A stretch of DNA of 64,000 nt, taken from assembly GCA_963796055.1 (NCBI GenBank), contig CAWCKH010000004.1, forward strand, positions 1,600,001 through 1,664,000, in the 5' to 3' direction. The position numbers and the translations under genes were made by a program. This stretch comes from an uncultured delta proteobacterium (GTDB lineage: Bacteria; Myxococcota; Myxococcia; Myxococcales; Myxococcaceae). The notes beneath the pieces were generated by a model that did not search any database, had not been told where the DNA came from, and saw only the letters and a list, made by a program, of their open reading frames with translations. Position 1 is the first letter of the stretch. Each line of letters opens with the position of its first letter. This document shows positions 1 to 64,000 of this stretch, in pieces.

Positions 1-1
1 G

Positions 2-1894
2 CGCCTCCACGCCGAGACGCTCGGGCCCGGCGCCTGGGCCGCGCGCTTCCTCCGGCTCGGCGCCCGGGCCCAGGCCATCGAGCACGGCTACGAGCCGCTG
101 TTCACCCACGGCCATTTCGCCCAGTCGCTGCAGATCGCCGAGGCGCTCGAGGACGCGCCGCGCATCCGCCAGAGCCTCTGGGGTCTCGCCCAGGCTCCGG
201 CTGGCGCCGAGGCCCTGCGCCGGCTGTGCAAGCTGCTCCTCGCCGAGAGCACCGGCGTCGAGCGGCAGGCCTGCGCCGAGCTGGCGGAGTCGCGGCGGGC
301 GATGGACCTCGCGGTCGCCCTTCACCGCGCAATCCTCATCTCGCCACCGGCCGAGGCGACGGACGAGGAGCGGCTCCGGGCCTTTCAGCGACTCCAGGCC
401 CTGGGCGAGCTCGACACCACCCTCTTCGAGGCGCTGGAGCGGGTCGACGCGTCCACCTCCCCGGTGCTGGTGGAGGCCTTGCTCCAGCACGTCCGTGGAC
501 GTCGCGGCGCCGAGCGTGAGCGCGGCCTTCGCCTGCTCGCGGCGCGCGCCCCGTCCCGCGCCGCCGAGCTCTGGCAGGCGCTATTCGAGCAGGCGCGTGA
601 CGACAACCGGCTGGAGGACGCGGCCTCGGCTCTCTCGGCCTGGGTGGACGCGACGCCGGATCCGGTGCAGCGGTCCGGGCTCCGGGTGCAGGCCGGCGAC
701 CTGGCGCTTGCCATCGGCTGGACGGATGTGGCCCGTGTGGCCTGGGCCCAGGCGGCGGCCGAGGACCCGACGTCGGTGGCCGCGGCCAGCAAGCTGCTCG
801 CGCTCACCTCGGCCGACGAGTCGCCGGCGGAGTTCGTCGATCTCGCCGAGCGGCTGGGCTCGCTGGTGGGCCCCGAGGCCCTCGCCGGGCGTCAGGACGA
901 GCTGGTGCACGCCTACGTCCGGCTGGGTCGGGCGGCCGATGCGCTGAGCGTCCTGTCCCAGCTTGCGCCCACCGAGGAGCACCTGCGCCAGCGCGCCGAG
1001 CTGGCCGAGTCGCTCGGACGGACGCAGGAGGCGCTCGCCTTGCGCGAGCAGCTGGCCCATACCCCCGAGGAGCGCGAGGCGCTCGCGCTGACCGCTCTGC
1101 GCGCCGGCCGGCACGCCGACGTCCTGCGCATCCTGGGACCCATCGGGTCGCTGGAGGCGCTGTCGCCGGAGTCCCGCCGGGAGTTCGCCACCGCGCTGGC
1201 GGGGAGCGAGGCCGGCGCACCGCTGGCCTCGCAGATCTGGGCACTGCTGCTGGCCGAGAACCCGGTGGACGCCGAGGGCTGGGCGCTGCACGCCGAGGCG
1301 CTGCGGCGCTGCGGCAGGCCCGAGGCCGCGGCCCGCTCCGCGGCGTTCGGGAACCTCTTCGCCGGCGAGGAGGTGGTGGCCGTGCCGGTGCCGGTGGAGC
1401 CCGTCGCCGTGGGTCCGGTCCGCACCTCGATCACCCTCCCCGCCGGGGTCCTCGAGGTCACCCCGGAGGAGATGCCAAACCTGCGCGCGGTGCTCGACGC
1501 GTCGCTCTCCGCGCTCGGCGCCCCGGGGATGCGGATCTGGCTGGACCCCGCCGGTGCCTCCGAGGCCTGGATGGCCAGCGCCGCAGATCTGGTCGTCGGC
1601 GCCGGAGCGCTGTCGCTCTTCGGGCCCCAGGAGGTCACCTTCCTGGTCGCGCTCGCCCTGGCGCTCGGTGACGAGGGCCAGGCGCTGGCCCGGCCGGGCG
1701 AGGTGGACAGGCTGCCGTCCGCCGCCGCCGAGGCGTTCGCGGCGGTTCCCTCTCCGGTGGCCGCGGCGCGGGTGCTCCTCTGGCTCGATCCGGCTGCGCG
1801 CGGCGCGGACCTGGACACGGTGGATGCGGCGGCGGTGTTGACCGGGAGCGCCGCGCTGGCCGCGGTGGTCCAGCGCGCGCTCCAGCTCGTGTAA
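2..1894 (+). CDS. Large helical-repeat (TPR-like) protein, C-terminal part (5' end outside the window)
   Basis: The frame of ORF 302..1894 is open back to position 2 (RLHAETLGPGAW...). Ala/Leu/Glu-rich helical repeats and GC3-rich codons. Confidence 0.75.
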   Translation, partial: RLHAETLGPGAWAARFLRLGARAQAIEHGYEPLFTHGHFAQSLQIAEALEDAPRIRQSLWGLAQAPAGAEALRRLCKLLLAESTGVERQACAELAESRRAMDLAVALHRAILISPPAEATDEERLRAFQRLQALGELDTTLFEALERVDASTSPVLVEALLQHVRGRRGAERERGLRLLAARAPSRAAELWQALFEQARDDNRLEDAASALSAWVDATPDPVQRSGLRVQAGDLALAIGWTDVARVAWAQAAAEDPTSVAAASKLLALTSADESPAEFVDLAERLGSLVGPEALAGRQDELVHAYVRLGRAADALSVLSQLAPTEEHLRQRAELAESLGRTQEALALREQLAHTPEEREALALTALRAGRHADVLRILGPIGSLEALSPESRREFATALAGSEAGAPLASQIWALLLAENPVDAEGWALHAEALRRCGRPEAAARSAAFGNLFAGEEVVAVPVPVEPVAVGPVRTSITLPAGVLEVTPEEMPNLRAVLDASLSALGAPGMRIWLDPAGASEAWMASAADLVVGAGALSLFGPQEVTFLVALALALGDEGQALARPGEVDRLPSAAAEAFAAVPSPVAAARVLLWLDPAARGADLDTVDAAAVLTGSAALAAVVQRALQLV

Positions 1895-1908
1895 GGTCGC
1901 GAGCCTCC

Positions 1909-2646
1909 GTGGTTCGACCTGCGTCGCTCCTCCCTTTCGCCCTGCTCGGTGCGTCCCTGGTCGCCTGCAAGGGCGAGGTGCCGGTTCCAGGCAAGGAGCG
2001 GGTGGGGACCTACCTCCTGCAGTCGGTGGGTGACCCGCTCTCCAGCGACTGCTCTCCGGCCATCCTCGACGCCGGCCTGGACGCCGGGGCGATGAACGGA
2101 CTCTTCGTCGACGCCGGGGTCGTCTTCTCGGTCACCTACCACCAGACCACCACCCCCGATGGAGGAACGCGTCTGCCGGACGGTGGGCCGGTCCTCCCTT
2201 ACGACGCCGGCTACCTGACGTTCATCGAGGGCTCGGGCTCGGAATACGGGGTGATCAACGGGCAGGTCATCGACGTGTCGGCCGTCGCGCCGCGGGTCTT
2301 CGCCCTCTGCAACTGCACCGGGCTCGAGCCGCCGGACATCCAGGTCCAGGAGCGCAACCTCATCGCCCTTCTGAGTGACTCGCAGGCGCGGGAGCTCACC
2401 GGCTCGGTGACGACCTGTGCCTCACCGGACGTCGTGCTCGACGGCGGCATCCCTCCGCCCGGCGGTGGAATCCTCGGCCCGCGGGACCCGAACGGGATCT
2501 GGAGCGTGCCGCTGGTCTGCGGCGTCACCGAGGAGCAAATACAAATACTTCGGGGCTACGACCCCGTCCAGGACGCGGGATGCAGTCCCGAGTGCCGGTC
2601 GTGCACCATGCGCTTCTCCGTCCAGGGAAGGCCGCTGCAGCCATGA
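1909..2646 (+). CDS. Cys-rich lipoprotein of unknown function
   Basis: Signal peptide with lipobox LVAC, several Cys, repeated DAG/DGG motifs. Stop overlaps the queC start (ATGA). Confidence 0.75.
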
Positions 2647-3332
2647 GCGCCCCCCGCGCGGTGGTGCTGCTCTCCGGTGGCCTGGATTCGGCGACCTGCC
2701 TGGCCATGGCCCGGAGCGAGGGCTTCCTCTGCAGCTGCCTGCTGGTCGACTACGGGCAGCGGCACCGGGTGGAGCTGGACCGCGCGCGGGCGGTGGCCCG
2801 GGCGCAGGGCGTGGAGGACGTGCGGGTGGTCCAGGTGGACCTCCGCGCCATCGGGGGCTCGGCGCTCACCGCGGACATCGCCGTCCCGAAGGACCGGGCC
2901 GAGGCCGAGCGCGGGACGGGGATCCCGGTCACCTACGTGCCGGCGCGAAACACGCTGTTCCTCGCGCTCGCGCTGGGGATGGCGGAGACGCTGGGGGCCA
3001 CCGACCTCTTCATCGGGGTGAACGCGGTGGACTACTCGGGCTACCCGGACTGCCGCCCCGAGCTCATCCGGGCCTTCGAGTCCCTGGCAAACCTCGCGAC
3101 CCGGGCCGGCGTGGAGGGCGCTCGGTTCCGGGTGCACGCTCCGCTCTCCGGCATGCGCAAGGCGGAGATCATCCAGGCGGGCGCGCGGCTCGGCGTCGAC
3201 TACGCGCTCACCCACAGCTGCTACGACCCGGACCCGGAGGGGAAGGCCTGCGGGCGGTGCGACAGCTGTCTCATCCGGCGCGAGGGCTTCCGGGCGGCTG
3301 GCGTGCCGGACCCGACGGCGTACGGAGCGTGA
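2643..3332 (+). CDS. queC: 7-cyano-7-deazaguanine synthase
   Basis: [31 protein letters not shown] and C-terminal SCY...CGRCDSC Zn motif. ATG at 2643. Confidence 0.95.
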
Positions 3333-3934
3333 GTCCGGGACTCCTCACCGTCCTCGCCCTGCTCGCCCTCGCTGGTGGCGCGGGGACTCCCGGTGGTCTG
3401 GTGGAGGCCAGCACGCGGATCCCGGGCCTGGTGGTCGAGCTGCGCTACGCGACCGAGGACAACTTCCTGGGGCGGGCGGTGTACCCCGAGGGCGCGCGCT
3501 GCCTGCTCCTCCCGCCGGTGGTGGAGCGCCTCGCCCGGGCCGCGCGGACGCTCGAGACCCACGGCTTCGGGATCAAGGTCTGGGACTGCTACCGGCCCAT
3601 CCACGTGCAGTGGGCGATGTGGAAGCTGGTTCCCCGCAAGGGCTACGTCGCCGACCCGCACACCGGCAGCAACCACAACCGGGGCGGGGCGGTGGACGTG
3701 ACCCTGGTGACCCTCGATCGCGCGGCGGTGGACATGCCCACCCCGTTCGACACCTTCGGTCCCGCGGCGCACCACGGCAGCACCGCGGGCACGGCCGAGG
3801 CGCGGGCGAACCGCGAGACGCTCCGCCAGGCGATGGTCGCCGCGGGGTTCCGGGCCAACCGGATGGAGTGGTGGCACTACGACGCGCCCGAGGCCCGCGG
3901 CGCGCCGGTGCTGGACGTGCCGCTCGATCGATGA
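3329..3934 (+). CDS. ddpX: D-alanyl-D-alanine dipeptidase (peptidase M15D, VanX/DdpX family)
   Basis: [25 protein letters not shown] and EWWHY motifs. GTG start overlaps the queC stop (GTGA). Hydrophobic N-terminus. Confidence 0.9.
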
Positions 3935-3967
3935 GCGCAGTGGCATTCCGCTAGGCTCGCCGCCTCC

Positions 3968-5350
3968 GTGCTCGCGTTCGTCCGCTCACATCCGTTGACG
4001 GTGGCCGTCCACCTGCTGGGCCTGGCGATCGGTCTGCGGGTCCTGGTCACCCGGCGGAGTCCGCAGAGCCTCATGGCGTGGATCCTGGGCCTGCTGGTGA
4101 TGCCCTGGGCGGCGGTCCCGCTCTTCCTGCTCTTCGGCGCGCGGAAGCTGCCGCGGAGCGTGCGCGGAAAGCACCGGCCGCTGCTGCCCCCGGGGGGCCA
4201 CGCGGGCCTGCCAGACGGTCACCCGGCGGCGGACGTGCCCCGGGTGCTGCGGACCGAGGGCGTTCCGGGGGTGCGCACCGGGAATGCCTTCGAGCTGCTG
4301 GGCACCGGAGAGCGCGCCTTCGAGGCCCTGCACCGGGAGATCGCCGCAGCCCGGCAGAGCATCGACCTCACCATCTTCATCCTCGGCGACGACGAGGTCG
4401 GCTGGAGCGTGGTGCAGGGGCTCGCCGCTCGGGCCCGGGCCGGGGTACGGGTGCGGCTGCTGGTCGATGCGGTGGGCTCGCGGCCCATCCGACGGCGGGC
4501 CGCCCAGGCGCTCCGGGCAGCGGGTGGCGAGCTCCGGGTCTTCATGCCGCTCCTCCATGCGCCACTGAAGGGGCGTACCAACCTCCGGAGCCACCGCAAG
4601 GTCGCGGTCTTCGATGGACGTCGGGTCTTCATGGGCGGGATGAACATGGCGCTCGAGTACATGGGACCCACGCCCTGGCCAGGGCGGTGGCGGGATCTGG
4701 CCTGTCTGCTGGAGGGCCCGGTGGCGAGCGACGCCGAGCAGCTCTTCGCCGCCGACTGGGGTTTCGCCGGAGGTGCGGAGACGCCGCCGCCAAACGAGCT
4801 CTCGCGGCCCGCCGGCGAGGCGGTGGTTCAGCTCGTCCCCAGCGGTCCGGAGATGAAGACCGACACCTTCTACGACGCGCTGCTCACCGCGCTCGCCTCG
4901 GCACGGAGCCACGTGGCCTGCGTCACGCCGTACTACGTCCCGGACGACGTGGTGCAGCACGCCTTCGTGCTCTGCGCGCGGCGCGGCGTGCGGACCGAGC
5001 TGGTGATGCCGGCGCGGTCGAACCACGCTCTGGCCGACAACGCGCGTCGGGGCCTGATCGCCGAGCTGGCGGAGGCCGGGGTGGTGCTGCACTGGTACGA
5101 CCGGATGGTGCATGGCAAGGCCATGGTGGTCGACGAGACGGTGGCCTATCTCGGGTCGCCCAACCTGGACATGCGGAGCTTCTTCCTCAACTACGAGGAC
5201 GCGCTGCTCCTGTACTCGCCGCCGGAGATCGCCGCGGTTCGCGGGTGGATCTCCGCGCTGCGCTACGAGTGCTCGACGACGCAGACCCCGCCCAGCCGGC
5301 GCTGGTGGCTGATCGAGGACTTTGCCCGGCTGATGGCCCCGGAGCTCTGA
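3968..5350 (+). CDS. cls: Cardiolipin synthase (phospholipase D family)
   Basis: Two N-terminal TM segments and two HKD motifs (HRKVAVFD...GGMN; HGKAMVVD...GSPNLD). Confidence 0.9.
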   Translation: MLAFVRSHPLTVAVHLLGLAIGLRVLVTRRSPQSLMAWILGLLVMPWAAVPLFLLFGARKLPRSVRGKHRPLLPPGGHAGLPDGHPAADVPRVLRTEGVPGVRTGNAFELLGTGERAFEALHREIAAARQSIDLTIFILGDDEVGWSVVQGLAARARAGVRVRLLVDAVGSRPIRRRAAQALRAAGGELRVFMPLLHAPLKGRTNLRSHRKVAVFDGRRVFMGGMNMALEYMGPTPWPGRWRDLACLLEGPVASDAEQLFAADWGFAGGAETPPPNELSRPAGEAVVQLVPSGPEMKTDTFYDALLTALASARSHVACVTPYYVPDDVVQHAFVLCARRGVRTELVMPARSNHALADNARRGLIAELAEAGVVLHWYDRMVHGKAMVVDETVAYLGSPNLDMRSFFLNYEDALLLYSPPEIAAVRGWISALRYECSTTQTPPSRRWWLIEDFARLMAPEL

Positions 5351-5427
5351 GCGCGGCACCCGGGTCTGGACTGCGGACCGGTTCGGCCGCATTGTTGACA
5401 TCGCACCATGTGAAGGGGGGGTGTTCG

Positions 5428-6523
5428 ATGCGTGCGCCGGTTCTGCTCCTGACTTCGGGGCTGGTCCTGGGACTTCTGTCCTGCAGCAGCGAGGAAGCCC
5501 CCTGCGCGGCTCCGGATGGATGCATTGCCGCGCGCCAGGTCGCGGGCAGGTGCCAATGCCTGGACTGGCAGATCATCTCGGACGAGGTGGTCGCGATCAG
5601 GTATCTCGTCACCGGGGTACTGATCCCCGCGCCAGGTGGGTCCAGCAGCGTGACCTACGGCCAGGTTCCGGACCCGCAGCAGCCGCCGTTCACGTCGGCG
5701 CGCTCCCAGCAGGGCACGCGGCTCCGGGCCGTGCTCCGGGAGGTCGACGGCAAGGAGCGGGTGCTGCAGGCGGAGGTCCCCACCGAGAGCGGCCCTAATC
5801 CGACCGAGGTCCTCGAGCGGCTCGGCGGCACGACGCTCTCCTTCGGCCTGTCCCCTGGCGCAGGGTTCGGACTCGGCGGCGGCAGCGATGTGCATCCTCC
5901 GGCCGAGGACTGGATCCTCGTCTGGACCAACCCGACGCTGCGTCTCGTCCGGGATGCGGGGGGCAACCTCCGCGGCATCTGGGGGTGGAGCGGCAACTGC
6001 GTGCACTCCCCGTGCCCCGGGCCCGAGGTTCTCCGGATTCGTACGGGCGCGTTCGATGGCACCTCTCCGGCCGATCCAGGGGAGAAGGCCTTTCTCCAGT
6101 CACTCAGCCCCATGGAGAACGCGGCCATCCGCGCGTTCGATCGCTTTGCCGCGTCTCCACCTCCGAGCAGTGCGGAGATCGATGCGGATTCCGCGCTTCA
6201 TCCGCCTCGGGGAAGGCGTCGTGGACCTGCAGGGCTCGAGCACTCCATCCACCGCGTGGAACCCGTGCCCCGGGGTGGCGACCGACGGGGACTTTCCCGT
6301 GCTCGCCAGCACCGAGATCCCCGTGGGGCGGAACGGGGAGACCGTGGTGGTGCAGCAGAGCTGGCTGACCACCACCATCGACTGCTCGATGCAGGTCTGC
6401 GGGCTCGTTCTCGGGACGGAGACCGCCGGCTGCCGGATGACGCCGACCATTTACCTGGACCGGCTCTTCGGCATGCTCGGATTCCTGACCGGCACGGTGA
6501 GCGCGGCGTGCGAGCCACCATGA
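5428..6523 (+). pseudogene. Cys-rich lipoprotein interrupted by a 1-nt frameshift near 6190 (pseudogene or sequence error)
   Basis: ATG 5428 with lipobox LLSC. The protein-like sequence switches frame at GAT GCG GAT T CCG CGC TTC and continues in the 5888..6523 frame. Confidence 0.6.
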
Positions 6524-6536
6524 GCCCGCCGGCCTC

Positions 6537-7625
6537 TCAGACGTGGTCCCGGGCCGCGACGTCCTTCTCCGCGGCCAGGAGCACGCGCTTCCGCTCCGGG
6601 CCCCAGCGGTAGCCGGAGAGGCTGCCATCGGCGTGCACGACGCGGTGACAGGGCACCGCCAGCGCCACCGGGTTGGTCGCGCAGGCACGTGCCACGGCGC
6701 GGACCGCCTTCGGATGGCCGACGGACCGTGCCACCTCGGCGTAGCTGGCGGTGCTCCCGCTGGGGATGGCCCGGAGTGCCTGCCAGACCTGGCGCTGGAA
6801 GGCCGTCGACGCGACGTCGAGCGGGAGTTGCTCGGCGCCTGACCGCTCTCCCAGGGCCGCCGCCGCGGAGCGGAGCCGTGCATCCGACTCCGGCGAGGCC
6901 CGCTCGAGCGTGGCCGCGGGGAACTCGGAGCGGAGCAGCCCCTCCAGCGCCTCCGCGCTCTCGCCGAAGGCCACCCGGCACAGCCCGCGCTCCGTCCGTG
7001 CAAGGAGCAGCGACCCCAGCGGGGTGTCGAGCACCGTCCAGGTGATGCGCTGTCCCGCGGCGCCCTTTCCGTACTGGGCGGGACTCATCCCCATCTGCTT
7101 CCGCGCGGCCGCGTAGGCCCGGCCGGCCGACCCGTACCCGGCCTCGAGCCAGGCCTCGGTCACCGGCTTGCCGGCGCGCAGCTCGGCCTTCCAGCGCTCG
7201 AGCCGCGCGGCGGCGACGAACTCCTTCGGCGACAGCCCGGTGTGCTTCTTGAACGTCTTCTGCAGGTGGGCCGGGCTGATGCCGGTCGCCCGGGCGAGCG
7301 CCTCCAGCCCGGGAGGCGCCTCGAGGTCCGCGACCAGGAGCGACTTCACCTTCGCCACCAGCGCCTCCGCGGGAGGTTGCGCGAGCTCCGGGCGGCAGCG
7401 CTTGCAGGCACGGTAGCCCTGGCGCTCGGCGGTGGCCGCGTCGGGGAGGAAGCGCACGTTCTTCTTCAGCGGCCGGCGGGCCGGGCAGGTGGGTCGGCAA
7501 TAGATGCAGGTGGTCTCGACCGCGACGACGAAGGCGCCGTCCGCGCCGGGGTCGCGCCGGACGAAGGCCTCCCAGCGGCCGTCCTCGGGGTCGTCGTGCA
7601 CCATGTCCAGAGAATGCAGGTCCAT
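6537..7625 (-). CDS. ada: Bifunctional Ada: Zn-finger methylphosphotriester repair, AraC HTH and O6-methylguanine methyltransferase
   Basis: IYCRPTC...RACKRC Zn site, AraC-like HTH, active site PCHRV. Confidence 0.93.
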   Translation of the reverse strand: MDLHSLDMVHDDPEDGRWEAFVRRDPGADGAFVVAVETTCIYCRPTCPARRPLKKNVRFLPDAATAERQGYRACKRCRPELAQPPAEALVAKVKSLLVADLEAPPGLEALARATGISPAHLQKTFKKHTGLSPKEFVAAARLERWKAELRAGKPVTEAWLEAGYGSAGRAYAAARKQMGMSPAQYGKGAAGQRITWTVLDTPLGSLLLARTERGLCRVAFGESAEALEGLLRSEFPAATLERASPESDARLRSAAAALGERSGAEQLPLDVASTAFQRQVWQALRAIPSGSTASYAEVARSVGHPKAVRAVARACATNPVALAVPCHRVVHADGSLSGYRWGPERKRVLLAAEKDVAARDHV

Positions 7626-7827
7626 TCGAGTCCTCGCACGTCGTTGATGGGGTGAGGAGTAGCCCGGGCCGGCCCTGCCCGCGTGCCGGCTCCTGCGCTG
7701 GATGTGCGGTCCCCAGGAGAGAGTTGACGGCGCCTACATCAGGCGTTACCTGGGCCGAAGTATCCACTGTTAACACTGCCGGGAGTCCCATGCTGCGCGA
7801 CGTCGAGATCCAGATCAGGGTGGCCCG

Positions 7828-8640
7828 ATGAGCCCGGCCGCCGCTCGGCTCCCGGAGCGGTACGGACCGTGGGCGGTGGTGACCGGCGCCTCGGACGGGA
7901 TCGGGCGCAACTTCGCCGAGCGGCTCGCCGAGGCAGGCGTTCATCTGGTGCTGGTCGCCCGCAGGCAGGAGGTCCTCGACACCCTCGCCCAGCAGATGGA
8001 GCACAGACACGGTGTGAGGACCCGCGTGCTCTCGCTCGACCTCTCGCGGCCGGGCTCGGTCGAGGCGCTGGTGTCTGGCACCGCGGACGTCGACGTCGGC
8101 CTGCTGGTGGCCTGCGCGGGGTTCGGAACCTCGGGCCCATTCCTCGAATCCGACCTCTCCCGCGAGCTGGAGATGGTGCAGGTCAACTGCGCGGCGGTGG
8201 CCGCGCTCTGCCACCACTTCGGACGGCGGTTCGCCGAGCGACGCCGCGGTGGGATGGTGCTGATGAGCTCGCTGCTCGCCTTCCAGGGCGTGCCGCGGGC
8301 GGCGAACTACGCGGCGACCAAGGCCTACGTGCAGTCGCTCGCCGAGGGGCTCCACGTGGAGCTCGCGCCGCTCGGCGTCGACGTGATCGCCTGCGCCCCG
8401 GGTCCGGTGAAGAGCGGGTTCGCGGCCCGGTCGGACATGCAGATGGGGATGGGCATCCCCCCCTCCTCGGTCGGTGGAGCGACGCTGGCCGCGCTGGGGC
8501 GGACGACGACGGTGCGGCCCGGCTGGCTGTCGAAGGCGCTCGAGCTCGCGCTCGCCTCGCTGATCACCCGCTGGGCCCGGGTCCGGATGATGGCCAGGGT
8601 GATGCGGAGGATGACCGCGCACCGGCCGCCCTCGCAATGA
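7828..8640 (+). CDS. SDR family oxidoreductase
   Basis: TGASDGIG and YAATK motifs. Confidence 0.9.
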   Translation: MSPAAARLPERYGPWAVVTGASDGIGRNFAERLAEAGVHLVLVARRQEVLDTLAQQMEHRHGVRTRVLSLDLSRPGSVEALVSGTADVDVGLLVACAGFGTSGPFLESDLSRELEMVQVNCAAVAALCHHFGRRFAERRRGGMVLMSSLLAFQGVPRAANYAATKAYVQSLAEGLHVELAPLGVDVIACAPGPVKSGFAARSDMQMGMGIPPSSVGGATLAALGRTTTVRPGWLSKALELALASLITRWARVRMMARVMRRMTAHRPPSQ

Positions 8641-8662
8641 TGGCACCCGCAGGGGCCGTGGG

Positions 8663-9526
8663 TCAGGGCGAGGTGGCGGGAATGCCGAACAGCCGCCACC
8701 GGAGCCGATCCAGGGCTCGGTCGCCCAGGATGCGCGGCAGCGTGACCAGGAGCCGCGCGTCCTTTCCCACCGGGACGTGGGGCGGAGGACGTCGGTCGAC
8801 GAGCGCGTGGTACACCGCCTCGGCCACCACCTCGGGAGGACTCCCTTTGTTCTCCCGCTCGGCCGCCCGCCGCAGGAACTCCCGGAGCATGCGCCCGTAG
8901 CGCGCCGTCCCTTCCGCCGGGAGGGCGCGGATGGCCGCCTCCGGGTCCCCGAGCATCTTGTCCACCGCGGGGGTGCGAATGGACGCGGGCTCGAGCATCA
9001 CCACCGCGATTCCGAACGGGTGCAGCTCCAGCCGGAGCGCGTCGTTCAGCGAGCGGAACGCGCTCTTCGTGGCGCAGAGCGCACCGCCGAAGGGCATTGC
9101 CATCTGGCTCCCGACCGAGCCCATGTTGACGATGCGTCCGCGCGACTTCCGGATGAGCGGGAGAAAGGCCTGGGTCACCGCGATCTGGCCGAAGACGTTC
9201 ACCTCGAACAGCCGCCGGAGCACGTCCGGGGCGAGATGCTCGACCGGCGCCGCGACCCCGAAGCCCGCGTTGTTCACCAGGCCGGACAGCCCGCTTTCCC
9301 CCAGCTGCGCCTCGACCTGCGAGGCTGCCCTGCGCACCGCTTCCCCGTCCGTCACGTCCATCTGGACGGGGGTCCCCCGTTCACCGAGCGCCGAGCGCAG
9401 GCGCTCGGCGTCGTCCGGTTTCCTGACGCCGGCGAACACCCTGAACCCCGCCCGCGCCAGCCGCACCACGGTCGCGTATCCGATGCCGGTGGACGCCCCG
9501 GTCACCACGACGGTCCTGGAACCCAT
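8663..9526 (-). CDS. SDR family oxidoreductase with atypical active site (LxxxK)
   Basis: MGSRTVVVTGASTGIG, NNAG, NMGS. LCATK in place of YxxxK. Confidence 0.88.
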   Translation of the reverse strand: MGSRTVVVTGASTGIGYATVVRLARAGFRVFAGVRKPDDAERLRSALGERGTPVQMDVTDGEAVRRAASQVEAQLGESGLSGLVNNAGFGVAAPVEHLAPDVLRRLFEVNVFGQIAVTQAFLPLIRKSRGRIVNMGSVGSQMAMPFGGALCATKSAFRSLNDALRLELHPFGIAVVMLEPASIRTPAVDKMLGDPEAAIRALPAEGTARYGRMLREFLRRAAERENKGSPPEVVAEAVYHALVDRRPPPHVPVGKDARLLVTLPRILGDRALDRLRWRLFGIPATSP

Positions 9527-9671
9527 GCGCCCGAAGGTAGGACCGGTGGTCGACGCAGGGGACCTCCCCGAGCTGGCGAGGGAACGTGAGACCGCGGCTC
9601 TCCTGGCCGCGCGCCGTGCGCCCGACCCGACCTCCGGCCAGCCCGTGGCGGACCAGGCGCCCCGTGGGCGC

Positions 9672-10709
9672 TCAGCCAAAGAACACCCGGGCGACGTCGA
9701 AGTACTCGGCCGGCACCCGCTTGAGGGTCCGGGTGGCGTCGGCGAGGGCGACGCTGGTGACCTCGTTCCCGCGAAGCGCCGCCATGCGACCGAACTCCTT
9801 GTGGGCCACCATGTCGCAGGCGTGCACGCCGAAGCGGGAGGCCAGCACCCGGTCGTGCGCGGTGGGCGTGCCTCCACGCTGGATGTGACCCAGCACCGAG
9901 ACCCGCGTCTCGAACCCGGTGCGGCGCTCGATCTCCGAGGCGACGAACTGGCCCACGCCCCCGAGCCGGACCCGGCCCGCCTCGTCGAGCGCGCCGGAGG
10001 TCACCACGTGCTCGGGCTCGTCCGGGCTGGCGCGGATCTTCGTCCCCTCGGCGACCACCACGATGCTGAAGCTCGTCCCGCCGGCGTAGCGGCGCTTCAG
10101 CTGGTCGGCCACCGCAGCCAGGTCCGCCGGTTCCTCGGGGACGAGGATGACGTCGGCCCCGCCGGCAATGCCGGCGTGGGTGGCGATCCACCCGACGTGC
10201 CGGCCCATCACCTCCACCACGATGACCCGCTTGTGCGACTCGGCGGTGCTGTGCAGCCGGTCGATGGCCTCGGTGGCGATCGACACCGCGGTGTCGAAGC
10301 CGAAGGTGTAGTCCGTCCCGTTGAGGTCGTTGTCGATCGTCTTGGGGATGCCCACCACCGGGAGCCCGTGCTCGTGGAGCCGGGCCGCGGCGGACAAGGT
10401 TCCCTCGCCGCCGATGGCCACCACGGCGTGGATGCCGTGCTTCGCGGCGTTGGACATCACTTTCTCCAGCCCGTCCTCGAGGGTGAAGGGATTCACCCGG
10501 CTGGTGCCGAGGATGGTGCCCCCGCGGTGCAGGATGCCCGCGGTGTTCTCGCGGGTGAGCGGAAAGACCCGGTCCTCGATGAGGCCCTTCCAGCCGTCCC
10601 GCAGCCCCAGGACAGAGAAGCGGTGGTTCTGGGCCCGGCGGACCACGGCGCGGATGACGGCATTGAGACCGGGACAGTCGCCTCCCCCGGTCAGGACGGC
10701 GATTCGCAT
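9672..10709 (-). CDS. pfkA: 6-phosphofructokinase (probably ATP-dependent)
   Basis: MRIAVLTGGGDCPGLN, GGTILGTSR, GGEGT, PKTIDND, EVMGR, LGHIQRGG. Confidence 0.95.
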   Translation of the reverse strand: MRIAVLTGGGDCPGLNAVIRAVVRRAQNHRFSVLGLRDGWKGLIEDRVFPLTRENTAGILHRGGTILGTSRVNPFTLEDGLEKVMSNAAKHGIHAVVAIGGEGTLSAAARLHEHGLPVVGIPKTIDNDLNGTDYTFGFDTAVSIATEAIDRLHSTAESHKRVIVVEVMGRHVGWIATHAGIAGGADVILVPEEPADLAAVADQLKRRYAGGTSFSIVVVAEGTKIRASPDEPEHVVTSGALDEAGRVRLGGVGQFVASEIERRTGFETRVSVLGHIQRGGTPTAHDRVLASRFGVHACDMVAHKEFGRMAALRGNEVTSVALADATRTLKRVPAEYFDVARVFFG

Positions 10710-10719
10710 GGAGGCTAGC

Positions 10720-11682
10720 CTAGCGCGCGGAGGCGGAGCCTGGTTCCCCCAGCCCCGGAACTGCCAGCCGGGGCGCATCGGCAGCCAGCGCCGTCGCGCC
10801 GAGCAGCACCGCCGCCAGCCAGACCGCGTCGGCGAGGAGCAGGTGCAGCAGCTGCATCCACACCGGCGCGAGCAATGCGAGATTGATCAACCCCACGGTG
10901 AGCTGGACCACCACCAGCGAGGCGAGGGCGATGGCCGCCCGCCGGACCGGACGCCCGGGCCGCAGCAGACTCGAGACCGCCGCCGTCGCCAGGAGCAGTG
11001 TCCCGACCGCCACCGCCAGCAATGGATGGAAGACTCGGAGTCTGAGGAGAATGTGGGCGCCGGCGGCGGTGTCCTGCCGGAATCCCTCCGCCAGCGAGCG
11101 CGCGGGGAACAGCGTGTCTCCCAGCGCGGCGACGGCGCCGCTCACTCCGAGCACCACCAGCCCGAGCAGCGCCGCCGGAACGAGCACTCCCACCGCTCCC
11201 TGCTCGCGCAGGCGCAGGGGAGCGGTCCCCGCGGCCCAGGCGCCGGTCAGCGCCACCACCGCGAACAGGAGAAAGGTGTTGGTCAGGTGCAGGCCCATCA
11301 CCACCGGGCGCGCCAGAGAGTCGTCGGTCCCCGTCAACCGGAACAGGACCAGCGCCGCACCGATGGCACCCTCGAGGAGAATGGCGACCACCCCGAGCGC
11401 CGCGCCGGTCCGGACCCGGTGCCCGCGCGGGAAGGCGACGAACCCCCACACCGCCCAGGCGAGGACCGCCAGGGTGACCAGCCCGCTCGAGACGCGGTGG
11501 CTGAACTCGATCAGGGTTTCCAGGGCGGGCGCGCGGGGCAGCACCTGCCCGTTGCACACCGGCCAGTGGGCGCCACAGCCCGCGCCCGATCCCGAGGCCC
11601 GCACGAACGCCCCCCACACGACGACCGCGAGGAGAAAGGCGACCAGACTCCAGGTCGCCCGTGCGAAGCGCACGTTCACCAT
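10720..11682 (-). CDS. ctaA: Heme A synthase (COX15/CtaA family)
   Basis: GSGAGCGAHWPVCNG, EFSHR, about 8 TM helices with conserved His residues. Confidence 0.88.
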   Translation of the reverse strand: MVNVRFARATWSLVAFLLAVVVWGAFVRASGSGAGCGAHWPVCNGQVLPRAPALETLIEFSHRVSSGLVTLAVLAWAVWGFVAFPRGHRVRTGAALGVVAILLEGAIGAALVLFRLTGTDDSLARPVVMGLHLTNTFLLFAVVALTGAWAAGTAPLRLREQGAVGVLVPAALLGLVVLGVSGAVAALGDTLFPARSLAEGFRQDTAAGAHILLRLRVFHPLLAVAVGTLLLATAAVSSLLRPGRPVRRAAIALASLVVVQLTVGLINLALLAPVWMQLLHLLLADAVWLAAVLLGATALAADAPRLAVPGLGEPGSASAR

Positions 11683-11752
11683 ACCCGCGGTTGCTTATCA
11701 GCCGACGCCGGTTCCTGCCATGCTGCCCGGGCCCGATGGAGAAGGAGGCCGG

Positions 11753-12202
11753 ATGAACTTCGAGGTCCGGACAGAGAGCCTTGCCGGAACGGCGACCGCG
11801 CTCGGCTGGGCGCGCGGACACACCGTGGTCATCGACCGCCCCGCGGACGGCGGGGGGAAGGACCTGGGCTTCAACGGGGGCGAGCTGCTCCACCTCGCGG
11901 TTGCCGGCTGCGTGTCGAACGACCTCTTCCGCGAGGCCCGCGTGCTCGGTGTCCGCCTCAGCCGGGTGGCGATCACCGCCCGCGGCGAGTTCACCGGCAG
12001 CCCCCAGGTCTCGGGAGGCATCGGGTACTCGGTCGAGGTCTGGGGAGATGCGCCCGCCCAGGCGCTGCGCGAGCTCGTGGCCCGCGTGGACGGCATCGCC
12101 GAGATCCCCAACTCGCTCCGCCGGGGAACGGCCGTCCATCTGAGTGAGACGCGGGTGCACGGCAGCGACGAGCCCCCGGCGGCCTCATCGACCGGCGGCT
12201 AG
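11753..12202 (+). CDS. OsmC-like protein
   Basis: SD AAGGAGG then ATG 11753. IDRP..GGG.DLG..GGELL.LAVAGC...IPNSL fits the OsmC/YhfA fold. Confidence 0.85.
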   Translation: MNFEVRTESLAGTATALGWARGHTVVIDRPADGGGKDLGFNGGELLHLAVAGCVSNDLFREARVLGVRLSRVAITARGEFTGSPQVSGGIGYSVEVWGDAPAQALRELVARVDGIAEIPNSLRRGTAVHLSETRVHGSDEPPAASSTGG

Positions 12203-12211
12203 GGGGGGCCG

Positions 12212-13393
12212 ATGAGTCTTGCCCGGCTTCGCGGAGAGACGGTGGAGGCGCGGCTGTGGACGCCGGTGGAAGAGGTCGAGTCGCAGGCGCTCACCCAGCT
12301 CCGCAACATCGCCAGCCTCCCCTGGGTCGCCCACGTGGCGGTCATGCCCGACGTGCACTTCGGCAAGGGCGCCACGGTGGGCTCGGTCATCGGGATGCGG
12401 GGGGCGGTGTCCCCGGCCGCGGTCGGAGTGGACATCGGCTGCGGCATGGGCGCGGTGCGCACCAGCCTCACCGCGGCGGACCTGCCAGAGAGCCTGCGCG
12501 GCATCCGCGCGGACCTCGAGGACGCCATCCCGGTCGGGTTCGCCGCCCACGACGCGCCGGTCCGGCCGCAGGACCCCCGTCTTCACACCGAGGTGAACGA
12601 GCTCCTGGACGGCTTCGATGCGCTGGACCCCTCGGTGAAGGACCTGCGCGGCCGGGCGGGAAAGCAGCTGGGAACGCTGGGCGGGGGAAACCACTTCATC
12701 GAGCTCTGCCTCGACACCCAGAGCCGGGTGTGGCTGATGTTGCACTCGGGTTCGCGGAACATCGGAAAGACGCTGGCCGAGGTGCACATGGCCCGTGCCC
12801 GGAAGCTGAAGCACAACCATGCGCTGGCCGACCCGGAGCTGGCGGTGTTCCTCGCCGGCACCGAGGAGATGGCCGCGTACCGCCGCGACCTCGAGTGGGC
12901 GCAGCGCTACGCCATGCTCAATCGGCGGCTGATGTTCGACCTGTATGCCGGAGTCATCCGCCGGCACTTCCCCGAGGTGGGCTTCGATGCGCCGGTGCTC
13001 TGTCACCACAACTACGTGGCGGAGGAGACGCACCACGGCGAGCAGCTGCTGGTGACCCGGAAGGGCGCCATCTCCGCGCGTGCCGGGCAGCTCGGCGTCA
13101 TCCCGGGGTCGATGGGCACGCGGAGCTACATCGTCCGGGGACTGGGGAATCCCGAGTCGCTCCACTCGGCATCGCACGGCGCAGGCCGGAAGATGTCGCG
13201 CGGCGAGGCCAAGCGGCAGTTCAGCGTGAAGGACCTGGCCGAGCAGACCGCCGGGGTGGAGTGCCGCAAGGATGGCGGGGTGCTCGACGAGATTCCCGGG
13301 GCGTACAAGCCCATCGAGCAGATCATGGAGTACCAGAGGGACCTGGTGGAGGTCGTCGCCGAGCTGAAGCAGGTGCTCTGCGTGAAGGGCTGA
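12212..13393 (+). CDS. rtcB: RNA 2',3'-cyclic/3'-phosphate-5'-OH ligase
   Basis: MPDVHFGKG, VGVDIGCGM, GTLGGGNHF, HSGSR, HHN, RKGA, PGSMG, HGAGR. Confidence 0.96.
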   Translation: MSLARLRGETVEARLWTPVEEVESQALTQLRNIASLPWVAHVAVMPDVHFGKGATVGSVIGMRGAVSPAAVGVDIGCGMGAVRTSLTAADLPESLRGIRADLEDAIPVGFAAHDAPVRPQDPRLHTEVNELLDGFDALDPSVKDLRGRAGKQLGTLGGGNHFIELCLDTQSRVWLMLHSGSRNIGKTLAEVHMARARKLKHNHALADPELAVFLAGTEEMAAYRRDLEWAQRYAMLNRRLMFDLYAGVIRRHFPEVGFDAPVLCHHNYVAEETHHGEQLLVTRKGAISARAGQLGVIPGSMGTRSYIVRGLGNPESLHSASHGAGRKMSRGEAKRQFSVKDLAEQTAGVECRKDGGVLDEIPGAYKPIEQIMEYQRDLVEVVAELKQVLCVKG

Positions 13394-13556
13394 TAGCCGA
13401 AACCACCCTGGTTGATCGGGCCTCGCTAGCCCTGGCGGCCGATCTCGGCGTCGCGCCTCCGGTCACTTGACCCGAGCCAAGCTCCCTCCGGCGCTCCTTG
13501 ATCTCTGCCGCCATTGCGGCGCGATCCTCACGACCAACCAGGGTGGTCTCGGCTAT
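13393..13556. repeat. 164-bp element with 26-bp terminal inverted repeats (MITE/REPIN-like or structured RNA)
   Basis: ATAGCCGAAACCACCCTGGTTGATCG (13393-13418) and CGACCAACCAGGGTGGTCTCGGCTAT (13531-13556) are 24/26 complementary. Inner TGGCGGC/GCCGCCA and GATC/GATC extend the stem. Confidence 0.8.
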
Positions 13557-13573
13557 GAGCGACGCGGGTGCGC

Positions 13574-14203
13574 TCAGAATCGCCCGGCAACCACCAGGCC
13601 GGCGCGCCCGTCCGGGCCGAACGACGGGACGACCGAGACCCGCTCTACGCTCGTGGCGCGCAGTGTGGGAGACGCTGCCGGTTTGGTCGAAAGCTCGTAC
13701 CCCAGCACCGCACCGGCGAGCATCAGCGGCGGACCGACCCACATCAGCCGGCTCGCGCTGCCCTGTCCGATGGCCAGTGACGCGCCCGCACCGAGCGCCT
13801 CGCCGAACCAGCTCACCCACGGCGAGCCGTGTGCGTCGAAGTACGAGCCGGTGAGGGGCACCATCGCCGCCACCGCCAGCCCGAAGCCCGAGAGGAGACC
13901 GGCGGCCACCGTTCCCTCCGAGCAGCTGTCGTGGACCGACAGCGAGCCGATGCAGCCCAGGTAGCCGCCCAGCGCGCCGGTGAGCGTGCCCGCGGCGCCC
14001 GCGACCAGCACCTCGGAGACGACGCGGACGGTGCGCGACGGCTGCGGAGCACGGGGCTCGGCGACTGCGTGGACCGTGCTGTCCCCGTCGACGGAGGAGC
14101 CGACGGCGAGCAGCGGGTGCTCGACGGCCTCGGAGCCTGCGCGCGGAACGTCACCCGGGGTGGCGGCGAGGAGGACGGTGGTGATGGCGAGCAGGCTGGA
14201 CAC
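13574..14203 (-). CDS. Secreted/outer-membrane protein with Gly-rich hydrophobic segments
   Basis: GTG 14203 (VSSLLAITTVLLAA signal peptide), glycine-zipper-like helices, C-terminal beta-strand ending in F (GLVVAGRF). Confidence 0.65.
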   Translation of the reverse strand: MSSLLAITTVLLAATPGDVPRAGSEAVEHPLLAVGSSVDGDSTVHAVAEPRAPQPSRTVRVVSEVLVAGAAGTLTGALGGYLGCIGSLSVHDSCSEGTVAAGLLSGFGLAVAAMVPLTGSYFDAHGSPWVSWFGEALGAGASLAIGQGSASRLMWVGPPLMLAGAVLGYELSTKPAASPTLRATSVERVSVVPSFGPDGRAGLVVAGRF

Positions 14204-14409
14204 GCTCGCGAGCTCCCGGGGGCAACCTTGCTGCCCGTGCGCGCCGGCCCTGCTCTCGCGCCTTCCGGAACGCTTAGCAGACCTGACCGGGGTCTCACAG
14301 GGCTCGGATGGGTACGGCGTGTCCCACATCCGGCGCACGAATCCGGGCGTTCGACCAAAGTCGCGGATTCCGTGGAGCAACGGGCCCGGGCCCAGGGGCC
14401 AGGGCCGCC

Positions 14410-15453
14410 TCAGCGGGGGAAGGGCAGCACCTCGACCCTGGCCGAACCCGAACCTCCGGCCAGCGACAGCTCGGTTCCGGGTTGCGCGACGTCGCGGTGT
14501 GCGTAGCCGAGGCCGATGGCCCCCAGCCGGGGACTCTGGACCCCCGAAGTCACCCAGCCCACCCGCCGGTCACCGGCGAAGAGCTCGGTCCTCGGGACTG
14601 GCAGGGCGCCCCCGAACCGCAGCCCGACCAGCTGACGGTTCACGTGACCGCGGAACGTCGCCCGGGCGATGACCTCTTGCCCGATGTAACAGCCCTTCTG
14701 GTAATGAATCGCCCGCTGGAGGTGCGCCTCGAGGGGGATGGTCTTCTCGTCCATGTCGGCCCCGAACCGTGGGGTGCCTTGCTCCACCCGGAGCACCTCC
14801 AGCGCGGCGAACCCCACCGGCGTCGCGCCGCCGGCCGCCAGCCGATCGAACAGCGCACCCAGCGCCTCGACCGGCACCAGGAGGTCGACCCCCGGCAGGA
14901 GCAGACCCTGGGGCAGGGCCCAGGCCGTCGCACCCGCGGCATCGAACGGACGCACTGCGGCGCCGGCGGGCGGACCGAGCCCGAGCAGACGGGCGGCGAG
15001 CGCCTCGCCCTCGGGGCCGACCACGGAGAGCTGGCCGAAGCCCGCGCTCGCGTCCGACAGCTCCGCATCCTCGCTGATGAGGTACCGCTCGAGGGCCCCG
15101 AGCACCACCGGGCCGTACCCGGGCTCGGTCAGCAGCAGCAGGTCATCGGTGCGCTTCACCACCCGGGCGTCGGCGACCATGGCCCCCTTGGCGGTCAGCA
15201 GCGCCGCGTCCGCCACCGAGCTGACGGGGAGCCCCTCCACGTCCTGGGTGACCATGCCTTGCAGGAAGCTCACCCGGTCGGGGCCGGTCACCCGGACCAC
15301 CTCGCGTGCCGAGGCGTCGAACAGCGCCGCGCCGGTCCGCAGCGCCCGGTCCTCGTCGGCGCCCGAGGTGCGCTCCACCACCTCCCTGTCCTTCAGCGCG
15401 CCGAAGGTGGCGCCCAGGGCGACATGGCGGGCATGGAGGGGGAGCGGAACCAT
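14410..15453 (-). CDS. ygfZ: Folate-binding YgfZ/GcvT-family protein
   Basis: KGCYIGQE signature; VTGPDRVSFLQGMVTQD. Confidence 0.9.
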   Translation of the reverse strand: MVPLPLHARHVALGATFGALKDREVVERTSGADEDRALRTGAALFDASAREVVRVTGPDRVSFLQGMVTQDVEGLPVSSVADAALLTAKGAMVADARVVKRTDDLLLLTEPGYGPVVLGALERYLISEDAELSDASAGFGQLSVVGPEGEALAARLLGLGPPAGAAVRPFDAAGATAWALPQGLLLPGVDLLVPVEALGALFDRLAAGGATPVGFAALEVLRVEQGTPRFGADMDEKTIPLEAHLQRAIHYQKGCYIGQEVIARATFRGHVNRQLVGLRFGGALPVPRTELFAGDRRVGWVTSGVQSPRLGAIGLGYAHRDVAQPGTELSLAGGSGSARVEVLPFPR

Positions 15454-15477
15454 GGACCGCAGCTATATAAGGGCCCC

Positions 15478-15804
15478 GTGAAGGTCCAGCACCTCCCGGA
15501 CATGCGCGGCTTCTCCGAGGCGAAGCTCCAGAAGCACAACCTCTTCACCACCGCGCGCTTCTTCCTCGACGTGTACTGTCTGAGGCCAGGCCAGGCGCAG
15601 ACGCCCCACGCCCATGCCGCCTCGGACAAGGTGTACGTGGTGCTGGAGGGGCGCCCCACGGTCGAGCTCGACGGCGAGCGCCAGGAACTTCGGGAGGGGG
15701 ATGCGGTGTTGTGTCCCGCGGGCTCCTCGCACGGCCTGCGGAACGGCGGGTCAGGCGATGCGCGGGTGCTGGTGTTGATGACCCCGCCCCCGGAGAGGAC
15801 ATGA
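15478..15804 (+). CDS. Cupin domain protein
   Basis: GTG 15478. PGQAQTPHAH...KVYVVLEG...CPAGSSHGL cupin motifs. Confidence 0.85.
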   Translation: MKVQHLPDMRGFSEAKLQKHNLFTTARFFLDVYCLRPGQAQTPHAHAASDKVYVVLEGRPTVELDGERQELREGDAVLCPAGSSHGLRNGGSGDARVLVLMTPPPERT

Positions 15805-17129
15805 AGAGGCGGGCGAAACAACCGGTGGAGACCGTCCGGGTCTGGGTGCCGTGGACGCTGCTCGGGCTGGCGCTCGCCGAGGTGGGCCTGTCCATCTTTC
15901 AGTGGGTGGAGCTGCGCGCCGTCCAGGCGGGCGGGACGGCGGTGTGCAGCATCAATGCCGCGGTGAACTGCGAGACGGTCTGGACCAGCCCCTTCGCCCA
16001 GCGGGTGAGCGCGCTGGCCGGGGTGCCCGTCGCCGGGCTGGGGGTGGTGTGGGGCCTCGCCGCGGCGGTGTGCGCCGGCGCGCTGCTCTGGCGGGCGAGG
16101 ACGGGCCGGTCGCTCCGGCCCGCGGTGCTCCCGGTGCGCACGATGGGGGTGGTGGCCGCCCTGGTCTGCATCACCCTGGTCGCCGGGTCAATCAGCGCCG
16201 GGGCGCTGTGCCTCACCTGCCTCGGAACCTACCTTCTGGTCCTCGGGTACGCGGGCGTCGCGCTTGCAGCGCTTCCCGGTCCGCTGCAGCCCGCATCCGC
16301 CGAGTGGGTGCGCGCGCTCGGCCTGCCCGCCACCGTGACCGCGGTGACGTGGCTTGCCTTGCTGCTGTTCGCTCCGGCCCGGTCCAGCTCCGGCCTTCCG
16401 CCGAGGAGCGCGGGCAAGAGCGGGGGCACCGGCCTTGACGTCTCCCAGTTCCTGGCCAGCCGCCCCGAGTCCGAGAAGCAGGCACTCGCCGACGCGCTGG
16501 CCCGCTTCGCCCGGACTCCGGCCCCGACGCAGGTCGAGCTGCTGCCGCGGGCCCGGGTGCTGAAGGGCACCGCCGACGCGCCGGTCCACCTGGTGGAGTG
16601 GACCGACATCCTCTGCCCGCACTGCCGCCACCTGAACGACGCGCTGGAGGAGCTGCAGGCGGCGGTCCCGCCGGGGCGGCTGGCGGTGGAGGCACGGCAG
16701 TACCCGCTCGACGGTGCATGCAACCCGGACATCCCCCAGAAGGGGGATGGACTGCGCTGCACCGGCTCGCTGGCGATGATCTGCCTCGAGCAGGCGCCGG
16801 ACTTCTGGAGCCTTCGCGACAAGCTGTTCGCCGCCCAGAAGTCGCTCACCCGGGAATCGCTGCTGCAGATCGCCAGCTCGGGCTCGGTGTCGCGCGGCCA
16901 GCTCGAGGCATGCATCGCCAGCTCCGAGGCCGCGGCCAAGCTCCAGGACGACATCCGCTACGCCGAGCTCTACAACCCCACCGGCACGCCCATCGTCGCC
17001 ATCAACGGCAAGCCAGCGTACGCCGCGCCGGTGTTCCTCTACGCGCTCACCATGGCCAGCGGTGACCCCACGGCCCCGGTGCTCACCTCGGCCTTGCCGC
17101 CGGCGCGCCACTCGGTCCACCCGCAGTGA
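15801..17129 (+). CDS. Vitamin K epoxide reductase (VKOR)-DsbA/thioredoxin fusion
   Basis: Loop Cys pair CSINAAVNC, TM CLTC, then WTDILCPHC and GTP cis-Pro motif. ATGA overlap with the cupin. Confidence 0.88.
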   Translation: MKRRAKQPVETVRVWVPWTLLGLALAEVGLSIFQWVELRAVQAGGTAVCSINAAVNCETVWTSPFAQRVSALAGVPVAGLGVVWGLAAAVCAGALLWRARTGRSLRPAVLPVRTMGVVAALVCITLVAGSISAGALCLTCLGTYLLVLGYAGVALAALPGPLQPASAEWVRALGLPATVTAVTWLALLLFAPARSSSGLPPRSAGKSGGTGLDVSQFLASRPESEKQALADALARFARTPAPTQVELLPRARVLKGTADAPVHLVEWTDILCPHCRHLNDALEELQAAVPPGRLAVEARQYPLDGACNPDIPQKGDGLRCTGSLAMICLEQAPDFWSLRDKLFAAQKSLTRESLLQIASSGSVSRGQLEACIASSEAAAKLQDDIRYAELYNPTGTPIVAINGKPAYAAPVFLYALTMASGDPTAPVLTSALPPARHSVHPQ

Positions 17130-17503
17130 GCAGGAGGAAGGCGCCCGCTCCCGCCCCGGAGCGCGAGGCGTTCAACGCTCCGTTTGCCGGGCTGGGAGCG
17201 CTCCGCGATGCGTTGCCCGCGGCCGAGCAGCGCCCCGGGCCCGTGGCGCCCGCTCCCGTCCGCGGTCCTTCGCGCGCCGTCGTCCGCTACGAGCGCAAGG
17301 GCCGCGGGGGCAAGGAGGCCACCCTGGTCGAGCAGCTCGCGCTCTCGCCCGGCGAGCGGGCCGAGTGGCTCCTGGCCATGAAGCAGGCGCTCGGCTGCGG
17401 CGGGACGCTGGAGGGCGAGGCGCTGGTGCTCCAGGGAGACCAGCGCGCGCGGGTGCGCGCCTGGCTCGAGGCGCATGGCGTGGGGCGGATCTCGGTCGGC
17501 TGA
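17126..17503 (+). CDS. yciH: SUI1/eIF1-like translation factor (YciH family)
   Basis: RKGRGGKEAT...LGCGGT...LQGDQR. GTGA overlap. Confidence 0.88.
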   Translation: MSRRKAPAPAPEREAFNAPFAGLGALRDALPAAEQRPGPVAPAPVRGPSRAVVRYERKGRGGKEATLVEQLALSPGERAEWLLAMKQALGCGGTLEGEALVLQGDQRARVRAWLEAHGVGRISVG

Positions 17504-17523
17504 GCGCGGCGAGAGCCCGACCC

Positions 17524-18585
17524 TCAGCTCGGCTCGCCCGACGGCTGCCGCCAGCGCGGCGCCGCGTTCTCCTGGAGCCACCGCAGCGCCGAGGGGACGC
17601 CCCGGGCCATCATCGCCGCCGCGACCAGCACCAGCGTACCGAGCCCGAGCGCCGCTGGAATCGAGAGCTGCCGTGCCCATCGCATCGCCAACCCCTCGTC
17701 GCCCGCCCAGCCATAGAGCAGCACCAGATGGGCGACGTAGACCCCCAGCGAGCTCCGCCCCAGCGTGAGGAGTCCGGGAACCCGCCACACTGGCACGGCA
17801 GAGAGCAGCCCCAGGGCGATCATCGCCTGGCCCATCCGGTAGAAGGTCGGCCAGGGCGAGGTGAGCGACCAGTCCTCGAGCCCCGTCCACTCGAGGAGCA
17901 GGACCAGGAGCCCGCCGGCGAGCAGCAGCGCCATCGAGCGGTGCCGGCGTTCGCGGAGGGCGGGGAGCAGCAGCGCCAGCGCCCCGCCCAGGAAGAAGAA
18001 CGCCGACCAGGGCACCAGCGGGAAGTGCACCTCAGGATGGCCGAGCAGCCCGCGCCAGAGCCAGCCGGCGCCGAGGCCCACCGGCCAGCTGACCACAGTG
18101 ACGAAGGGGACCCACAGGGCGAGGACGCCGAACGCGCCGATCCGTCCTGCGCGGCGGGGGAGCAGCGACGCGAGCAGCACCCCGGCGGCGATGCACCAGC
18201 CGATGCAGGGCAAGGCGTCGAAGGCCAGCAGGTGGGGCCAGAGCGTTCCCTCCGTGGCCATGCCCTGGGCGGCGGAGAACCCCGGCCAGTGCAGGCCGTA
18301 CCCCAGGGCCAGCACCAGCGCCGCCCGCCGGAGGCGCCGCCCGAGGGTGTCCGCGTCCGTCGAGCGCAAAGAGGCGACCAGCGCCCACCCGGCGACGATC
18401 AAGAACAGCGGCGCGGTGAGCCCGCGGAACGACCAGTAGAGGTTGACCAGGGGGAGGTCCCGGAGGCGGTCCTCGAGCGTGAGGTCCAGGGTGTGACCGA
18501 ACACCATCGCCAGCACCGAGACGCCGCGCACGGCGTCCAGCCAGGGGTCACGCCGGGTGGAGGGGGGAGGGGTCGACGAACTCAC
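17524..18585 (-). CDS. Membrane acyltransferase-like protein (DUF1624/HGSNAT-domain type)
   Basis: LDAVRGVSVLAMVFGH, APLF, FPLVPW, LGRSSLGVYVAH and multiple TM segments. Confidence 0.75.
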   Translation of the reverse strand: MSSSTPPPSTRRDPWLDAVRGVSVLAMVFGHTLDLTLEDRLRDLPLVNLYWSFRGLTAPLFLIVAGWALVASLRSTDADTLGRRLRRAALVLALGYGLHWPGFSAAQGMATEGTLWPHLLAFDALPCIGWCIAAGVLLASLLPRRAGRIGAFGVLALWVPFVTVVSWPVGLGAGWLWRGLLGHPEVHFPLVPWSAFFFLGGALALLLPALRERRHRSMALLLAGGLLVLLLEWTGLEDWSLTSPWPTFYRMGQAMIALGLLSAVPVWRVPGLLTLGRSSLGVYVAHLVLLYGWAGDEGLAMRWARQLSIPAALGLGTLVLVAAAMMARGVPSALRWLQENAAPRWRQPSGEPS

Positions 18586-18673
18586 GCGCGAGGAGATCTC
18601 CCGGAGGGAGCAGACACCGAGGCTGTAACTAAGGTTGCGACGCGAGGGGGCTGGTGCAATCCGTGTTCTGGAG

Positions 18674-19678
18674 CTACAGCGCGGCGATCACCGCGTCGGT
18701 GAACTCTTTCGTGGTGGCGTTTCCGCCGAGGTCGCCGGTCCGGACCCGTCCCTCGGAGTAGACCCGCATCAGCGCCCGGTCGAATCGGCGCGAGGCTTCG
18801 CCGAACCCGAGCCACTCGAGCATCATCACCGCGGACATCATCAGCGCGGTGGGATTGGCCAGGTTCTTTCCGGCGATGTCCGGGGCGGTGCCGTGGACCG
18901 CCTCGAACACCGCAGTCCGCTCGCCGATGTTGGCCCCGGGGACCACGCCCAGCCCGCCCACCAGGCCGGCGCAGAGGTCGGAGATGATGTCCCCGTAGAG
19001 GTTCTCCATCAGCAGCACGTCGTAGCGCTCGGGGTTGCGCACCAGCTGCATGCACATGTTGTCGACGATGACCTCCTCGTAGGTCACCTCGGGAAACTCC
19101 CGGGCGACCTTGCGGCAGCAGTCGAGGAAGAGGCCGTCCGACAGCTTCATGATGTTGGCCTTGTGGACGGCGGTGACCTTCTTCCGGCCGTTCTTCCGCG
19201 CGTACTCGAAGGCGAAGCGCGCGATGCGGCTGCTGGCCTTCTCGCTGATGATCTTCAGGCTCTCCACCACCCCCGGTACCACGATGTGCTCGAGGCCGGC
19301 GTAGAGGCTCTCGGTGTTCTCGCGGACGACGACCAGGTCCACTCCCTCGTAGCGGGTGCGGACGTTGGGGACGGACCGCACCGGACGGAGCGCGGCGTAG
19401 AGGTCCAGCCCCTTGCGGAAGGCCACGTTGGCGGAGGGTAGCCCGGCGCCGATCTGGGTGCCGGTGGGTCCCTTGAGGGCCACCCCGTTCTTCAAGACCG
19501 AGTCGAGGGTCTCGCGGGGCAGGTTCGTGCCGTACTTGCTGATGACCTCCGAACCCGCGTCGCAGTGCTCGAACTCCAGCGGGACCTGGAGCGCTTCCAG
19601 GACCCGGACCGTCGCCCCCATCACCTCGGGGCCAATCCCATCGCCGGGGATGAGCGAGACCTTGCGTCGTTCGGTCAT
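18674..19678 (-). CDS. Isocitrate/isopropylmalate dehydrogenase family, probably NAD-dependent isocitrate dehydrogenase
   Basis: IPGDGIGPEV, VVRENTE, HKANIMK, NLYGDIISD, EAVHGTAPDIAGK. Confidence 0.9.
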   Translation of the reverse strand: MTERRKVSLIPGDGIGPEVMGATVRVLEALQVPLEFEHCDAGSEVISKYGTNLPRETLDSVLKNGVALKGPTGTQIGAGLPSANVAFRKGLDLYAALRPVRSVPNVRTRYEGVDLVVVRENTESLYAGLEHIVVPGVVESLKIISEKASSRIARFAFEYARKNGRKKVTAVHKANIMKLSDGLFLDCCRKVAREFPEVTYEEVIVDNMCMQLVRNPERYDVLLMENLYGDIISDLCAGLVGGLGVVPGANIGERTAVFEAVHGTAPDIAGKNLANPTALMMSAVMMLEWLGFGEASRRFDRALMRVYSEGRVRTGDLGGNATTKEFTDAVIAAL

Positions 19679-19744
19679 TGGCCCTCTCTAGCGCAACTTC
19701 CCCGCCGCCAGGGGTGGTAGCGTCCGGTTCCCGTTCGATCGAGC

Positions 19745-20821
19745 ATGGACGCCCGGGTGCTCCAGCGCCTCCGCCGCAAGGTCCAGCGCGGCGAGCGCCT
19801 CTCCGAGGCGGAGATGCGACGCCTGCGCACCGCAGCCGACGTCGAGGGTGGGGCGGTGCTGAACATCACCCTGGGGCTGGCGCTGTCCAACGCGGGGTCC
19901 GACGCCGAGGCGCTCTCGGTGCTCGGCGCGGCGGCCCACCCGGGGGACCCGGTGGCGGCGCAGGCCCGGGCGCGGGCGCTCGTCCGGGCCGAGCGGCTGG
20001 AAGAGGCCGAGCGCGTCCTGGACGAGGCCGTGGCCCTCCATCCCCAGGAGATCGGGCTCCGGAAGGGTCTGGTTCTGCTGGCACTCCGCCGGGGAGACCG
20101 GGCGATGGCGGAGCGCACGCTCGCCGAGCTGCGGGCGCTCGCCCCGGACGACGCCGAGGCGCGGGCGCTGGCCGAGTCCTTGACGGCGGGCTCGGGCGGC
20201 GGCGCGCTCGAGGTGCTGCTCGGTGGCGCGTGGGAGTCGTTCGGGAAGGCGGGTGCCTGGGAGCACGGGGGCCTGCGCGCGACGTGGACCGAGGAACAGC
20301 CGGCTCCGGGGCTACAGGACGTCCTGGCGCACGTCGTCCCGGTGCTCGCGGACGCGGTGGTCCCCGGGGTGCTCGCTCGTGAGGGCCCGGCGGGGCTGGT
20401 GGTCACCTATCTGAGCGATGGGGTGAGGCTCGACTCGGGGAGCGCGCCCGCCTCGCTCGAGGCGGTGGACGCGACGGCATGGAAGCACCTCGAGGCGTGC
20501 CCCGCGGAGCCGCGTCCGGTCATCGTCGATCGTGGTCGGCCTCGGCTTTCTCCCGAGCCGCTCGGATTGTGGGCGCTGTGTGAGGCCGACGGGGCGGACG
20601 GGGCCCGGCTGCTCACCGGGCCCCAGCGCCGGCGGTTGTTCGAGACGGCGGGGGCGGGCCCGTACCGTGTCTCGCTCGCCCGCCGCGAGCTGGCGCTGGT
20701 CGCGCCGCTCCTGGATCCCTCGGCGGTCGGGCTCCTCGAATCGGTGGAGACCGGGCCGGACGGAGTCGCCGGACGCTTCGTCCTTCAGCCCGACGGGACG
20801 CTGCAGCGGATCGCCGGTTGA
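19745..20821 (+). CDS. TPR-containing hypothetical protein
   Basis: N-terminal TPR-like helices and GC3-rich frame. Confidence 0.65.
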   Translation: MDARVLQRLRRKVQRGERLSEAEMRRLRTAADVEGGAVLNITLGLALSNAGSDAEALSVLGAAAHPGDPVAAQARARALVRAERLEEAERVLDEAVALHPQEIGLRKGLVLLALRRGDRAMAERTLAELRALAPDDAEARALAESLTAGSGGGALEVLLGGAWESFGKAGAWEHGGLRATWTEEQPAPGLQDVLAHVVPVLADAVVPGVLAREGPAGLVVTYLSDGVRLDSGSAPASLEAVDATAWKHLEACPAEPRPVIVDRGRPRLSPEPLGLWALCEADGADGARLLTGPQRRRLFETAGAGPYRVSLARRELALVAPLLDPSAVGLLESVETGPDGVAGRFVLQPDGTLQRIAG

Positions 20822-20941
20822 TGATGCCGGTTCCCGGACCAGCCGCTCCAGCCTTTCGTCGCCAGGCCAGTTCGAACCCGTTGCGGCAGACCAGAAACGC
20901 CCGTCCGGTGACCCTCGGGCGGCCGGGAGGACGAGCCGGGG

Positions 20942-21577
20942 TCAGCTCGCGCCGGACGGTCGGATCGCGTCCACGAAGACCACCTCGTGGAACCCGAGCG
21001 AGAGCAGCAGCCCGGTGAGGGCCCGCTCGGCGCTCCCGCGGGCCTTTGCCTGGAGCGCCGGATCCGCCATCACCTCGCGCTCGAACGCGCTCCGGGCCAG
21101 CTCCAGCAGCTGCGAGGTCTGCGACGAGTCGAGGTTGCTGGCGATGATCTCCGTCTCGCCCGGTCGAAGCTCGACCTGGGCCTGCATGGGGGGGAGCGCC
21201 ACCTCGATGCGCCCTCCCTGGATCCGCAGCCGACGCGCATCGAGCTTCGAGAGGTCCAGCCCGAGGTGGACCGTCCCGAAGACGATGGCCCTCCCATGGG
21301 AGGGGAAGAGCGAGGACTTTGCCCAGGCCAGCACGTCGATCCACAGCGCGCCGGTGGGCGTCGGCTCGGGCGCGTAGGCGATCTTCTTGTAAACCTGGAG
21401 GTCCAGCGTCTCCAGACGCGCCACTTCCCGCATCCGGTCCACGACCAGGGGCGTCGGGGGAACGCTCGGCCCGGGCAGCCGCTGCCAGAGCGCCCAGACT
21501 GTGACCGCGCCCACCGCCACGCCGGCGAGCACGAGCAGGAGCGTCCGAAGCAAGCCGCTGCGCGGGGTGTCTTCCAC
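20942..21577 (-). CDS. Membrane-anchored DUF4230-like protein
   Basis: One N-terminal TM. VARLETL...G.VHLGLDLSKL...LPP...ALTGLLLSLGFHEV pattern. Confidence 0.75.
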   Translation of the reverse strand: MEDTPRSGLLRTLLLVLAGVAVGAVTVWALWQRLPGPSVPPTPLVVDRMREVARLETLDLQVYKKIAYAPEPTPTGALWIDVLAWAKSSLFPSHGRAIVFGTVHLGLDLSKLDARRLRIQGGRIEVALPPMQAQVELRPGETEIIASNLDSSQTSQLLELARSAFEREVMADPALQAKARGSAERALTGLLLSLGFHEVVFVDAIRPSGAS

Positions 21578-21628
21578 CAGGCCCCGAAGCCTACCCCCGC
21601 CAGCCTTCCCCGACTCTTCACTTCGAAG

Positions 21629-21657
21629 TTGACTCTGAGAATCGTTCTCAATTACGA
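21629..21657 (+). promoter_or_regulatory. Sigma70-like promoter overlapped by a Fur-box-like palindrome
   Basis: TTGACT at 21629-21634 followed by TGAGAATCGTTCTCA (21636-21650), a 7-1-7 repeat resembling TGATAATnATTATCA. Confidence 0.6.
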
Positions 21658-21684
21658 CCCGTCCAACGGAGGGATTTCCCGCAC

Positions 21685-22482
21685 ATGTTCAGGTTCTGGC
21701 CGTCGGTCCTGCTGGTGTCCGTGCTGCTCGGAGTGCTCCTGGTCCCGCTGGCTGCCCGGGCGAACGACCGGCACTTCTCCTACACCTACGAGTCGGCGGT
21801 GCTCGCCCCGGGGGAGAAGGAGCTCGAGGTCTGGACGACCGGCCGCGCCGGCCGCGACACCCGGTACACGCGCTTCGACGAGCGCCTCGAGTTCGAGATC
21901 GGCCTGGTCCCCGGCCTGCAGACGTCGTTCTACCTGAACCTCACCACCATCGGTCAGGAGGCGTCCGGCGAGCTGGCGAAGAGCGTCGAGCTCAGTGTGA
22001 GCAACGAGTGGAAGTGGAAGCTCCTCGACTCGTCGCTCGATGCGGTCGGCCTGGCGCTCTACTTCGAGGCCACGGGAGCCGTGGACGCGCTGGAGCTGGA
22101 GGGCAAGCTGATCGTCGACAAGCGGATCGGCAATCTGCTGCTGGCGGCGAACTTTGTGGCCGAGCACGAGTGGGAGTACGGGATCGGCCAGACCGAGAAG
22201 GACCTCCACCTCGACGGGTACCTCGCGGCGGCCTGGTTCTTCACCTCCCGCTTCTCCCTGGGGATCGAGGCGTGGAACGCGAACATCATCTCCGAGGGCG
22301 TCTGGGAGCACTCGGCGTTCTTCCTCGGGCCGGTGGCCTCCTACTCCGGGGACGGGTGGTGGGTGACGTTTACCGTTCTGCCCCAGCTGCCGGCCTTCAA
22401 GCCGTCCGAAGGTGGGGGAACGTACGTCTTCACCGACTACGAGCGGTTCCAGGCGCGGCTGCTGTTCTCCTGGCACATCTAG
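21685..22482 (+). CDS. Outer-membrane beta-barrel protein (DUF6662-like)
   Basis: SD GGAGG, signal peptide ending ARA, F.YTYES..L..GEKELE.W N-terminus, amphipathic aromatic beta-strands. Confidence 0.75.
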   Translation: MFRFWPSVLLVSVLLGVLLVPLAARANDRHFSYTYESAVLAPGEKELEVWTTGRAGRDTRYTRFDERLEFEIGLVPGLQTSFYLNLTTIGQEASGELAKSVELSVSNEWKWKLLDSSLDAVGLALYFEATGAVDALELEGKLIVDKRIGNLLLAANFVAEHEWEYGIGQTEKDLHLDGYLAAAWFFTSRFSLGIEAWNANIISEGVWEHSAFFLGPVASYSGDGWWVTFTVLPQLPAFKPSEGGGTYVFTDYERFQARLLFSWHI

Positions 22483-22503
22483 CGCGGTGCTAATCTCCAG
22501 GCC

Positions 22504-22725
22504 GTGCTCGGCCGTCTTCTCTCCCTGGTGCTCGGTCTCGCGGTGGTGGCCTTCGTCGCCTACTGGACGCTGAACCATCTGGCCGGGGCGGATCGACTGG
22601 ACCCCGAGGGTCGCTCGCAGCCGAAGGCGATGCTCGACCACACCCGGGAAGCGACCCAGCGCATCGAGCGAGACGCCGAGCAGCGGATGCGCGACACCGA
22701 GCGGAAGATGGACGAGGCCCGCTGA
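22504..22725 (+). CDS. Small single-TM coiled-coil protein
   Basis: 73 aa, N-terminal hydrophobic helix and charged helical tail. Confidence 0.65.
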   Translation: MLGRLLSLVLGLAVVAFVAYWTLNHLAGADRLDPEGRSQPKAMLDHTREATQRIERDAEQRMRDTERKMDEAR

Positions 22726-22751
22726 GACGGGCCCCGGAAGCGCCCGGCCCC

Positions 22752-23114
22752 TTACGCCTTTCCTGGCTTCTCGTACGAGACCGTCACCACGGTTCCGATG
22801 CCGCCACGGACGAACCAGTCGCCCACCACGGTGAGCTTGCGGGGCGAGAGCGCGGCGACGAGGTCGTCCCGGATGCGGTTGGTCACCGCCTCGTGGAACG
22901 CGCCCTCGTTCCGGTAGCTCCAGAAGTAGAGCTTCAGGCTCTTCAGCTCGACGCACCTCTGGTCCGGGACGTACCGAATCTTGAAGTGCGCGAAGTCCGG
23001 CTGCCCGGTGAGTGGACAGAGGCAGGTGAACTCCGGCACGTCGAAGGCGATCTCGTAGTCGCGGTCCGGAGAAGGGTTGGGAAAGGTCTCCAGGGTCTTG
23101 GTCGGTCCTGCCAT
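22752..23114 (-). CDS. queF: NADPH-dependent preQ0 reductase (type I)
   Basis: [38 protein letters not shown]. Confidence 0.95.
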
Positions 23115-23152
23115 GCGCCTGGCAATAGCACCGCGGACGGCCTGGCGCCGAA

Positions 23153-23893
23153 TCAGCCCAGGTCGGCGAAGCTGCCGAGGGTGATTCCCGCCTCGACGAG
23201 TGCGCGGCGGGCGGCGGCGGAGGTCAGGGTGGCGAGCTCCACCGCCCGCTGCAGGGCGTAGCTGGTGCGGGTCTCGCGGGGGGGATACCCTGGGTGGCAC
23301 ATCAGCTCGGTGGTGCCCTCCGGGAGGAGGGCCACGGTGCCGGCGAAGCGCTGCTCGGTCCAGTAGGCCTCGCCGCCCGCCTCGCCCACGAAGTGGTCGG
23401 TGGTGCGGATGCCGGCGCGGCGGAGCTCGCTCCGCATCGTCTCGTCGAGGGCACGGACCGGCAGCCCGCGCGCGGCAGCCACCAGGGCCAGCCCCCGGAG
23501 CACCGCCGGGAAGCGATGGAGATGCCGGTGCACGTCGACGTGCGTGGGCCGGCTGCCCAGCAGGGACTCGGCCCGGGCGAGCTGCGCCTCGACCTCCTCG
23601 GCGACGAGGTCGGGCGGGAGTGACCCCACCAGCCCCTCGTCGAAGGCGCCCGCCCGGAGCGACGCCGCCGGGAACCCGGAGGACACCGGCGCTCCCCGCG
23701 AGAGATTCAGGTGGAGGCCGATGGGCAGCCCCTGGGCGAGCCTGGCCCCGTGAGAGGAGTGCGGGAGGTTGACCATCAGCGTGGACGAGCTCACCACCCC
23801 GCTGCGCATCGCGAGCACGATGCCCTCGCTCACCGCCGGGTCGTAGCCGAGGTCGTCGGCGTTGACGATCAGCCGCCGGGCCGGGGCGCTCAC
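23153..23893 (-). CDS. ChbG/HpnK (YdjC) family deacetylase
   Basis: [33 protein letters not shown] overlaps the kinase stop. Confidence 0.88.
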
Positions 23894-25944
23894 GGACGGC
23901 ACTCCGCGATGTACCGCGGGGCCTGCTCGGGGAAGCGGTCGGCGAGCTCCTTCTTCAGCGCCTCGGCCTCGGGGCCGCGCTTGTTCTGGGCCAGCAGGGC
24001 GCACAGCGCCCCCAGCGGCCGCGGGTCGCTGGGGGCGAGCCGATCGGCGGTGCGGTACTCGGACTCGGCGGCGGCGAAGTCGCCCTGCTGGGTGAGCGCT
24101 GCGCCCAGGTAGTAGTGCGCCTTGGCGAGGTTGGGCGACCGGTTCAGCGCGGCCCGGAGGAGCCGCATCGCGTCCGCCGACTGGTTCTGCCGCAGCTTCA
24201 CGAAACCCAGCTCGGCCGCGGCGCCCGCGTGGAACCGGTGCCTGAGCACCGCGTTGAGGACACCTGAGGCCTCGTCGAGCCGGCCGGCCTGGCTGAGCAG
24301 CTCGCCCCGGCGCACGGCGATCTCCCGGTCGTTGGGGGCCTTCCTGCTCGCCGAGGTCAGTGACTCGAGCATCCCCGCCGCATCGCCCTGCAGCCGGCGC
24401 AGGTCGGCACGGAGCAGGTCCGGGCGCGGATCGTCCGGCGCCAGCCCGATGGCGCGGTCGATGGCCGCGTCCGCCCGCTTCCCCAGCCGGAGCCCGACGC
24501 ACGCGCGGGCCTCCTGCAGCGCAGCCTCGAGCGACTTGGGGAAACGCCGGGCGAACGCCTGGGTGACGGCCAGCGCCCCCTCCAGGTCCGGGCTCTGCAG
24601 GGCCAGCTCCCCCGCGCGGCGCAGGTCGGTCTCGCTCGCGCTCGGATCCTCGGCGAGCGCGGTCAGCTGGCGGATGCGGTCCCCCGGAGTGGAGGCCTTC
24701 TCTGCGAGCTGGAGCCGGTCCGCCACCGTGCGCTCCGGGCGGTTCACCAGGGCGATCGCCCCGGCCACCACCACCAGACCCAGGACCACCGGACCCAGCA
24801 CCTCCACCCGGAATAGGCTCTGCCTCGCCCAGTCCGCCCAGCGCTGCCAGGAGGATGGACCAGAGGGGACCTCGGGCTTGGTCACCTTCCTCGGTGGGCG
24901 GCTCTCCTCCCGGGGCGGGAGCAGGTCGATGGCGGTGTCGTGGGGCGACCGGGTGGGGGTCGACGGGTCTGCCAGCCGCGCGCGGCGGAGGGCGATGCGC
25001 TTGGGGTCCTCCTCGGCGGGGAAGACTGCGCTGACGTACGCCGAGACCTCCTCAGGTGTGGCCACCCGCGCCGGCCCGCCCACCGACTCGATGGCGGCGA
25101 TGAACTCGTGCAGCGACGGGAAGCGCCGGGCCGGGTCCTTCGAGAGCGCGGTGAGGCAGACCAGCTCGAGGGCCAGTGGCACCGAGGGATCGAACTCCGT
25201 CGGCCGCCGCGGCCGACCCTCGGCGATGCGGTTCAGCACCTCCTCGGTGTTGAGACCGGTGAAGGGTCGCCGCCCACAGAGCTGCTCGTAGAGCATCACC
25301 CCGGCGGCGAAGAGGTCGGCGCGGTGGTCCACGTCCTGGCCGGCGATCATCTCCGGGGACATGTAGAAGAACTTGCCCTTCAGCGTTCCGGGCTCGGTGC
25401 CCCCGGGCACCGCGGCTGACTTGGCGATCCCGAAGTCGATGACCTTCACCTCGCCGGTGACGCTGACGTGGATGTTGTCCGGGGTGAAGTCGCGATGGAC
25501 GATCTGCAGCTCACGGCCCTTGCTGTCCACCGCACGGTGCGCGGCGTCCAGCCCCCGGCAGGCCTCGGTGAGGACCCGCAGGGTGACGCCCAGCGGGACG
25601 CGGCGGCCCGACTGCGCCGCGGTCTGACGAAGCTCGGCGAAGCTGTGCCCCTCGAGCAGCTCCATGGCGATGAACGGCTCGGCCTGGACGTTGCCCAGGT
25701 CGAGGATGCGCACCACGTTCGGATGGGCGATCTGCCGGGTGATCTCCGCCTCGTTGAGGAACATCCGGACGATGGCCGCGTCGGTGGTCAGGTGAGGGAG
25801 GAGCCGTTTCACCGCCACCGCCGGCCCGAACCGTCCGTCCGGCTGGAGGGCCCGCCCGAGATACACCTCGGCCATGCCGCCCGTCGCGATGCGCGACGTC
25901 AGTCGGTACCGGCCGAACCAGGACGAGCTCGTGCTCAGGGTCAA
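23890..25944 (-). CDS. Membrane Ser/Thr protein kinase with C-terminal TPRs
   Basis: [38 protein letters not shown], one TM, TPR repeats. Confidence 0.92.
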
Positions 25945-25997
25945 CGGTGTCGGAAGTCTACACCGTCGACGTGGCCCGCCCCCCTCGAGTCATGGAG

Positions 25998-26942
25998 TCA
26001 GAGGGCGATGCCGAGGCCGATCCACGGCCCCTGGTACCGCTCGGTGTGGGGGACCCCGTCCACGAGGCCCCGGTCGTCGAGGTAGGTCCAGTGGTAGCCG
26101 CCACGGAGCGCGAAGTGGTCCCAACCGATGCTCGCCCCGGCGAAGGCGTCGAACTCCACGAAGGGGGTGGGCGTGTAGCTCACCTGACCCTCGATGCCCA
26201 GCGGACCGATCAGCCCCAGCGCGACCGAGACGCCCACCGAGGGCCCGATGCGGGACAGGTCCGGAGCGAACGCGCCGCTGCCACCGAGGTGCAGGCGGAG
26301 CCGGCCCAGCGGTCCGCTGAGCAGCGCATAGGTCGCGTGCAGGTGGACGACGTTGACGTTGTCCGTGCCGAGGCCGGTGAGCGAGTCCAGGTAGAAGCCG
26401 TTCCACTGCGCCAGCACGCCCCAGTGCTCGCCCTCGACGCCGAGTCCCAGGCCGAAGGCGCTGCCCTTCGACTCGACGTGCTGGCCGTAGCCGGTGATGC
26501 TGAAGATGGTGCGCTTCACCGAGCGCTCCGGGACGAGCGGGAGCCCATCCTCGTCGACCGGCGGACCCGGGGGTGGGGGCGGGTAGTTGCCCGGCGGGTA
26601 GACGCCGGGCGGATACCCGGGGGCGACGTAGGTCCCGTAGGGCGCGACGACGGTGGGCGGGCCCACGGGCACGGGCTCGGTCCACCACGGGTCCCACAGC
26701 CAGCCGCGGTAGCCGAATCCCCACCCGTAGACGTAAGCGGGCGGCACGGGCCGCACGACGGGAGGGCCGCGCGGGACCCATCCACCCCCGGCGTTGCCGC
26801 CCGAGCCAGGGGAGGGGGTCACGGGGTGAGGCGCAGAGCTCGGAGGCGCGGTGCGCATCCCGAAGCGTCCCTGCGCGAGCGCCGGGGCACTGCCCAGGAG
26901 GACGCCGAGGAGCAGCGGGAGCAGTCGAGTTCGAGAGGACAT
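25998..26942 (-). CDS. Pro-rich exported protein with C-terminal beta-barrel-like domain
   Basis: Signal peptide (PALAQ), P/G/Y/W-rich low-complexity region, amphipathic strands ending GPWIGLGIAL. Confidence 0.7.
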   Translation of the reverse strand: MSSRTRLLPLLLGVLLGSAPALAQGRFGMRTAPPSSAPHPVTPSPGSGGNAGGGWVPRGPPVVRPVPPAYVYGWGFGYRGWLWDPWWTEPVPVGPPTVVAPYGTYVAPGYPPGVYPPGNYPPPPPGPPVDEDGLPLVPERSVKRTIFSITGYGQHVESKGSAFGLGLGVEGEHWGVLAQWNGFYLDSLTGLGTDNVNVVHLHATYALLSGPLGRLRLHLGGSGAFAPDLSRIGPSVGVSVALGLIGPLGIEGQVSYTPTPFVEFDAFAGASIGWDHFALRGGYHWTYLDDRGLVDGVPHTERYQGPWIGLGIAL

Positions 26943-27106
26943 CCTGAGCACCCGGGAGAGTGGCCGGCCGCCGGGGGAACGTGTGTCTGACGCAGCGGCG
27001 TTTCACGGGATTCATCGGGGAGTCGGGGCTGCCGGACCTGGGTAGGGTGCGCAGCTTTCCTCGCGTATGACTGCCCTGGAGCGGCTCCGGCGGACGGGGG
27101 CCCAGG

Positions 27107-29548
27107 TCATTCCTTCTTGCCCGAGCGCGAGGTCCCGTCCGACGTTCCCCGGCCGGCGAGCAGCTCCGGCACGGACGCGGGCATCGACGCCAGGTGCACC
27201 TCGTTCTGGGGGTAGTCGATGCCGGCCTCGCCCAGGACCCGACTGATCGCGGTGCGCAGCTCGCTCGCCACCCGGTCACGGATCTCCTCCGGCGTCCATA
27301 TCTGAAGCTGGAAGTTCAGCGCGCTGTTCCCGAAGCCGGCGAAGAGCGCGAGCGGCTCGGGAGCTTTCAGCACCTCGGGATGCGTCCCGGCGACCTGGAG
27401 CAGCAGCTCCTGGACGCGCTCGGCCGAGGTCCCCTCGGCAACGCTCACGTTGATGTCGGTCCGGCGCCGTTTATCGGAGAGCGTCCAGTTGGTCACCTCG
27501 TTGGAGATGAGGTGCGCGTTGGGGACCACCACCTCGGAACCCTGCTCGGTGAAGACCGTGCTCGAGCGGATCCCGATCCGCCGCACGATTCCCTCCACCT
27601 CCCCCACCTGGATGACGTCGCCCACCTGCACCGGGCGCTCGTAGAGGAGGATCAGTCCGGACACGAAGTTGTTGACCACGTCCTGAAGACCGAAGCCGAT
27701 GCCCACCCCGAGGGTGCCGACGAGGACCGTGAGGCGGGTCAGCTCCGTCCCCGAGGCGAGAACGGCGAGCACCGTGCCCACGGCGATCACGGCGTAGGTC
27801 GCGGTCCGGGCGATGGCGGTGTGCACTCCACGGCCCAGGCCGCGGGTCTTCAGCCCCTCGTCGAGGACGAACCCCACCAGCCGCCCGAGCAGGACCGAAA
27901 TCCACAGGGTGGCGACGAACGCCAGCACGTCGCCGAGCGACAGATCGAGCGAGCCCATGCGAGCGCGCCAGGAGACGACCCGCTGCGCTGTGTCCCAGAG
28001 CGGTGTATCGATGCGGAAGAGCCGGGCGGTGGCAAAGAGCCAGAGCAGGCCGACGGCCCAGCGGAGGTAGCGCGTTCCGCGCGTCTGGAACAGCTCGGCG
28101 TTGCCGGCGATCAGCGGCCTGCGACTCACAGTGGGGTTGCGGAGCACGACGATCAACAGACCCTCGAGGACCTGGAGGACTCCGGAGAGCAGGAGCAGCA
28201 CCGCGCCGCTGTACAGCGTGCCGTTGACCAGCAACCGCGCGAGCGCCACGTTGCCGACGAGATTGGCCACCACCGAGCCGAGGAGAAGGCCCGTCCCGGC
28301 GATCAGCGCCGCCCGGAGGAGCGGCCGCCAGCGCTTCGACGCAATCTCCGCCTCCCAGCCGCGCCGGCGAAGCTCCCCCACCAAAACCGCGGTCGCCGCG
28401 AGACTGACGGCTAGCATGATCGCTCGCCGCAGCAGCGACAGGTCGGGCGCGAGGGTGGAGACGATGTGGATGGCGACGATGAACCCGAGGGCGTAGGCCG
28501 ATCGCCGGGCCCGCGCCGGGATGATGTTTTGCCCTGCGGCGAAGAAGGCCACCAGCATTCCCAGGAGGAGGACCTGGGAGACGATCACCGGGCGGGTCTG
28601 GAGCCAGACCATGGCGACGGTGAGGGTCAGGAGCAAGGCCGCAGCGAGGGGGTGCCGGAGCACGTCGATCGCGGTCGCGATGCTGGGGTCGCTGGCCGTC
28701 TCCGCTTTGAGCCGCGCCCGTCCCCGCCAGAGAACGATGGTGAGGAGCACCAGGAGGCCGGCGAGCACCAGGACTCGCTCGTTGTGGCTCCCGACGAAGT
28801 CCTTCAGTGCGGTGGCATGTTTGCGAAGCGTCTGGAGGATCTGCTGCCGGACCTTCTCCACCTGCGTCGGGCGGGAGAGCAGCTTCCGGAACGGGACACT
28901 CTCCACCTCGAAGAGCTGCTCGGCCTGGAGCGCCTCCGCCTGGGCCACGCTGGCCAGGGCGTCGGCGATGCGCATCCGGGTCGTGGCCACCTGGTTCTGC
29001 GTGGCCAGCAGCTGACCGAGCTGAGTCCGCGCCTGTGTGGTCGTCGCGGTGATGGAGGCGCGCAGCGCGGCGATGCGCTCCAGGACAGGAGGGGGGGCCC
29101 CGTCTTGGCGGGCCTGAGCTTCGGTGAGCGACCAGACCTCGTCCATGCGCTGGAGCTCTTGCCTGTTCTCGTAGACGGCGCGCACGGCGGACTCGAGCCC
29201 GTCCTCCCAGCTGGCGAGGGTATCGTCGGCTCGCTGCAGCACCGGGCGGACGTCGGCCAAGTCCTGCTTCGGCGGCGGTGGGGCCTTTCCGGCCAGTGGA
29301 TCGATGCTCGACACCACTGTGGGGAGCCCCTGCTGGACCTCCTCGATCAGCTGGTCGTCGGCCAGCGGCTTCGCCATCGCCTTGAGGACGCCGTGGGCCT
29401 TCTCGGCGGAGCGGAGGACCTCCGGGAGCAAGATCGCCGCGGGCCCGGCATCGCGCACCTCGGGCACCGAAGCGGGTTCGGGCGCCGGCGACGCAGCTTC
29501 TGGCCCGAGCGGCCACTGGAGCAAGACGGCGAGGAGGACGGTCCGCAT
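27107..29548 (-). CDS. Large MscS-family mechanosensitive channel (MscK-like architecture)
   Basis: Signal peptide, coiled-coil periplasmic domain, many TMs, GIGFGLQDVVNNFVSGLILLYERPVQVGD, VVVPN. Confidence 0.92.
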   Translation of the reverse strand: MRTVLLAVLLQWPLGPEAASPAPEPASVPEVRDAGPAAILLPEVLRSAEKAHGVLKAMAKPLADDQLIEEVQQGLPTVVSSIDPLAGKAPPPPKQDLADVRPVLQRADDTLASWEDGLESAVRAVYENRQELQRMDEVWSLTEAQARQDGAPPPVLERIAALRASITATTTQARTQLGQLLATQNQVATTRMRIADALASVAQAEALQAEQLFEVESVPFRKLLSRPTQVEKVRQQILQTLRKHATALKDFVGSHNERVLVLAGLLVLLTIVLWRGRARLKAETASDPSIATAIDVLRHPLAAALLLTLTVAMVWLQTRPVIVSQVLLLGMLVAFFAAGQNIIPARARRSAYALGFIVAIHIVSTLAPDLSLLRRAIMLAVSLAATAVLVGELRRRGWEAEIASKRWRPLLRAALIAGTGLLLGSVVANLVGNVALARLLVNGTLYSGAVLLLLSGVLQVLEGLLIVVLRNPTVSRRPLIAGNAELFQTRGTRYLRWAVGLLWLFATARLFRIDTPLWDTAQRVVSWRARMGSLDLSLGDVLAFVATLWISVLLGRLVGFVLDEGLKTRGLGRGVHTAIARTATYAVIAVGTVLAVLASGTELTRLTVLVGTLGVGIGFGLQDVVNNFVSGLILLYERPVQVGDVIQVGEVEGIVRRIGIRSSTVFTEQGSEVVVPNAHLISNEVTNWTLSDKRRRTDINVSVAEGTSAERVQELLLQVAGTHPEVLKAPEPLALFAGFGNSALNFQLQIWTPEEIRDRVASELRTAISRVLGEAGIDYPQNEVHLASMPASVPELLAGRGTSDGTSRSGKKE

Positions 29549-29598
29549 TGGCGGCCGAGACTAGCGCGCGCCCTGGAGGGCGCTAGCTGGATGAGCGA

Positions 29599-29997
29599 TC
29601 AGCCCTCGCTCGGGATTGCAGCAGCGGGCGGCGCGACCACCGGGTAGGCCTCGCCGTCGATCAGGCCTGTCTGCAGCGACAGCGGGTCCACCCCCTCGAG
29701 GCAGCCCACGTTCACCCCGTAGAGATCCGGGGCCACGCGCGGGCGGTGGAAGGTGTAGATGCCGCAGACCTTGCAGAAGTAGTGCTTCGCCACCCGGGTG
29801 TTGAACTGGTACAGCGACAGGAACTCCTCGCCGGAGAGCAGCCGGAAGCTCTCTGCGGAGACGCGCGTCATCACCGCCGCCCGGCGCTTGCAGAGCGAGC
29901 AGTTGCACCGCGCCGCGGGCGAGAGCGTCGACCTGACCTCGAACTGAACCCTCCCGCAGTGGCACGCGCCGCGATGGGTCTGCATCTCGCCCTGCAT
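29599..29997 (-). CDS. GFA/CENP-V family protein
   Basis: GACHCG, CNCSLC, HYFCKVCG, GVNVGCL. Confidence 0.9.
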   Translation of the reverse strand: MQGEMQTHRGACHCGRVQFEVRSTLSPAARCNCSLCKRRAAVMTRVSAESFRLLSGEEFLSLYQFNTRVAKHYFCKVCGIYTFHRPRVAPDLYGVNVGCLEGVDPLSLQTGLIDGEAYPVVAPPAAAIPSEG

Positions 29998-30106
29998 GGA
30001 AGCCTCCGCGTTTGTCGCCGCACCTCTGCGGGCGCCGCGCATCTTCGGGTCGTCGTCGCGACGAGTCCACCGACACGGAGACCAGACCCCCCGAGGCCAG
30101 CAGCAG

Positions 30107-30718
30107 TCAGCTCGGAGACCACCCGGCGAGCGTCTCGACGATGCGCGCCGCGCCGAGGTCGGCCGGCACCGGTGCGCGCAGGCGGTTCACCCAGGTGACG
30201 GCGAATCCCTGCAGCAGCGCGCCCCGGGCGTCGAACGGCGAGCCTGCGACGTAGGCGACCTCGGCCGGTTCCGAACCGAGACGCTCACAGGCGAGCCGGT
30301 AGGGCGCAGGGTCGGGCTTGTAGGCGCCGGCGGCCTCGGCGGTCACCACGGCGCTGAAGGGCACGCCCACGCAGCCGGCCGCGCGCCGCCCCAGCGGCTC
30401 GGAGCAGTTGGTCACCGCCGCGGTCGGCAGGGGGAGCGAGCCGAGCACCGGCCTCACGTCGGACCACGGACGCAGCGTGTCCCAGCGCCGCTCGAGCCTC
30501 ATCGCGGCTTCTGGCAGCAGGCCCACCGACTCCGCGGCCTCGGCCACCAGATCCAGGTACGGACGGTAGGTGCCCGCCGTCGAGGTGAGCGCGAGGTAAC
30601 GCTGCCTCCAGGGCCGGCCGAGCGCCCCGGCGCCCAGCTCCTCCGCCACCGCGTCCCAGACCGACCAGCTGTCGAGCAGCGCCGAGAGCAGGTCGAAGCA
30701 GACGGCGCGCACGCTCAC
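30107..30718 (-). CDS. HAD-superfamily hydrolase (haloacid dehalogenase-like)
   Basis: VCFDLLSALLD, VTN, YKPDPAPY, FDARGA. GTG overlaps the ABC transporter stop. Confidence 0.85.
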   Translation of the reverse strand: MSVRAVCFDLLSALLDSWSVWDAVAEELGAGALGRPWRQRYLALTSTAGTYRPYLDLVAEAAESVGLLPEAAMRLERRWDTLRPWSDVRPVLGSLPLPTAAVTNCSEPLGRRAAGCVGVPFSAVVTAEAAGAYKPDPAPYRLACERLGSEPAEVAYVAGSPFDARGALLQGFAVTWVNRLRAPVPADLGAARIVETLAGWSPS

Positions 30719-32523
30719 TGGTAGCCCTTGGCCTGCAGGGTGAAGAGGTGGGCGTACCGGCCATCGAGCGCCATCAGCTCCTCGTGCGTGCCCTGCTCGA
30801 CGATCCGGCCCTGCTCGATGACCACGATCCGATCCGCCAGGCGCACCGTGGAGAACCGGTGCGAGATCAGGAGGGTGGTGCGCCCGCGCGCGAGCTGGCG
30901 GAAGCGCTCGAAGATGGCGTGCTCGGCCTCGGCGTCGAGCGCGGCGGTCGGCTCGTCGAGGACCAGGATGTCCGCCTCCTCGCGCATGAAGGCCCGGGCG
31001 AGCGCCACCTTCTGCCACTGGCCGCCCGAGAGCTCGGTGCCGTCCTTGAACCAGCGCCCGAGCGGCGTCTCCAGCCCGGCCGGCAGCGTCCGCAGCACCT
31101 CGTCCGCTCCGCCCCGGCCGACCGCGCGCTCGAGCCGCTCCGCGTCCTCGGCGTGCTCGACGCTGCCGAACCCGACGTTCTCGCGGAACCGGAACTGGTA
31201 CTGGTTGAAGTCCTGGAAGATGACGCCGATGCGCCGGCGGAGCGTCTCCTCGTCCCAGGTGCGCAGGTCCCGGCCGTCGAGGAGGATGCGGCCCTCGGTG
31301 GGCTCGTACAGCCGGGTCAGCAGCTTGATGAAGGTGGTCTTCCCCGCGCCGTTCTGCCCGACCAGCGCCAGGCTCTGCCCGCGGGGGATGAAGAGCGACA
31401 CGTTCCGCAGCGCCCAGCCCTCGGCGCCCGGGTAGCGGAAGCCCACGTCTTCGAAGCGAACGCCCTCTTCCTGCCCGGAAGGAAGCGCGGCGAGCTCGGG
31501 CGGAGGCGCCGGACGCCCGGTGGGGATGGCCAGGTACTCGAAGAGGTTCGACATGTAGAGGTTGTCCTCGTACATGCCGCCGATCGCGGTGAGGATGCTC
31601 TGGAACGCCTGCTGCCCCTGCCGGAAGGCGACGATGTAGAGCGTCATCAGGCCCAGGGTCAGCCGGCCCGCCGCGGTGGCCACCGCCATGAGCGCGTAGC
31701 AGACGTAGAAGGCGCCGGTGCCCACCAGGCCCAGCGCCGTGCCCCACCCGGCGCGCTGCACCGCGAGCTTCCGGTCCTCGAGGAAGAAGCGCTCTCCCAT
31801 CGAGCGGTAGCGGTCCAGCAGCACCGGGCCCAGGCCGAAGAGCTTCACCTCCTTGGCGTGCTCGTCGTTGGCCAGCACGTACTCGAGGTACATGAGCCGC
31901 CGGCTCTCCGGACTGCGCCAGTTGCGGACCCGGAAGGCGAGCGCGCTGAAGCGCATCTCGGCCACCGTCGCAGGGATGGCGGCGACCACCAGCCCGAGCA
32001 CCGCCCAGCCCGAGAAGCGGATCAGCAGCGCGACGTAGCCGGCAAGGGTGAGGACGTTCTGGACCAGCTGGAAGGACTCGGTGACCACCGAGATGGGCCG
32101 GCTCGAGGCCTCGCGGCGCGCTCGGGTGAGCCGGTCGTAGAAGTCCGGGTCCTCGAAGTGGCGCAGATCGAGCGAGAGCGCCTTCTCCAGGATCCGCTCG
32201 TTGATGGTCAGACCGAGCCGGGCGCCGAGCAGCTGGCGGATGAGGCCCAGCCCGCGGAGGGCGAACGCCTGCAGGGCGACCACGCCCAGCTCGATGAGCA
32301 CCCAGCGGAGCGTGCGGGGTCCGTCGTGGGCGACCACCGAGTCCATGATCTCCTTGCCCACGTAGGCGACCGCGAGCGGGACCACCGCCGAGACCAGGGT
32401 CATCGCCCCCAGGGCGAGCGTCAGGCGCGGCGAGGCGGACCAGACCAGGGCCAGCGTGGCCCGGGTGTGCTGGAAGCTCTCGCGGAGAATGGAGAGCCGG
32501 AATCGGGTGACGTCCTCGGCCAC
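30715..32523 (-). CDS. ABC transporter, fused permease/ATP-binding protein
   Basis: Six TMs, GQNGAGKTT, LSGGQWQ, ILVLDEPT, ISHR. Confidence 0.93.
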   Translation of the reverse strand: MAEDVTRFRLSILRESFQHTRATLALVWSASPRLTLALGAMTLVSAVVPLAVAYVGKEIMDSVVAHDGPRTLRWVLIELGVVALQAFALRGLGLIRQLLGARLGLTINERILEKALSLDLRHFEDPDFYDRLTRARREASSRPISVVTESFQLVQNVLTLAGYVALLIRFSGWAVLGLVVAAIPATVAEMRFSALAFRVRNWRSPESRRLMYLEYVLANDEHAKEVKLFGLGPVLLDRYRSMGERFFLEDRKLAVQRAGWGTALGLVGTGAFYVCYALMAVATAAGRLTLGLMTLYIVAFRQGQQAFQSILTAIGGMYEDNLYMSNLFEYLAIPTGRPAPPPELAALPSGQEEGVRFEDVGFRYPGAEGWALRNVSLFIPRGQSLALVGQNGAGKTTFIKLLTRLYEPTEGRILLDGRDLRTWDEETLRRRIGVIFQDFNQYQFRFRENVGFGSVEHAEDAERLERAVGRGGADEVLRTLPAGLETPLGRWFKDGTELSGGQWQKVALARAFMREEADILVLDEPTAALDAEAEHAIFERFRQLARGRTTLLISHRFSTVRLADRIVVIEQGRIVEQGTHEELMALDGRYAHLFTLQAKGYQ

Positions 32524-32614
32524 GGAAGGAGTGCGCTAACCCGGGCGGTCGGATGCCGCAAGCGGCGGGTCGGCACCGGAGGCGAAGACGTCTGGAACCC
32601 CCTGGCCTCCCGCC

Positions 32615-33337
32615 TCAGCTTCTGCCGGCAGGGACCGGTGCCGTCCCGACCGCGACCACCCGGCCGCGTTCGTCCTGGACGAAGGCCACGACCCGCAGCT
32701 GGTCCCGCTTCCAGCCGGGGGAGACTCCGAGCCGCAGATGGTGCTCGGAAGCGACCGGCCCCTCGTCGACCAGGAGCCGGGCCACCGGCGCGTGGGCGAG
32801 CGTGAGGCCGCGGTTCTCTCCGCGCTCCACCTTGCTCGCCAGCCGGTCCTCGGACAGCGCCACCATCAGCCGTCCCGACAGACCTGCCGGCGGACGCACC
32901 ACCACGTCCAGCCCCGGACGGGCGCTGGTCACCAGCACCTCGAGCCGCGCCTTGGCGCGCGCCGCCGCCTTCTCCACCCCGCGCCGGAGACCCGCCGAGG
33001 ACGCCACCCCGGACACCCACCCGTCGACGATCATCTGCGGCGTGTACAGCCCCTCACCGCCGAGGGTCCGCGCGTATTCCTCCTGCCGCGCGGTGAAGTC
33101 GGGCGACGAGAACGGGTCGGCCCAGCCGAGCTGGTTCCAGTAGTCCACGTGCAGCTCGAGCGGGATGACCTCGGCGGTCTTGAACATGGCGTCACGGGCG
33201 AGCGCGGCGAGCGCCGCATCCGCGGGCGGGCAGGAGGAGCACCCCTCCGAGGTGAAGAGCTCCACAAGGACGGGGGGACGAGGCTCGGCGGTGGCGAGCG
33301 CAGGACCGAGGACGGCGAGGGCGAGAAGAGAACGCAT
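32615..33337 (-). CDS. DUF1223 thioredoxin-like secreted protein
   Basis: Signal peptide. VELFTSEGCSSCPPAD, HVDYWN..GW.DPFS, YTPQMIVDG. Confidence 0.88.
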   Translation of the reverse strand: MRSLLALAVLGPALATAEPRPPVLVELFTSEGCSSCPPADAALAALARDAMFKTAEVIPLELHVDYWNQLGWADPFSSPDFTARQEEYARTLGGEGLYTPQMIVDGWVSGVASSAGLRRGVEKAAARAKARLEVLVTSARPGLDVVVRPPAGLSGRLMVALSEDRLASKVERGENRGLTLAHAPVARLLVDEGPVASEHHLRLGVSPGWKRDQLRVVAFVQDERGRVVAVGTAPVPAGRS

Positions 33338-33345
33338 GGATGAGC

Positions 33346-34092
33346 TCAGGGGACGTGACTCCGGGTCGACAGCGCGCGCCGGAGCGGGATGGCGAGCAGG
33401 GCCAGCGCCAGCCAGGGAAGAACGTGGAAGCCCATGAGGTGCGGCGCGCTGCCGTCGGTGCAATGCCAGTGAAGCGCGAAGAGGCCGGTCGCCGCCGCGG
33501 AGAGCGCCAGGGCCACCGTCCTCGCCGCATCGAGCGCCATGCCCCGCAGGAGCGCCAGCCCCACCGCCAGCGGGATCACCGCGGTGAGCACCACGGTGAC
33601 CAGGCACGGCAGCGCCGCCCGGGTCGTGGTGGCGGTGTGGACGCCGTTGCCGGAGAGGACGAGCAGGAGCGGCACGATGGGCACGAGCAGCAGCATCCAG
33701 CGTGGCTTTCGGCGCCCGGGCGCGAGCGCCAGCACGCTCCCCAGGGTCACCACCGCGAGGAGGACCGCGCCGACCACGGCCAGCGCCATGTGGTGCGCCA
33801 TCGGCGAGCTCCAGTTGTGGGCGCCGAGGGCCGCCGCGACCACGAAGGCGAGCACGGCCTGTAGCAGGGCAATCCGTCCCGCGTCGCGGGTCCACGGCCG
33901 CACCGCCGTGGCGCGGAGCGCCTCCAGGGCACGGCGGCGGATCGCCTCGAGGGAGGGGGGCGGTGCGGCATCCTGCACCTGCTCCTCCGGGAGCATCGGG
34001 CTGCACCGAGGGCATCCGCGTGCGTGGGCGCGGGCCGCGTCGTCCAGCCGATCCGAGGTGAGCGCGTCGAGGAAGCGGTCGCAGTCGCTCAT
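33346..34092 (-). CDS. NrsF/DUF1109-type membrane anti-sigma factor
   Basis: ATGA-coupled to the ECF sigma. HARGCPRC (HxxxCxxC), about 6 TMs, LHWHC...FHVLP. Confidence 0.8.
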   Translation of the reverse strand: MSDCDRFLDALTSDRLDDAARAHARGCPRCSPMLPEEQVQDAAPPPSLEAIRRRALEALRATAVRPWTRDAGRIALLQAVLAFVVAAALGAHNWSSPMAHHMALAVVGAVLLAVVTLGSVLALAPGRRKPRWMLLLVPIVPLLLVLSGNGVHTATTTRAALPCLVTVVLTAVIPLAVGLALLRGMALDAARTVALALSAAATGLFALHWHCTDGSAPHLMGFHVLPWLALALLAIPLRRALSTRSHVP

Positions 34093-34661
34093 GCGGACTC
34101 CCTCTCCGAGGCGAGCAGCACCCGAAGGCGCTCGTAGCCGCGGTGGGCGCGCACCTTCACCGCGGTCTCGGTCACCCCGAGCAGCTCGGCGATCTCCTTG
34201 AACGAGAACCCCTCGAATCGGTGGAGCACGATGGCCTCCCGCTGGGAGTCGGGCAGCTTCGCCAGTGCCTTCTCCACCGTGCGCGACAGCCCTGGGTCCG
34301 GAAGCGGGGCCGGATCGGCGGGTGTTTCGGGCAGCTCGTCGGCCGGGAGCGGCTCCTCGCGGCGGTGTCGCCGCAGGTGGTCCCGCGCGGCGTTGACCGC
34401 CACCGTGTAGAGCCACGGCCGGAAGGGAGCCCCGCGCTCGTACCGGCCCCGGGCGCGGACGATGGAGAGGAACGTCGTCTGAAGAACGTCGTCCGCAGCA
34501 GCGCCGACCATCCGGCGCAGCGCTCCCTGGAGGCGGCCGGCATGCCGCGTGAACAGCTCCGAAAAGGCCTGTTCCTCTCCCTGGACGAATCGCTCCATCA
34601 GCTGCTCATCGGTCTCGGTGCTTCCCGAGGGAGTACGCACGAGGGGCGGAACGGGTTTCAC
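34089..34661 (-). CDS. ECF RNA polymerase sigma factor
   Basis: TDEQLM..F..L, DDVLQTTF, FRPWLYTVAVN..RD, L.KLP..QR, FKEIAELLG...AVKVRAHR. Confidence 0.92.
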   Translation of the reverse strand: MKPVPPLVRTPSGSTETDEQLMERFVQGEEQAFSELFTRHAGRLQGALRRMVGAAADDVLQTTFLSIVRARGRYERGAPFRPWLYTVAVNAARDHLRRHRREEPLPADELPETPADPAPLPDPGLSRTVEKALAKLPDSQREAIVLHRFEGFSFKEIAELLGVTETAVKVRAHRGYERLRVLLASERESA

Positions 34662-34792
34662 CAGGGCCCCGGGCTTACCACGCGTGCCCCGTTCGGCCGG
34701 TTGTTGCTCCCCGGCGAACGGTGGATTCCAGGGCGCTCCAGGTTGCGGCCGGGCCGGGAAGGATGAAGGTGAAGGCTCCGAGGAGCCCCCCG

Positions 34793-35671
34793 ATGCCCAC
34801 CCCCCGACCCGTCACCCGCCTCATCCAGGCCCACACTCAGGAAGAGGGAGGCGGCTTCGTCGTCCGCCGTCCGTTCCCCGCGCCCGGCCTGGTGCAGATC
34901 GATCCCTTCCTCCTCCTCGACGAGATGGGTCCCGTGGAGTACCGGCCGGGAGAGGCGGTGGGCGCGCCGGATCACCCCCACCGCGGCTTCGAGACGGTCA
35001 CCTACGCACTCGAGGGTGACTTCGAGCACGAGGATTCGGCCGGTCACCGGGGCCACATCGGACCCGGCGACGTGCAGTGGATGACCGCCGGCGCGGGAGT
35101 GGTGCACTCGGAGCTGCCCGCTCCGCGCATTCGCGAGGAGGGCGGCCGGGTCCACGGGTTCCAGATCTGGGTGAACCTACCCCGGCGCGACAAGATGATG
35201 CCGCCGCGCTACCAGGAGATCCCCAGCGCCCGGCTGCCCGAGCGCGCCACCGAGGACGGCCTGGCCAGGGTCCGGCTCCTCGCCGGCGAGGCGCTGGGCG
35301 GCAAGGCGGTCATCGAGACCCGGACCCCGGTCCTGCTGCAGGACTGGACGCTCTTGCCCGGTGCGCGGGTGGAGGTTCCGGTCCCGGCAGACCACCAGGT
35401 GTTCGCCTACGTGTTTGGCGGCACGCTGCGCGCCGGCCCCGAGGGGCGGGAAGTGCGCGACGGACAGGCGGCACTGTTCGGAGAGGGTGATGCCGTCCGG
35501 CTCTCGGTCCCCGGCGAGGCGAAGGCTCCGGCGCGGCTGCTCCTCCTCGGCGGCGTGCCGTTGCGGGAGCCAGTGGCCCGCTACGGCCCGTTCGTCATGA
35601 ACAGCCCGGAGGAGATCCACCAGGCCATCGTGGACTTCCAGGCGGGGCGCCTGGGCGCGATCGATCGCTGA
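34793..35671 (+). CDS. Pirin family protein
   Basis: DPFLLLDE, HPHRGFETVT, HEDSAG, QWMTAG.G..HSE, YGPFVMN. Confidence 0.92.
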   Translation: MPTPRPVTRLIQAHTQEEGGGFVVRRPFPAPGLVQIDPFLLLDEMGPVEYRPGEAVGAPDHPHRGFETVTYALEGDFEHEDSAGHRGHIGPGDVQWMTAGAGVVHSELPAPRIREEGGRVHGFQIWVNLPRRDKMMPPRYQEIPSARLPERATEDGLARVRLLAGEALGGKAVIETRTPVLLQDWTLLPGARVEVPVPADHQVFAYVFGGTLRAGPEGREVRDGQAALFGEGDAVRLSVPGEAKAPARLLLLGGVPLREPVARYGPFVMNSPEEIHQAIVDFQAGRLGAIDR

Positions 35672-35704
35672 GCGCACTGCCCCCCGCTCCCAGGGGAGCC
35701 GGGG

Positions 35705-36334
35705 TCACTTCGCCGGTGGGGGCGCTTTGGCGGGCTCGACCGGGGCCGGCGCTCCGGCCGGTGCGGAGGTGGCGCTGGCCGTCGCTGCCTCGGCCCGGCG
35801 CCTGGCGTCCGCCTCGGCCTCGGTGCGCATCGCGGCGAGTCCCTTCTCGAAGTCCTTGCCGATCATCGCGTCCATGTCCGCGAACAGCGTGAAGGCCTTG
35901 CCGAGGAAGTTGTTGGTGCCGCTCATCACCCAGCTGACCTGCGTCCCGCCCGACTCGGGGCGGAAGCTGAACTCGGTCTGGCTGACGCCGGGCATCGGCT
36001 TGATGAACTCGAGCCGGATGCCGACCTCCTGTGCCGGCCGGCTCTCGGTGATGCGCATGTTCCCCTCGCCGACCTTGGCGTTCCCGGTCCAGGCATAGGT
36101 GGCGCCGACGCCCGAGGGCGGACCGCCGTAGGTGGTCTTCATCGTCGGGTCGAGCTTGGCCCAGGGCGACCAGCGGTCCCAGGCGTGGAAGTCGTTGACC
36201 AGTCCGAACACCACGTCCGGCGGCGCGGCGATGCGGGTGCTCCGCTCCACGCGGTAAGTCGAAGGGCGGGTGGCGATGACCACCAGCAGGACGACGATCA
36301 GAGCGGCGAAGCCGATGAGCACCTTGCGGAGCAT
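35705..36334 (-). CDS. SRPBCC (polyketide cyclase-like) protein with N-terminal TM
   Basis: SD GGAGG. VERS..I.APP..VF..VNDF..W..WSPW, GKDFEKGL. Confidence 0.85.
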   Translation of the reverse strand: MLRKVLIGFAALIVVLLVVIATRPSTYRVERSTRIAAPPDVVFGLVNDFHAWDRWSPWAKLDPTMKTTYGGPPSGVGATYAWTGNAKVGEGNMRITESRPAQEVGIRLEFIKPMPGVSQTEFSFRPESGGTQVSWVMSGTNNFLGKAFTLFADMDAMIGKDFEKGLAAMRTEAEADARRRAEAATASATSAPAGAPAPVEPAKAPPPAK

Positions 36335-36510
36335 GGCGATGCACCTCCACCCGCCGTGCCCGATGGGCGCCGGGGGCCACCGATCCCGCCTAGCACGGGC
36401 CGGGTCCCGGCCGCAGCCCACAGTCCGCGAGCTGCCCGGCCTCGTGGGCGAGAGGTGGTGCAGATGGCCCACGCTTCCCTGCGCGCACAGGGGGCGGCCA
36501 CCGATGAAGC

Positions 36511-37506
36511 TCAGCGGCGCTTGAGGACCGGCAGTGGCGCCGGGCCGGCGAGCTCGGTTGCGCCCTTCATCGCCTCGGCCACCTTCGCCCGGGCGGCCAG
36601 CGCGGCGAGCCGGGCCTTGCCGAACATCGCCGGCATGGTCTTGAGCGCGGCATGCTCCTCCGGCGTGTACTTCTCGAAGGCGAACTTCACCGAGTCCGAC
36701 GGCAACCGGAGGTCCCACACCAGCCCCAGCGCCGACAGCGCCTTCAGCACGTAGAAGCTCGCGTCCACCTCCCACCAGAACCAGCCCTGGTTGGCGGTGT
36801 TCTGGTGGTAGTGGTGGTTGTTGTGCCAGCCCTCGCCGCAGGTCACCAGCGCGAGGAGGAAGTTGTTCCGGCTGGTGTCGGTGGTCTTGTACCGGCGCGA
36901 GCCGAACACGTGGCTGAGCGAGTTGATGGTGAAGGTGCCGTGCCAGAGCAGCACCGTGCTCACGAAGAAGCCCCACACCAGCAGCGGGAAGCCGCCGATG
37001 AGGAACGTCGCCACGCCCAGGAGCGTGGGCGGGAGCAGGTAGAAGCGGTTCAAGAACCGCAGCTCGGGGAAGCGGGCGAAGTCGCGGATCGCCTCCTCAC
37101 GGGTCTCGGTGTACCGGTCGGAGAGGATCCACCCCACGTGGCTCCACCAGAAGCCATCCTGGAGCGGCGAGTGCAGATCCGTCGGCTGGTCCGACTCGCG
37201 GTGGTGGTGCCGGTGGTTCGCCGCCCACCACAGCACGCCCTTCTGGGCCGAGGTCTCGGCGGCGAACGCGAGCAGGAACTGGAACACCCGCGACGTCTTG
37301 AAGGAGCGGTGGGCGAAGTACCGGTGGTAGCCGGAGGTCACCGCCCACATGCGCACGTAGTAGAGCGCCACCGCCCAGACCACGTAGGACCAGTGGAAGG
37401 CCACGAAGAACGGGGCGACCAGGGCAAAGACGTGGACGGCGAAGAACGGGGTCGAGGTGACCCAGTTGATGCGGTGCTCCCGGGCGGGTGCGGCGGCGTT
37501 CGACAT
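36511..37506 (-). CDS. Fatty acid (acyl-CoA delta-9 type) desaturase
   Basis: His boxes HRYFAH, HRHHH and GEGWHNNHH. Confidence 0.92.
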   Translation of the reverse strand: MSNAAAPAREHRINWVTSTPFFAVHVFALVAPFFVAFHWSYVVWAVALYYVRMWAVTSGYHRYFAHRSFKTSRVFQFLLAFAAETSAQKGVLWWAANHRHHHRESDQPTDLHSPLQDGFWWSHVGWILSDRYTETREEAIRDFARFPELRFLNRFYLLPPTLLGVATFLIGGFPLLVWGFFVSTVLLWHGTFTINSLSHVFGSRRYKTTDTSRNNFLLALVTCGEGWHNNHHYHQNTANQGWFWWEVDASFYVLKALSALGLVWDLRLPSDSVKFAFEKYTPEEHAALKTMPAMFGKARLAALAARAKVAEAMKGATELAGPAPLPVLKRR

Positions 37507-37562
37507 CGAGTCCTCTGGCGAGAGTGCGAGGAGCAGGATGGGCCCCCCCTGTCAGGGCTCTG

Positions 37563-38945
37563 TCAGGACGCCGCAGATTTCCCGAGCGATGCCAGCCATT
37601 CCTGAAAGCCTGGCTCGCCCGCCAGAGGAGCGAGGTCCGGGTCGCTGGCGGCAGCTTCACGGTCGGAGTAGCCCAGCTCACGCGCGCGGACCAGGAGGGC
37701 GATGGCCCGGCGGACGTCCCCGGCGCGTGCATAGGCGCAGGCGACCTCATAGGCCCGGGCCGCGGTGGGCCGGCGGGCCAGGGACTCCTCCCCGAAGCGT
37801 GCCGCCTCCGAGTATGCGCCCCGGAGGAACGCGACCCGCTCCGCGCGCTCGTAGGCCGTCGCCAGGTCCACTCCCGGCAGACCGGCCGCCGCGGCCAGGT
37901 GCCCCTGCCGGATGAGCGCCCCGGCCCACTCGTGGAGGATGGTGGGGTCCCGGGTGTGGCGCGCGGCCTGTTCCCAGAGCGGGATGGCCCGCGCGTCGTC
38001 TCCGATGAGGCTGAAGGCGGCGGCGACGGCCTGTGGCTCGACCGGGCGACCCTGGACCTGGCTGAACTCGTCCAGCGCGCGCCGCCCCTCACCCTCCTTC
38101 AGCGCCACCCAGCCCAGCAGGTGGTGGATGCGCGAGCGGAGGGCGACGGAGAGCTCACCGCCAAGCAGGCCCGATGCCAGCGCGCGGGCGGCGTCCAGCT
38201 TTCCCGCCCGGAAGAGCGCCTCGGCTTCCTGGAGCTGCGGCGGCGCCGGCCCGTCGGGCTCGGTCCGCCAGAACGCGACCAGCGCCTGGAAGTTCTGGAA
38301 GCCGAACAGCAGGAGGAAGACCAGCAGCACCGGGTCGCCGCCGCCTGACCGGTAGAGCAGGAAGGCGAGCCCGGCGCAGGTGAGAACCCCGATCCCCAGC
38401 GCCGCGACCACTCCGCCCCGGCCGAAGATGCGGCCGAGCACCGCCCGGCTGATCCGCCCCCCGTCCATCGGCAGGATGGGGAGCAGGTTCAGGACGGCCC
38501 AGCCGGCGTTCGCCCATGCGGCGAGCTGGAGTCCCCTGTTGACCGCGTCCCCCGAGGGGAAGGCGTGCGACGCCCGCCAGCAGAGCAAGCCGAGGCTGGC
38601 CCCGAACAGGGGCCCGGCGAGCGTGCAGACCACGTCCTTCCCCCAGCTGAGCGGGGCGTCGGTGGCCGGGGTGGTGAGCCCCCCGAACATCACCAGCTGG
38701 ACCGTCGATCGGTAGCCGAAGGCCCGGAAAGCGAGGGCGTGCCCCAGCTCGTGAACCAGGACCGAGACGAACACCACCACGATCCAGGTGACGACCAGCG
38801 TCCCCTTGGCGGCCGGGGAGGCGTCGGGGCCGAGATTCTGCGCGCCCCACAGGCCGAACATCAGGCCCACCAGGAAGTGGGCCGGATGAACCAGCACGGA
38901 GATGGAGCCGAGGCGGAAGCGAAGCACGGCCCCGTCACCTAACAC
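37563..38945 (-). CDS. Site-2 protease (M50) with C-terminal TPRs
   Basis: HELGH, LAGP, NLLPILPMDGG and TPR helices. Exact start uncertain. Confidence 0.85.
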   Translation of the reverse strand: MLGDGAVLRFRLGSISVLVHPAHFLVGLMFGLWGAQNLGPDASPAAKGTLVVTWIVVVFVSVLVHELGHALAFRAFGYRSTVQLVMFGGLTTPATDAPLSWGKDVVCTLAGPLFGASLGLLCWRASHAFPSGDAVNRGLQLAAWANAGWAVLNLLPILPMDGGRISRAVLGRIFGRGGVVAALGIGVLTCAGLAFLLYRSGGGDPVLLVFLLLFGFQNFQALVAFWRTEPDGPAPPQLQEAEALFRAGKLDAARALASGLLGGELSVALRSRIHHLLGWVALKEGEGRRALDEFSQVQGRPVEPQAVAAAFSLIGDDARAIPLWEQAARHTRDPTILHEWAGALIRQGHLAAAAGLPGVDLATAYERAERVAFLRGAYSEAARFGEESLARRPTAARAYEVACAYARAGDVRRAIALLVRARELGYSDREAAASDPDLAPLAGEPGFQEWLASLGKSAAS

Positions 38946-39003
38946 CCCGGACGGGGGTCCTGCGCGGGAGAAGGGGGTCGTGCTATGCGGCGGGCCGATT
39001 CGA

Positions 39004-40014
39004 ATGCTGCGGCTCGGCCCCTACCCACTGAGGAACCCCTGGGTGCTCGCCCCCATGGCGGGGGTGAGCGAGCAGCCCTTCCGCGTCCTCGCCTTCCGGA
39101 TGGGGGCGGCCCTGTGCCCCACCGAGCTGGTGAGCGCGCAGGGCCTGATGCGCGCCAACGCCCGCTCGGTGCGCTACCTGCGGCACGACGCCGAGGTGGA
39201 GCGCCCGTACTCGTTGCAGATCTTCGGCGGCGAGCCCGAGGTGATGGTGAGCGCGGCGCTGCTGGGCAAGCAGTGGGGCGCGCAGATCATCGACGTGAAC
39301 ATGGGTTGCCCGGTGAAGAAGGTGACCAGGAACGGGGCCGGCTCGGCGCTGCTCTGTGACCCCCTCCGCGCCGCGGCCATCGTCCGGGCCATCCACCAGG
39401 AGACCGGGCTTCCGGTGACGGCGAAGATCCGCAGTGGCTGGGACGCGCAGCACCGGAACTATCTGGAGATGGCGGCGGCGCTCGAGGATGCCGGCTGCGT
39501 GGGCCTGGCGGTGCATCCGCGGACCCGCGCCCAGGGCTACGCCGGGGAGGCGGACTGGTCGGTCATTGCCGATCTGCGGAAGCACGTCCGGGCGATGACG
39601 CTGATCGGGAACGGCGACGTGAAGTCGCCGGCCGACGCGCTGCGGATGCGCGAGACCACCGGCTGTGACCTGGTGATGATCGGTCGCGGCGCGCTGGGCA
39701 ATCCGTGGATCTTCCGCCAGCTCGAGGGCGGGGCGGCGCCGGACGCCGACGAGCGGTGCCAGGTGGTACTCGGCCACTTCCGGGCGCAGGTGGCCTTCGT
39801 CGGCGACCCGCTGGCGGCGGTCCGGAGCTTTCGCAAGCACCTCGCGTGGTACGCGCACGGGCTCCGGGGCGCGGCGGCCTTCCGCGCCGAGGTGAACCAG
39901 CTGGTCCAGCCGGAGCAGGTCGAGCTCACCGTCCGGCGCTTCTTCCAGCAGGCCGAGACGGACGCGGCCTCCGTCGAGGAGCAGGACGTGGACTACCGCG
40001 CCGCCCTCGGCTGA
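39004..40014 (+). CDS. dusB: tRNA-dihydrouridine synthase B
   Basis: LAPMAGV, DVNMGCPVKKV, GAGSALL, KIRSGW, H.RTR.QGY, GNGD, MIGRGALGNPW. Confidence 0.93.
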   Translation: MLRLGPYPLRNPWVLAPMAGVSEQPFRVLAFRMGAALCPTELVSAQGLMRANARSVRYLRHDAEVERPYSLQIFGGEPEVMVSAALLGKQWGAQIIDVNMGCPVKKVTRNGAGSALLCDPLRAAAIVRAIHQETGLPVTAKIRSGWDAQHRNYLEMAAALEDAGCVGLAVHPRTRAQGYAGEADWSVIADLRKHVRAMTLIGNGDVKSPADALRMRETTGCDLVMIGRGALGNPWIFRQLEGGAAPDADERCQVVLGHFRAQVAFVGDPLAAVRSFRKHLAWYAHGLRGAAAFRAEVNQLVQPEQVELTVRRFFQQAETDAASVEEQDVDYRAALG

Positions 40015-40035
40015 GACATCCGGCGCGGGCAGCGG

Positions 40036-40926
40036 TCAGCGCTGGCGCCGCGACCCTGCGGGCTGCGCGCGCGCCGCGGCCTCGTGCAGGACCTCCACCA
40101 GCGTTGCCCGGAGCGTGGCGACGCTCCCGTGCGAAGCGTCGCCGGCCGCCTCGACCCGGAAGGCCATCGAGGGAAGCGCGGGCAACCGTCGGTCCCGCAG
40201 CGCGAGGACGCGCGGCGGCGTCGCGAGCTCGGTGCGGACCGTCACCCCGAGGCCGGCCGACACCGCCGCCCAGAGGCCGGAGAGGCTCGGGCTGCTGAAG
40301 ACCACGCGCCAGGGCAACCCCGCCCGGTCGAGCGCCTCGAGCGCGAGCCGGCGGAAGGTGCAGGGCGGCTCGAAGAGGACGAGCGGGAGCGGGGTCCCGG
40401 CGCCCCAGCGGAACTTCCTGGCGGCGAGCCAGCGGACGGCGAGCTGCGCCTCCTCCGGGTCGGGGCGCCCGGGCTCGGGGTCGAAGGTCACCGCGAGATC
40501 GACCGCCCCACTCGACACCAAGTCTTTCAATGCCACATTTCGTTCCACCCGCACCTCCAGCTGGACGTGCGGATGGGCCCGGGTGAAGCGCGCCAGCGCC
40601 GTGGGGAGCCACCGCTCGGCGACGTCCTGCGGGAGCCCCAGGCGAATGGTCGCCCCGGCCACGTCCTCGCGCAGCGCCTCGAGCAGCTGGTCGTTCAGGG
40701 TGAGCATCCGGCGACCGGCGGCCAGCACGCGCTCCCCCTCGGAGTTGAGCTCGAGCCTTCGGCCCGACTTGCGGAAGAGTGGACGCCCACACTGCGACTC
40801 CAGCCGCTTCAGCTGCAGGCTGACCGCGCTGAGCGTGCGCCCCACCCGCCGGGAGGCGCGGGCCAGGGTGCCCGTCTCCTGCACCACGGAGAGGGTTCGC
40901 AGCAGGTCGAGGTCCAGGGTCTGCAC
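40036..40926 (-). CDS. LysR-family transcriptional regulator
   Basis: GTG 40926. LDLDLLRT...SAVSLQLKRLE...LFRK HTH plus a substrate-binding domain. Confidence 0.92.
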   Translation of the reverse strand: MQTLDLDLLRTLSVVQETGTLARASRRVGRTLSAVSLQLKRLESQCGRPLFRKSGRRLELNSEGERVLAAGRRMLTLNDQLLEALREDVAGATIRLGLPQDVAERWLPTALARFTRAHPHVQLEVRVERNVALKDLVSSGAVDLAVTFDPEPGRPDPEEAQLAVRWLAARKFRWGAGTPLPLVLFEPPCTFRRLALEALDRAGLPWRVVFSSPSLSGLWAAVSAGLGVTVRTELATPPRVLALRDRRLPALPSMAFRVEAAGDASHGSVATLRATLVEVLHEAAARAQPAGSRRQR

Positions 40927-40944
40927 GGTGGACTCCGGTGTCGG

Positions 40945-40991
40945 TTGAATAGTTCTCAAGTAGAGCTCAAGAACTTTGAGATTTTCTTGAG
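40945..40991. promoter_or_regulatory. LysR-type operator region between divergent genes
   Basis: AT-rich island with TTGA-N7-TCAA (40945-40959, T-N11-A) and CTCAA-N5-TTGAG (40966-40980). Confidence 0.7.
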
Positions 40992-41058
40992 CACGGGCGG
41001 ACGGTACACGACCCACCCTGGCCGCGCCAGCCCGGCCGGCCATACCAGGAGTCCCGTC

Positions 41059-41457
41059 ATGCCCTTCATCCACGTCCGCTACTCCACCCCCGCCGAGCGT
41101 GATCTGCGTCAGCCCATCGCCGCCTTCGTCACCGAGACCACGGCCAGGGTGCTCGGGAAGAAGGCCGACCTCACCGCGGTCGCCGTCGAGCAGGTCCCGG
41201 CCGGCAACTGGTTCATCGCCGGGAAGTCCCTGGCCGAGCACCGCAAGGCCACCTTCTTCGTCGAGGCCCGGGTGACGCTCGGAACCAACGTCAAGGAGGA
41301 GAAGGCCGCCTACCTCCGCGAGGTCTTCCGGGGGATGGAGGCCCTCCTCGGCCCGGTCCACCCCGAGTCGTACGTCCACGTGCACGAGGCCACCGGCGAC
41401 GCGTACGGCTACGGGGGACTGTCCCAGGAGGCCCGCTGGCAGCGGGCCAACGGCTAG
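41059..41457 (+). CDS. 4-oxalocrotonate tautomerase-family protein (fused double beta-alpha-beta)
   Basis: SD AGGAG. Starts M-P (catalytic Pro-1). LGKK..LT.V.VE...W.IAG, GTN..EEKA, YGYGG. Confidence 0.88.
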   Translation: MPFIHVRYSTPAERDLRQPIAAFVTETTARVLGKKADLTAVAVEQVPAGNWFIAGKSLAEHRKATFFVEARVTLGTNVKEEKAAYLREVFRGMEALLGPVHPESYVHVHEATGDAYGYGGLSQEARWQRANG

Positions 41458-41556
41458 GTCAGGGCGTCCGCAGTCGAGATCCGGGTCAGGGTGTCGTCAG
41501 GTGGGCTGCAGTCGGCGAGGTCCGGGCGGCCGCGGTCAGCTATGCCCTACAGGCTC
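41458..41556. mobile_element. Non-autonomous miniature element related to the IS1182 at 57.5 kb, flanked by CTAG
   Basis: Ends in CTATGCCCTACAGGCTC (16/17 identical to the IS right IR). CTAG at 41454-57 and 41557-60. Confidence 0.7.
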
Positions 41557-41591
41557 CTAGGCTGGCTCGGGTCCTCGTCTCGCGTGCGGTG

Positions 41592-42917
41592 TCAGCCGGT
41601 GGCGGCAACCGGAGCGGGCGCTCGCAAGGGCTCGGCGACTTCCCGTGGAGGCCGCAGCTCCCGCTCCAGCGCGACCGAGCGGAAGTAGTCGCAGGCGGGA
41701 GTCGCCCGCCGCTCCAGGGTGGCGAAATCCACGTGGTAGAGGCCGAAGCGGGGGCCCCAGCCCTCGAGCCACTCGAAGTTGTCGAGGAGCGACCAGTAGA
41801 GGTAGCCCCGCACGTCGATGCCCGCGGTCCGCGCCTGGAGCACCGAGGCCCAGTGCCTCCACAGGAACTCGCTCCGGCGGTCGCCCACCCGGTCATCGAT
41901 GCCGTTCTCGGTCACCCAGACCGGCAACCCGTAGCGACGGGTGGAGAGCAGCACCTGGGCGAAGCCCTCGGGGAAGAACTCCCAGCCGATGTCGGTCAGC
42001 CCGCGGTGGAGCGGGTCGCGGTAGTTGAACTCGACGTACGGCGCGCGCCGGACGAAGCGGAGGTGGGCGCGCGTGTAGTAGTTGACGCCCACGAAATCGA
42101 GGCTGTCCCGCGCGCCCTCGAGCGTCTGGCGGGTGGTGAAGAGTCCCGGCATGAACATCCGCAGCTCGCCGGTCACCAGCGCCTCGAGGAAGGTGTGGTT
42201 GTAGGCCTCGTCAGCGAGGCGGACCAGCGCGTGGTCCATCGGGTTCCAGGCACGATCGGCGGAGAAGGCCAGCATGTTCTGGCTGGTGCCGATGGGGAGC
42301 TTGCCGGCGTGGGTGAGCAGCTCCTCGCGGGCCGCCGCGTGGGCCCGCCCGATGTTGCCCAGGGCCAGCATGGCCAGCTTTGGGTCGGCGATGCCCGGAG
42401 GGATGGAAGCCTGCACGTACCCCCCCAGCAGCAGCACCATCGGCTCGTTGAAGGTGAGCACCACCGCGTCCAGACCCCGCAGCACCTCGGCGCAAGCTCG
42501 GGCATAGCGGCGGAAGGCGGCCACGCTCTCCGGGCGATGCCACGGCGTCTCGCGGTGGAACCAGGCCGGGTGCGTGAAGTGGTGCAACGTCACCACCGGC
42601 CGCAGCCCCACCTCGGTCATCGCCACCAGACGCCGGCGGTAACCGTCGAGCGCGTTCTCGTCGAGCCTGCCGCGCTGTGGCTCGATGCGTGCCCACTCCA
42701 GGCTCATCCGGAAGGCAGTGGCGCCGAGATCGCGGGTGAGCCGGTAGTCCTCGCTCCAGCGGTTCCAGTGGTCCACGCCCGCGCCGGCGACGTGCTTCAT
42801 CCTTCCGGCGCGCTCCCACTCGCTCCAGTCGTTCTCGATGTGCCCCTCGACCTGGTACGCGGCGGTGGCGACGCCGAAGACGAAGTCGGATGGGAAGCGA
42901 GGTGGAGGCGCGTTCAT
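41592..42917 (-). CDS. Glycoside hydrolase family 1 (beta-glucosidase)
   Basis: FVFGVATAAYQVEG, TLHHF, TFNEP (acid/base), VTENG (nucleophile), WSLLDNFEW. Confidence 0.94.
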   Translation of the reverse strand: MNAPPPRFPSDFVFGVATAAYQVEGHIENDWSEWERAGRMKHVAGAGVDHWNRWSEDYRLTRDLGATAFRMSLEWARIEPQRGRLDENALDGYRRRLVAMTEVGLRPVVTLHHFTHPAWFHRETPWHRPESVAAFRRYARACAEVLRGLDAVVLTFNEPMVLLLGGYVQASIPPGIADPKLAMLALGNIGRAHAAAREELLTHAGKLPIGTSQNMLAFSADRAWNPMDHALVRLADEAYNHTFLEALVTGELRMFMPGLFTTRQTLEGARDSLDFVGVNYYTRAHLRFVRRAPYVEFNYRDPLHRGLTDIGWEFFPEGFAQVLLSTRRYGLPVWVTENGIDDRVGDRRSEFLWRHWASVLQARTAGIDVRGYLYWSLLDNFEWLEGWGPRFGLYHVDFATLERRATPACDYFRSVALERELRPPREVAEPLRAPAPVAATG

Positions 42918-42987
42918 CGCGGGCGAGGAAGAGCGACCCTAACAGCGTGCGTGCGTCGTCGTTGAGTCCGACGTCCCGGTCGATTCG

Positions 42988-43017
42988 TTGACATGGGGGC
43001 GCTCAGGTCACTACCAT
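42988..43017 (+). promoter_or_regulatory. Sigma70-like promoter of the basic micro-ORF
   Basis: TTGACA (42988-42993), 18-nt spacer, TACCAT (43012-43017). Confidence 0.65.
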
Positions 43018-43072
43018 CCGTGTTCACTCACTCGGCCCGAGTGACGAACACACACCCCGGAGGGATCCACTG

Positions 43073-43153
43073 ATGGCGCCGAAGAAGAAGACCGCGAAGA
43101 AGAAGCCGGCTGCGAAGAAGGCTGCGAAGAGGAAGACGTCGAAGAGAAGGTAG
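43073..43153 (+). CDS. 26-aa Lys/Arg-rich microprotein or leader peptide (MAPKKKTAKKKPAAKKAAKRKTSKRR)
   Basis: SD GGAGG at 43059-43063, ATG 43073, TAG 43151-53, upstream promoter and downstream terminator. Below the ORF-track size cutoff. Confidence 0.75.
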   Translation: MAPKKKTAKKKPAAKKAAKRKTSKRR

Positions 43154-43179
43154 CGGTCACTCTCCTCCGGGAGAAACGG

Positions 43180-43213
43180 ACGGCTCGGCGATTCGCCGGG
43201 CCGTTTCGCTTTT
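43180..43213 (+). terminator. Intrinsic terminator between the micro-ORF and rqcH
   Basis: ACGGCTCGGCG-ATT-CGCCGGGCCGT stem (one G-U) followed by TTCGCTTTT. Confidence 0.7.
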
Positions 43214-43227
43214 CAGGGGTTCCCCAC

Positions 43228-44634
43228 CTGTCGCTCAGACCCACCGAGCTGCGAGACGTGGCCACGGCGCTCGAGCCCGAGCTCGCCGGGGCCGTGGTGC
43301 AGAAGGTCCGCGCACCCTGGCCCGAGCGGCTGGAGCTGGAGCTGCGCCAGCCGGGCAGGACGGTTCGCCTGCTCCTCAGCGTCGAGTCTGGGCTGGCAAG
43401 GCTCTCGGTCATCGAAGCGCGGAGGCCCTCCACGTCTGACACCGTTCCCTCCCCGTGGTTGCTCCGGGCCCGCAAGGAGCTGACCGGTCGCCGACTGTCA
43501 TCCATTCGCTTCACCGGCGCCAGGCAAGTCCGCCTGGGCTTCGAGAAGGGGGGCACGGCGCGCGCGCTGATGGCCGAGCTGGGCTCGCCGGGAGCGCTGC
43601 TCCTGCTCGGAGACGCGGACGTGCCGCTGGCCGCCTCGCACGGGCCGCCGAGGGCTCCCGCGCCTCCCGGCGAGCTGGTGGACGAGGGCGGCCCTCCTTC
43701 ACGCCTCGGCGGAGCGCGCGGGCTCGATGCCGGTCGCGCAGCCGAGGCGCTGGTGGCCGCGCGCGAGTCGGCGGTGCGCCTCGAGGCCCTGCAGCGCGCG
43801 CGCATCCAGCCCATCCGCTCCGCCCTCCAGCGCCTCCGTCGGACCCGGGCCAAGGTGGAGGCCGAGGCGAACCGCGACGCCCTGGCCGAGGAGCACCGGC
43901 GGTGGGGTGAGCTCCTCTCGCGGGCCCTCGACGGGATCCCGCGCGGGGCCCGCTCGGTGCGGTTGACCGAGTGGACCGAGCTGGGCCCGCGCGAGGTGGA
44001 GGTACCGCTGGAGCCAACGCTCGCTCCACGGGCGCAGGTGGAGCGCCACTTCCACCAGTACCGCCGCCTGCTGCGCGGGAGCGCCCTGGCCCGGGAGCGG
44101 CTCGCCGCACTGGACCGGGAGATCGCCGAGGCCGAGCGGGCCCTCGCCGAGGCCGAGGCCAGCACTGCCGCCGAGGTGGAGATACCGGTCGCCCCCGTCC
44201 CGGTGCGGCCTCCTCCTCGCAAGCGCCCGTCGCCGGCACACCGCCCGTACCGGACTTTCCGGACGGCCGGCGGACAGCCGATCTGGGTGGGCCGGGCGGG
44301 CGAGGACAACGCGGCGCTCACCTTCCAGGTGGCCCGCCCGCATCACCTATGGATGCATGCCCGTGGCGTCCCCGGGGCGCACGTGGTGGTGCCGCTGGAC
44401 CGGGGAGCGGACGTCGAACAGGAGACGTTGCTCGACGCCGCGCACCTCGCGCTCCACTTCTCGCGCCTGGCGGGAGAGCCTCGGGGCGAGGTGGCCTGGA
44501 CGCGGGCCCGGCTGGTCAAGCGGGTGAAGGGCGGCGCGCCCGGGCAGGTGACGTACACCGGAGAGAAGGTGCTCGGGGTGCGGATGGAGCCGGCCCGGCT
44601 CGAGCGTCTCCTCCGCTCGCGCGAAGAGCCGTGA
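43228..44634 (+). CDS. rqcH: RqcH/NFACT (Rqc2/FbpA) ribosome quality-control protein
   Basis: NFACT-N (GAVVQKV..P....L.L), coiled coils with GELL...AQ..F..YRR, NFACT-R IWVGR..EDN..LT...WMHARGVPGAHVV. Start is either CTG 43228 (AGGGG 8 nt upstream) or GTG 43258. Confidence 0.82.
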   Translation: MSLRPTELRDVATALEPELAGAVVQKVRAPWPERLELELRQPGRTVRLLLSVESGLARLSVIEARRPSTSDTVPSPWLLRARKELTGRRLSSIRFTGARQVRLGFEKGGTARALMAELGSPGALLLLGDADVPLAASHGPPRAPAPPGELVDEGGPPSRLGGARGLDAGRAAEALVAARESAVRLEALQRARIQPIRSALQRLRRTRAKVEAEANRDALAEEHRRWGELLSRALDGIPRGARSVRLTEWTELGPREVEVPLEPTLAPRAQVERHFHQYRRLLRGSALARERLAALDREIAEAERALAEAEASTAAEVEIPVAPVPVRPPPRKRPSPAHRPYRTFRTAGGQPIWVGRAGEDNAALTFQVARPHHLWMHARGVPGAHVVVPLDRGADVEQETLLDAAHLALHFSRLAGEPRGEVAWTRARLVKRVKGGAPGQVTYTGEKVLGVRMEPARLERLLRSREEP

Positions 44635-44767
44635 CTCAGGGCGCACGGGACTGAACCTCGCCTGGCTCGCACCATCCCCGACAACTGAAAGACGTTCATC
44701 AAATCTTCACTGCCGTCGATCGCACTGGATCAGAGAGCAGCTTCACGACATTGCACCGAGAAAAGAC

Positions 44768-44870
44768 TTGAGCAGAGGAAAAGAATTCGATGACATCATC
44801 GTTGGAGCAGGCTCTGCGTGCTCGCGGCTCGCCTCAGTGAAGATCCGGATGTCCGCGTGGCACTGGTCCC
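44768..44870 (+). pseudogene. N-terminal remnant of a GMC (choline dehydrogenase-like) oxidoreductase
   Basis: EFDDIIVGAGSA, frameshift, then VLAARLSEDPDVRVALV. This matches the GMC FAD-binding start (DYIIVGAGSAGCVLAARLSED). The rest of the gene is absent. Confidence 0.75.
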
Positions 44871-44954
44871 GCGACCTCGCCGAGGGTCAGCCGCTGGGGA
44901 TCGAGCGACCCGTCGGCGCCGCGTTCCTCGAGCCGTGACGCCGGGCACAGCCCA

Positions 44955-46097
44955 CTACCGCGGCTTGCCGAGCACCGGCGACCGGGGCGGCACCGGGGTC
45001 CGCTCCTCGACCGCCGGCCTGGACTCGGCCAACGCGGCAGGGTGCTCCGTCGCCGCGGCCTCCGCGGCCAGACGCTGGCGCCGGGCGGCGTGGAGCTCCC
45101 GGACGACGATGTGGGCGAGGGCAATGGCGGGCACCGCCACCACCGCACCGGCGATCCCCAGCAGCTCGGCGAGGAAGAGGATCCCCAGCAGCGTGACCAG
45201 CGGGTCGAGGTGCACCGTGCGGCGGAAGACGAAGGGCCCGAGGACGTTCCCCTCCAGCTGCCCATAGAGCAGGAAGTAGCCGAGGGTGATGAGTCCCTTG
45301 ACCACTCCGCCGGTGATCAGCGTCACCAGGGTGATGAATCCACCGGTGAGGATCGGCCCCGCGTAGGGCACCAGGCTGGAGAAGCCACTCAGCAGCCCCA
45401 GCGGCAGGAAGTAGGGCGTACCGATCAACGCCAGCGCCGTCGTGGTGCAGGTGGCGTTGATCGAGCAGATGAAGAGCACCCCCCCGAGGTACCCGCCCAC
45501 GGCCCGGTACGACTTGGCGAGCACGTCCTCCCACCGCGGCCGATCGTTCGCCCGTACCAGCGCAAGGAGCCGCTGCACCAGCCCTCCTCCGAACACCAGC
45601 ATGAACACCGTGAGAGTGAGCACGGTGACGAAGCCGGCGATGGCGCTCAGCGCCGAGGTGACCGCGGAGAGGATGGGATTCACCGCGGTCTGGGCCACGC
45701 CGAAGGCGCCCGACAGCGCATCCTTCAACCGGTCCTCGAGGCCGAACCGCGCATTCCAGCTCTGGAAGCGAGACGACTGTCGGAGGTTGGCGAGCATCCG
45801 GGGGAACGAGGCGATGAAGTCCCGGAGCTGGTGGACGGCGGTGGGGACCACCAGGAGCATCAGGCCAATCAGCAGCAGGACGACCGCCAGGGTGGTGAGG
45901 GCGATGGCCCACCCGCGCCGAATCCCCCGCCTCTCCATCCTCCGCACCACGTGGTCCAGCGCGATGGCCAGCATCATCGCGCCGATGGTGAGGGTGAGCG
46001 CCAGCCGGGTCTCGAGGACGAACAGCACCAGCGCCGCGGTGGCCACCACCGCGAAGCAGACGGTGAATGCCGTCCTCAGTGTCACCTGCGAGCGCAC
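44955..46097 (-). CDS. AI-2E family transporter
   Basis: About 8 TMs, VPYAGP, QLEGNVLGP, LDPLVTL, LGIAGAVVAVP. Confidence 0.88.
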   Translation of the reverse strand: MRSQVTLRTAFTVCFAVVATAALVLFVLETRLALTLTIGAMMLAIALDHVVRRMERRGIRRGWAIALTTLAVVLLLIGLMLLVVPTAVHQLRDFIASFPRMLANLRQSSRFQSWNARFGLEDRLKDALSGAFGVAQTAVNPILSAVTSALSAIAGFVTVLTLTVFMLVFGGGLVQRLLALVRANDRPRWEDVLAKSYRAVGGYLGGVLFICSINATCTTTALALIGTPYFLPLGLLSGFSSLVPYAGPILTGGFITLVTLITGGVVKGLITLGYFLLYGQLEGNVLGPFVFRRTVHLDPLVTLLGILFLAELLGIAGAVVAVPAIALAHIVVRELHAARRQRLAAEAAATEHPAALAESRPAVEERTPVPPRSPVLGKPR

Positions 46098-46118
46098 GGG
46101 GGTAACCTTGCTCCACTG

Positions 46119-46766
46119 ATGCCCGCTGGCAAGGACCGCTCGCCGTGCGCCCGCTGCGCCCGGACGCTGGGACGCTCGTGCTGCCAGCCCGGCCCCGGCG
46201 AGCGGCTGGCCACGCTGACCGCGACCGACGTGGAACGGATCCAGACCGCGACCGGCTGGAGGCGCGAGCGCTTCGTCGAGCACGAGCCGCTCTCACCCGA
46301 GGAGTCGCTGGCCTACGAGGCGCGGCGGCCGGGCTACCGGGGGTACTTCCGGCGAACGGTGGTTCGCTGGGGTCTCCGGGCGGAGAGCGGTGCCTGCGTG
46401 TTCCTCGGGCCGGGTGGCTGCTCGCTCGATCCTGCGACTCGCCCCACCGCCTGCCGGCTCTATCCGTTCGAGCCGGCCGAGCACGGATGGACGATCGCCG
46501 TCGAGCGCTCCGGCTCTCCTGAGCGCGCGGCGGCCAGCGCCGAGCCGCGCTGCCTCGCGGCCGAGGAGGCCCGGAGCAGGGGAGGGCTCCTCCGCAGCTT
46601 CGCGCTCGATGTCGAGGGCTTGACTGCGCTGATCGATCGCTTGCGGGCCGAGGTGGAGGCCCACCCGGAACCGATCGACTCCGTCAAGCAGCGCGCACCC
46701 CGCACCGTCGCCGGGAGGGCGGAAGGCGAGCGCCTCGCTCGCTCGCGCCGGGCGCGGCTGCGGTAG
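46119..46766 (+). CDS. YkgJ family (CxxCxxxCC) cysteine-cluster protein
   Basis: CARCARTLGRSCC, CVFL...GC, RPTACRLYPF. Confidence 0.85.
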   Translation: MPAGKDRSPCARCARTLGRSCCQPGPGERLATLTATDVERIQTATGWRRERFVEHEPLSPEESLAYEARRPGYRGYFRRTVVRWGLRAESGACVFLGPGGCSLDPATRPTACRLYPFEPAEHGWTIAVERSGSPERAAASAEPRCLAAEEARSRGGLLRSFALDVEGLTALIDRLRAEVEAHPEPIDSVKQRAPRTVAGRAEGERLARSRRARLR

Positions 46767-46785
46767 AGTCCTCCTCGCCAGTCCC

Positions 46786-47541
46786 GTGAGCGATTCGTCA
46801 CCTCGTCAGCTTCTCCTGTTCGATCCTCAGGTGCGCGCCCGCGCCCGGGTGCCCGCCCGCGAGGTCGCGGTGCACAAGGCCGCCTCGCTCGCCCAGCACC
46901 TCGCCCGTGATCTCGGGATGCCGGTCCGCCTGTCGGTCACCGACAACCGGAGCACGATGATCAGCTTCCGGCGTGCTCCCTCGGCGCTGCGGCTCCGGCT
47001 TCACCACATGTTCCTCGACGCACCGGGGCCGGTGGTCCAGGCGGTGGCCGACTACGCGGGCCGCGGACGGCCGGGGGCGGGCCGGGTGCTGGACGAGTTC
47101 ATCAAGCGCGAGCAGCCGCGGATCCGCCAGGAGCGCGACGCCTCCGATGAGCGCTTCTCGCCCGAGGGGCGCTTCTTCCACCTCGAGGAGATCCGCGACA
47201 CCCTGAACGAGCGCTTCTTCCAGGGCGGGGTGCGGGCGAGCATCGGCTGGGGGCGGGTCCCGGGACGCCGGCGGCGGAAATCGATCCGCCTCGGCGTCTA
47301 CGACCACCAGACCCGGGAGATCCGCATCCACCCGGCCCTGGACCATCCCGAGGTGCCGCGGTTCTTCGTGGAGTTCATCGTCTTCCACGAGATGCTCCAC
47401 CAGCTGTTTCCCAGCTCGAACGGGCCGGGTCGCCGGGTCCACCACCCGCGCGCCTTCCGCGACCGCGAGCGCGCCTTCCCTCTGTACGAGGCGGCCATCG
47501 TCTGGGAGCGCGAGAACCTGCGCGCCCTCCTCCAGCGTTAG
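46786..47541 (+). CDS. SprT-like zinc metalloprotease
   Basis: LNERFF, RLG.Y, IRIHPAL, HEMLH, then H...F. Confidence 0.75.
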   Translation: MSDSSPRQLLLFDPQVRARARVPAREVAVHKAASLAQHLARDLGMPVRLSVTDNRSTMISFRRAPSALRLRLHHMFLDAPGPVVQAVADYAGRGRPGAGRVLDEFIKREQPRIRQERDASDERFSPEGRFFHLEEIRDTLNERFFQGGVRASIGWGRVPGRRRRKSIRLGVYDHQTREIRIHPALDHPEVPRFFVEFIVFHEMLHQLFPSSNGPGRRVHHPRAFRDRERAFPLYEAAIVWERENLRALLQR

Positions 47542-47548
47542 GGCCACC

Positions 47549-48976
47549 ATGAGACGCGCCAAGATCGTCTGTACCCTCGGGCCCGCATCGTTGAAGCCCG
47601 AGGTCCTCGAGGAGCTGCTGAACGCGGGGATGGACGTGGCCCGGGTGAACTTCAGTCACGGGAGCCACGCCCAGCACGCGCAGACGCTGTCGATGCTCCG
47701 CACCGCGTCGTTGAAGGTCCGCAAGGCGGTTGGCGTGCTGGGGGACCTCCAGGGACCGAAGATCCGGACCGGCAAGCTGGTGGAAGGGAAGGTGGAGCTG
47801 GTCCCCGGAGAAAGCTTCTCCATCACCACCGACGAGTCGGTGCCCGGGACGGCTGAGCTCGTCTCCACCACCTATCCCTTCCTCGCCTCGGACGTGAACC
47901 CTGGCGACCGCATCCTGCTCGACGACGGCCTCCTCGAGCTGCGGGTGCTGGAGACGGACAAGAAGCAGCTGGTCCGCACCGAGGTGGTGCACGGCGGCAC
48001 GCTGAAGAACAACAAGGGGATCAACCTCCCCGGAGTGGCGCTGCGCGCCGAGGCGCTGACCCCCAAGGACCGGGACGATCTGGTCTTCGGCATCAAGGCC
48101 GGGGTGGACTACATCGCGCTGTCCTTCGTCCGTCAGCCGAGCGACCTGGACCAGGCGCGGGCGGCGATGGCCGAGGCGGGCCGCCAGGTTCCGATCATCG
48201 CCAAGCTGGAGAAACCGGAGGCGATCGCCCGGCTGGACGCGATCCTGGAAAAGTCCGACGGGGTGATGGTGGCCCGTGGGGACCTCGGGGTGGAGCTTCC
48301 GCCCGAGGAGGTTCCGGCGATCCAGAAGGACATCATCCGCCGGGCGAACCTCCGTGGTCTTCCGGTCATCGTGGCCACCCAGATGCTGAACTCGATGATC
48401 GAGCACCCGCGGCCCACACGCGCCGAGGCCTCGGACGTGGCGAACGCGGTCTACGACGGCGCGGATGCGCTGATGCTCTCCGGGGAGACCGCCTCGGGCA
48501 GCTACCCGGTGGAGGCAGTGCGGATGATGGAGCGCATCATCCTCGCCGCCGAGAGCGCGGCCCGGACGCACGGCAAGGCGCCGGCGCGGATCGGCGGGGT
48601 GACCTTCCCGGCGTCGTTCCCGGACGTGATCGCCGGCGTGGCCTGCGAGGCCGCGCGGGCTGCGGGCGCGGTGGTCATTGCCGCCTTCACTCTCTCCGGC
48701 CGCACCGCGGGGCTGCTCAGCCACTACCGCCCGCACGTGCCGATCGTCGCCTTCTCGCCGAACCAGGAGGTGCGGCGGAAGCTCTCGCTCCTCTGGGGCG
48801 TGGTGCCACGGGTGCTCGAGCCGGTGGACCGGACCGAGGAGATGGTTCGCCGGGTCGAGGAGGAGCTGCTCAGCCGCGGCCTCGCCCACCGTGGGGACCG
48901 GGTGGTGATCGTCTACGGCGCGCCGGTCGGGCAGCCGGGGAAGATCAACAGCATGCGGCTGCACGAGATCGCCTGA
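47549..48976 (+). CDS. pyk: Pyruvate kinase
   Basis: KIVCTLGPAS, RVNFSHG, DLQGPKIR, AKLEK, MVARGDLGVE, ATQML.SM, MLSGETA. Confidence 0.97.
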   Translation: MRRAKIVCTLGPASLKPEVLEELLNAGMDVARVNFSHGSHAQHAQTLSMLRTASLKVRKAVGVLGDLQGPKIRTGKLVEGKVELVPGESFSITTDESVPGTAELVSTTYPFLASDVNPGDRILLDDGLLELRVLETDKKQLVRTEVVHGGTLKNNKGINLPGVALRAEALTPKDRDDLVFGIKAGVDYIALSFVRQPSDLDQARAAMAEAGRQVPIIAKLEKPEAIARLDAILEKSDGVMVARGDLGVELPPEEVPAIQKDIIRRANLRGLPVIVATQMLNSMIEHPRPTRAEASDVANAVYDGADALMLSGETASGSYPVEAVRMMERIILAAESAARTHGKAPARIGGVTFPASFPDVIAGVACEAARAAGAVVIAAFTLSGRTAGLLSHYRPHVPIVAFSPNQEVRRKLSLLWGVVPRVLEPVDRTEEMVRRVEEELLSRGLAHRGDRVVIVYGAPVGQPGKINSMRLHEIA

Positions 48977-49003
48977 GTCTGGCACAGGTCTCTGAAGAGG
49001 CGC

Positions 49004-49444
49004 TCAGCCGGACCGAGGGGGGCGCTTGAGCGTCCGCCGAGTTCCCGCGCGGGGGCTGGCCTTCCGTCGCCCGGAGGGCTTCTCCGGCGCGGGCCCCTGG
49101 CCCTGCACCACGGCCCACAGCCGCTTCGGGGCGATGAGACGGTAGCTCTCGTGCACCAGGGCGCGGACCTCGTCCCAGTCTCGAACGCCCTTCACGTCCA
49201 TGCTGATCCAGCCGTGCGCTCCGACGTATGGCGCTCGGGTGAACCGCGGGTCGAGGATTGCCGCATCCGCGTGCTCGCGCTCGAGCTTGAACCCCAGGGT
49301 GAACGTGCCGCCGTGGTCGCCGAACCCGGCGAAGATCTTTCCCCGTACCCGGAAGTGCGGCTGGCCCCAGGTCATGGTCTCGGTCACCTCGGGGAGGGAG
49401 AGGCAGATGCGGCGCATCTCGGTGAGCGGACTGGAGCGCGGCAT
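49004..49444 (-). CDS. MmcQ/YjbR family protein
   Basis: ICLSLPEVTE...WG.P.FRVRGKIFA, APYVG.HGW, LVHESYRLIAPK. Confidence 0.85.
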   Translation of the reverse strand: MPRSSPLTEMRRICLSLPEVTETMTWGQPHFRVRGKIFAGFGDHGGTFTLGFKLEREHADAAILDPRFTRAPYVGAHGWISMDVKGVRDWDEVRALVHESYRLIAPKRLWAVVQGQGPAPEKPSGRRKASPRAGTRRTLKRPPRSG

Positions 49445-49454
49445 GGTCTCTCCG

Positions 49455-50732
49455 TCACTGCAGATCCAGTTGGAGGAGAGCCGGGCGCGCGGGCGGGGCG
49501 CCGGGCCGGAGCGCGCCGTCGTCGGTGAACCGGCCCCACCCGCTGTCCACCAGGGCGAGGGCACCCCGCTGCGTCGCGACGGCGTGCGTCGGCTCGCCCA
49601 GCTCTGGACCCCGGGCGAGCACCGTCCAGCGCGTCACCCGCCGTCCATCCGGCGTGAGCCAGAGACGGACCACCCTGGGCTGCACGATGCCGTTCTGCAC
49701 CGCGACCAGGCCTCCGGGCACGGCCAGCAGACCGTCGATGCCGCCGGTCACGAGATCGTCCGGTCCCGGCACCGGCTCGGGAGCTCCACCGCCGAGCGGC
49801 AGCGCGAAGAGCCCGAGCGTCCAGTCGGGCACGAGCAGCGTCCGTCCATCCGGCGCCAGGGCCGGGGTCTGCGGGCTGGCGAAGGTGTGCGCCGGGACCA
49901 GCGGCTCGAGCGCACCGGCCCCCGGTGCCAGGCGGTACACGGTCCCCGCCAGCGCATCGGAGACCAGCACCGTCCCGTCCGGGGTGACCGTCATGTCCCC
50001 CAGGAGGTGAGGACCATCGCCGGGGGCCGGGCGCCGGGCGATCTCCGTGCCGTCGTCCAGCCGGTACGTCACCAGCGCGGAGCGCCCCTCCTCCGTCTTC
50101 CGGAAGCCCTCGGCCTGCGCCACCGCACCCACACTCACGTGCAGCAGCCGCCGGTGCCCATCCACGCCGAGCGCGAAGGCGCCGCTGCCTGCGGGCGCAG
50201 GACGGGCCCAGGCGCGCCACACGCCGCCGACCCCGTGCCACACCTCGCCGGTCCGCACGCTGGAGACGAACACCACGCCGGTGCGTGGATCCTCGGCCAG
50301 ATCCTCGACCAGACCGAGCTCCGGCGGAATCCGCCGCATGGGCGCGCCCGACCCGACCGGACCGCGGCCCGCGGCGAAGCGCGTCACCAGCGGCGTCCAT
50401 CGCGCATCGGCCCGAAGCGCCTTCAGATCAGGGTCCTCGGCCGGGTCGGCCACCAGCCCGGCGGTGGCCAGCGGGGCCAGCGCGGCGAAGGCCCGGTCCA
50501 CACTCCCGGCGCGCGCCTCGACGCAGGCCAGGTCGTACCGGATGTCGACGCGCCCCGGTGCCGCCGCCGCTCTGCGCCCGAGCGCCTCTCGAGCCTCGTC
50601 GAGCGCCCCGGTGTCGATCGCCCGGGCGAACGCGCGCCGCGCCTCCGCGTACGCGGCCGGTCGTCCCGGCCGAACGGAAGAGCCGCCGTCCGCGCCGAGC
50701 ACCACGGCCAAGGGCAACAAGAGAGTGCGCAT
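49455..50732 (-). CDS. Secreted TPR + SMP-30/gluconolactonase-like beta-propeller protein
   Basis: Signal peptide, YDLAC..A..G TPR motif, propeller blades (EDLA.D, GD.TVTPDG, GIDGL, EPT). Confidence 0.7.
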   Translation of the reverse strand: MRTLLLPLAVVLGADGGSSVRPGRPAAYAEARRAFARAIDTGALDEAREALGRRAAAAPGRVDIRYDLACVEARAGSVDRAFAALAPLATAGLVADPAEDPDLKALRADARWTPLVTRFAAGRGPVGSGAPMRRIPPELGLVEDLAEDPRTGVVFVSSVRTGEVWHGVGGVWRAWARPAPAGSGAFALGVDGHRRLLHVSVGAVAQAEGFRKTEEGRSALVTYRLDDGTEIARRPAPGDGPHLLGDMTVTPDGTVLVSDALAGTVYRLAPGAGALEPLVPAHTFASPQTPALAPDGRTLLVPDWTLGLFALPLGGGAPEPVPGPDDLVTGGIDGLLAVPGGLVAVQNGIVQPRVVRLWLTPDGRRVTRWTVLARGPELGEPTHAVATQRGALALVDSGWGRFTDDGALRPGAPPARPALLQLDLQ

Positions 50733-50787
50733 CGCACACGCCGAGTTCTCACACTCCGCCGCGGCGCCGTGCGACAATCCGCAATCC

Positions 50788-52431
50788 ATGCTCGCTCTGC
50801 AGCTGGCTGCAATCCTGGCGGCCGCCGCCCCCCAGAAGCTGGATCTGGTCATCGAGCACGGCCGGGTGGTGGACGGCTCCGGGAGCCCCTGGTTCCGCGC
50901 CGACGTGGGCATCCAGGGCGACCGTATCACCCGCATGGGGGACCTGCGCGAGGTCCCGGCGAAGCTGCGCATCGACGCGCGGGATCACCTGGTCGCGCCG
51001 GGGTTCATCGACCTGCTCGGCCAGAGCGAGCTGTCGCTGCTGGTGGATCCGCGCGCCGAGTCGAAGATCCGCCAGGGCATCACCACCGAGCTCACCGGTG
51101 AGCTGGGCACCGTGGCCCCGGTCCGCGACGAGATCCTCGGTGGGGTCATGGGCTGGCTCTCGCTGCACCGGATCAAGATCGACTGGAAGGATCTCGACGG
51201 CTACTGGAAGCGGCTCCGGGCGACCCGCCCGGCGATCAACATCGGGACCCTCGTCTCCACCGGTCAGGTTCGCGCGGTGGTGATGGGCCAGGGCCCGGAG
51301 GCGCCCACCCCCGAGCAGCTGCTCCGGATGCAGATCGAGGTGCAGAAGGCCATGCGCCAGGGGGCGTTCGGCGTGGCCGCCGCGCTGGGGTACCCCCCGA
51401 CGCGTTACCAGACGACCGAGGAGCTGGTGCTGCTCGCCCGCTCGGCGGCGAAGTTCGGTGGGTTCTACGCCACACACCTCCGCGACGAGGGCGACGCGGT
51501 GCTCACCGCCATCGACGAGGCGATCGAGGTCGGGCGCCGGGCTGGACTTCCGGTCGAGATCTGGCACCTGAAGGTCGCGGGAAAGCAGAACTGGGGCCGG
51601 ATGCCCGAGGTGCTCCAGCGCATCGCCGCGGCCCGCGTCGAGGGGCTCGACGTCTCGGCCAACGTGTACCCGTACCTGGCGGGCGCCAACATGCTCCACG
51701 CCGACGTGCCGGACTGGGCGCTGGCCGGCGGGGTGTCGGCGATGCTCGGCCGGCTCAAGGACAAGGAGCAGCGCTCCCGCATCGAGAAGGAGATCACCGC
51801 CGGCTGGAAGGATCCCACCGAGCCCGAACGGGTGGTCATCCTCCTCGCCCTCTCCCCCGAGGCCAAGCGCTACGAGGGCAAGAGCCTGGCCGACGTGGCC
51901 AAGGAGCGCGCCACCACCCCCGCGGCGGCGCTGGTCAATCTCGTGCTGCTCGACGGGGGGAGCACCCAGGTGCTCCGCTTCCTCGCCAGCGAGTTCGATC
52001 TCCGTGCGGCGCTGCGCCAGCCGTGGGTGGCCATCGGCGTGGATGCGAGCGCCGACGCCCCCGACGGCCCCCTGGGGCCCGAGGCCACCCACCCGCGGGC
52101 CTTCGGCGCCATGGCCCGGCTGCTCGGCACCTATGCGCGCGACGAGAAGCTCCTCACCCTCGAGGAGGCGGTGCGGAAGGTCACCTCCGGCGCGGCCCGC
52201 CGCCTCGGGCTCACCGACCGGGGGCTCCTTCGCCCGGGGATGATGGCGGACATCGTGGTCTTCGATCCGGCGAAGGTGAAGGACGTGGCGACCTATGCCA
52301 AGCCCAAGCAGTTTCCCGAGGGCATCGAGTCGGTCCTGGTCAACGGCCAGCCGGTACTGGTGGACGGCATCCGCACCGAGGTCAGGCCTGGACGCCCGTT
52401 GCTGCATCCGGTGCCGGACGCGCTCCGGTAG
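50788..52431 (+). CDS. N-acyl-D-amino-acid deacylase family amidohydrolase (exported)
   Basis: GRVVDGSG, APGFID, YATHLRDEG, IWHLK, YPY.A, HPRAFG, ADIVVFD, VLVNG. Confidence 0.88.
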   Translation: MLALQLAAILAAAAPQKLDLVIEHGRVVDGSGSPWFRADVGIQGDRITRMGDLREVPAKLRIDARDHLVAPGFIDLLGQSELSLLVDPRAESKIRQGITTELTGELGTVAPVRDEILGGVMGWLSLHRIKIDWKDLDGYWKRLRATRPAINIGTLVSTGQVRAVVMGQGPEAPTPEQLLRMQIEVQKAMRQGAFGVAAALGYPPTRYQTTEELVLLARSAAKFGGFYATHLRDEGDAVLTAIDEAIEVGRRAGLPVEIWHLKVAGKQNWGRMPEVLQRIAAARVEGLDVSANVYPYLAGANMLHADVPDWALAGGVSAMLGRLKDKEQRSRIEKEITAGWKDPTEPERVVILLALSPEAKRYEGKSLADVAKERATTPAAALVNLVLLDGGSTQVLRFLASEFDLRAALRQPWVAIGVDASADAPDGPLGPEATHPRAFGAMARLLGTYARDEKLLTLEEAVRKVTSGAARRLGLTDRGLLRPGMMADIVVFDPAKVKDVATYAKPKQFPEGIESVLVNGQPVLVDGIRTEVRPGRPLLHPVPDALR

Positions 52432-52464
52432 ACCGCACGCTCCGGCGCCGCGCGCCATCGAACC

Positions 52465-54147
52465 TCAGTCCGGCTCGCCGGCTTGCTTCGGCTCGGGGAA
52501 GCGCCGGAACCAGCTGTTCGCGTTCCAGGTGGGTCGCGCGGCCGCCTGGGCGATGGAGACACCGAGGAGGAAGTTGAAGCGGGTTAGCTGGGCGAATGGG
52601 CGCCAGTCTCGATCGGGCTCGAACTCGTCCTGCGGCTGATGGTAGCGCTTGCGCCAGAAGGCGCGCTCGGCGGCCAGCTGCTCCGGGTCGAGCCCGGCGA
52701 CTCCGTTGAAGGTCTGCGCCGCGGGGATGCCTTTCTTCACGAAGTTGAAGTTGTCCGAACGGACGAAGTAGCTCTCGTCCGGCTCGGGATCCGGTGAAAT
52801 CTGAAGGCCGAGCGCCGCGGCGGCGCGCGCCACGTCCGCTCCCAGCGAGCTCTCGTCGGTTCCCAGGGCGACCACGTCGCGCAGGGGATGGACCGGGTAT
52901 GCCCCGTCCACGTCGATGTCGGCGACCACGTCCTGGAGGTGCACGGTGGGATGGCGGGCGAACCACTCCGAGCCGAGCAGCCCGCGCTCCTCGGCGGTGA
53001 CGAAGAGAAAGAGGATGCCGCGCCCGGGCGGATGGCCGAGGCGGGTGAAGGCCCGGGCGGTCTCCAGCAGGCTGGAGACTCCAGCCGCGTCGTCCGAGGC
53101 CCCGTTGTAGATGCTGTCCCCGTTCACCGGCCTGCCGACGCCCATGTGGTCGAGGTGGGCGCCGTACATCACCATCTCGTTCCCGGTGGGGGACGCCGGG
53201 TCGCCGGGCACGAGGCCGACGACGTTCTCCGAGGTGACGCGCCGGATCTTGCTCTCCCGGCGCAACCGGCAGCGCAGCCCGAGCGCGAATCCCCGCGGCT
53301 TGCCCTGCGCCGAGGCCTCCACCAGGCTGGCCACCGTCTCGGGGCGGCCGGCCTGCTTCAGCAGGCCCGCGAAGGCCTCGCTGCTGATCATCCCCGCGGG
53401 GAGGAGTGGCGGCGAGTCCTCGAGCCGCATCGCATCGAAGCCGTAGTACGCCGCAACGAGCTTGAACGGCGCGAGGGCCTCCTTCGCCGGGGGCCACACC
53501 GCGACCACGGCCCGAGCTCCCCGGCGCATCAGCCCGCGCGCCACCCGCTCGCTCTGCCCGTACACCGCCGAGGCCAGCGCGGGGAAGAAGTCCGGACGCT
53601 GCGAGCGAGGGGCGCCGAGGAAGGCGAGGACGATCTTGTCCCGCACGTCGACCTGGGCGAAGTCGTCGTAACCGTATTCCGGGACGCTGAGGCCGTACCC
53701 GGCGAACACCACCTCGCCGCTCACGTCGGTCGCGCCCTGGTCCAGATCCGTCAAGAGGATCATGTTCTCGAACTGGACGAACGTCACCGGGGCGCCGGGG
53801 CCGCCGCTGAACTCGAGAGCGCCGGACACCGGCGTGGCCCGCACGAACGGGACCCTCTGGAAGTACGTCCCACCCTCTCCCGCGGGCCGGAGTCCCAGCG
53901 CCTGCAGCTCGCTCGCCACGTACCGGGCGGCGACGTCGTACCCCGGCGTGCCCGGGTCACGTCCGCCGAGCAGGTCGTCGGCCAGGAAGCGGATGTGACC
54001 GGCGAGGGTCTCGGGGCGGACGCCCGCGGCGGCGGACCTCGCGGCGTCGCTGAAGCCGTTGGTGTCGACGGCCGGCGTGGTCGGCCGGGGCGCGGACGTG
54101 GCGCAGGCCAGGGTCATGCAGACGAGGAGGAGGGGCGGGAGTCGCAT
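52465..54147 (-). CDS. M28 family metallopeptidase lipoprotein with PA domain (paralog 1)
   Basis: Lipobox TLAC, FLADD.L.GR, AHLDH.G, IYNGASDDAAG, TAEERGLLGS, RSD, YHQP.D. Confidence 0.9.
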   Translation of the reverse strand: MRLPPLLLVCMTLACATSAPRPTTPAVDTNGFSDAARSAAAGVRPETLAGHIRFLADDLLGGRDPGTPGYDVAARYVASELQALGLRPAGEGGTYFQRVPFVRATPVSGALEFSGGPGAPVTFVQFENMILLTDLDQGATDVSGEVVFAGYGLSVPEYGYDDFAQVDVRDKIVLAFLGAPRSQRPDFFPALASAVYGQSERVARGLMRRGARAVVAVWPPAKEALAPFKLVAAYYGFDAMRLEDSPPLLPAGMISSEAFAGLLKQAGRPETVASLVEASAQGKPRGFALGLRCRLRRESKIRRVTSENVVGLVPGDPASPTGNEMVMYGAHLDHMGVGRPVNGDSIYNGASDDAAGVSSLLETARAFTRLGHPPGRGILFLFVTAEERGLLGSEWFARHPTVHLQDVVADIDVDGAYPVHPLRDVVALGTDESSLGADVARAAAALGLQISPDPEPDESYFVRSDNFNFVKKGIPAAQTFNGVAGLDPEQLAAERAFWRKRYHQPQDEFEPDRDWRPFAQLTRFNFLLGVSIAQAAARPTWNANSWFRRFPEPKQAGEPD

Positions 54148-54200
54148 CAGGGGCCGGGAGACAACCATGGTCTGGTCCCCGGGCAATGCGCAGTTTGCAG

Positions 54201-55895
54201 TCAGCTGCCGGGTCGGGGCTGGAAGACGCTCCCCGGCAGCAGCCGGGGCCGCTCGGCGCGCTGGGTCACCGACAGCCCGAGGAGGAACTGGAACCGGGCC
54301 AGGACGGCGGCCGGTCCGTGATCGCGGTCCGGCTCCCAGTGGTCGGCGGCGCGGTGGTAGTGGGACTTGCGGTAGGCGGCCGCCTCCTCGCGCTCGCGCT
54401 CGCTCGCCCCACCGAGCCCCACCCGGGTGGCGGTGGCGGGGATGCCGGCGCGGAGAAAGCTGTACTGGTCGCTCCGCACCGCGAACGCCTGCTTCGGGTC
54501 GGGGTCAGGCCCGAGCGCAAGCCCGAGCGCCGTCGCCGCGCGCTGGGCATCCTCCTGCAGCGTGCTCTCGTCCGCCCCGAGTGCCCCCACCTCGTGTGGG
54601 TGAAACACCGGCATTCCCGAGTCGGCGTTGACGTCCGCCACCAGTGCCTCGCGCCTCACCGTCGGGTGCTTGGCGAACCATTCCGAGCCGAGCAGACCCT
54701 CCTCCTCGCCCGTCACCAGGACGAACAGCACCCCCCGGGCCGGTCGCTGGCGAAGCCGGGTGAACGCCCGGGCGATCTCCAGCACGTTGGCCACCCCCGA
54801 GGCGTTGTCCGAGGCGCCGTTGTAGATGGCGTCCCCCGCCTCGGGCTTGCCGATTCCGAGGTGGTCGAGGTGGGCGGTGAAGACGAGGGCCTCCCCCGCG
54901 GCCGGCGAGCCGGGCGCGCCGCGCCACAGGCCCACCACGTTGGCGGTGTGCACGGTGCGGAGGGCGGCCTCCACCCGGAGGTGTACCTGGGTGCCCAGCG
55001 CGAAGGGTGCGTGCTGGCGCCGCTCGGCGGCAGCCACCAGCGAGGCCACCCGCTCGGAGCGTCCGGCGGCGCCGAGCAGCGCGTCCGCCCCGGCCATCGA
55101 CAGCGACGCCTGGGGGAGCGCGTCACGCGGCGGGACGAGCCCGGCCTCGACCAGGGCCATCGAGCCACGCTGGCTGTGGGCCAGCTGCTCGGCGAAGGGG
55201 AAGATCTTCTCCCGCACGGGGGTCTGCACCCAGAGCACGCCGGCGACTCCCCGGGCCATCAGGCGGTCGAGCTTGGTGCGCGCCGAGCCGTACACCGCGC
55301 TCGGCAGGGGCGGAAAGAAGTCCGGGGTGGTGCCGAGCGGCGCACCCACCAGCACCATCGCCACCTTTCCCTTCAGATCCACGCCGGCCAGGTCGTCCCA
55401 GCGGTACTCGGGGGCCACGACGCCGTACCCCACGTACACCACGGGGGCGGTGACGTCGGAGATCCCGTCGCCCAGCGGCGCCCGGGCGAGGAACTCCCGC
55501 TCGAAGGCGAGCGCCGTGGCCTCGCCTCCCGGGGTGCCCACCTCGAGCCGCGCCGACCGGGTCCGTCCGCCCCGGAGCGTCATCTGCTGGAACCAGCTTC
55601 CGTCGTCGCCGGCGGGCTCGAGGCCCATACCCTGCAGCTGGCTGGCGACGTAGGCCGCGGCGATGTCGAAGCCGCGCTCACCGGGCATCCGTCCCTGGAG
55701 GAGGTCGTCGGCCAGGAAGCGGATGTGCGCGGAGATCGCCTCGGGACGGATGGCGGCCGCGGCATCGGCGGCCCCCGGGGCGATGGCGTCGGGTCCGTGG
55801 GGGCTCGACGGGGGGGCGCCTGCGGTGGCACAGGCGGCGAGGAAGAGGAGCGACAGCGCAGGAGGGGTCGCGCGGCGAGGCTGAGATCGGCGCAT
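54201..55895 (-). CDS. M28 family metallopeptidase lipoprotein with PA domain (paralog 2)
   Basis: Lipobox LAAC, AHLDHLG, IYNGASDNASG, TGEEEGLLGS, RSDQ, YH...D. Confidence 0.9.
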   Translation of the reverse strand: MRRSQPRRATPPALSLLFLAACATAGAPPSSPHGPDAIAPGAADAAAAIRPEAISAHIRFLADDLLQGRMPGERGFDIAAAYVASQLQGMGLEPAGDDGSWFQQMTLRGGRTRSARLEVGTPGGEATALAFEREFLARAPLGDGISDVTAPVVYVGYGVVAPEYRWDDLAGVDLKGKVAMVLVGAPLGTTPDFFPPLPSAVYGSARTKLDRLMARGVAGVLWVQTPVREKIFPFAEQLAHSQRGSMALVEAGLVPPRDALPQASLSMAGADALLGAAGRSERVASLVAAAERRQHAPFALGTQVHLRVEAALRTVHTANVVGLWRGAPGSPAAGEALVFTAHLDHLGIGKPEAGDAIYNGASDNASGVANVLEIARAFTRLRQRPARGVLFVLVTGEEEGLLGSEWFAKHPTVRREALVADVNADSGMPVFHPHEVGALGADESTLQEDAQRAATALGLALGPDPDPKQAFAVRSDQYSFLRAGIPATATRVGLGGASEREREEAAAYRKSHYHRAADHWEPDRDHGPAAVLARFQFLLGLSVTQRAERPRLLPGSVFQPRPGS

Positions 55896-55945
55896 CGGTC
55901 CCGGACGAGCCTAGCGTCCTCGGCGGAGCGCGGGGGAACTTGCGG

Positions 55946-57448
55946 TCAGAAGCCCGGTGGGCGTAGCGCCCGGCGAGGCACCTCGGCCTCGACGAAGATG
56001 CGCAGCAGATCGCCGTCCAGCATCCCGTTGCGGGCCTCCTGGTGGAGGATGTCCAGCGCCGCGGGGTGGGGCACCGCCTTCTTGTACGGCCGGTCGGCGG
56101 CTGTGAGGGCGTCGTACACGTCCGAGATGGCCATCATCTTGGACTGCACGGGGATGGTCTCGGCGGGGATCTTCCGCGGGTAGCCCGAGCCGTTCAGCCG
56201 CTCGTGGTGGGCGTAGGCGATGTCCGGCACCCGCTTCAGCGCCCGGGTCCAGGGAATCTGCGAGAGGAAGCGGAAGGTGTGGGTGACGTGGCTCTCGATC
56301 TCCAGCCGCTCGTCGGCCGAGAGCGACCCCCGGGGGATGCTCAGCCGCTCCACCTCGCGGGGGAGGAGGAGGGGACGCTCGGTTTCGCGCTCGTCGCGGA
56401 AGTGCTGGCGGCCCAGGTCGGTGAGCCGCTCGAACCCGCCGGAGGGCAGGACGGTGGGGCGGTTGCACGCAAGAATGAACTCCAGGGTCTCGTCCAGCTC
56501 GCGCAGCTCGGCTCCGAGCCGCTCGGCCTCCTCCCGCTCGACCGAGGCCTGGAGCTTCCCCTCCCGGGCGGCCTCCAGGCGGCGCTCCGCGCTCCGCAGC
56601 TGCCGGTCCTTCCGTGCCAGGGCGAACCGGGCGCGCAGCACGTCGAGCTCCTGGGGGTAGAGCTTCTCCGCCTTCACCAGGACGTGCTCGCGGACGCCCA
56701 CCTTGCCGAAGTCGTGGAGCAGGGACGCGTAGCGCATCTCCTGGACGTCCTGAAGGCCGAAGCGGAGGCGGGCATAGGGCCCGGTGCCCTGGTGCTCCAG
56801 CGCCGAGGCCAGTCCGACGGTGAGCGCGGCCACGCGGCCGGAGTGACCGGCGGTGGTCGGGTCGCGCGACTCGATGGCGACCACCGAGGCGGAGACGAAG
56901 CCCTCGAAGAGGCGGTTGATCTCGTCGTGGAGGAGCGCGTTCTCGATGGCGCCCGCCGCCTGACCGCCGAGGGCCAGGAGGAGCTCGGCGTCCTCGTCGG
57001 TGAAGACGCCCGCGTGCTTGTTGAGCGCCTGGAGGACGCCGGTGACCTCCCCCTGGGCGTCGCGCATCGGCACGCAGAGGATGGTCTGCGTCCGGTAGCC
57101 GGTCGCTGCGTCCACGGCGCGGTTGAACCGCGGGTCGGCGTAGGCGTCCTGGATGTTGATGACCTGACCGGTCTCGGCCACCGAGCCGGCGATGCCCCGG
57201 CCGAGCTTGACCCGGATCTCCTGGGCCGCGCCCTGGGCCAGCTTGCTCCACAGCTCGCCCTTCTCGCGGTCGAGGATGAAGAGCGTGCACCGGTCGGCGT
57301 TCACCACCTTCGCCGCCTCGTAGATGATGAGCGGGAGGAGAAGGTCGAGGTCCCGCGCCGCGGCCATGGCCTTGGCCACGTCGAGGATGGAGGTGAGCTT
57401 GGAGACCCTTCCGGCCAGGTCCTGCGGACTGTGAATGTCCGGGCTCAC
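55946..57448 (-). CDS. GAF + HD-GYP cyclic-dinucleotide phosphodiesterase
   Basis: GAF (DPRFN..VD..TGY.T..ILCVP, ALNK), TAGHSGRV, LHDFGK, HHERLNGSGYP, DVYDALT..DRPYK. Confidence 0.9.
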   Translation of the reverse strand: MSPDIHSPQDLAGRVSKLTSILDVAKAMAAARDLDLLLPLIIYEAAKVVNADRCTLFILDREKGELWSKLAQGAAQEIRVKLGRGIAGSVAETGQVINIQDAYADPRFNRAVDAATGYRTQTILCVPMRDAQGEVTGVLQALNKHAGVFTDEDAELLLALGGQAAGAIENALLHDEINRLFEGFVSASVVAIESRDPTTAGHSGRVAALTVGLASALEHQGTGPYARLRFGLQDVQEMRYASLLHDFGKVGVREHVLVKAEKLYPQELDVLRARFALARKDRQLRSAERRLEAAREGKLQASVEREEAERLGAELRELDETLEFILACNRPTVLPSGGFERLTDLGRQHFRDERETERPLLLPREVERLSIPRGSLSADERLEIESHVTHTFRFLSQIPWTRALKRVPDIAYAHHERLNGSGYPRKIPAETIPVQSKMMAISDVYDALTAADRPYKKAVPHPAALDILHQEARNGMLDGDLLRIFVEAEVPRRALRPPGF

Positions 57449-57524
57449 TCCGAGGACGCTACCCCAACGGCCTGCCGGAAGAGGGGGTCGGGTGGCCTAG
57501 CTGACTGCGGTCGCCCTGACCTAG

Positions 57525-59122
57525 GAGCCTGTAGGGCGTAGAGGTCAGGGCGGCGTGATCCGCTGGGCGGCATGAAGACCTGCCGCCCGTGGGCGCCGCT
57601 GCAGTCGTACCTGCTCCCGCCGTCGCCGGCGGACTGGCTCCCGGAGGGGCACCTCGCCTATTTCGTGCTCGAGGTGGTGGACCAGCTCGACGTCGCCGCC
57701 ATCGAGCGAGCCATTTCCCAGAAGGACCCGCGTGGGGAGCGCCCGTACTCGCCGCGGATGTTGCTGGGGCTGCTCATGTACGGCTACTGCGTGGGCCTGT
57801 TTTCCTCGCGGAGGCTGGCGCGCGGGACGTACGAGGACGTGGCGCTTCGGGTGCTGGCGGGGGAAGAGCATCCGCACTTCACCACCATCAACCAATTCCG
57901 GCTGGTGCACCGGACGGCCATCGCCGGCCTCTTCGTGCAGGTGCTGGAGCTCTGCCGTCGAGCCGGGTTGGTGAAGCTGGGACACGTGGCGCTGGACGGG
58001 ACGAAGCTGCTGGCCAATGCGAGCAAGCACAAGGCGATGAGCTACGAGCGGATGAAGAAGGACGAGACGCGGCTGCGAGGAGAAGTGGAGAGCCTGCTCA
58101 CCCAAGCCGACGCGGTGGACGAAGCCGAGGACGCCCGCTACGGCAGAGGCATTGCCCCCGACGACTTGCCGGCCGAGTTGCAGCGTCGCGAGACGCGGCT
58201 CGAGCGCATTCGGCAGGCCAAGGCAGCGCTCGAAGAGGAGGCCCGCGCAGCACGGGCCCGGAGACTTCGAGAGAACGCCGAGGGGCTCGAGGCGGACGCG
58301 CTGAACGCCCAACTACCCGCCCGCCAGCGCAAGACAGCAGCCACCCTCGCCAAGCGGAGCGCCGCTCAAGCGGACCTGCTCGACGGCGGACGAAAGGACG
58401 ACGATGACGACCCGCCCTCAGGCGGTGCCACCGGCCTACCCACCCATCGGGTGAGGGCTCACGTCGACGGCACTCCGAAGTCGAAGGCACAGCGGAACTT
58501 CACCGACCCCGACAGCCGCATCATGGAGAAGAACGGCAGCTTTCTGCAGGCATACAACGCCCAAGTCGTGGTGGACGAAGCCCACCAAGTCATTCTCGCG
58601 CACGGCCTGTCCAACCAGCCGCCCGACGTCGAGTACCTCGAGCCACTGCTGAGGGCCGCTGTCGCCAACTGCGGGGCGTCACCGGAGAAGGCCTCTGCGG
58701 ATTCGGGCTACTTCTCGGCGGAGAACGTCGCGGCGTGCGACTCCTTGGGCATCTCGGCCTACATCTCCGTCGGTCGCGACGCGCACGACGGGCGCATCAC
58801 CGACCCACGAACGACTCCGGCGAAGGACGCGATGCGGCTGAAGCTCGAGTCGGAGGAGGGCAGAGCCGTGTACGCGCGCCGGAAGGCCATCGTCGAGCCT
58901 GTCTTCGGGCAGATGAAGGCAGTCCGCGGCTTCCGTCGCCTCTCGATGCGGGGCAGGCAGAAGGCAGCGGGCGAGTGGGGCCTCGTTTGCCTCACCCACA
59001 ACCTCCTGAAGCTCTTCCGGGAGGCCTGGCTCCCGGCACTCATGCCCGCGTAGCGCCGACGGGCCGCCAGTCAGCCACCGACGGCGCCCGCGCCAACGAG
59101 AGCGGCTACGCCCTACAGGCTC
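57525..59122 (+). mobile_element. IS1182-family insertion sequence, about 1.6 kb
   Basis: Perfect 17-bp IRs GAGCCTGTAGGGCGTAG (57525-41) and CTACGCCCTACAGGCTC (59106-22). CTAG on both flanks (57521-24, 59123-26). The exact IR/TSD boundary is ambiguous because CTAG is palindromic. Confidence 0.92.
57572..59053 (+). CDS. IS1182-family DDE transposase
   Basis: LLPPS..DWLP..HL, PYSPRML, SSRRL, ALDGTK..ANAS, TDPDSR.M, YNAQ, ADSGY, VEPVFG..K, HNL.K. Confidence 0.93.
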   Translation: MKTCRPWAPLQSYLLPPSPADWLPEGHLAYFVLEVVDQLDVAAIERAISQKDPRGERPYSPRMLLGLLMYGYCVGLFSSRRLARGTYEDVALRVLAGEEHPHFTTINQFRLVHRTAIAGLFVQVLELCRRAGLVKLGHVALDGTKLLANASKHKAMSYERMKKDETRLRGEVESLLTQADAVDEAEDARYGRGIAPDDLPAELQRRETRLERIRQAKAALEEEARAARARRLRENAEGLEADALNAQLPARQRKTAATLAKRSAAQADLLDGGRKDDDDDPPSGGATGLPTHRVRAHVDGTPKSKAQRNFTDPDSRIMEKNGSFLQAYNAQVVVDEAHQVILAHGLSNQPPDVEYLEPLLRAAVANCGASPEKASADSGYFSAENVAACDSLGISAYISVGRDAHDGRITDPRTTPAKDAMRLKLESEEGRAVYARRKAIVEPVFGQMKAVRGFRRLSMRGRQKAAGEWGLVCLTHNLLKLFREAWLPALMPA

Positions 59123-59503
59123 CTAGTGGCGCTCACCGGCCCCCGCGAGGCGGGCCACCTTGGACATGAACGAGGGGTCGAAGGGCTTCACGTCGTAGTC
59201 GTCCGCTCCGAGCTCCAGGCAGACATGCCGGGTGAACTGGTCCTCGATGGCCGAGAGAACCAGGACCTTGATGTCCCGGGTCCTGGGGTCGCGCTTCAGG
59301 GCCGCCAGGAGGTCTCGGCCGTCCACGTGCTGCTTGAGGTCCAGGATGATGACCGCCGGCTGGTGGCGGACCGCCAGTTCCAGGACCTGCTGCGACGTGG
59401 TGTCGGTGATGTAGGACAGGCCTGCGCGACGGGCTTCGCGGGCCAGGGCGGCCACGACGCCGGGCTCGTCGTCGGCGATCAGGATGGTGGGCTTCTCGGA
59501 CAT
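59123..59503 (-). CDS. Single-domain response regulator (receiver)
   Basis: ILIADDE, IILD, VLSA, GADDYDVKPF. The stop TAG lies in the IS target CTAG. Confidence 0.9.
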   Translation of the reverse strand: MSEKPTILIADDEPGVVAALAREARRAGLSYITDTTSQQVLELAVRHQPAVIILDLKQHVDGRDLLAALKRDPRTRDIKVLVLSAIEDQFTRHVCLELGADDYDVKPFDPSFMSKVARLAGAGERH

Positions 59504-59705
59504 TGGACTCTCGCGCAGAATGGATTGGCAAGAACCACACCGACCCGTCATCCCAACCTTCACGCGGGGTTGAGTGTGAGGCCCATGGGTCACCTCGCAT
59601 GTGGGGGTCCGTCCGCACGCGGTCGTTCCTGACCTCGCCGGCAGGTTGACCCCTGGGGTGTCCATCGGTTACGGAGGGCGTCCCTCGACAGAGGGGTGTC
59701 GGCCT

Positions 59706-61087
<1,382 letters not shown>

Positions 61088-61324
61088 CTACGCGCCCTCC
61101 GTCGTCTGCCGAGGGTTCCGAAGTGGGACCACCGTACCCCCTTGGGCCGGCGTCGTCGCAAACCGGCGGATGGCAGCCGGGTCGAAACGAAGCATCCCTC
61201 CGACGCGGAGGGACGGGAGCTCGCCGCATGCCGCCTTGGCGTAGACCCAGGACCGAGACGCTTTGAGCGCTCGTGCCACCTCGCGCCAGGTCCAGAGCTC
61301 CCATTCGTCGCTCGAGATTCGCAT
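61088..61324 (-). CDS. Excisionase-like HTH protein
   Basis: LWTWREVARALKASRSWVY...GELPSLRVGGMLRF. Its stop directly abuts the int ATG. Confidence 0.85.
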   Translation of the reverse strand: MRISSDEWELWTWREVARALKASRSWVYAKAACGELPSLRVGGMLRFDPAAIRRFATTPAQGGTVVPLRNPRQTTEGA

Positions 61325-61362
61325 CGGGGACCTCCAGCCCTCCCGAGAGGAGAGGCCTTGTC

Positions 61363-61695
61363 CTAGCGGCCTCGGCGGGCACTGCCAGCCGAGCTCTTGG
61401 TCGTCGAGCCAGGCTTGTCGCGGAGGGCCTCATAGCGGCGCAGCAGCAATTCCTGGACGTAGCCGAGGATGTTGAGCTTCTTGGTCTTCATCTCGGCCTC
61501 CAGCACGTCGACGACGTATTGCGGCAGCCGAAAGCAGGTTCGTAGCTGAACAAGGACCTCTCGGACTGCCTCGGCGCTGTACGAGACGCCCAGGGCCGGT
61601 TTCAGGACCTCCTGGACGAAGTAGAGGTCCTCGGACGGGACCTTGACGTTGAGCGGCTGGAGCGCCTCGTCCTTCGGGAGCGGCGTCTTGCCCAT
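61363..61695 (-). CDS. Small DNA-binding protein (possibly ribbon-helix-helix) of the integrative element
   Basis: MGKTPLPKDEALQPLNVKVPSEDL...SAEAVREVL...FRLPQYVVDVLEAE...YVQELL. Two strand-helix-helix-like units. Confidence 0.65.
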   Translation of the reverse strand: MGKTPLPKDEALQPLNVKVPSEDLYFVQEVLKPALGVSYSAEAVREVLVQLRTCFRLPQYVVDVLEAEMKTKKLNILGYVQELLLRRYEALRDKPGSTTKSSAGSARRGR

Positions 61696-61731
61696 ATTTT
61701 CAATAGAATCCAAATAGAACCCCGTTGTCAA
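61696..61731 (-). promoter_or_regulatory. Sigma70 promoter, probably leaderless, with direct repeats
   Basis: Minus strand: TTGACA (61731-26), 17 nt, TTCTAT (61708-03), 7 nt, ATG 61695. AATAGAA occurs twice, 11 bp apart. Confidence 0.6.
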
Positions 61732-61939
61732 ACACGGGCGGTCGTCGAGTGGTGAAGCGGGGAACGAGCCGTCTCCGGCTGGCATGTGGTCGTCCGCGAC
61801 GTTCCCGGCCTCCCCGTCGGCACGTGCTGCGCCGTGGCGGTCGTCTTTCGCTGCTCCACCGCCAGCCACAGCGCATGTTCGTCCTCTCGGAAAGCGGCCG
61901 TCCGCCGGGTGAGCTTCACCCATTCGCGTCAGGGGCGTG

Positions 61940-62140
61940 GTGGCCGAGCAAGCACCTCAAGCCCACGACCTTCCGGGCTGACGTCTACCCCTATTTGCGC
62001 TGCGGAGGCTCGCGGCTCGTCGTCGCAGTCGTCCTCTGGTCCTCGACGGCCCAGCCCATCGTCGGTGCACCTGCGCCTCCGTCCAGGCTCCTCCCTCCCG
62101 CCCCGGCCACCTTCGCTTCCGCAGCTCGGCTTCCCCGCCT
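61940..62140 (+). pseudogene. Degenerate C-terminus of an IS91-like (Y2) transposase
   Basis: TFRADVYPYLRCGGSRLVVAVV...PPAPA resembles the W..LL.RTF..DV..C..CGG.RR...AP tail of these proteins as I recall it. Confidence 0.5.
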
Positions 62141-62331
62141 CGGTGACCCCACTCCAGCGTCCGGAACGCGCCTTCCTGTGCCGCCTCCCGTTTACGACTT
62201 CACGCCACCCCCGGTAGACGTCATGTCAACCCCGTCACCATCATCCATCCAGATTCTCACCCGCTCGTTCGCCTTCGCTGCCGATCTCCTGCTCCCTCGC
62301 CCACCACGATCTGTTACCCATGTCTTGTCCC

Positions 62332-62401
62332 CACCCCCGAGTTTCCCGCTCACGCCCTCAATCATGTGGTTGTGAGGGCGTGAGCGGGAAACTCGGGGGT
62401 G
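62332..62401. repeat. Perfect 29-bp inverted repeat with 12-nt spacer
   Basis: CACCCCCGAGTTTCCCGCTCACGCCCTCA (62332-60), ATCATGTGGTTG, TGAGGGCGTGAGCGGGAAACTCGGGGGTG (62373-401). Confidence 0.95.
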
Positions 62402-62617
62402 CGCTTGCTGCCGCGCGCACAATGGGATGGGCGAGGGCGCAAGTGCTGAGAGTCCTGGAGAACGGAGCCTCGAATCGGCCCTGGTTCGCGCCCTGGAGAT
62501 AGCTCGGAAATACGCCCGATCCGGGAGCGCATTCTCGGGCGTGTTTGCGGGCGCATTGGAGGGCCATTTCGAGCCTCCAAGGGGGCATCCCCGCAATCGA
62601 TTGCGCGGCGCCGGCGC

Positions 62618-62869
62618 TCATGCGCCGCCCGCCAGGCCCTCTGGGGTGAGCCGGCGTTGGGGGTGGGAAGGAGGAGCGTCGTCGGTCAGGGCCGCCGGAG
62701 GCGGGGGAGCCGGGACGACGGAGGGGCGGAGTCGGGCATTGGGGGCGAAGACGCCGAAGTACCGGACGAGGTTGCCCCGGGGTGGGGGGACGAGAGCGGC
62801 GAGGCGGCGGAGAAAGGCGAGCGGGGAGGATGAGGTGCTGTGCCCCGGTGGGGGAGGGCCCGAGAGCAA
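62618..62869 (-). pseudogene. Internal fragment of an IS91/ISCR-like transposase
   Basis: PLAFLRRLAALVPPPRGNLVRYFGVFAPNARLR matches the second catalytic-Tyr (RY.G) region. No N-terminal part. Confidence 0.75.
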
Positions 62870-62937
62870 GGCGAATTCCTCGCCATCTTCAGATTGGCGA
62901 AGATGCCGCTCGGTGGTTGGCGTTGCCGCGACGGAGG

Positions 62938-64000
62938 TTGGGCCTGCGGCTTAGAGCTGGAGTGCGAGTCGGTCCCTACGAGGTGCTCACCGTCCTCGGA
63001 GCGGGGGGAATGGGCGAGGTGTATCGCGCCCGCGACACACGACTGGGTCGTGAGGTAGCCCTCAAGGTCATCTCCGATGGGGCTGCGCTCGACCCCGAGC
63101 GCCTTCAACGCTTCGAGCAGGAGGCCCGTCTCGCCGGCTCATTGAACCATCCCAACCTGGTCGTCGTGCACGACGTCGGCTCCGAAGGCGGCGCTCCTTT
63201 CCTGGTGACCGAGCTGCTGGAGGGAGAGTCACTGCGACATCGTCTCTCTCGGGGTCGGCTGCCGCTGCGCACGGCGCTGGAGCTCGGAGCGCAGATCGCC
63301 GAGGGCCTGGCGGCGGCTCACGCGCGCGGCGTCGTCCACCGGGACGTGAAACCGGAGAACGTCTTCCTCACCTCGGGTGGTCGAGCCAAGCTGCTCGACT
63401 TCGGCATCGCGAAGCTGACCGCGCCGAGGGGCATCGAGGGGACCAGGAACCTCCTCGACACCACGCTCACCCCAGAAGGCCTCGGGACCCGGCCCGGTGC
63501 TGTGCTCGGAACACCAGGGTTCATGTCCCCCGAGCAGGTACGCGGCGACCCCGTGGACGCCCGGACGGACATTTTCAGCCTTGGCACGGTGCTCTACGAG
63601 ATGCTGGCCGGCGCCCCCGCGTTCCCCGGCAAGAGCTTCATCGAGAGCGGGCACGCCATCCTGGAATCCGAGCCTCCTCCCCTTCCGGAGTCAGTTCCCC
63701 CCTCGGTCGATCTGCTGGTGCGGCGATGCCTGGAAAAGGAGCCAGCCCGCCGTTTTCAGTCCGCGGCCGACCTCGCCTTCGACCTCGGGGCGGCCACCGC
63801 CCCGACCTCCGTCAAGGCACGGCCGATTGTTCTCCGGACCTCGCGCTCTTTGGCCACTCGCCTCGCGGCGCTCGGCGCCGCGCTTGCCCTGGTGCTGGTG
63901 CTCGGGCTCGCGGCTGTCGGAGCACGCACGGTCTGGCTGCGGCGGGATGGTGCTGGCAGTCCGGCGCCGGCACTCGAGGTGGCCTCGGCCGGTGGGGCGC
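62938..64000 (+). CDS. Ser/Thr protein kinase with TM segment, 3'-truncated by the window end (not in the ORF track)
   Basis: VGPYEVLTVLGAGGMGEVYRARDTRLGREVALKV, RFEQEAR, HPN, HRDVKPEN, DFGIAK, GTPGFMSPEQ. Start approximate. Confidence 0.92.
   Translation, partial: MGLRLRAGVRVGPYEVLTVLGAGGMGEVYRARDTRLGREVALKVISDGAALDPERLQRFEQEARLAGSLNHPNLVVVHDVGSEGGAPFLVTELLEGESLRHRLSRGRLPLRTALELGAQIAEGLAAAHARGVVHRDVKPENVFLTSGGRAKLLDFGIAKLTAPRGIEGTRNLLDTTLTPEGLGTRPGAVLGTPGFMSPEQVRGDPVDARTDIFSLGTVLYEMLAGAPAFPGKSFIESGHAILESEPPPLPESVPPSVDLLVRRCLEKEPARRFQSAADLAFDLGAATAPTSVKARPIVLRTSRSLATRLAALGAALALVLVLGLAAVGARTVWLRRDGAGSPAPALEVASAGGA

Follow-up and report, generated by a model that had tools for sequence, protein, structure and literature searches.

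Translation-coupled attenuator leaders consist of a short open reading frame, a terminator and a co-oriented gene. Hc2 and BpH1 are proteins composed throughout of lysine-rich pentamers with Ala, Thr, Pro and Val spacers in a variable number of repeats (PMC2848022). BpH1 is expressed in growth and later repressed (PMC2848022). AlgP is an abundant, nucleoid-associated protein that also binds polyphosphate granules (PMC11894788). The domain order of RqcH, the ribosome quality control (RQC) protein, is given in PMC8012679. The gene rqcH is listed for most of the Myxococcota surveyed in PMC11633108, and the available text of that survey does not mention the micro-gene described here.

The DNA analysed (the window) is a stretch of 64,000 nt from an uncultured delta proteobacterium of the Myxococcaceae. 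A preliminary description of the segment 42988–44634 reported a polybasic 26-amino acid micro-ORF upstream of rqcH and proposed it to be a stall-sensing leader, with an independent histone-H1-like peptide as the alternative. The locus is best read as a self-contained housekeeping gene of the Myxococcales, in which a conserved sigma70 promoter, a Shine-Dalgarno (SD) sequence and a terminator surround a Lys/Ala-rich open reading frame. The features are as follows.

41592..42917, minus strand: divergent GH1 beta-glucosidase gene, a neighbour outside the unit whose place is taken by different genes in other families
42988..43017, plus strand: sigma70-type promoter, TTGACA-18-TACCAT (sequence scan)
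43028..43045, plus strand: 5′ UTR hairpin with a TCACTCG/CGAGTGA stem (predicted fold)
43060..43064, plus strand: Shine-Dalgarno sequence GGAGG (the same in all 15 sequences aligned)
43073..43153, plus strand: open reading frame of a 26-aa Lys/Ala-rich polycation, putatively a minimal Hc2/H1-tail-like protein (translation; orthologue of MXAN_6302)
43161..43174, plus strand: small, genus-restricted 3′ UTR hairpin (predicted; its alternative partner is the SD region of the micro-ORF itself)
43177..43213, plus strand: intrinsic terminator hairpin and U-tract (folding; drop of read depth at the equivalent hairpin in Myxococcus xanthus)
43228..44634, plus strand: NFACT-family gene (RqcH homologue) without about 90 aa of the HhH region (Pfam, alignment)

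The micro-ORF at positions 43073–43153 translates as had been claimed, into 26 amino acids with 11 Lys, all encoded by AAG, and 3 Arg, encoded by AGG, AGA and AGG. Its 3′ end reads AGA-AGG-TAG. As had been noted, all Arg codons are AGA or AGG and two of them directly precede the stop codon; together, AGA and AGG make up ~6% of the Arg codons in 1,940 long open reading frames of the window genome. This genome encodes both tRNA-Arg(TCT) and tRNA-Arg(CCT). Its tmRNA maps to another place. In a genome-wide list inspected by eye, the micro-ORF has the highest Lys content among the stand-alone short open reading frames preceded by an SD sequence. Within the genus, the length of the open reading frame changes with preservation of the frame. 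Pfam gave no matches for the 26-aa protein. A frameshift fusion of the micro-ORF into rqcH was considered and rejected as not conserved: the rqcH frame is open from position 43045 in the window, but comes to just 473–475 aa in three relatives of the genus.

For comparison, 91 distinct rqcH-linked coding sequences (88 peptides) were assembled. These were selected on Lys content and on an SD sequence, and these two properties are therefore not independent evidence. The TTGACA-N18-TACCAT promoter of the preliminary description was confirmed as the sole sigma70-like match in 4.5 kb (0.1 ± 0.5 in shuffled sequences), and the motif TTG[AC]C-16/18-TAnnnT is found upstream of 77 of the 91 orthologues vs 27 of 4,550 shuffles. 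The GGAGG sequence is likewise present where it had been noted; its occurrence in 90 of 91 copies is a circular figure because the SD was a selection criterion. The 5′ UTR hairpin is kept in 12/12 sequences of the genus. Similar CACTC..GAGTG hairpins were seen by eye in further genera of the family, but these are not universal. Pairing between the SD region and the 3′ UTR is predicted in 15 of 91 copies, 8 of them in the genus.

An intrinsic terminator had been placed at 43180–43213, and folding finds the hairpin and U-tract there, although a simple terminator scan missed the hairpin at 43181–43203. This core, with its flanks, has a folding energy of −24.8 kcal/mol and is followed, up to position 43213, by TTTCGCTTTT, a broken U-tract. 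The inner terminator pairs have a probability of at least 0.9 in 76 of the 91 copies.

The gene downstream displays the Pfam domains NFACT_N and NFACT-R_1 and matches B. subtilis RqcH with an E-value of 5e-27. A profile of 20 RqcH sequences aligned B. subtilis RqcH at E = 5e-84, with the NFACT-N, coiled-coil/M and NFACT-R regions present. The myxobacterial profile skips about 90 aa, corresponding to B. subtilis positions 176–265, which we take to be the HhH region. The canonical architecture NFACT-N, HhH, CC/M, NFACT-R is thus not found, as the span assigned to HhH is absent. At an acidic-Arg pair, presumably D97/R98 in the usual numbering, many relatives have D/E-R and the window RqcH has A-R. 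The start of rqcH had been put at 15–45 nt past the terminator. A co-oriented NFACT gene does lie there and probably begins at CTG 43228, which follows the U-tract by 15 nt; relatives carry GTG, ATG or TTG before SLRP at the place of this CTG. The closest named loci share 82%–86% RqcH identity and belong to records of uncultured Myxococcaceae or delta proteobacteria. Six S4 matches were found in the window genome with PF01479 and PF13275, all of them, by our reading, within longer proteins. No small stand-alone S4 protein was found with these two profiles, of which PF13275 is a poor probe for RqcP.

A search of 61 genomes gave an NFACT gene in 53, from which 54 loci were cut; 4 with less than 700 nt upstream were dropped. 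Of the remaining 50 loci, 37 display a Lys-rich open reading frame on the same strand at most 2.5 kb upstream of rqcH, and 13 do not. It adjoins rqcH in 35 of the 37, and in the other 2 a gene for an ATP-dependent DNA ligase lies between. These 37 loci are not independent, because 12 belong to the window's own genus. Among 80 named loci, records of Myxococcus, Corallococcus, Pyxidicoccus, Archangium and Anaeromyxobacteraceae contain the open reading frame; it was seen in no record with the label Polyangiaceae, Polyangium or Sorangium. The gene upstream varies from family to family (GH1, ExbD, PGM/PMM, ROK, POTRA).

A test independent of rqcH used a strict DNA pattern for the micro-ORF, which misses the window genome's own copy. 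The pattern matched in 55 of 401 genomes, with no control matches. Inspection of 49 of the 55 showed rqcH within ~200 nt in 44. Of the other five, one has an rqcH-like start where the contig ends, one is uninformative and three are unlinked. One of these three is only the tail of another protein. The other two, in two genomes, stand apart from rqcH with promoter-like sites of their own: one is located before dnaX and has a terminator-like site as well, and one belongs to a 97%-complete genome in which a search for rqcH gave nothing. The gene is real and tightly linked to rqcH; the linkage of homologues on which the leader proposal had been staked holds at 44 of 49 places and does not extend to the two stand-alone homologues. 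Conversely, rqcH frequently occurs without the micro-ORF. In the lineage with a ligase gene before rqcH, 10 genomes were probed and most of them, a single-contig genome included, yielded no stand-alone copy; therefore the micro-gene looks dispensable there or has diverged. Outside the order the strict pattern was found in 1 of 107, 0 of 5 and 0 of 5 genomes, and pattern blanks do not show absence.

The length of the orthologues varies from 20 to 221 aa with a median of 27, and 69 of 91 are 35 aa or shorter. Overall, the 91 coding sequences have 37% Lys, 29% Ala and 11% Thr, only 5 bulky hydrophobic residues out of 3,883, and a median net charge of +0.52 per residue. At lag 5, the charges have an autocorrelation of 0.40 in 67 short and 0.49 in 21 long forms vs about −0.04 to −0.01 (sd at most 0.04) in shuffled sequences. 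The conserved trait is a net positive charge in a five-residue rhythm, and not the sequence, the length or the C-terminus. Three of nine longer orthologues, i.e. three of the four of about 200 aa, pass the gathering score of 40 bits of the Pfam HC2 family PF07382 (52, 46.4 and 55.6 bits); these matches are compositional. No Pfam match was obtained for the 79-aa M. xanthus form, and none of 10 basic proteins reached the cut-offs of NCBIfam NF038052 or NF038053. In a quick RqcH tree, short forms are interspersed with long ones, in keeping with changes of length by gain or loss of repeats. The window peptide fails the Hc2 profile tests and is therefore not filed as a member of the Hc2 family. By its composition it may work like a minimal variant of the Hc2/H1-tail type, with homology unproven.

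At the M. xanthus-named locus (L130), the orthologue has 79 aa and is identical to the C-terminal part of the DK1622 record ABF86753.1/Q1CYU6. Gene order, a length of 240 nt and an equal distance of 97 nt to the NFACT gene identify it as MXAN_6302/MXAN_RS30530, which is labelled "excinuclease ABC subunit A" (PMC6791715, PMC11980068). This label (UvrA) is rejected here for a low-complexity protein of 79 aa with no Pfam match. UvrA has ABC ATPase and zinc-finger domains and a length of ~900 aa. The earlier term "unannotated" is wrong family-wide, as the M. xanthus orthologue has an annotation, albeit an incorrect one. An exact look-up of 10 orthologous peptides gave no entries, and a homologue search yielded a single, over-long DK1622 record; these blanks are not taken as non-annotation because RefSeq and the ESM Atlas contain the 79-aa form. 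Searches with locus tags, accessions and topical terms found no description of the MXAN_6302 gene in literature from which subscription papers were mostly missing, and the main text of a barcoded-transposon preprint does not mention it.

Expression was followed in M. xanthus, with raw reads from three samples of one study. Peak sense depth over the MXAN_6302 open reading frame is 2,400–4,100, or 13–28 times the genome mean if a genome of 9.14 Mb is assumed. The first 320 nt of rqcH have a depth of 22–63, with 15–39 on the opposite strand. RNA 5′ ends lie 17–26 nt past the −10 box, and at L130 molecule ends accumulate at positions 2545–2554, beside the −10 box, and 2888–2889, beside the hairpin that corresponds to the terminator. 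At this hairpin the sense depth drops sharply. MXAN_6302 is thus expressed as a discrete mRNA of ~0.35–0.4 kb. This mRNA exceeds that of rqcH 38–182-fold in the raw reads and 15–209-fold overall. Read-through of the terminator is at most 0.5%–2.6%, or ~0.2%–1% over background, and differences in mRNA stability could contribute to these figures.

The published time course (PMC6791715) shows RPKM values at 0 h of 6,197/6,653 for MXAN_6302 and 46/38 for rqcH, compared with 2,365–3,241 for each tuf copy, 845/969 for rplL and less than 340 for four IHF-labelled genes. At 6 h of starvation, tuf and rplL drop ~3–5-fold (tuf to 570–720) and MXAN_6302 stands at 5,200–5,490; it is down to 1,100–1,700 by 72–96 h, a 4–6-fold drop in late development (PMC6791715). 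In M. xanthus this mRNA therefore exceeds that of each EF-Tu copy both during growth and in early starvation.

The proposed leader peptide would be prone to stalling, and its slow translation would control read-through of the terminator into rqcH. Order and orientation are indeed fixed, with a spacer of 63–236 nt (median 80) between the stop codon and the rqcH start, and positive residues are described to slow ribosomes generally (PMC7829197). A −10-like hexamer 5–9 nt upstream was found for just 4 of 65 rqcH starts (1.9% in shuffles; 3 of the 4 in one family). Therefore most copies may rely on read-through, and the remark that there is little room for an rqcH promoter is borne out in that most copies show none. 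No rqcH transcription start data were found in four supplements of PMC8844925. The ratio of rqcH to leader mRNA climbs from less than 1% to 4%–7% late in development, but this rise comes from the fall of MXAN_6302, which rqcH does not share (rho −0.88). The rqcH signal tracks its opposite-strand neighbour (rho 0.83), i.e. it is background, and at this noise floor a regulated read-through might escape notice. The mrpC mutant list available from PMC11980068 has rqcH 2-fold up and does not have MXAN_6302. The codons argue in the same direction, since AGR-AGR-stop is found in 1 of 91 copies, that of the window; the last codon is AGR in 6, and 40 copies lack Arg altogether. Some C-termini are KK, others are acidic or hydrophobic tails. 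All amino acid changes in 3/3 pairwise comparisons within the genus are Lys/Arg exchanges via AAG, AGG and AGA, and AGG, common in this genus, provides 35 of 55 Arg codons. A rare-codon stall is thus not conserved, and AAG to AGG/AGA drift accounts for the rare Arg codons. The "competing pairings" noted earlier have an overlap of just 2 nt, located at the terminator's outer base, and give no antiterminator. In equilibrium calculations, forbidding the terminator forfeits all of its 24.8 kcal/mol and brings up no other fold, and the core pairing stays at 0.89–0.90 whichever of the 27 codons the modelled ribosome occupies. No antiterminator is predicted, and attenuation by alternative pairing was rejected. 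With an 11-fold range in length, a ligase gene interposed in two genomes and homologues that are not linked to rqcH, the leader hypothesis is not supported and is considered very improbable.

A basic protein acting in trans, bound to rRNA or tRNA on the 50S subunit and possibly replacing the HhH region or an RqcP-type helper, is also unlikely, though less so. The linkage to rqcH across the order while upstream neighbours vary, the RqcH without ~90 aa assigned to HhH and the lack of a small stand-alone S4 protein in the window genome search are consistent with it, as is the report that Hc2 binds RNA and represses translation (PMC2848022). The mRNA excess over rqcH, however, is far from the ratio expected of a dedicated cofactor, and at 6 h of starvation the mRNA departs from those of ribosomal-protein genes (rho 0.27, p = 0.36 against tuf over the time course). 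The range of lengths and the free exchange of K, R, A and T are unlike a ribosomal pocket, PDB searches gave no informative match, and a copy persists in the 97%-complete genome in which no rqcH turned up. The conserved length or sequence and the ribosomal-protein co-regulation of a small basic ribosomal protein were not observed. The more specific proposal of a partner of a reduced myxobacterial RQC, on the 50S/peptidyl-tRNA in place of HhH or of an RqcP-type helper, is improbable; if true, it would explain the adjacency to rqcH across the order despite the change of upstream neighbours, and the micro-protein would be the first to be characterised in a class of Lys-rich micro-proteins that act on ribosomes instead of DNA. 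Finally, a structured small RNA could be the product, with the open reading frame incidental. The discrete, abundant transcript, terminator arms whose primary sequence is conserved within the family, a fold z of −2.2 and a weak Rfam match to sX6 (E = 5.5e-4, below the gathering score, and the only known RNA family at the locus in Rfam) point this way. However, the ATG, SD, frame and stop codon are kept across 91 copies and length changes preserve the frame, whereas UTR structures differ between families. The sX6 match covers the purine repeats and the terminator, and sX6 itself encodes an 80-aa protein (PMC3300014). An RNA function thus has a very small probability, and what probability remains falls to roles outside the readings listed.

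The micro-gene is best explained as an independent protein gene, with a probability of about 0.9. Conservation, the period of the charges and the discrete, abundant mRNA favour the alternative named in the preliminary description, a histone-H1-like peptide; the binding itself we infer. The product would be an abundant, disordered polycation, a minimal protein of the type of Hc2, BpH1 or the AlgP tail. The binding of such a polycation to polyanions may be non-specific, and its most likely action would be to coat or bridge nucleoid DNA in the manner of a linker-histone tail or a protein polyamine; polyphosphate or RNA are further possible partners. By analogy with these proteins, a role in binding the nucleoid or other polyanions is favoured at somewhat better than even odds. 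Counting against a nucleoid role, the micro-protein has no oligomerisation or globular domain, its 26 residues span about one turn of DNA, and the strong rqcH linkage (44 of 49 places found by pattern) is not explained by it. As for why rqcH stays behind the micro-gene, a fixed terminator leak of ~1% may give it a low constitutive supply, which would need no sensing step, or the order may simply have been inherited.

This is a real, conserved and strongly expressed polycation gene, mislabelled as UvrA in the model organism M. xanthus, in which its mRNA stands above that of each EF-Tu copy. Proteomics with trypsin would miss the micro-protein. Should it prove to be a polycation of the nucleoid or of polyphosphate, the myxobacteria would have an overlooked major chromatin component. 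The natural series of 20–221 aa would test how much of an H1-like tail suffices to act on DNA, and the micro-gene is testable at once since M. xanthus is harmless and genetically tractable. The conserved link to an RqcH without HhH flags myxobacterial RQC as atypical.

Compared with known systems, the micro-protein shares the Lys-rich pentamer charge rhythm of Chlamydia Hc2 (HctB), Bordetella BpH1 and the Burkholderia H1-like proteins (PF07382; NF038052, NF038053). As in Hc2-type proteins, the length varies among orthologues, and as with BpH1, the mRNA of MXAN_6302 is high in growth and lower later. It differs from the Hc2-type proteins (149–237 aa) in that 69 of 91 orthologues have only 20–35 aa, in its fixed position before rqcH and in a likeness that is compositional, with no NCBIfam cut-off reached. 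The C-terminal KPAA repeats of Pseudomonas AlgP and PhaF are likewise a KPAA-type disordered polycation, but these proteins own a folded N-terminal domain, whereas the micro-protein is the basic tract alone. The order of micro-ORF, terminator and co-oriented rqcH resembles that of attenuator leaders; unlike these, the micro-ORF has no antiterminator and no conserved stall motif or codons, varies 11-fold in length and occurs in unlinked copies. The downstream gene aligns with B. subtilis RqcH over the shared NFACT-N, coiled-coil/M and NFACT-R regions, and differs from it in being ~90 aa shorter across the HhH region and in having A-R for the acidic-Arg pair.

The Lys-rich micro-ORF displays a predicted pairing between its own SD region (window positions 43056–43065) and its 3′ UTR (positions 43161–43171), with a probability of about 1 in free RNA. 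Among the 91 distinct rqcH-linked Lys-rich coding sequences compared, the SD:3′ UTR pairing is predicted in eight copies from the window's own genus and in seven others. A loop base is altered in two of the genus variants, and both retain the local hairpin.

The rqcH reading frame remains open upstream and encodes a Glu-rich segment where it crosses the micro-ORF (window positions 43045–43257). This open frame could mislead gene callers into annotating an over-long rqcH; its openness through the micro-ORF is not kept in the genus. In one Myxococcaceae lineage a different gene lies directly 5′ of rqcH:

L097:1617–3023, (−) strand, ATP-dependent DNA ligase gene
L061:1697–2839, (−) strand, ATP-dependent DNA ligase gene

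The Lys-rich gene is present 5′ of the ligase gene in some genomes of this ligase-rqcH lineage and was not found there in others.

At the M. xanthus-named locus (L130:2658–2769), about 1% of the reads in all three raw runs carry loose ends that read as C-to-T converted copies of the ORF. These are most likely an artefact of two-colour sequencing; RNA deamination is a less likely source.

Small basic open reading frames and basic tails are found elsewhere, both in the window's own genome (G000) and in a genome from another class of the same phylum (L230):

L230:2582–2641, 19-aa Lys-rich ORF 5′ of dnaX, with its own promoter-like and terminator-like sites
G000:C3 from 26524, minus strand, a further short ORF with a basic 34-aa product rich in Arg and Lys, preceded by a GGAGG SD and followed by a hairpin
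G000:C4:398531–398564, (−) strand, 100-aa protein that begins with a comparable basic tail, joined to a further domain

The 34-aa ORF differs in composition from the window's micro-ORF. The domain behind the basic tail of the 100-aa protein is presumably of the SWIB/MDM2 type. Similar N-terminal basic tails are present in many myxobacterial proteins. Nine tRNA genes are also packed into one tight cluster on contig C4 (3118970–3121462), away from the remaining tRNA loci and possibly acquired.

A search of the window's genome for a small stand-alone S4 protein yielded none. In an alignment of the window's rqcH product (43228–44634) with its relatives, about 90 aa are missing from the Myxococcales NFACT/RqcH profile; they correspond to positions 176–265 of B. 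subtilis RqcH, a segment we take to be the HhH region. Together these two observations point to a possibly atypical RQC system.
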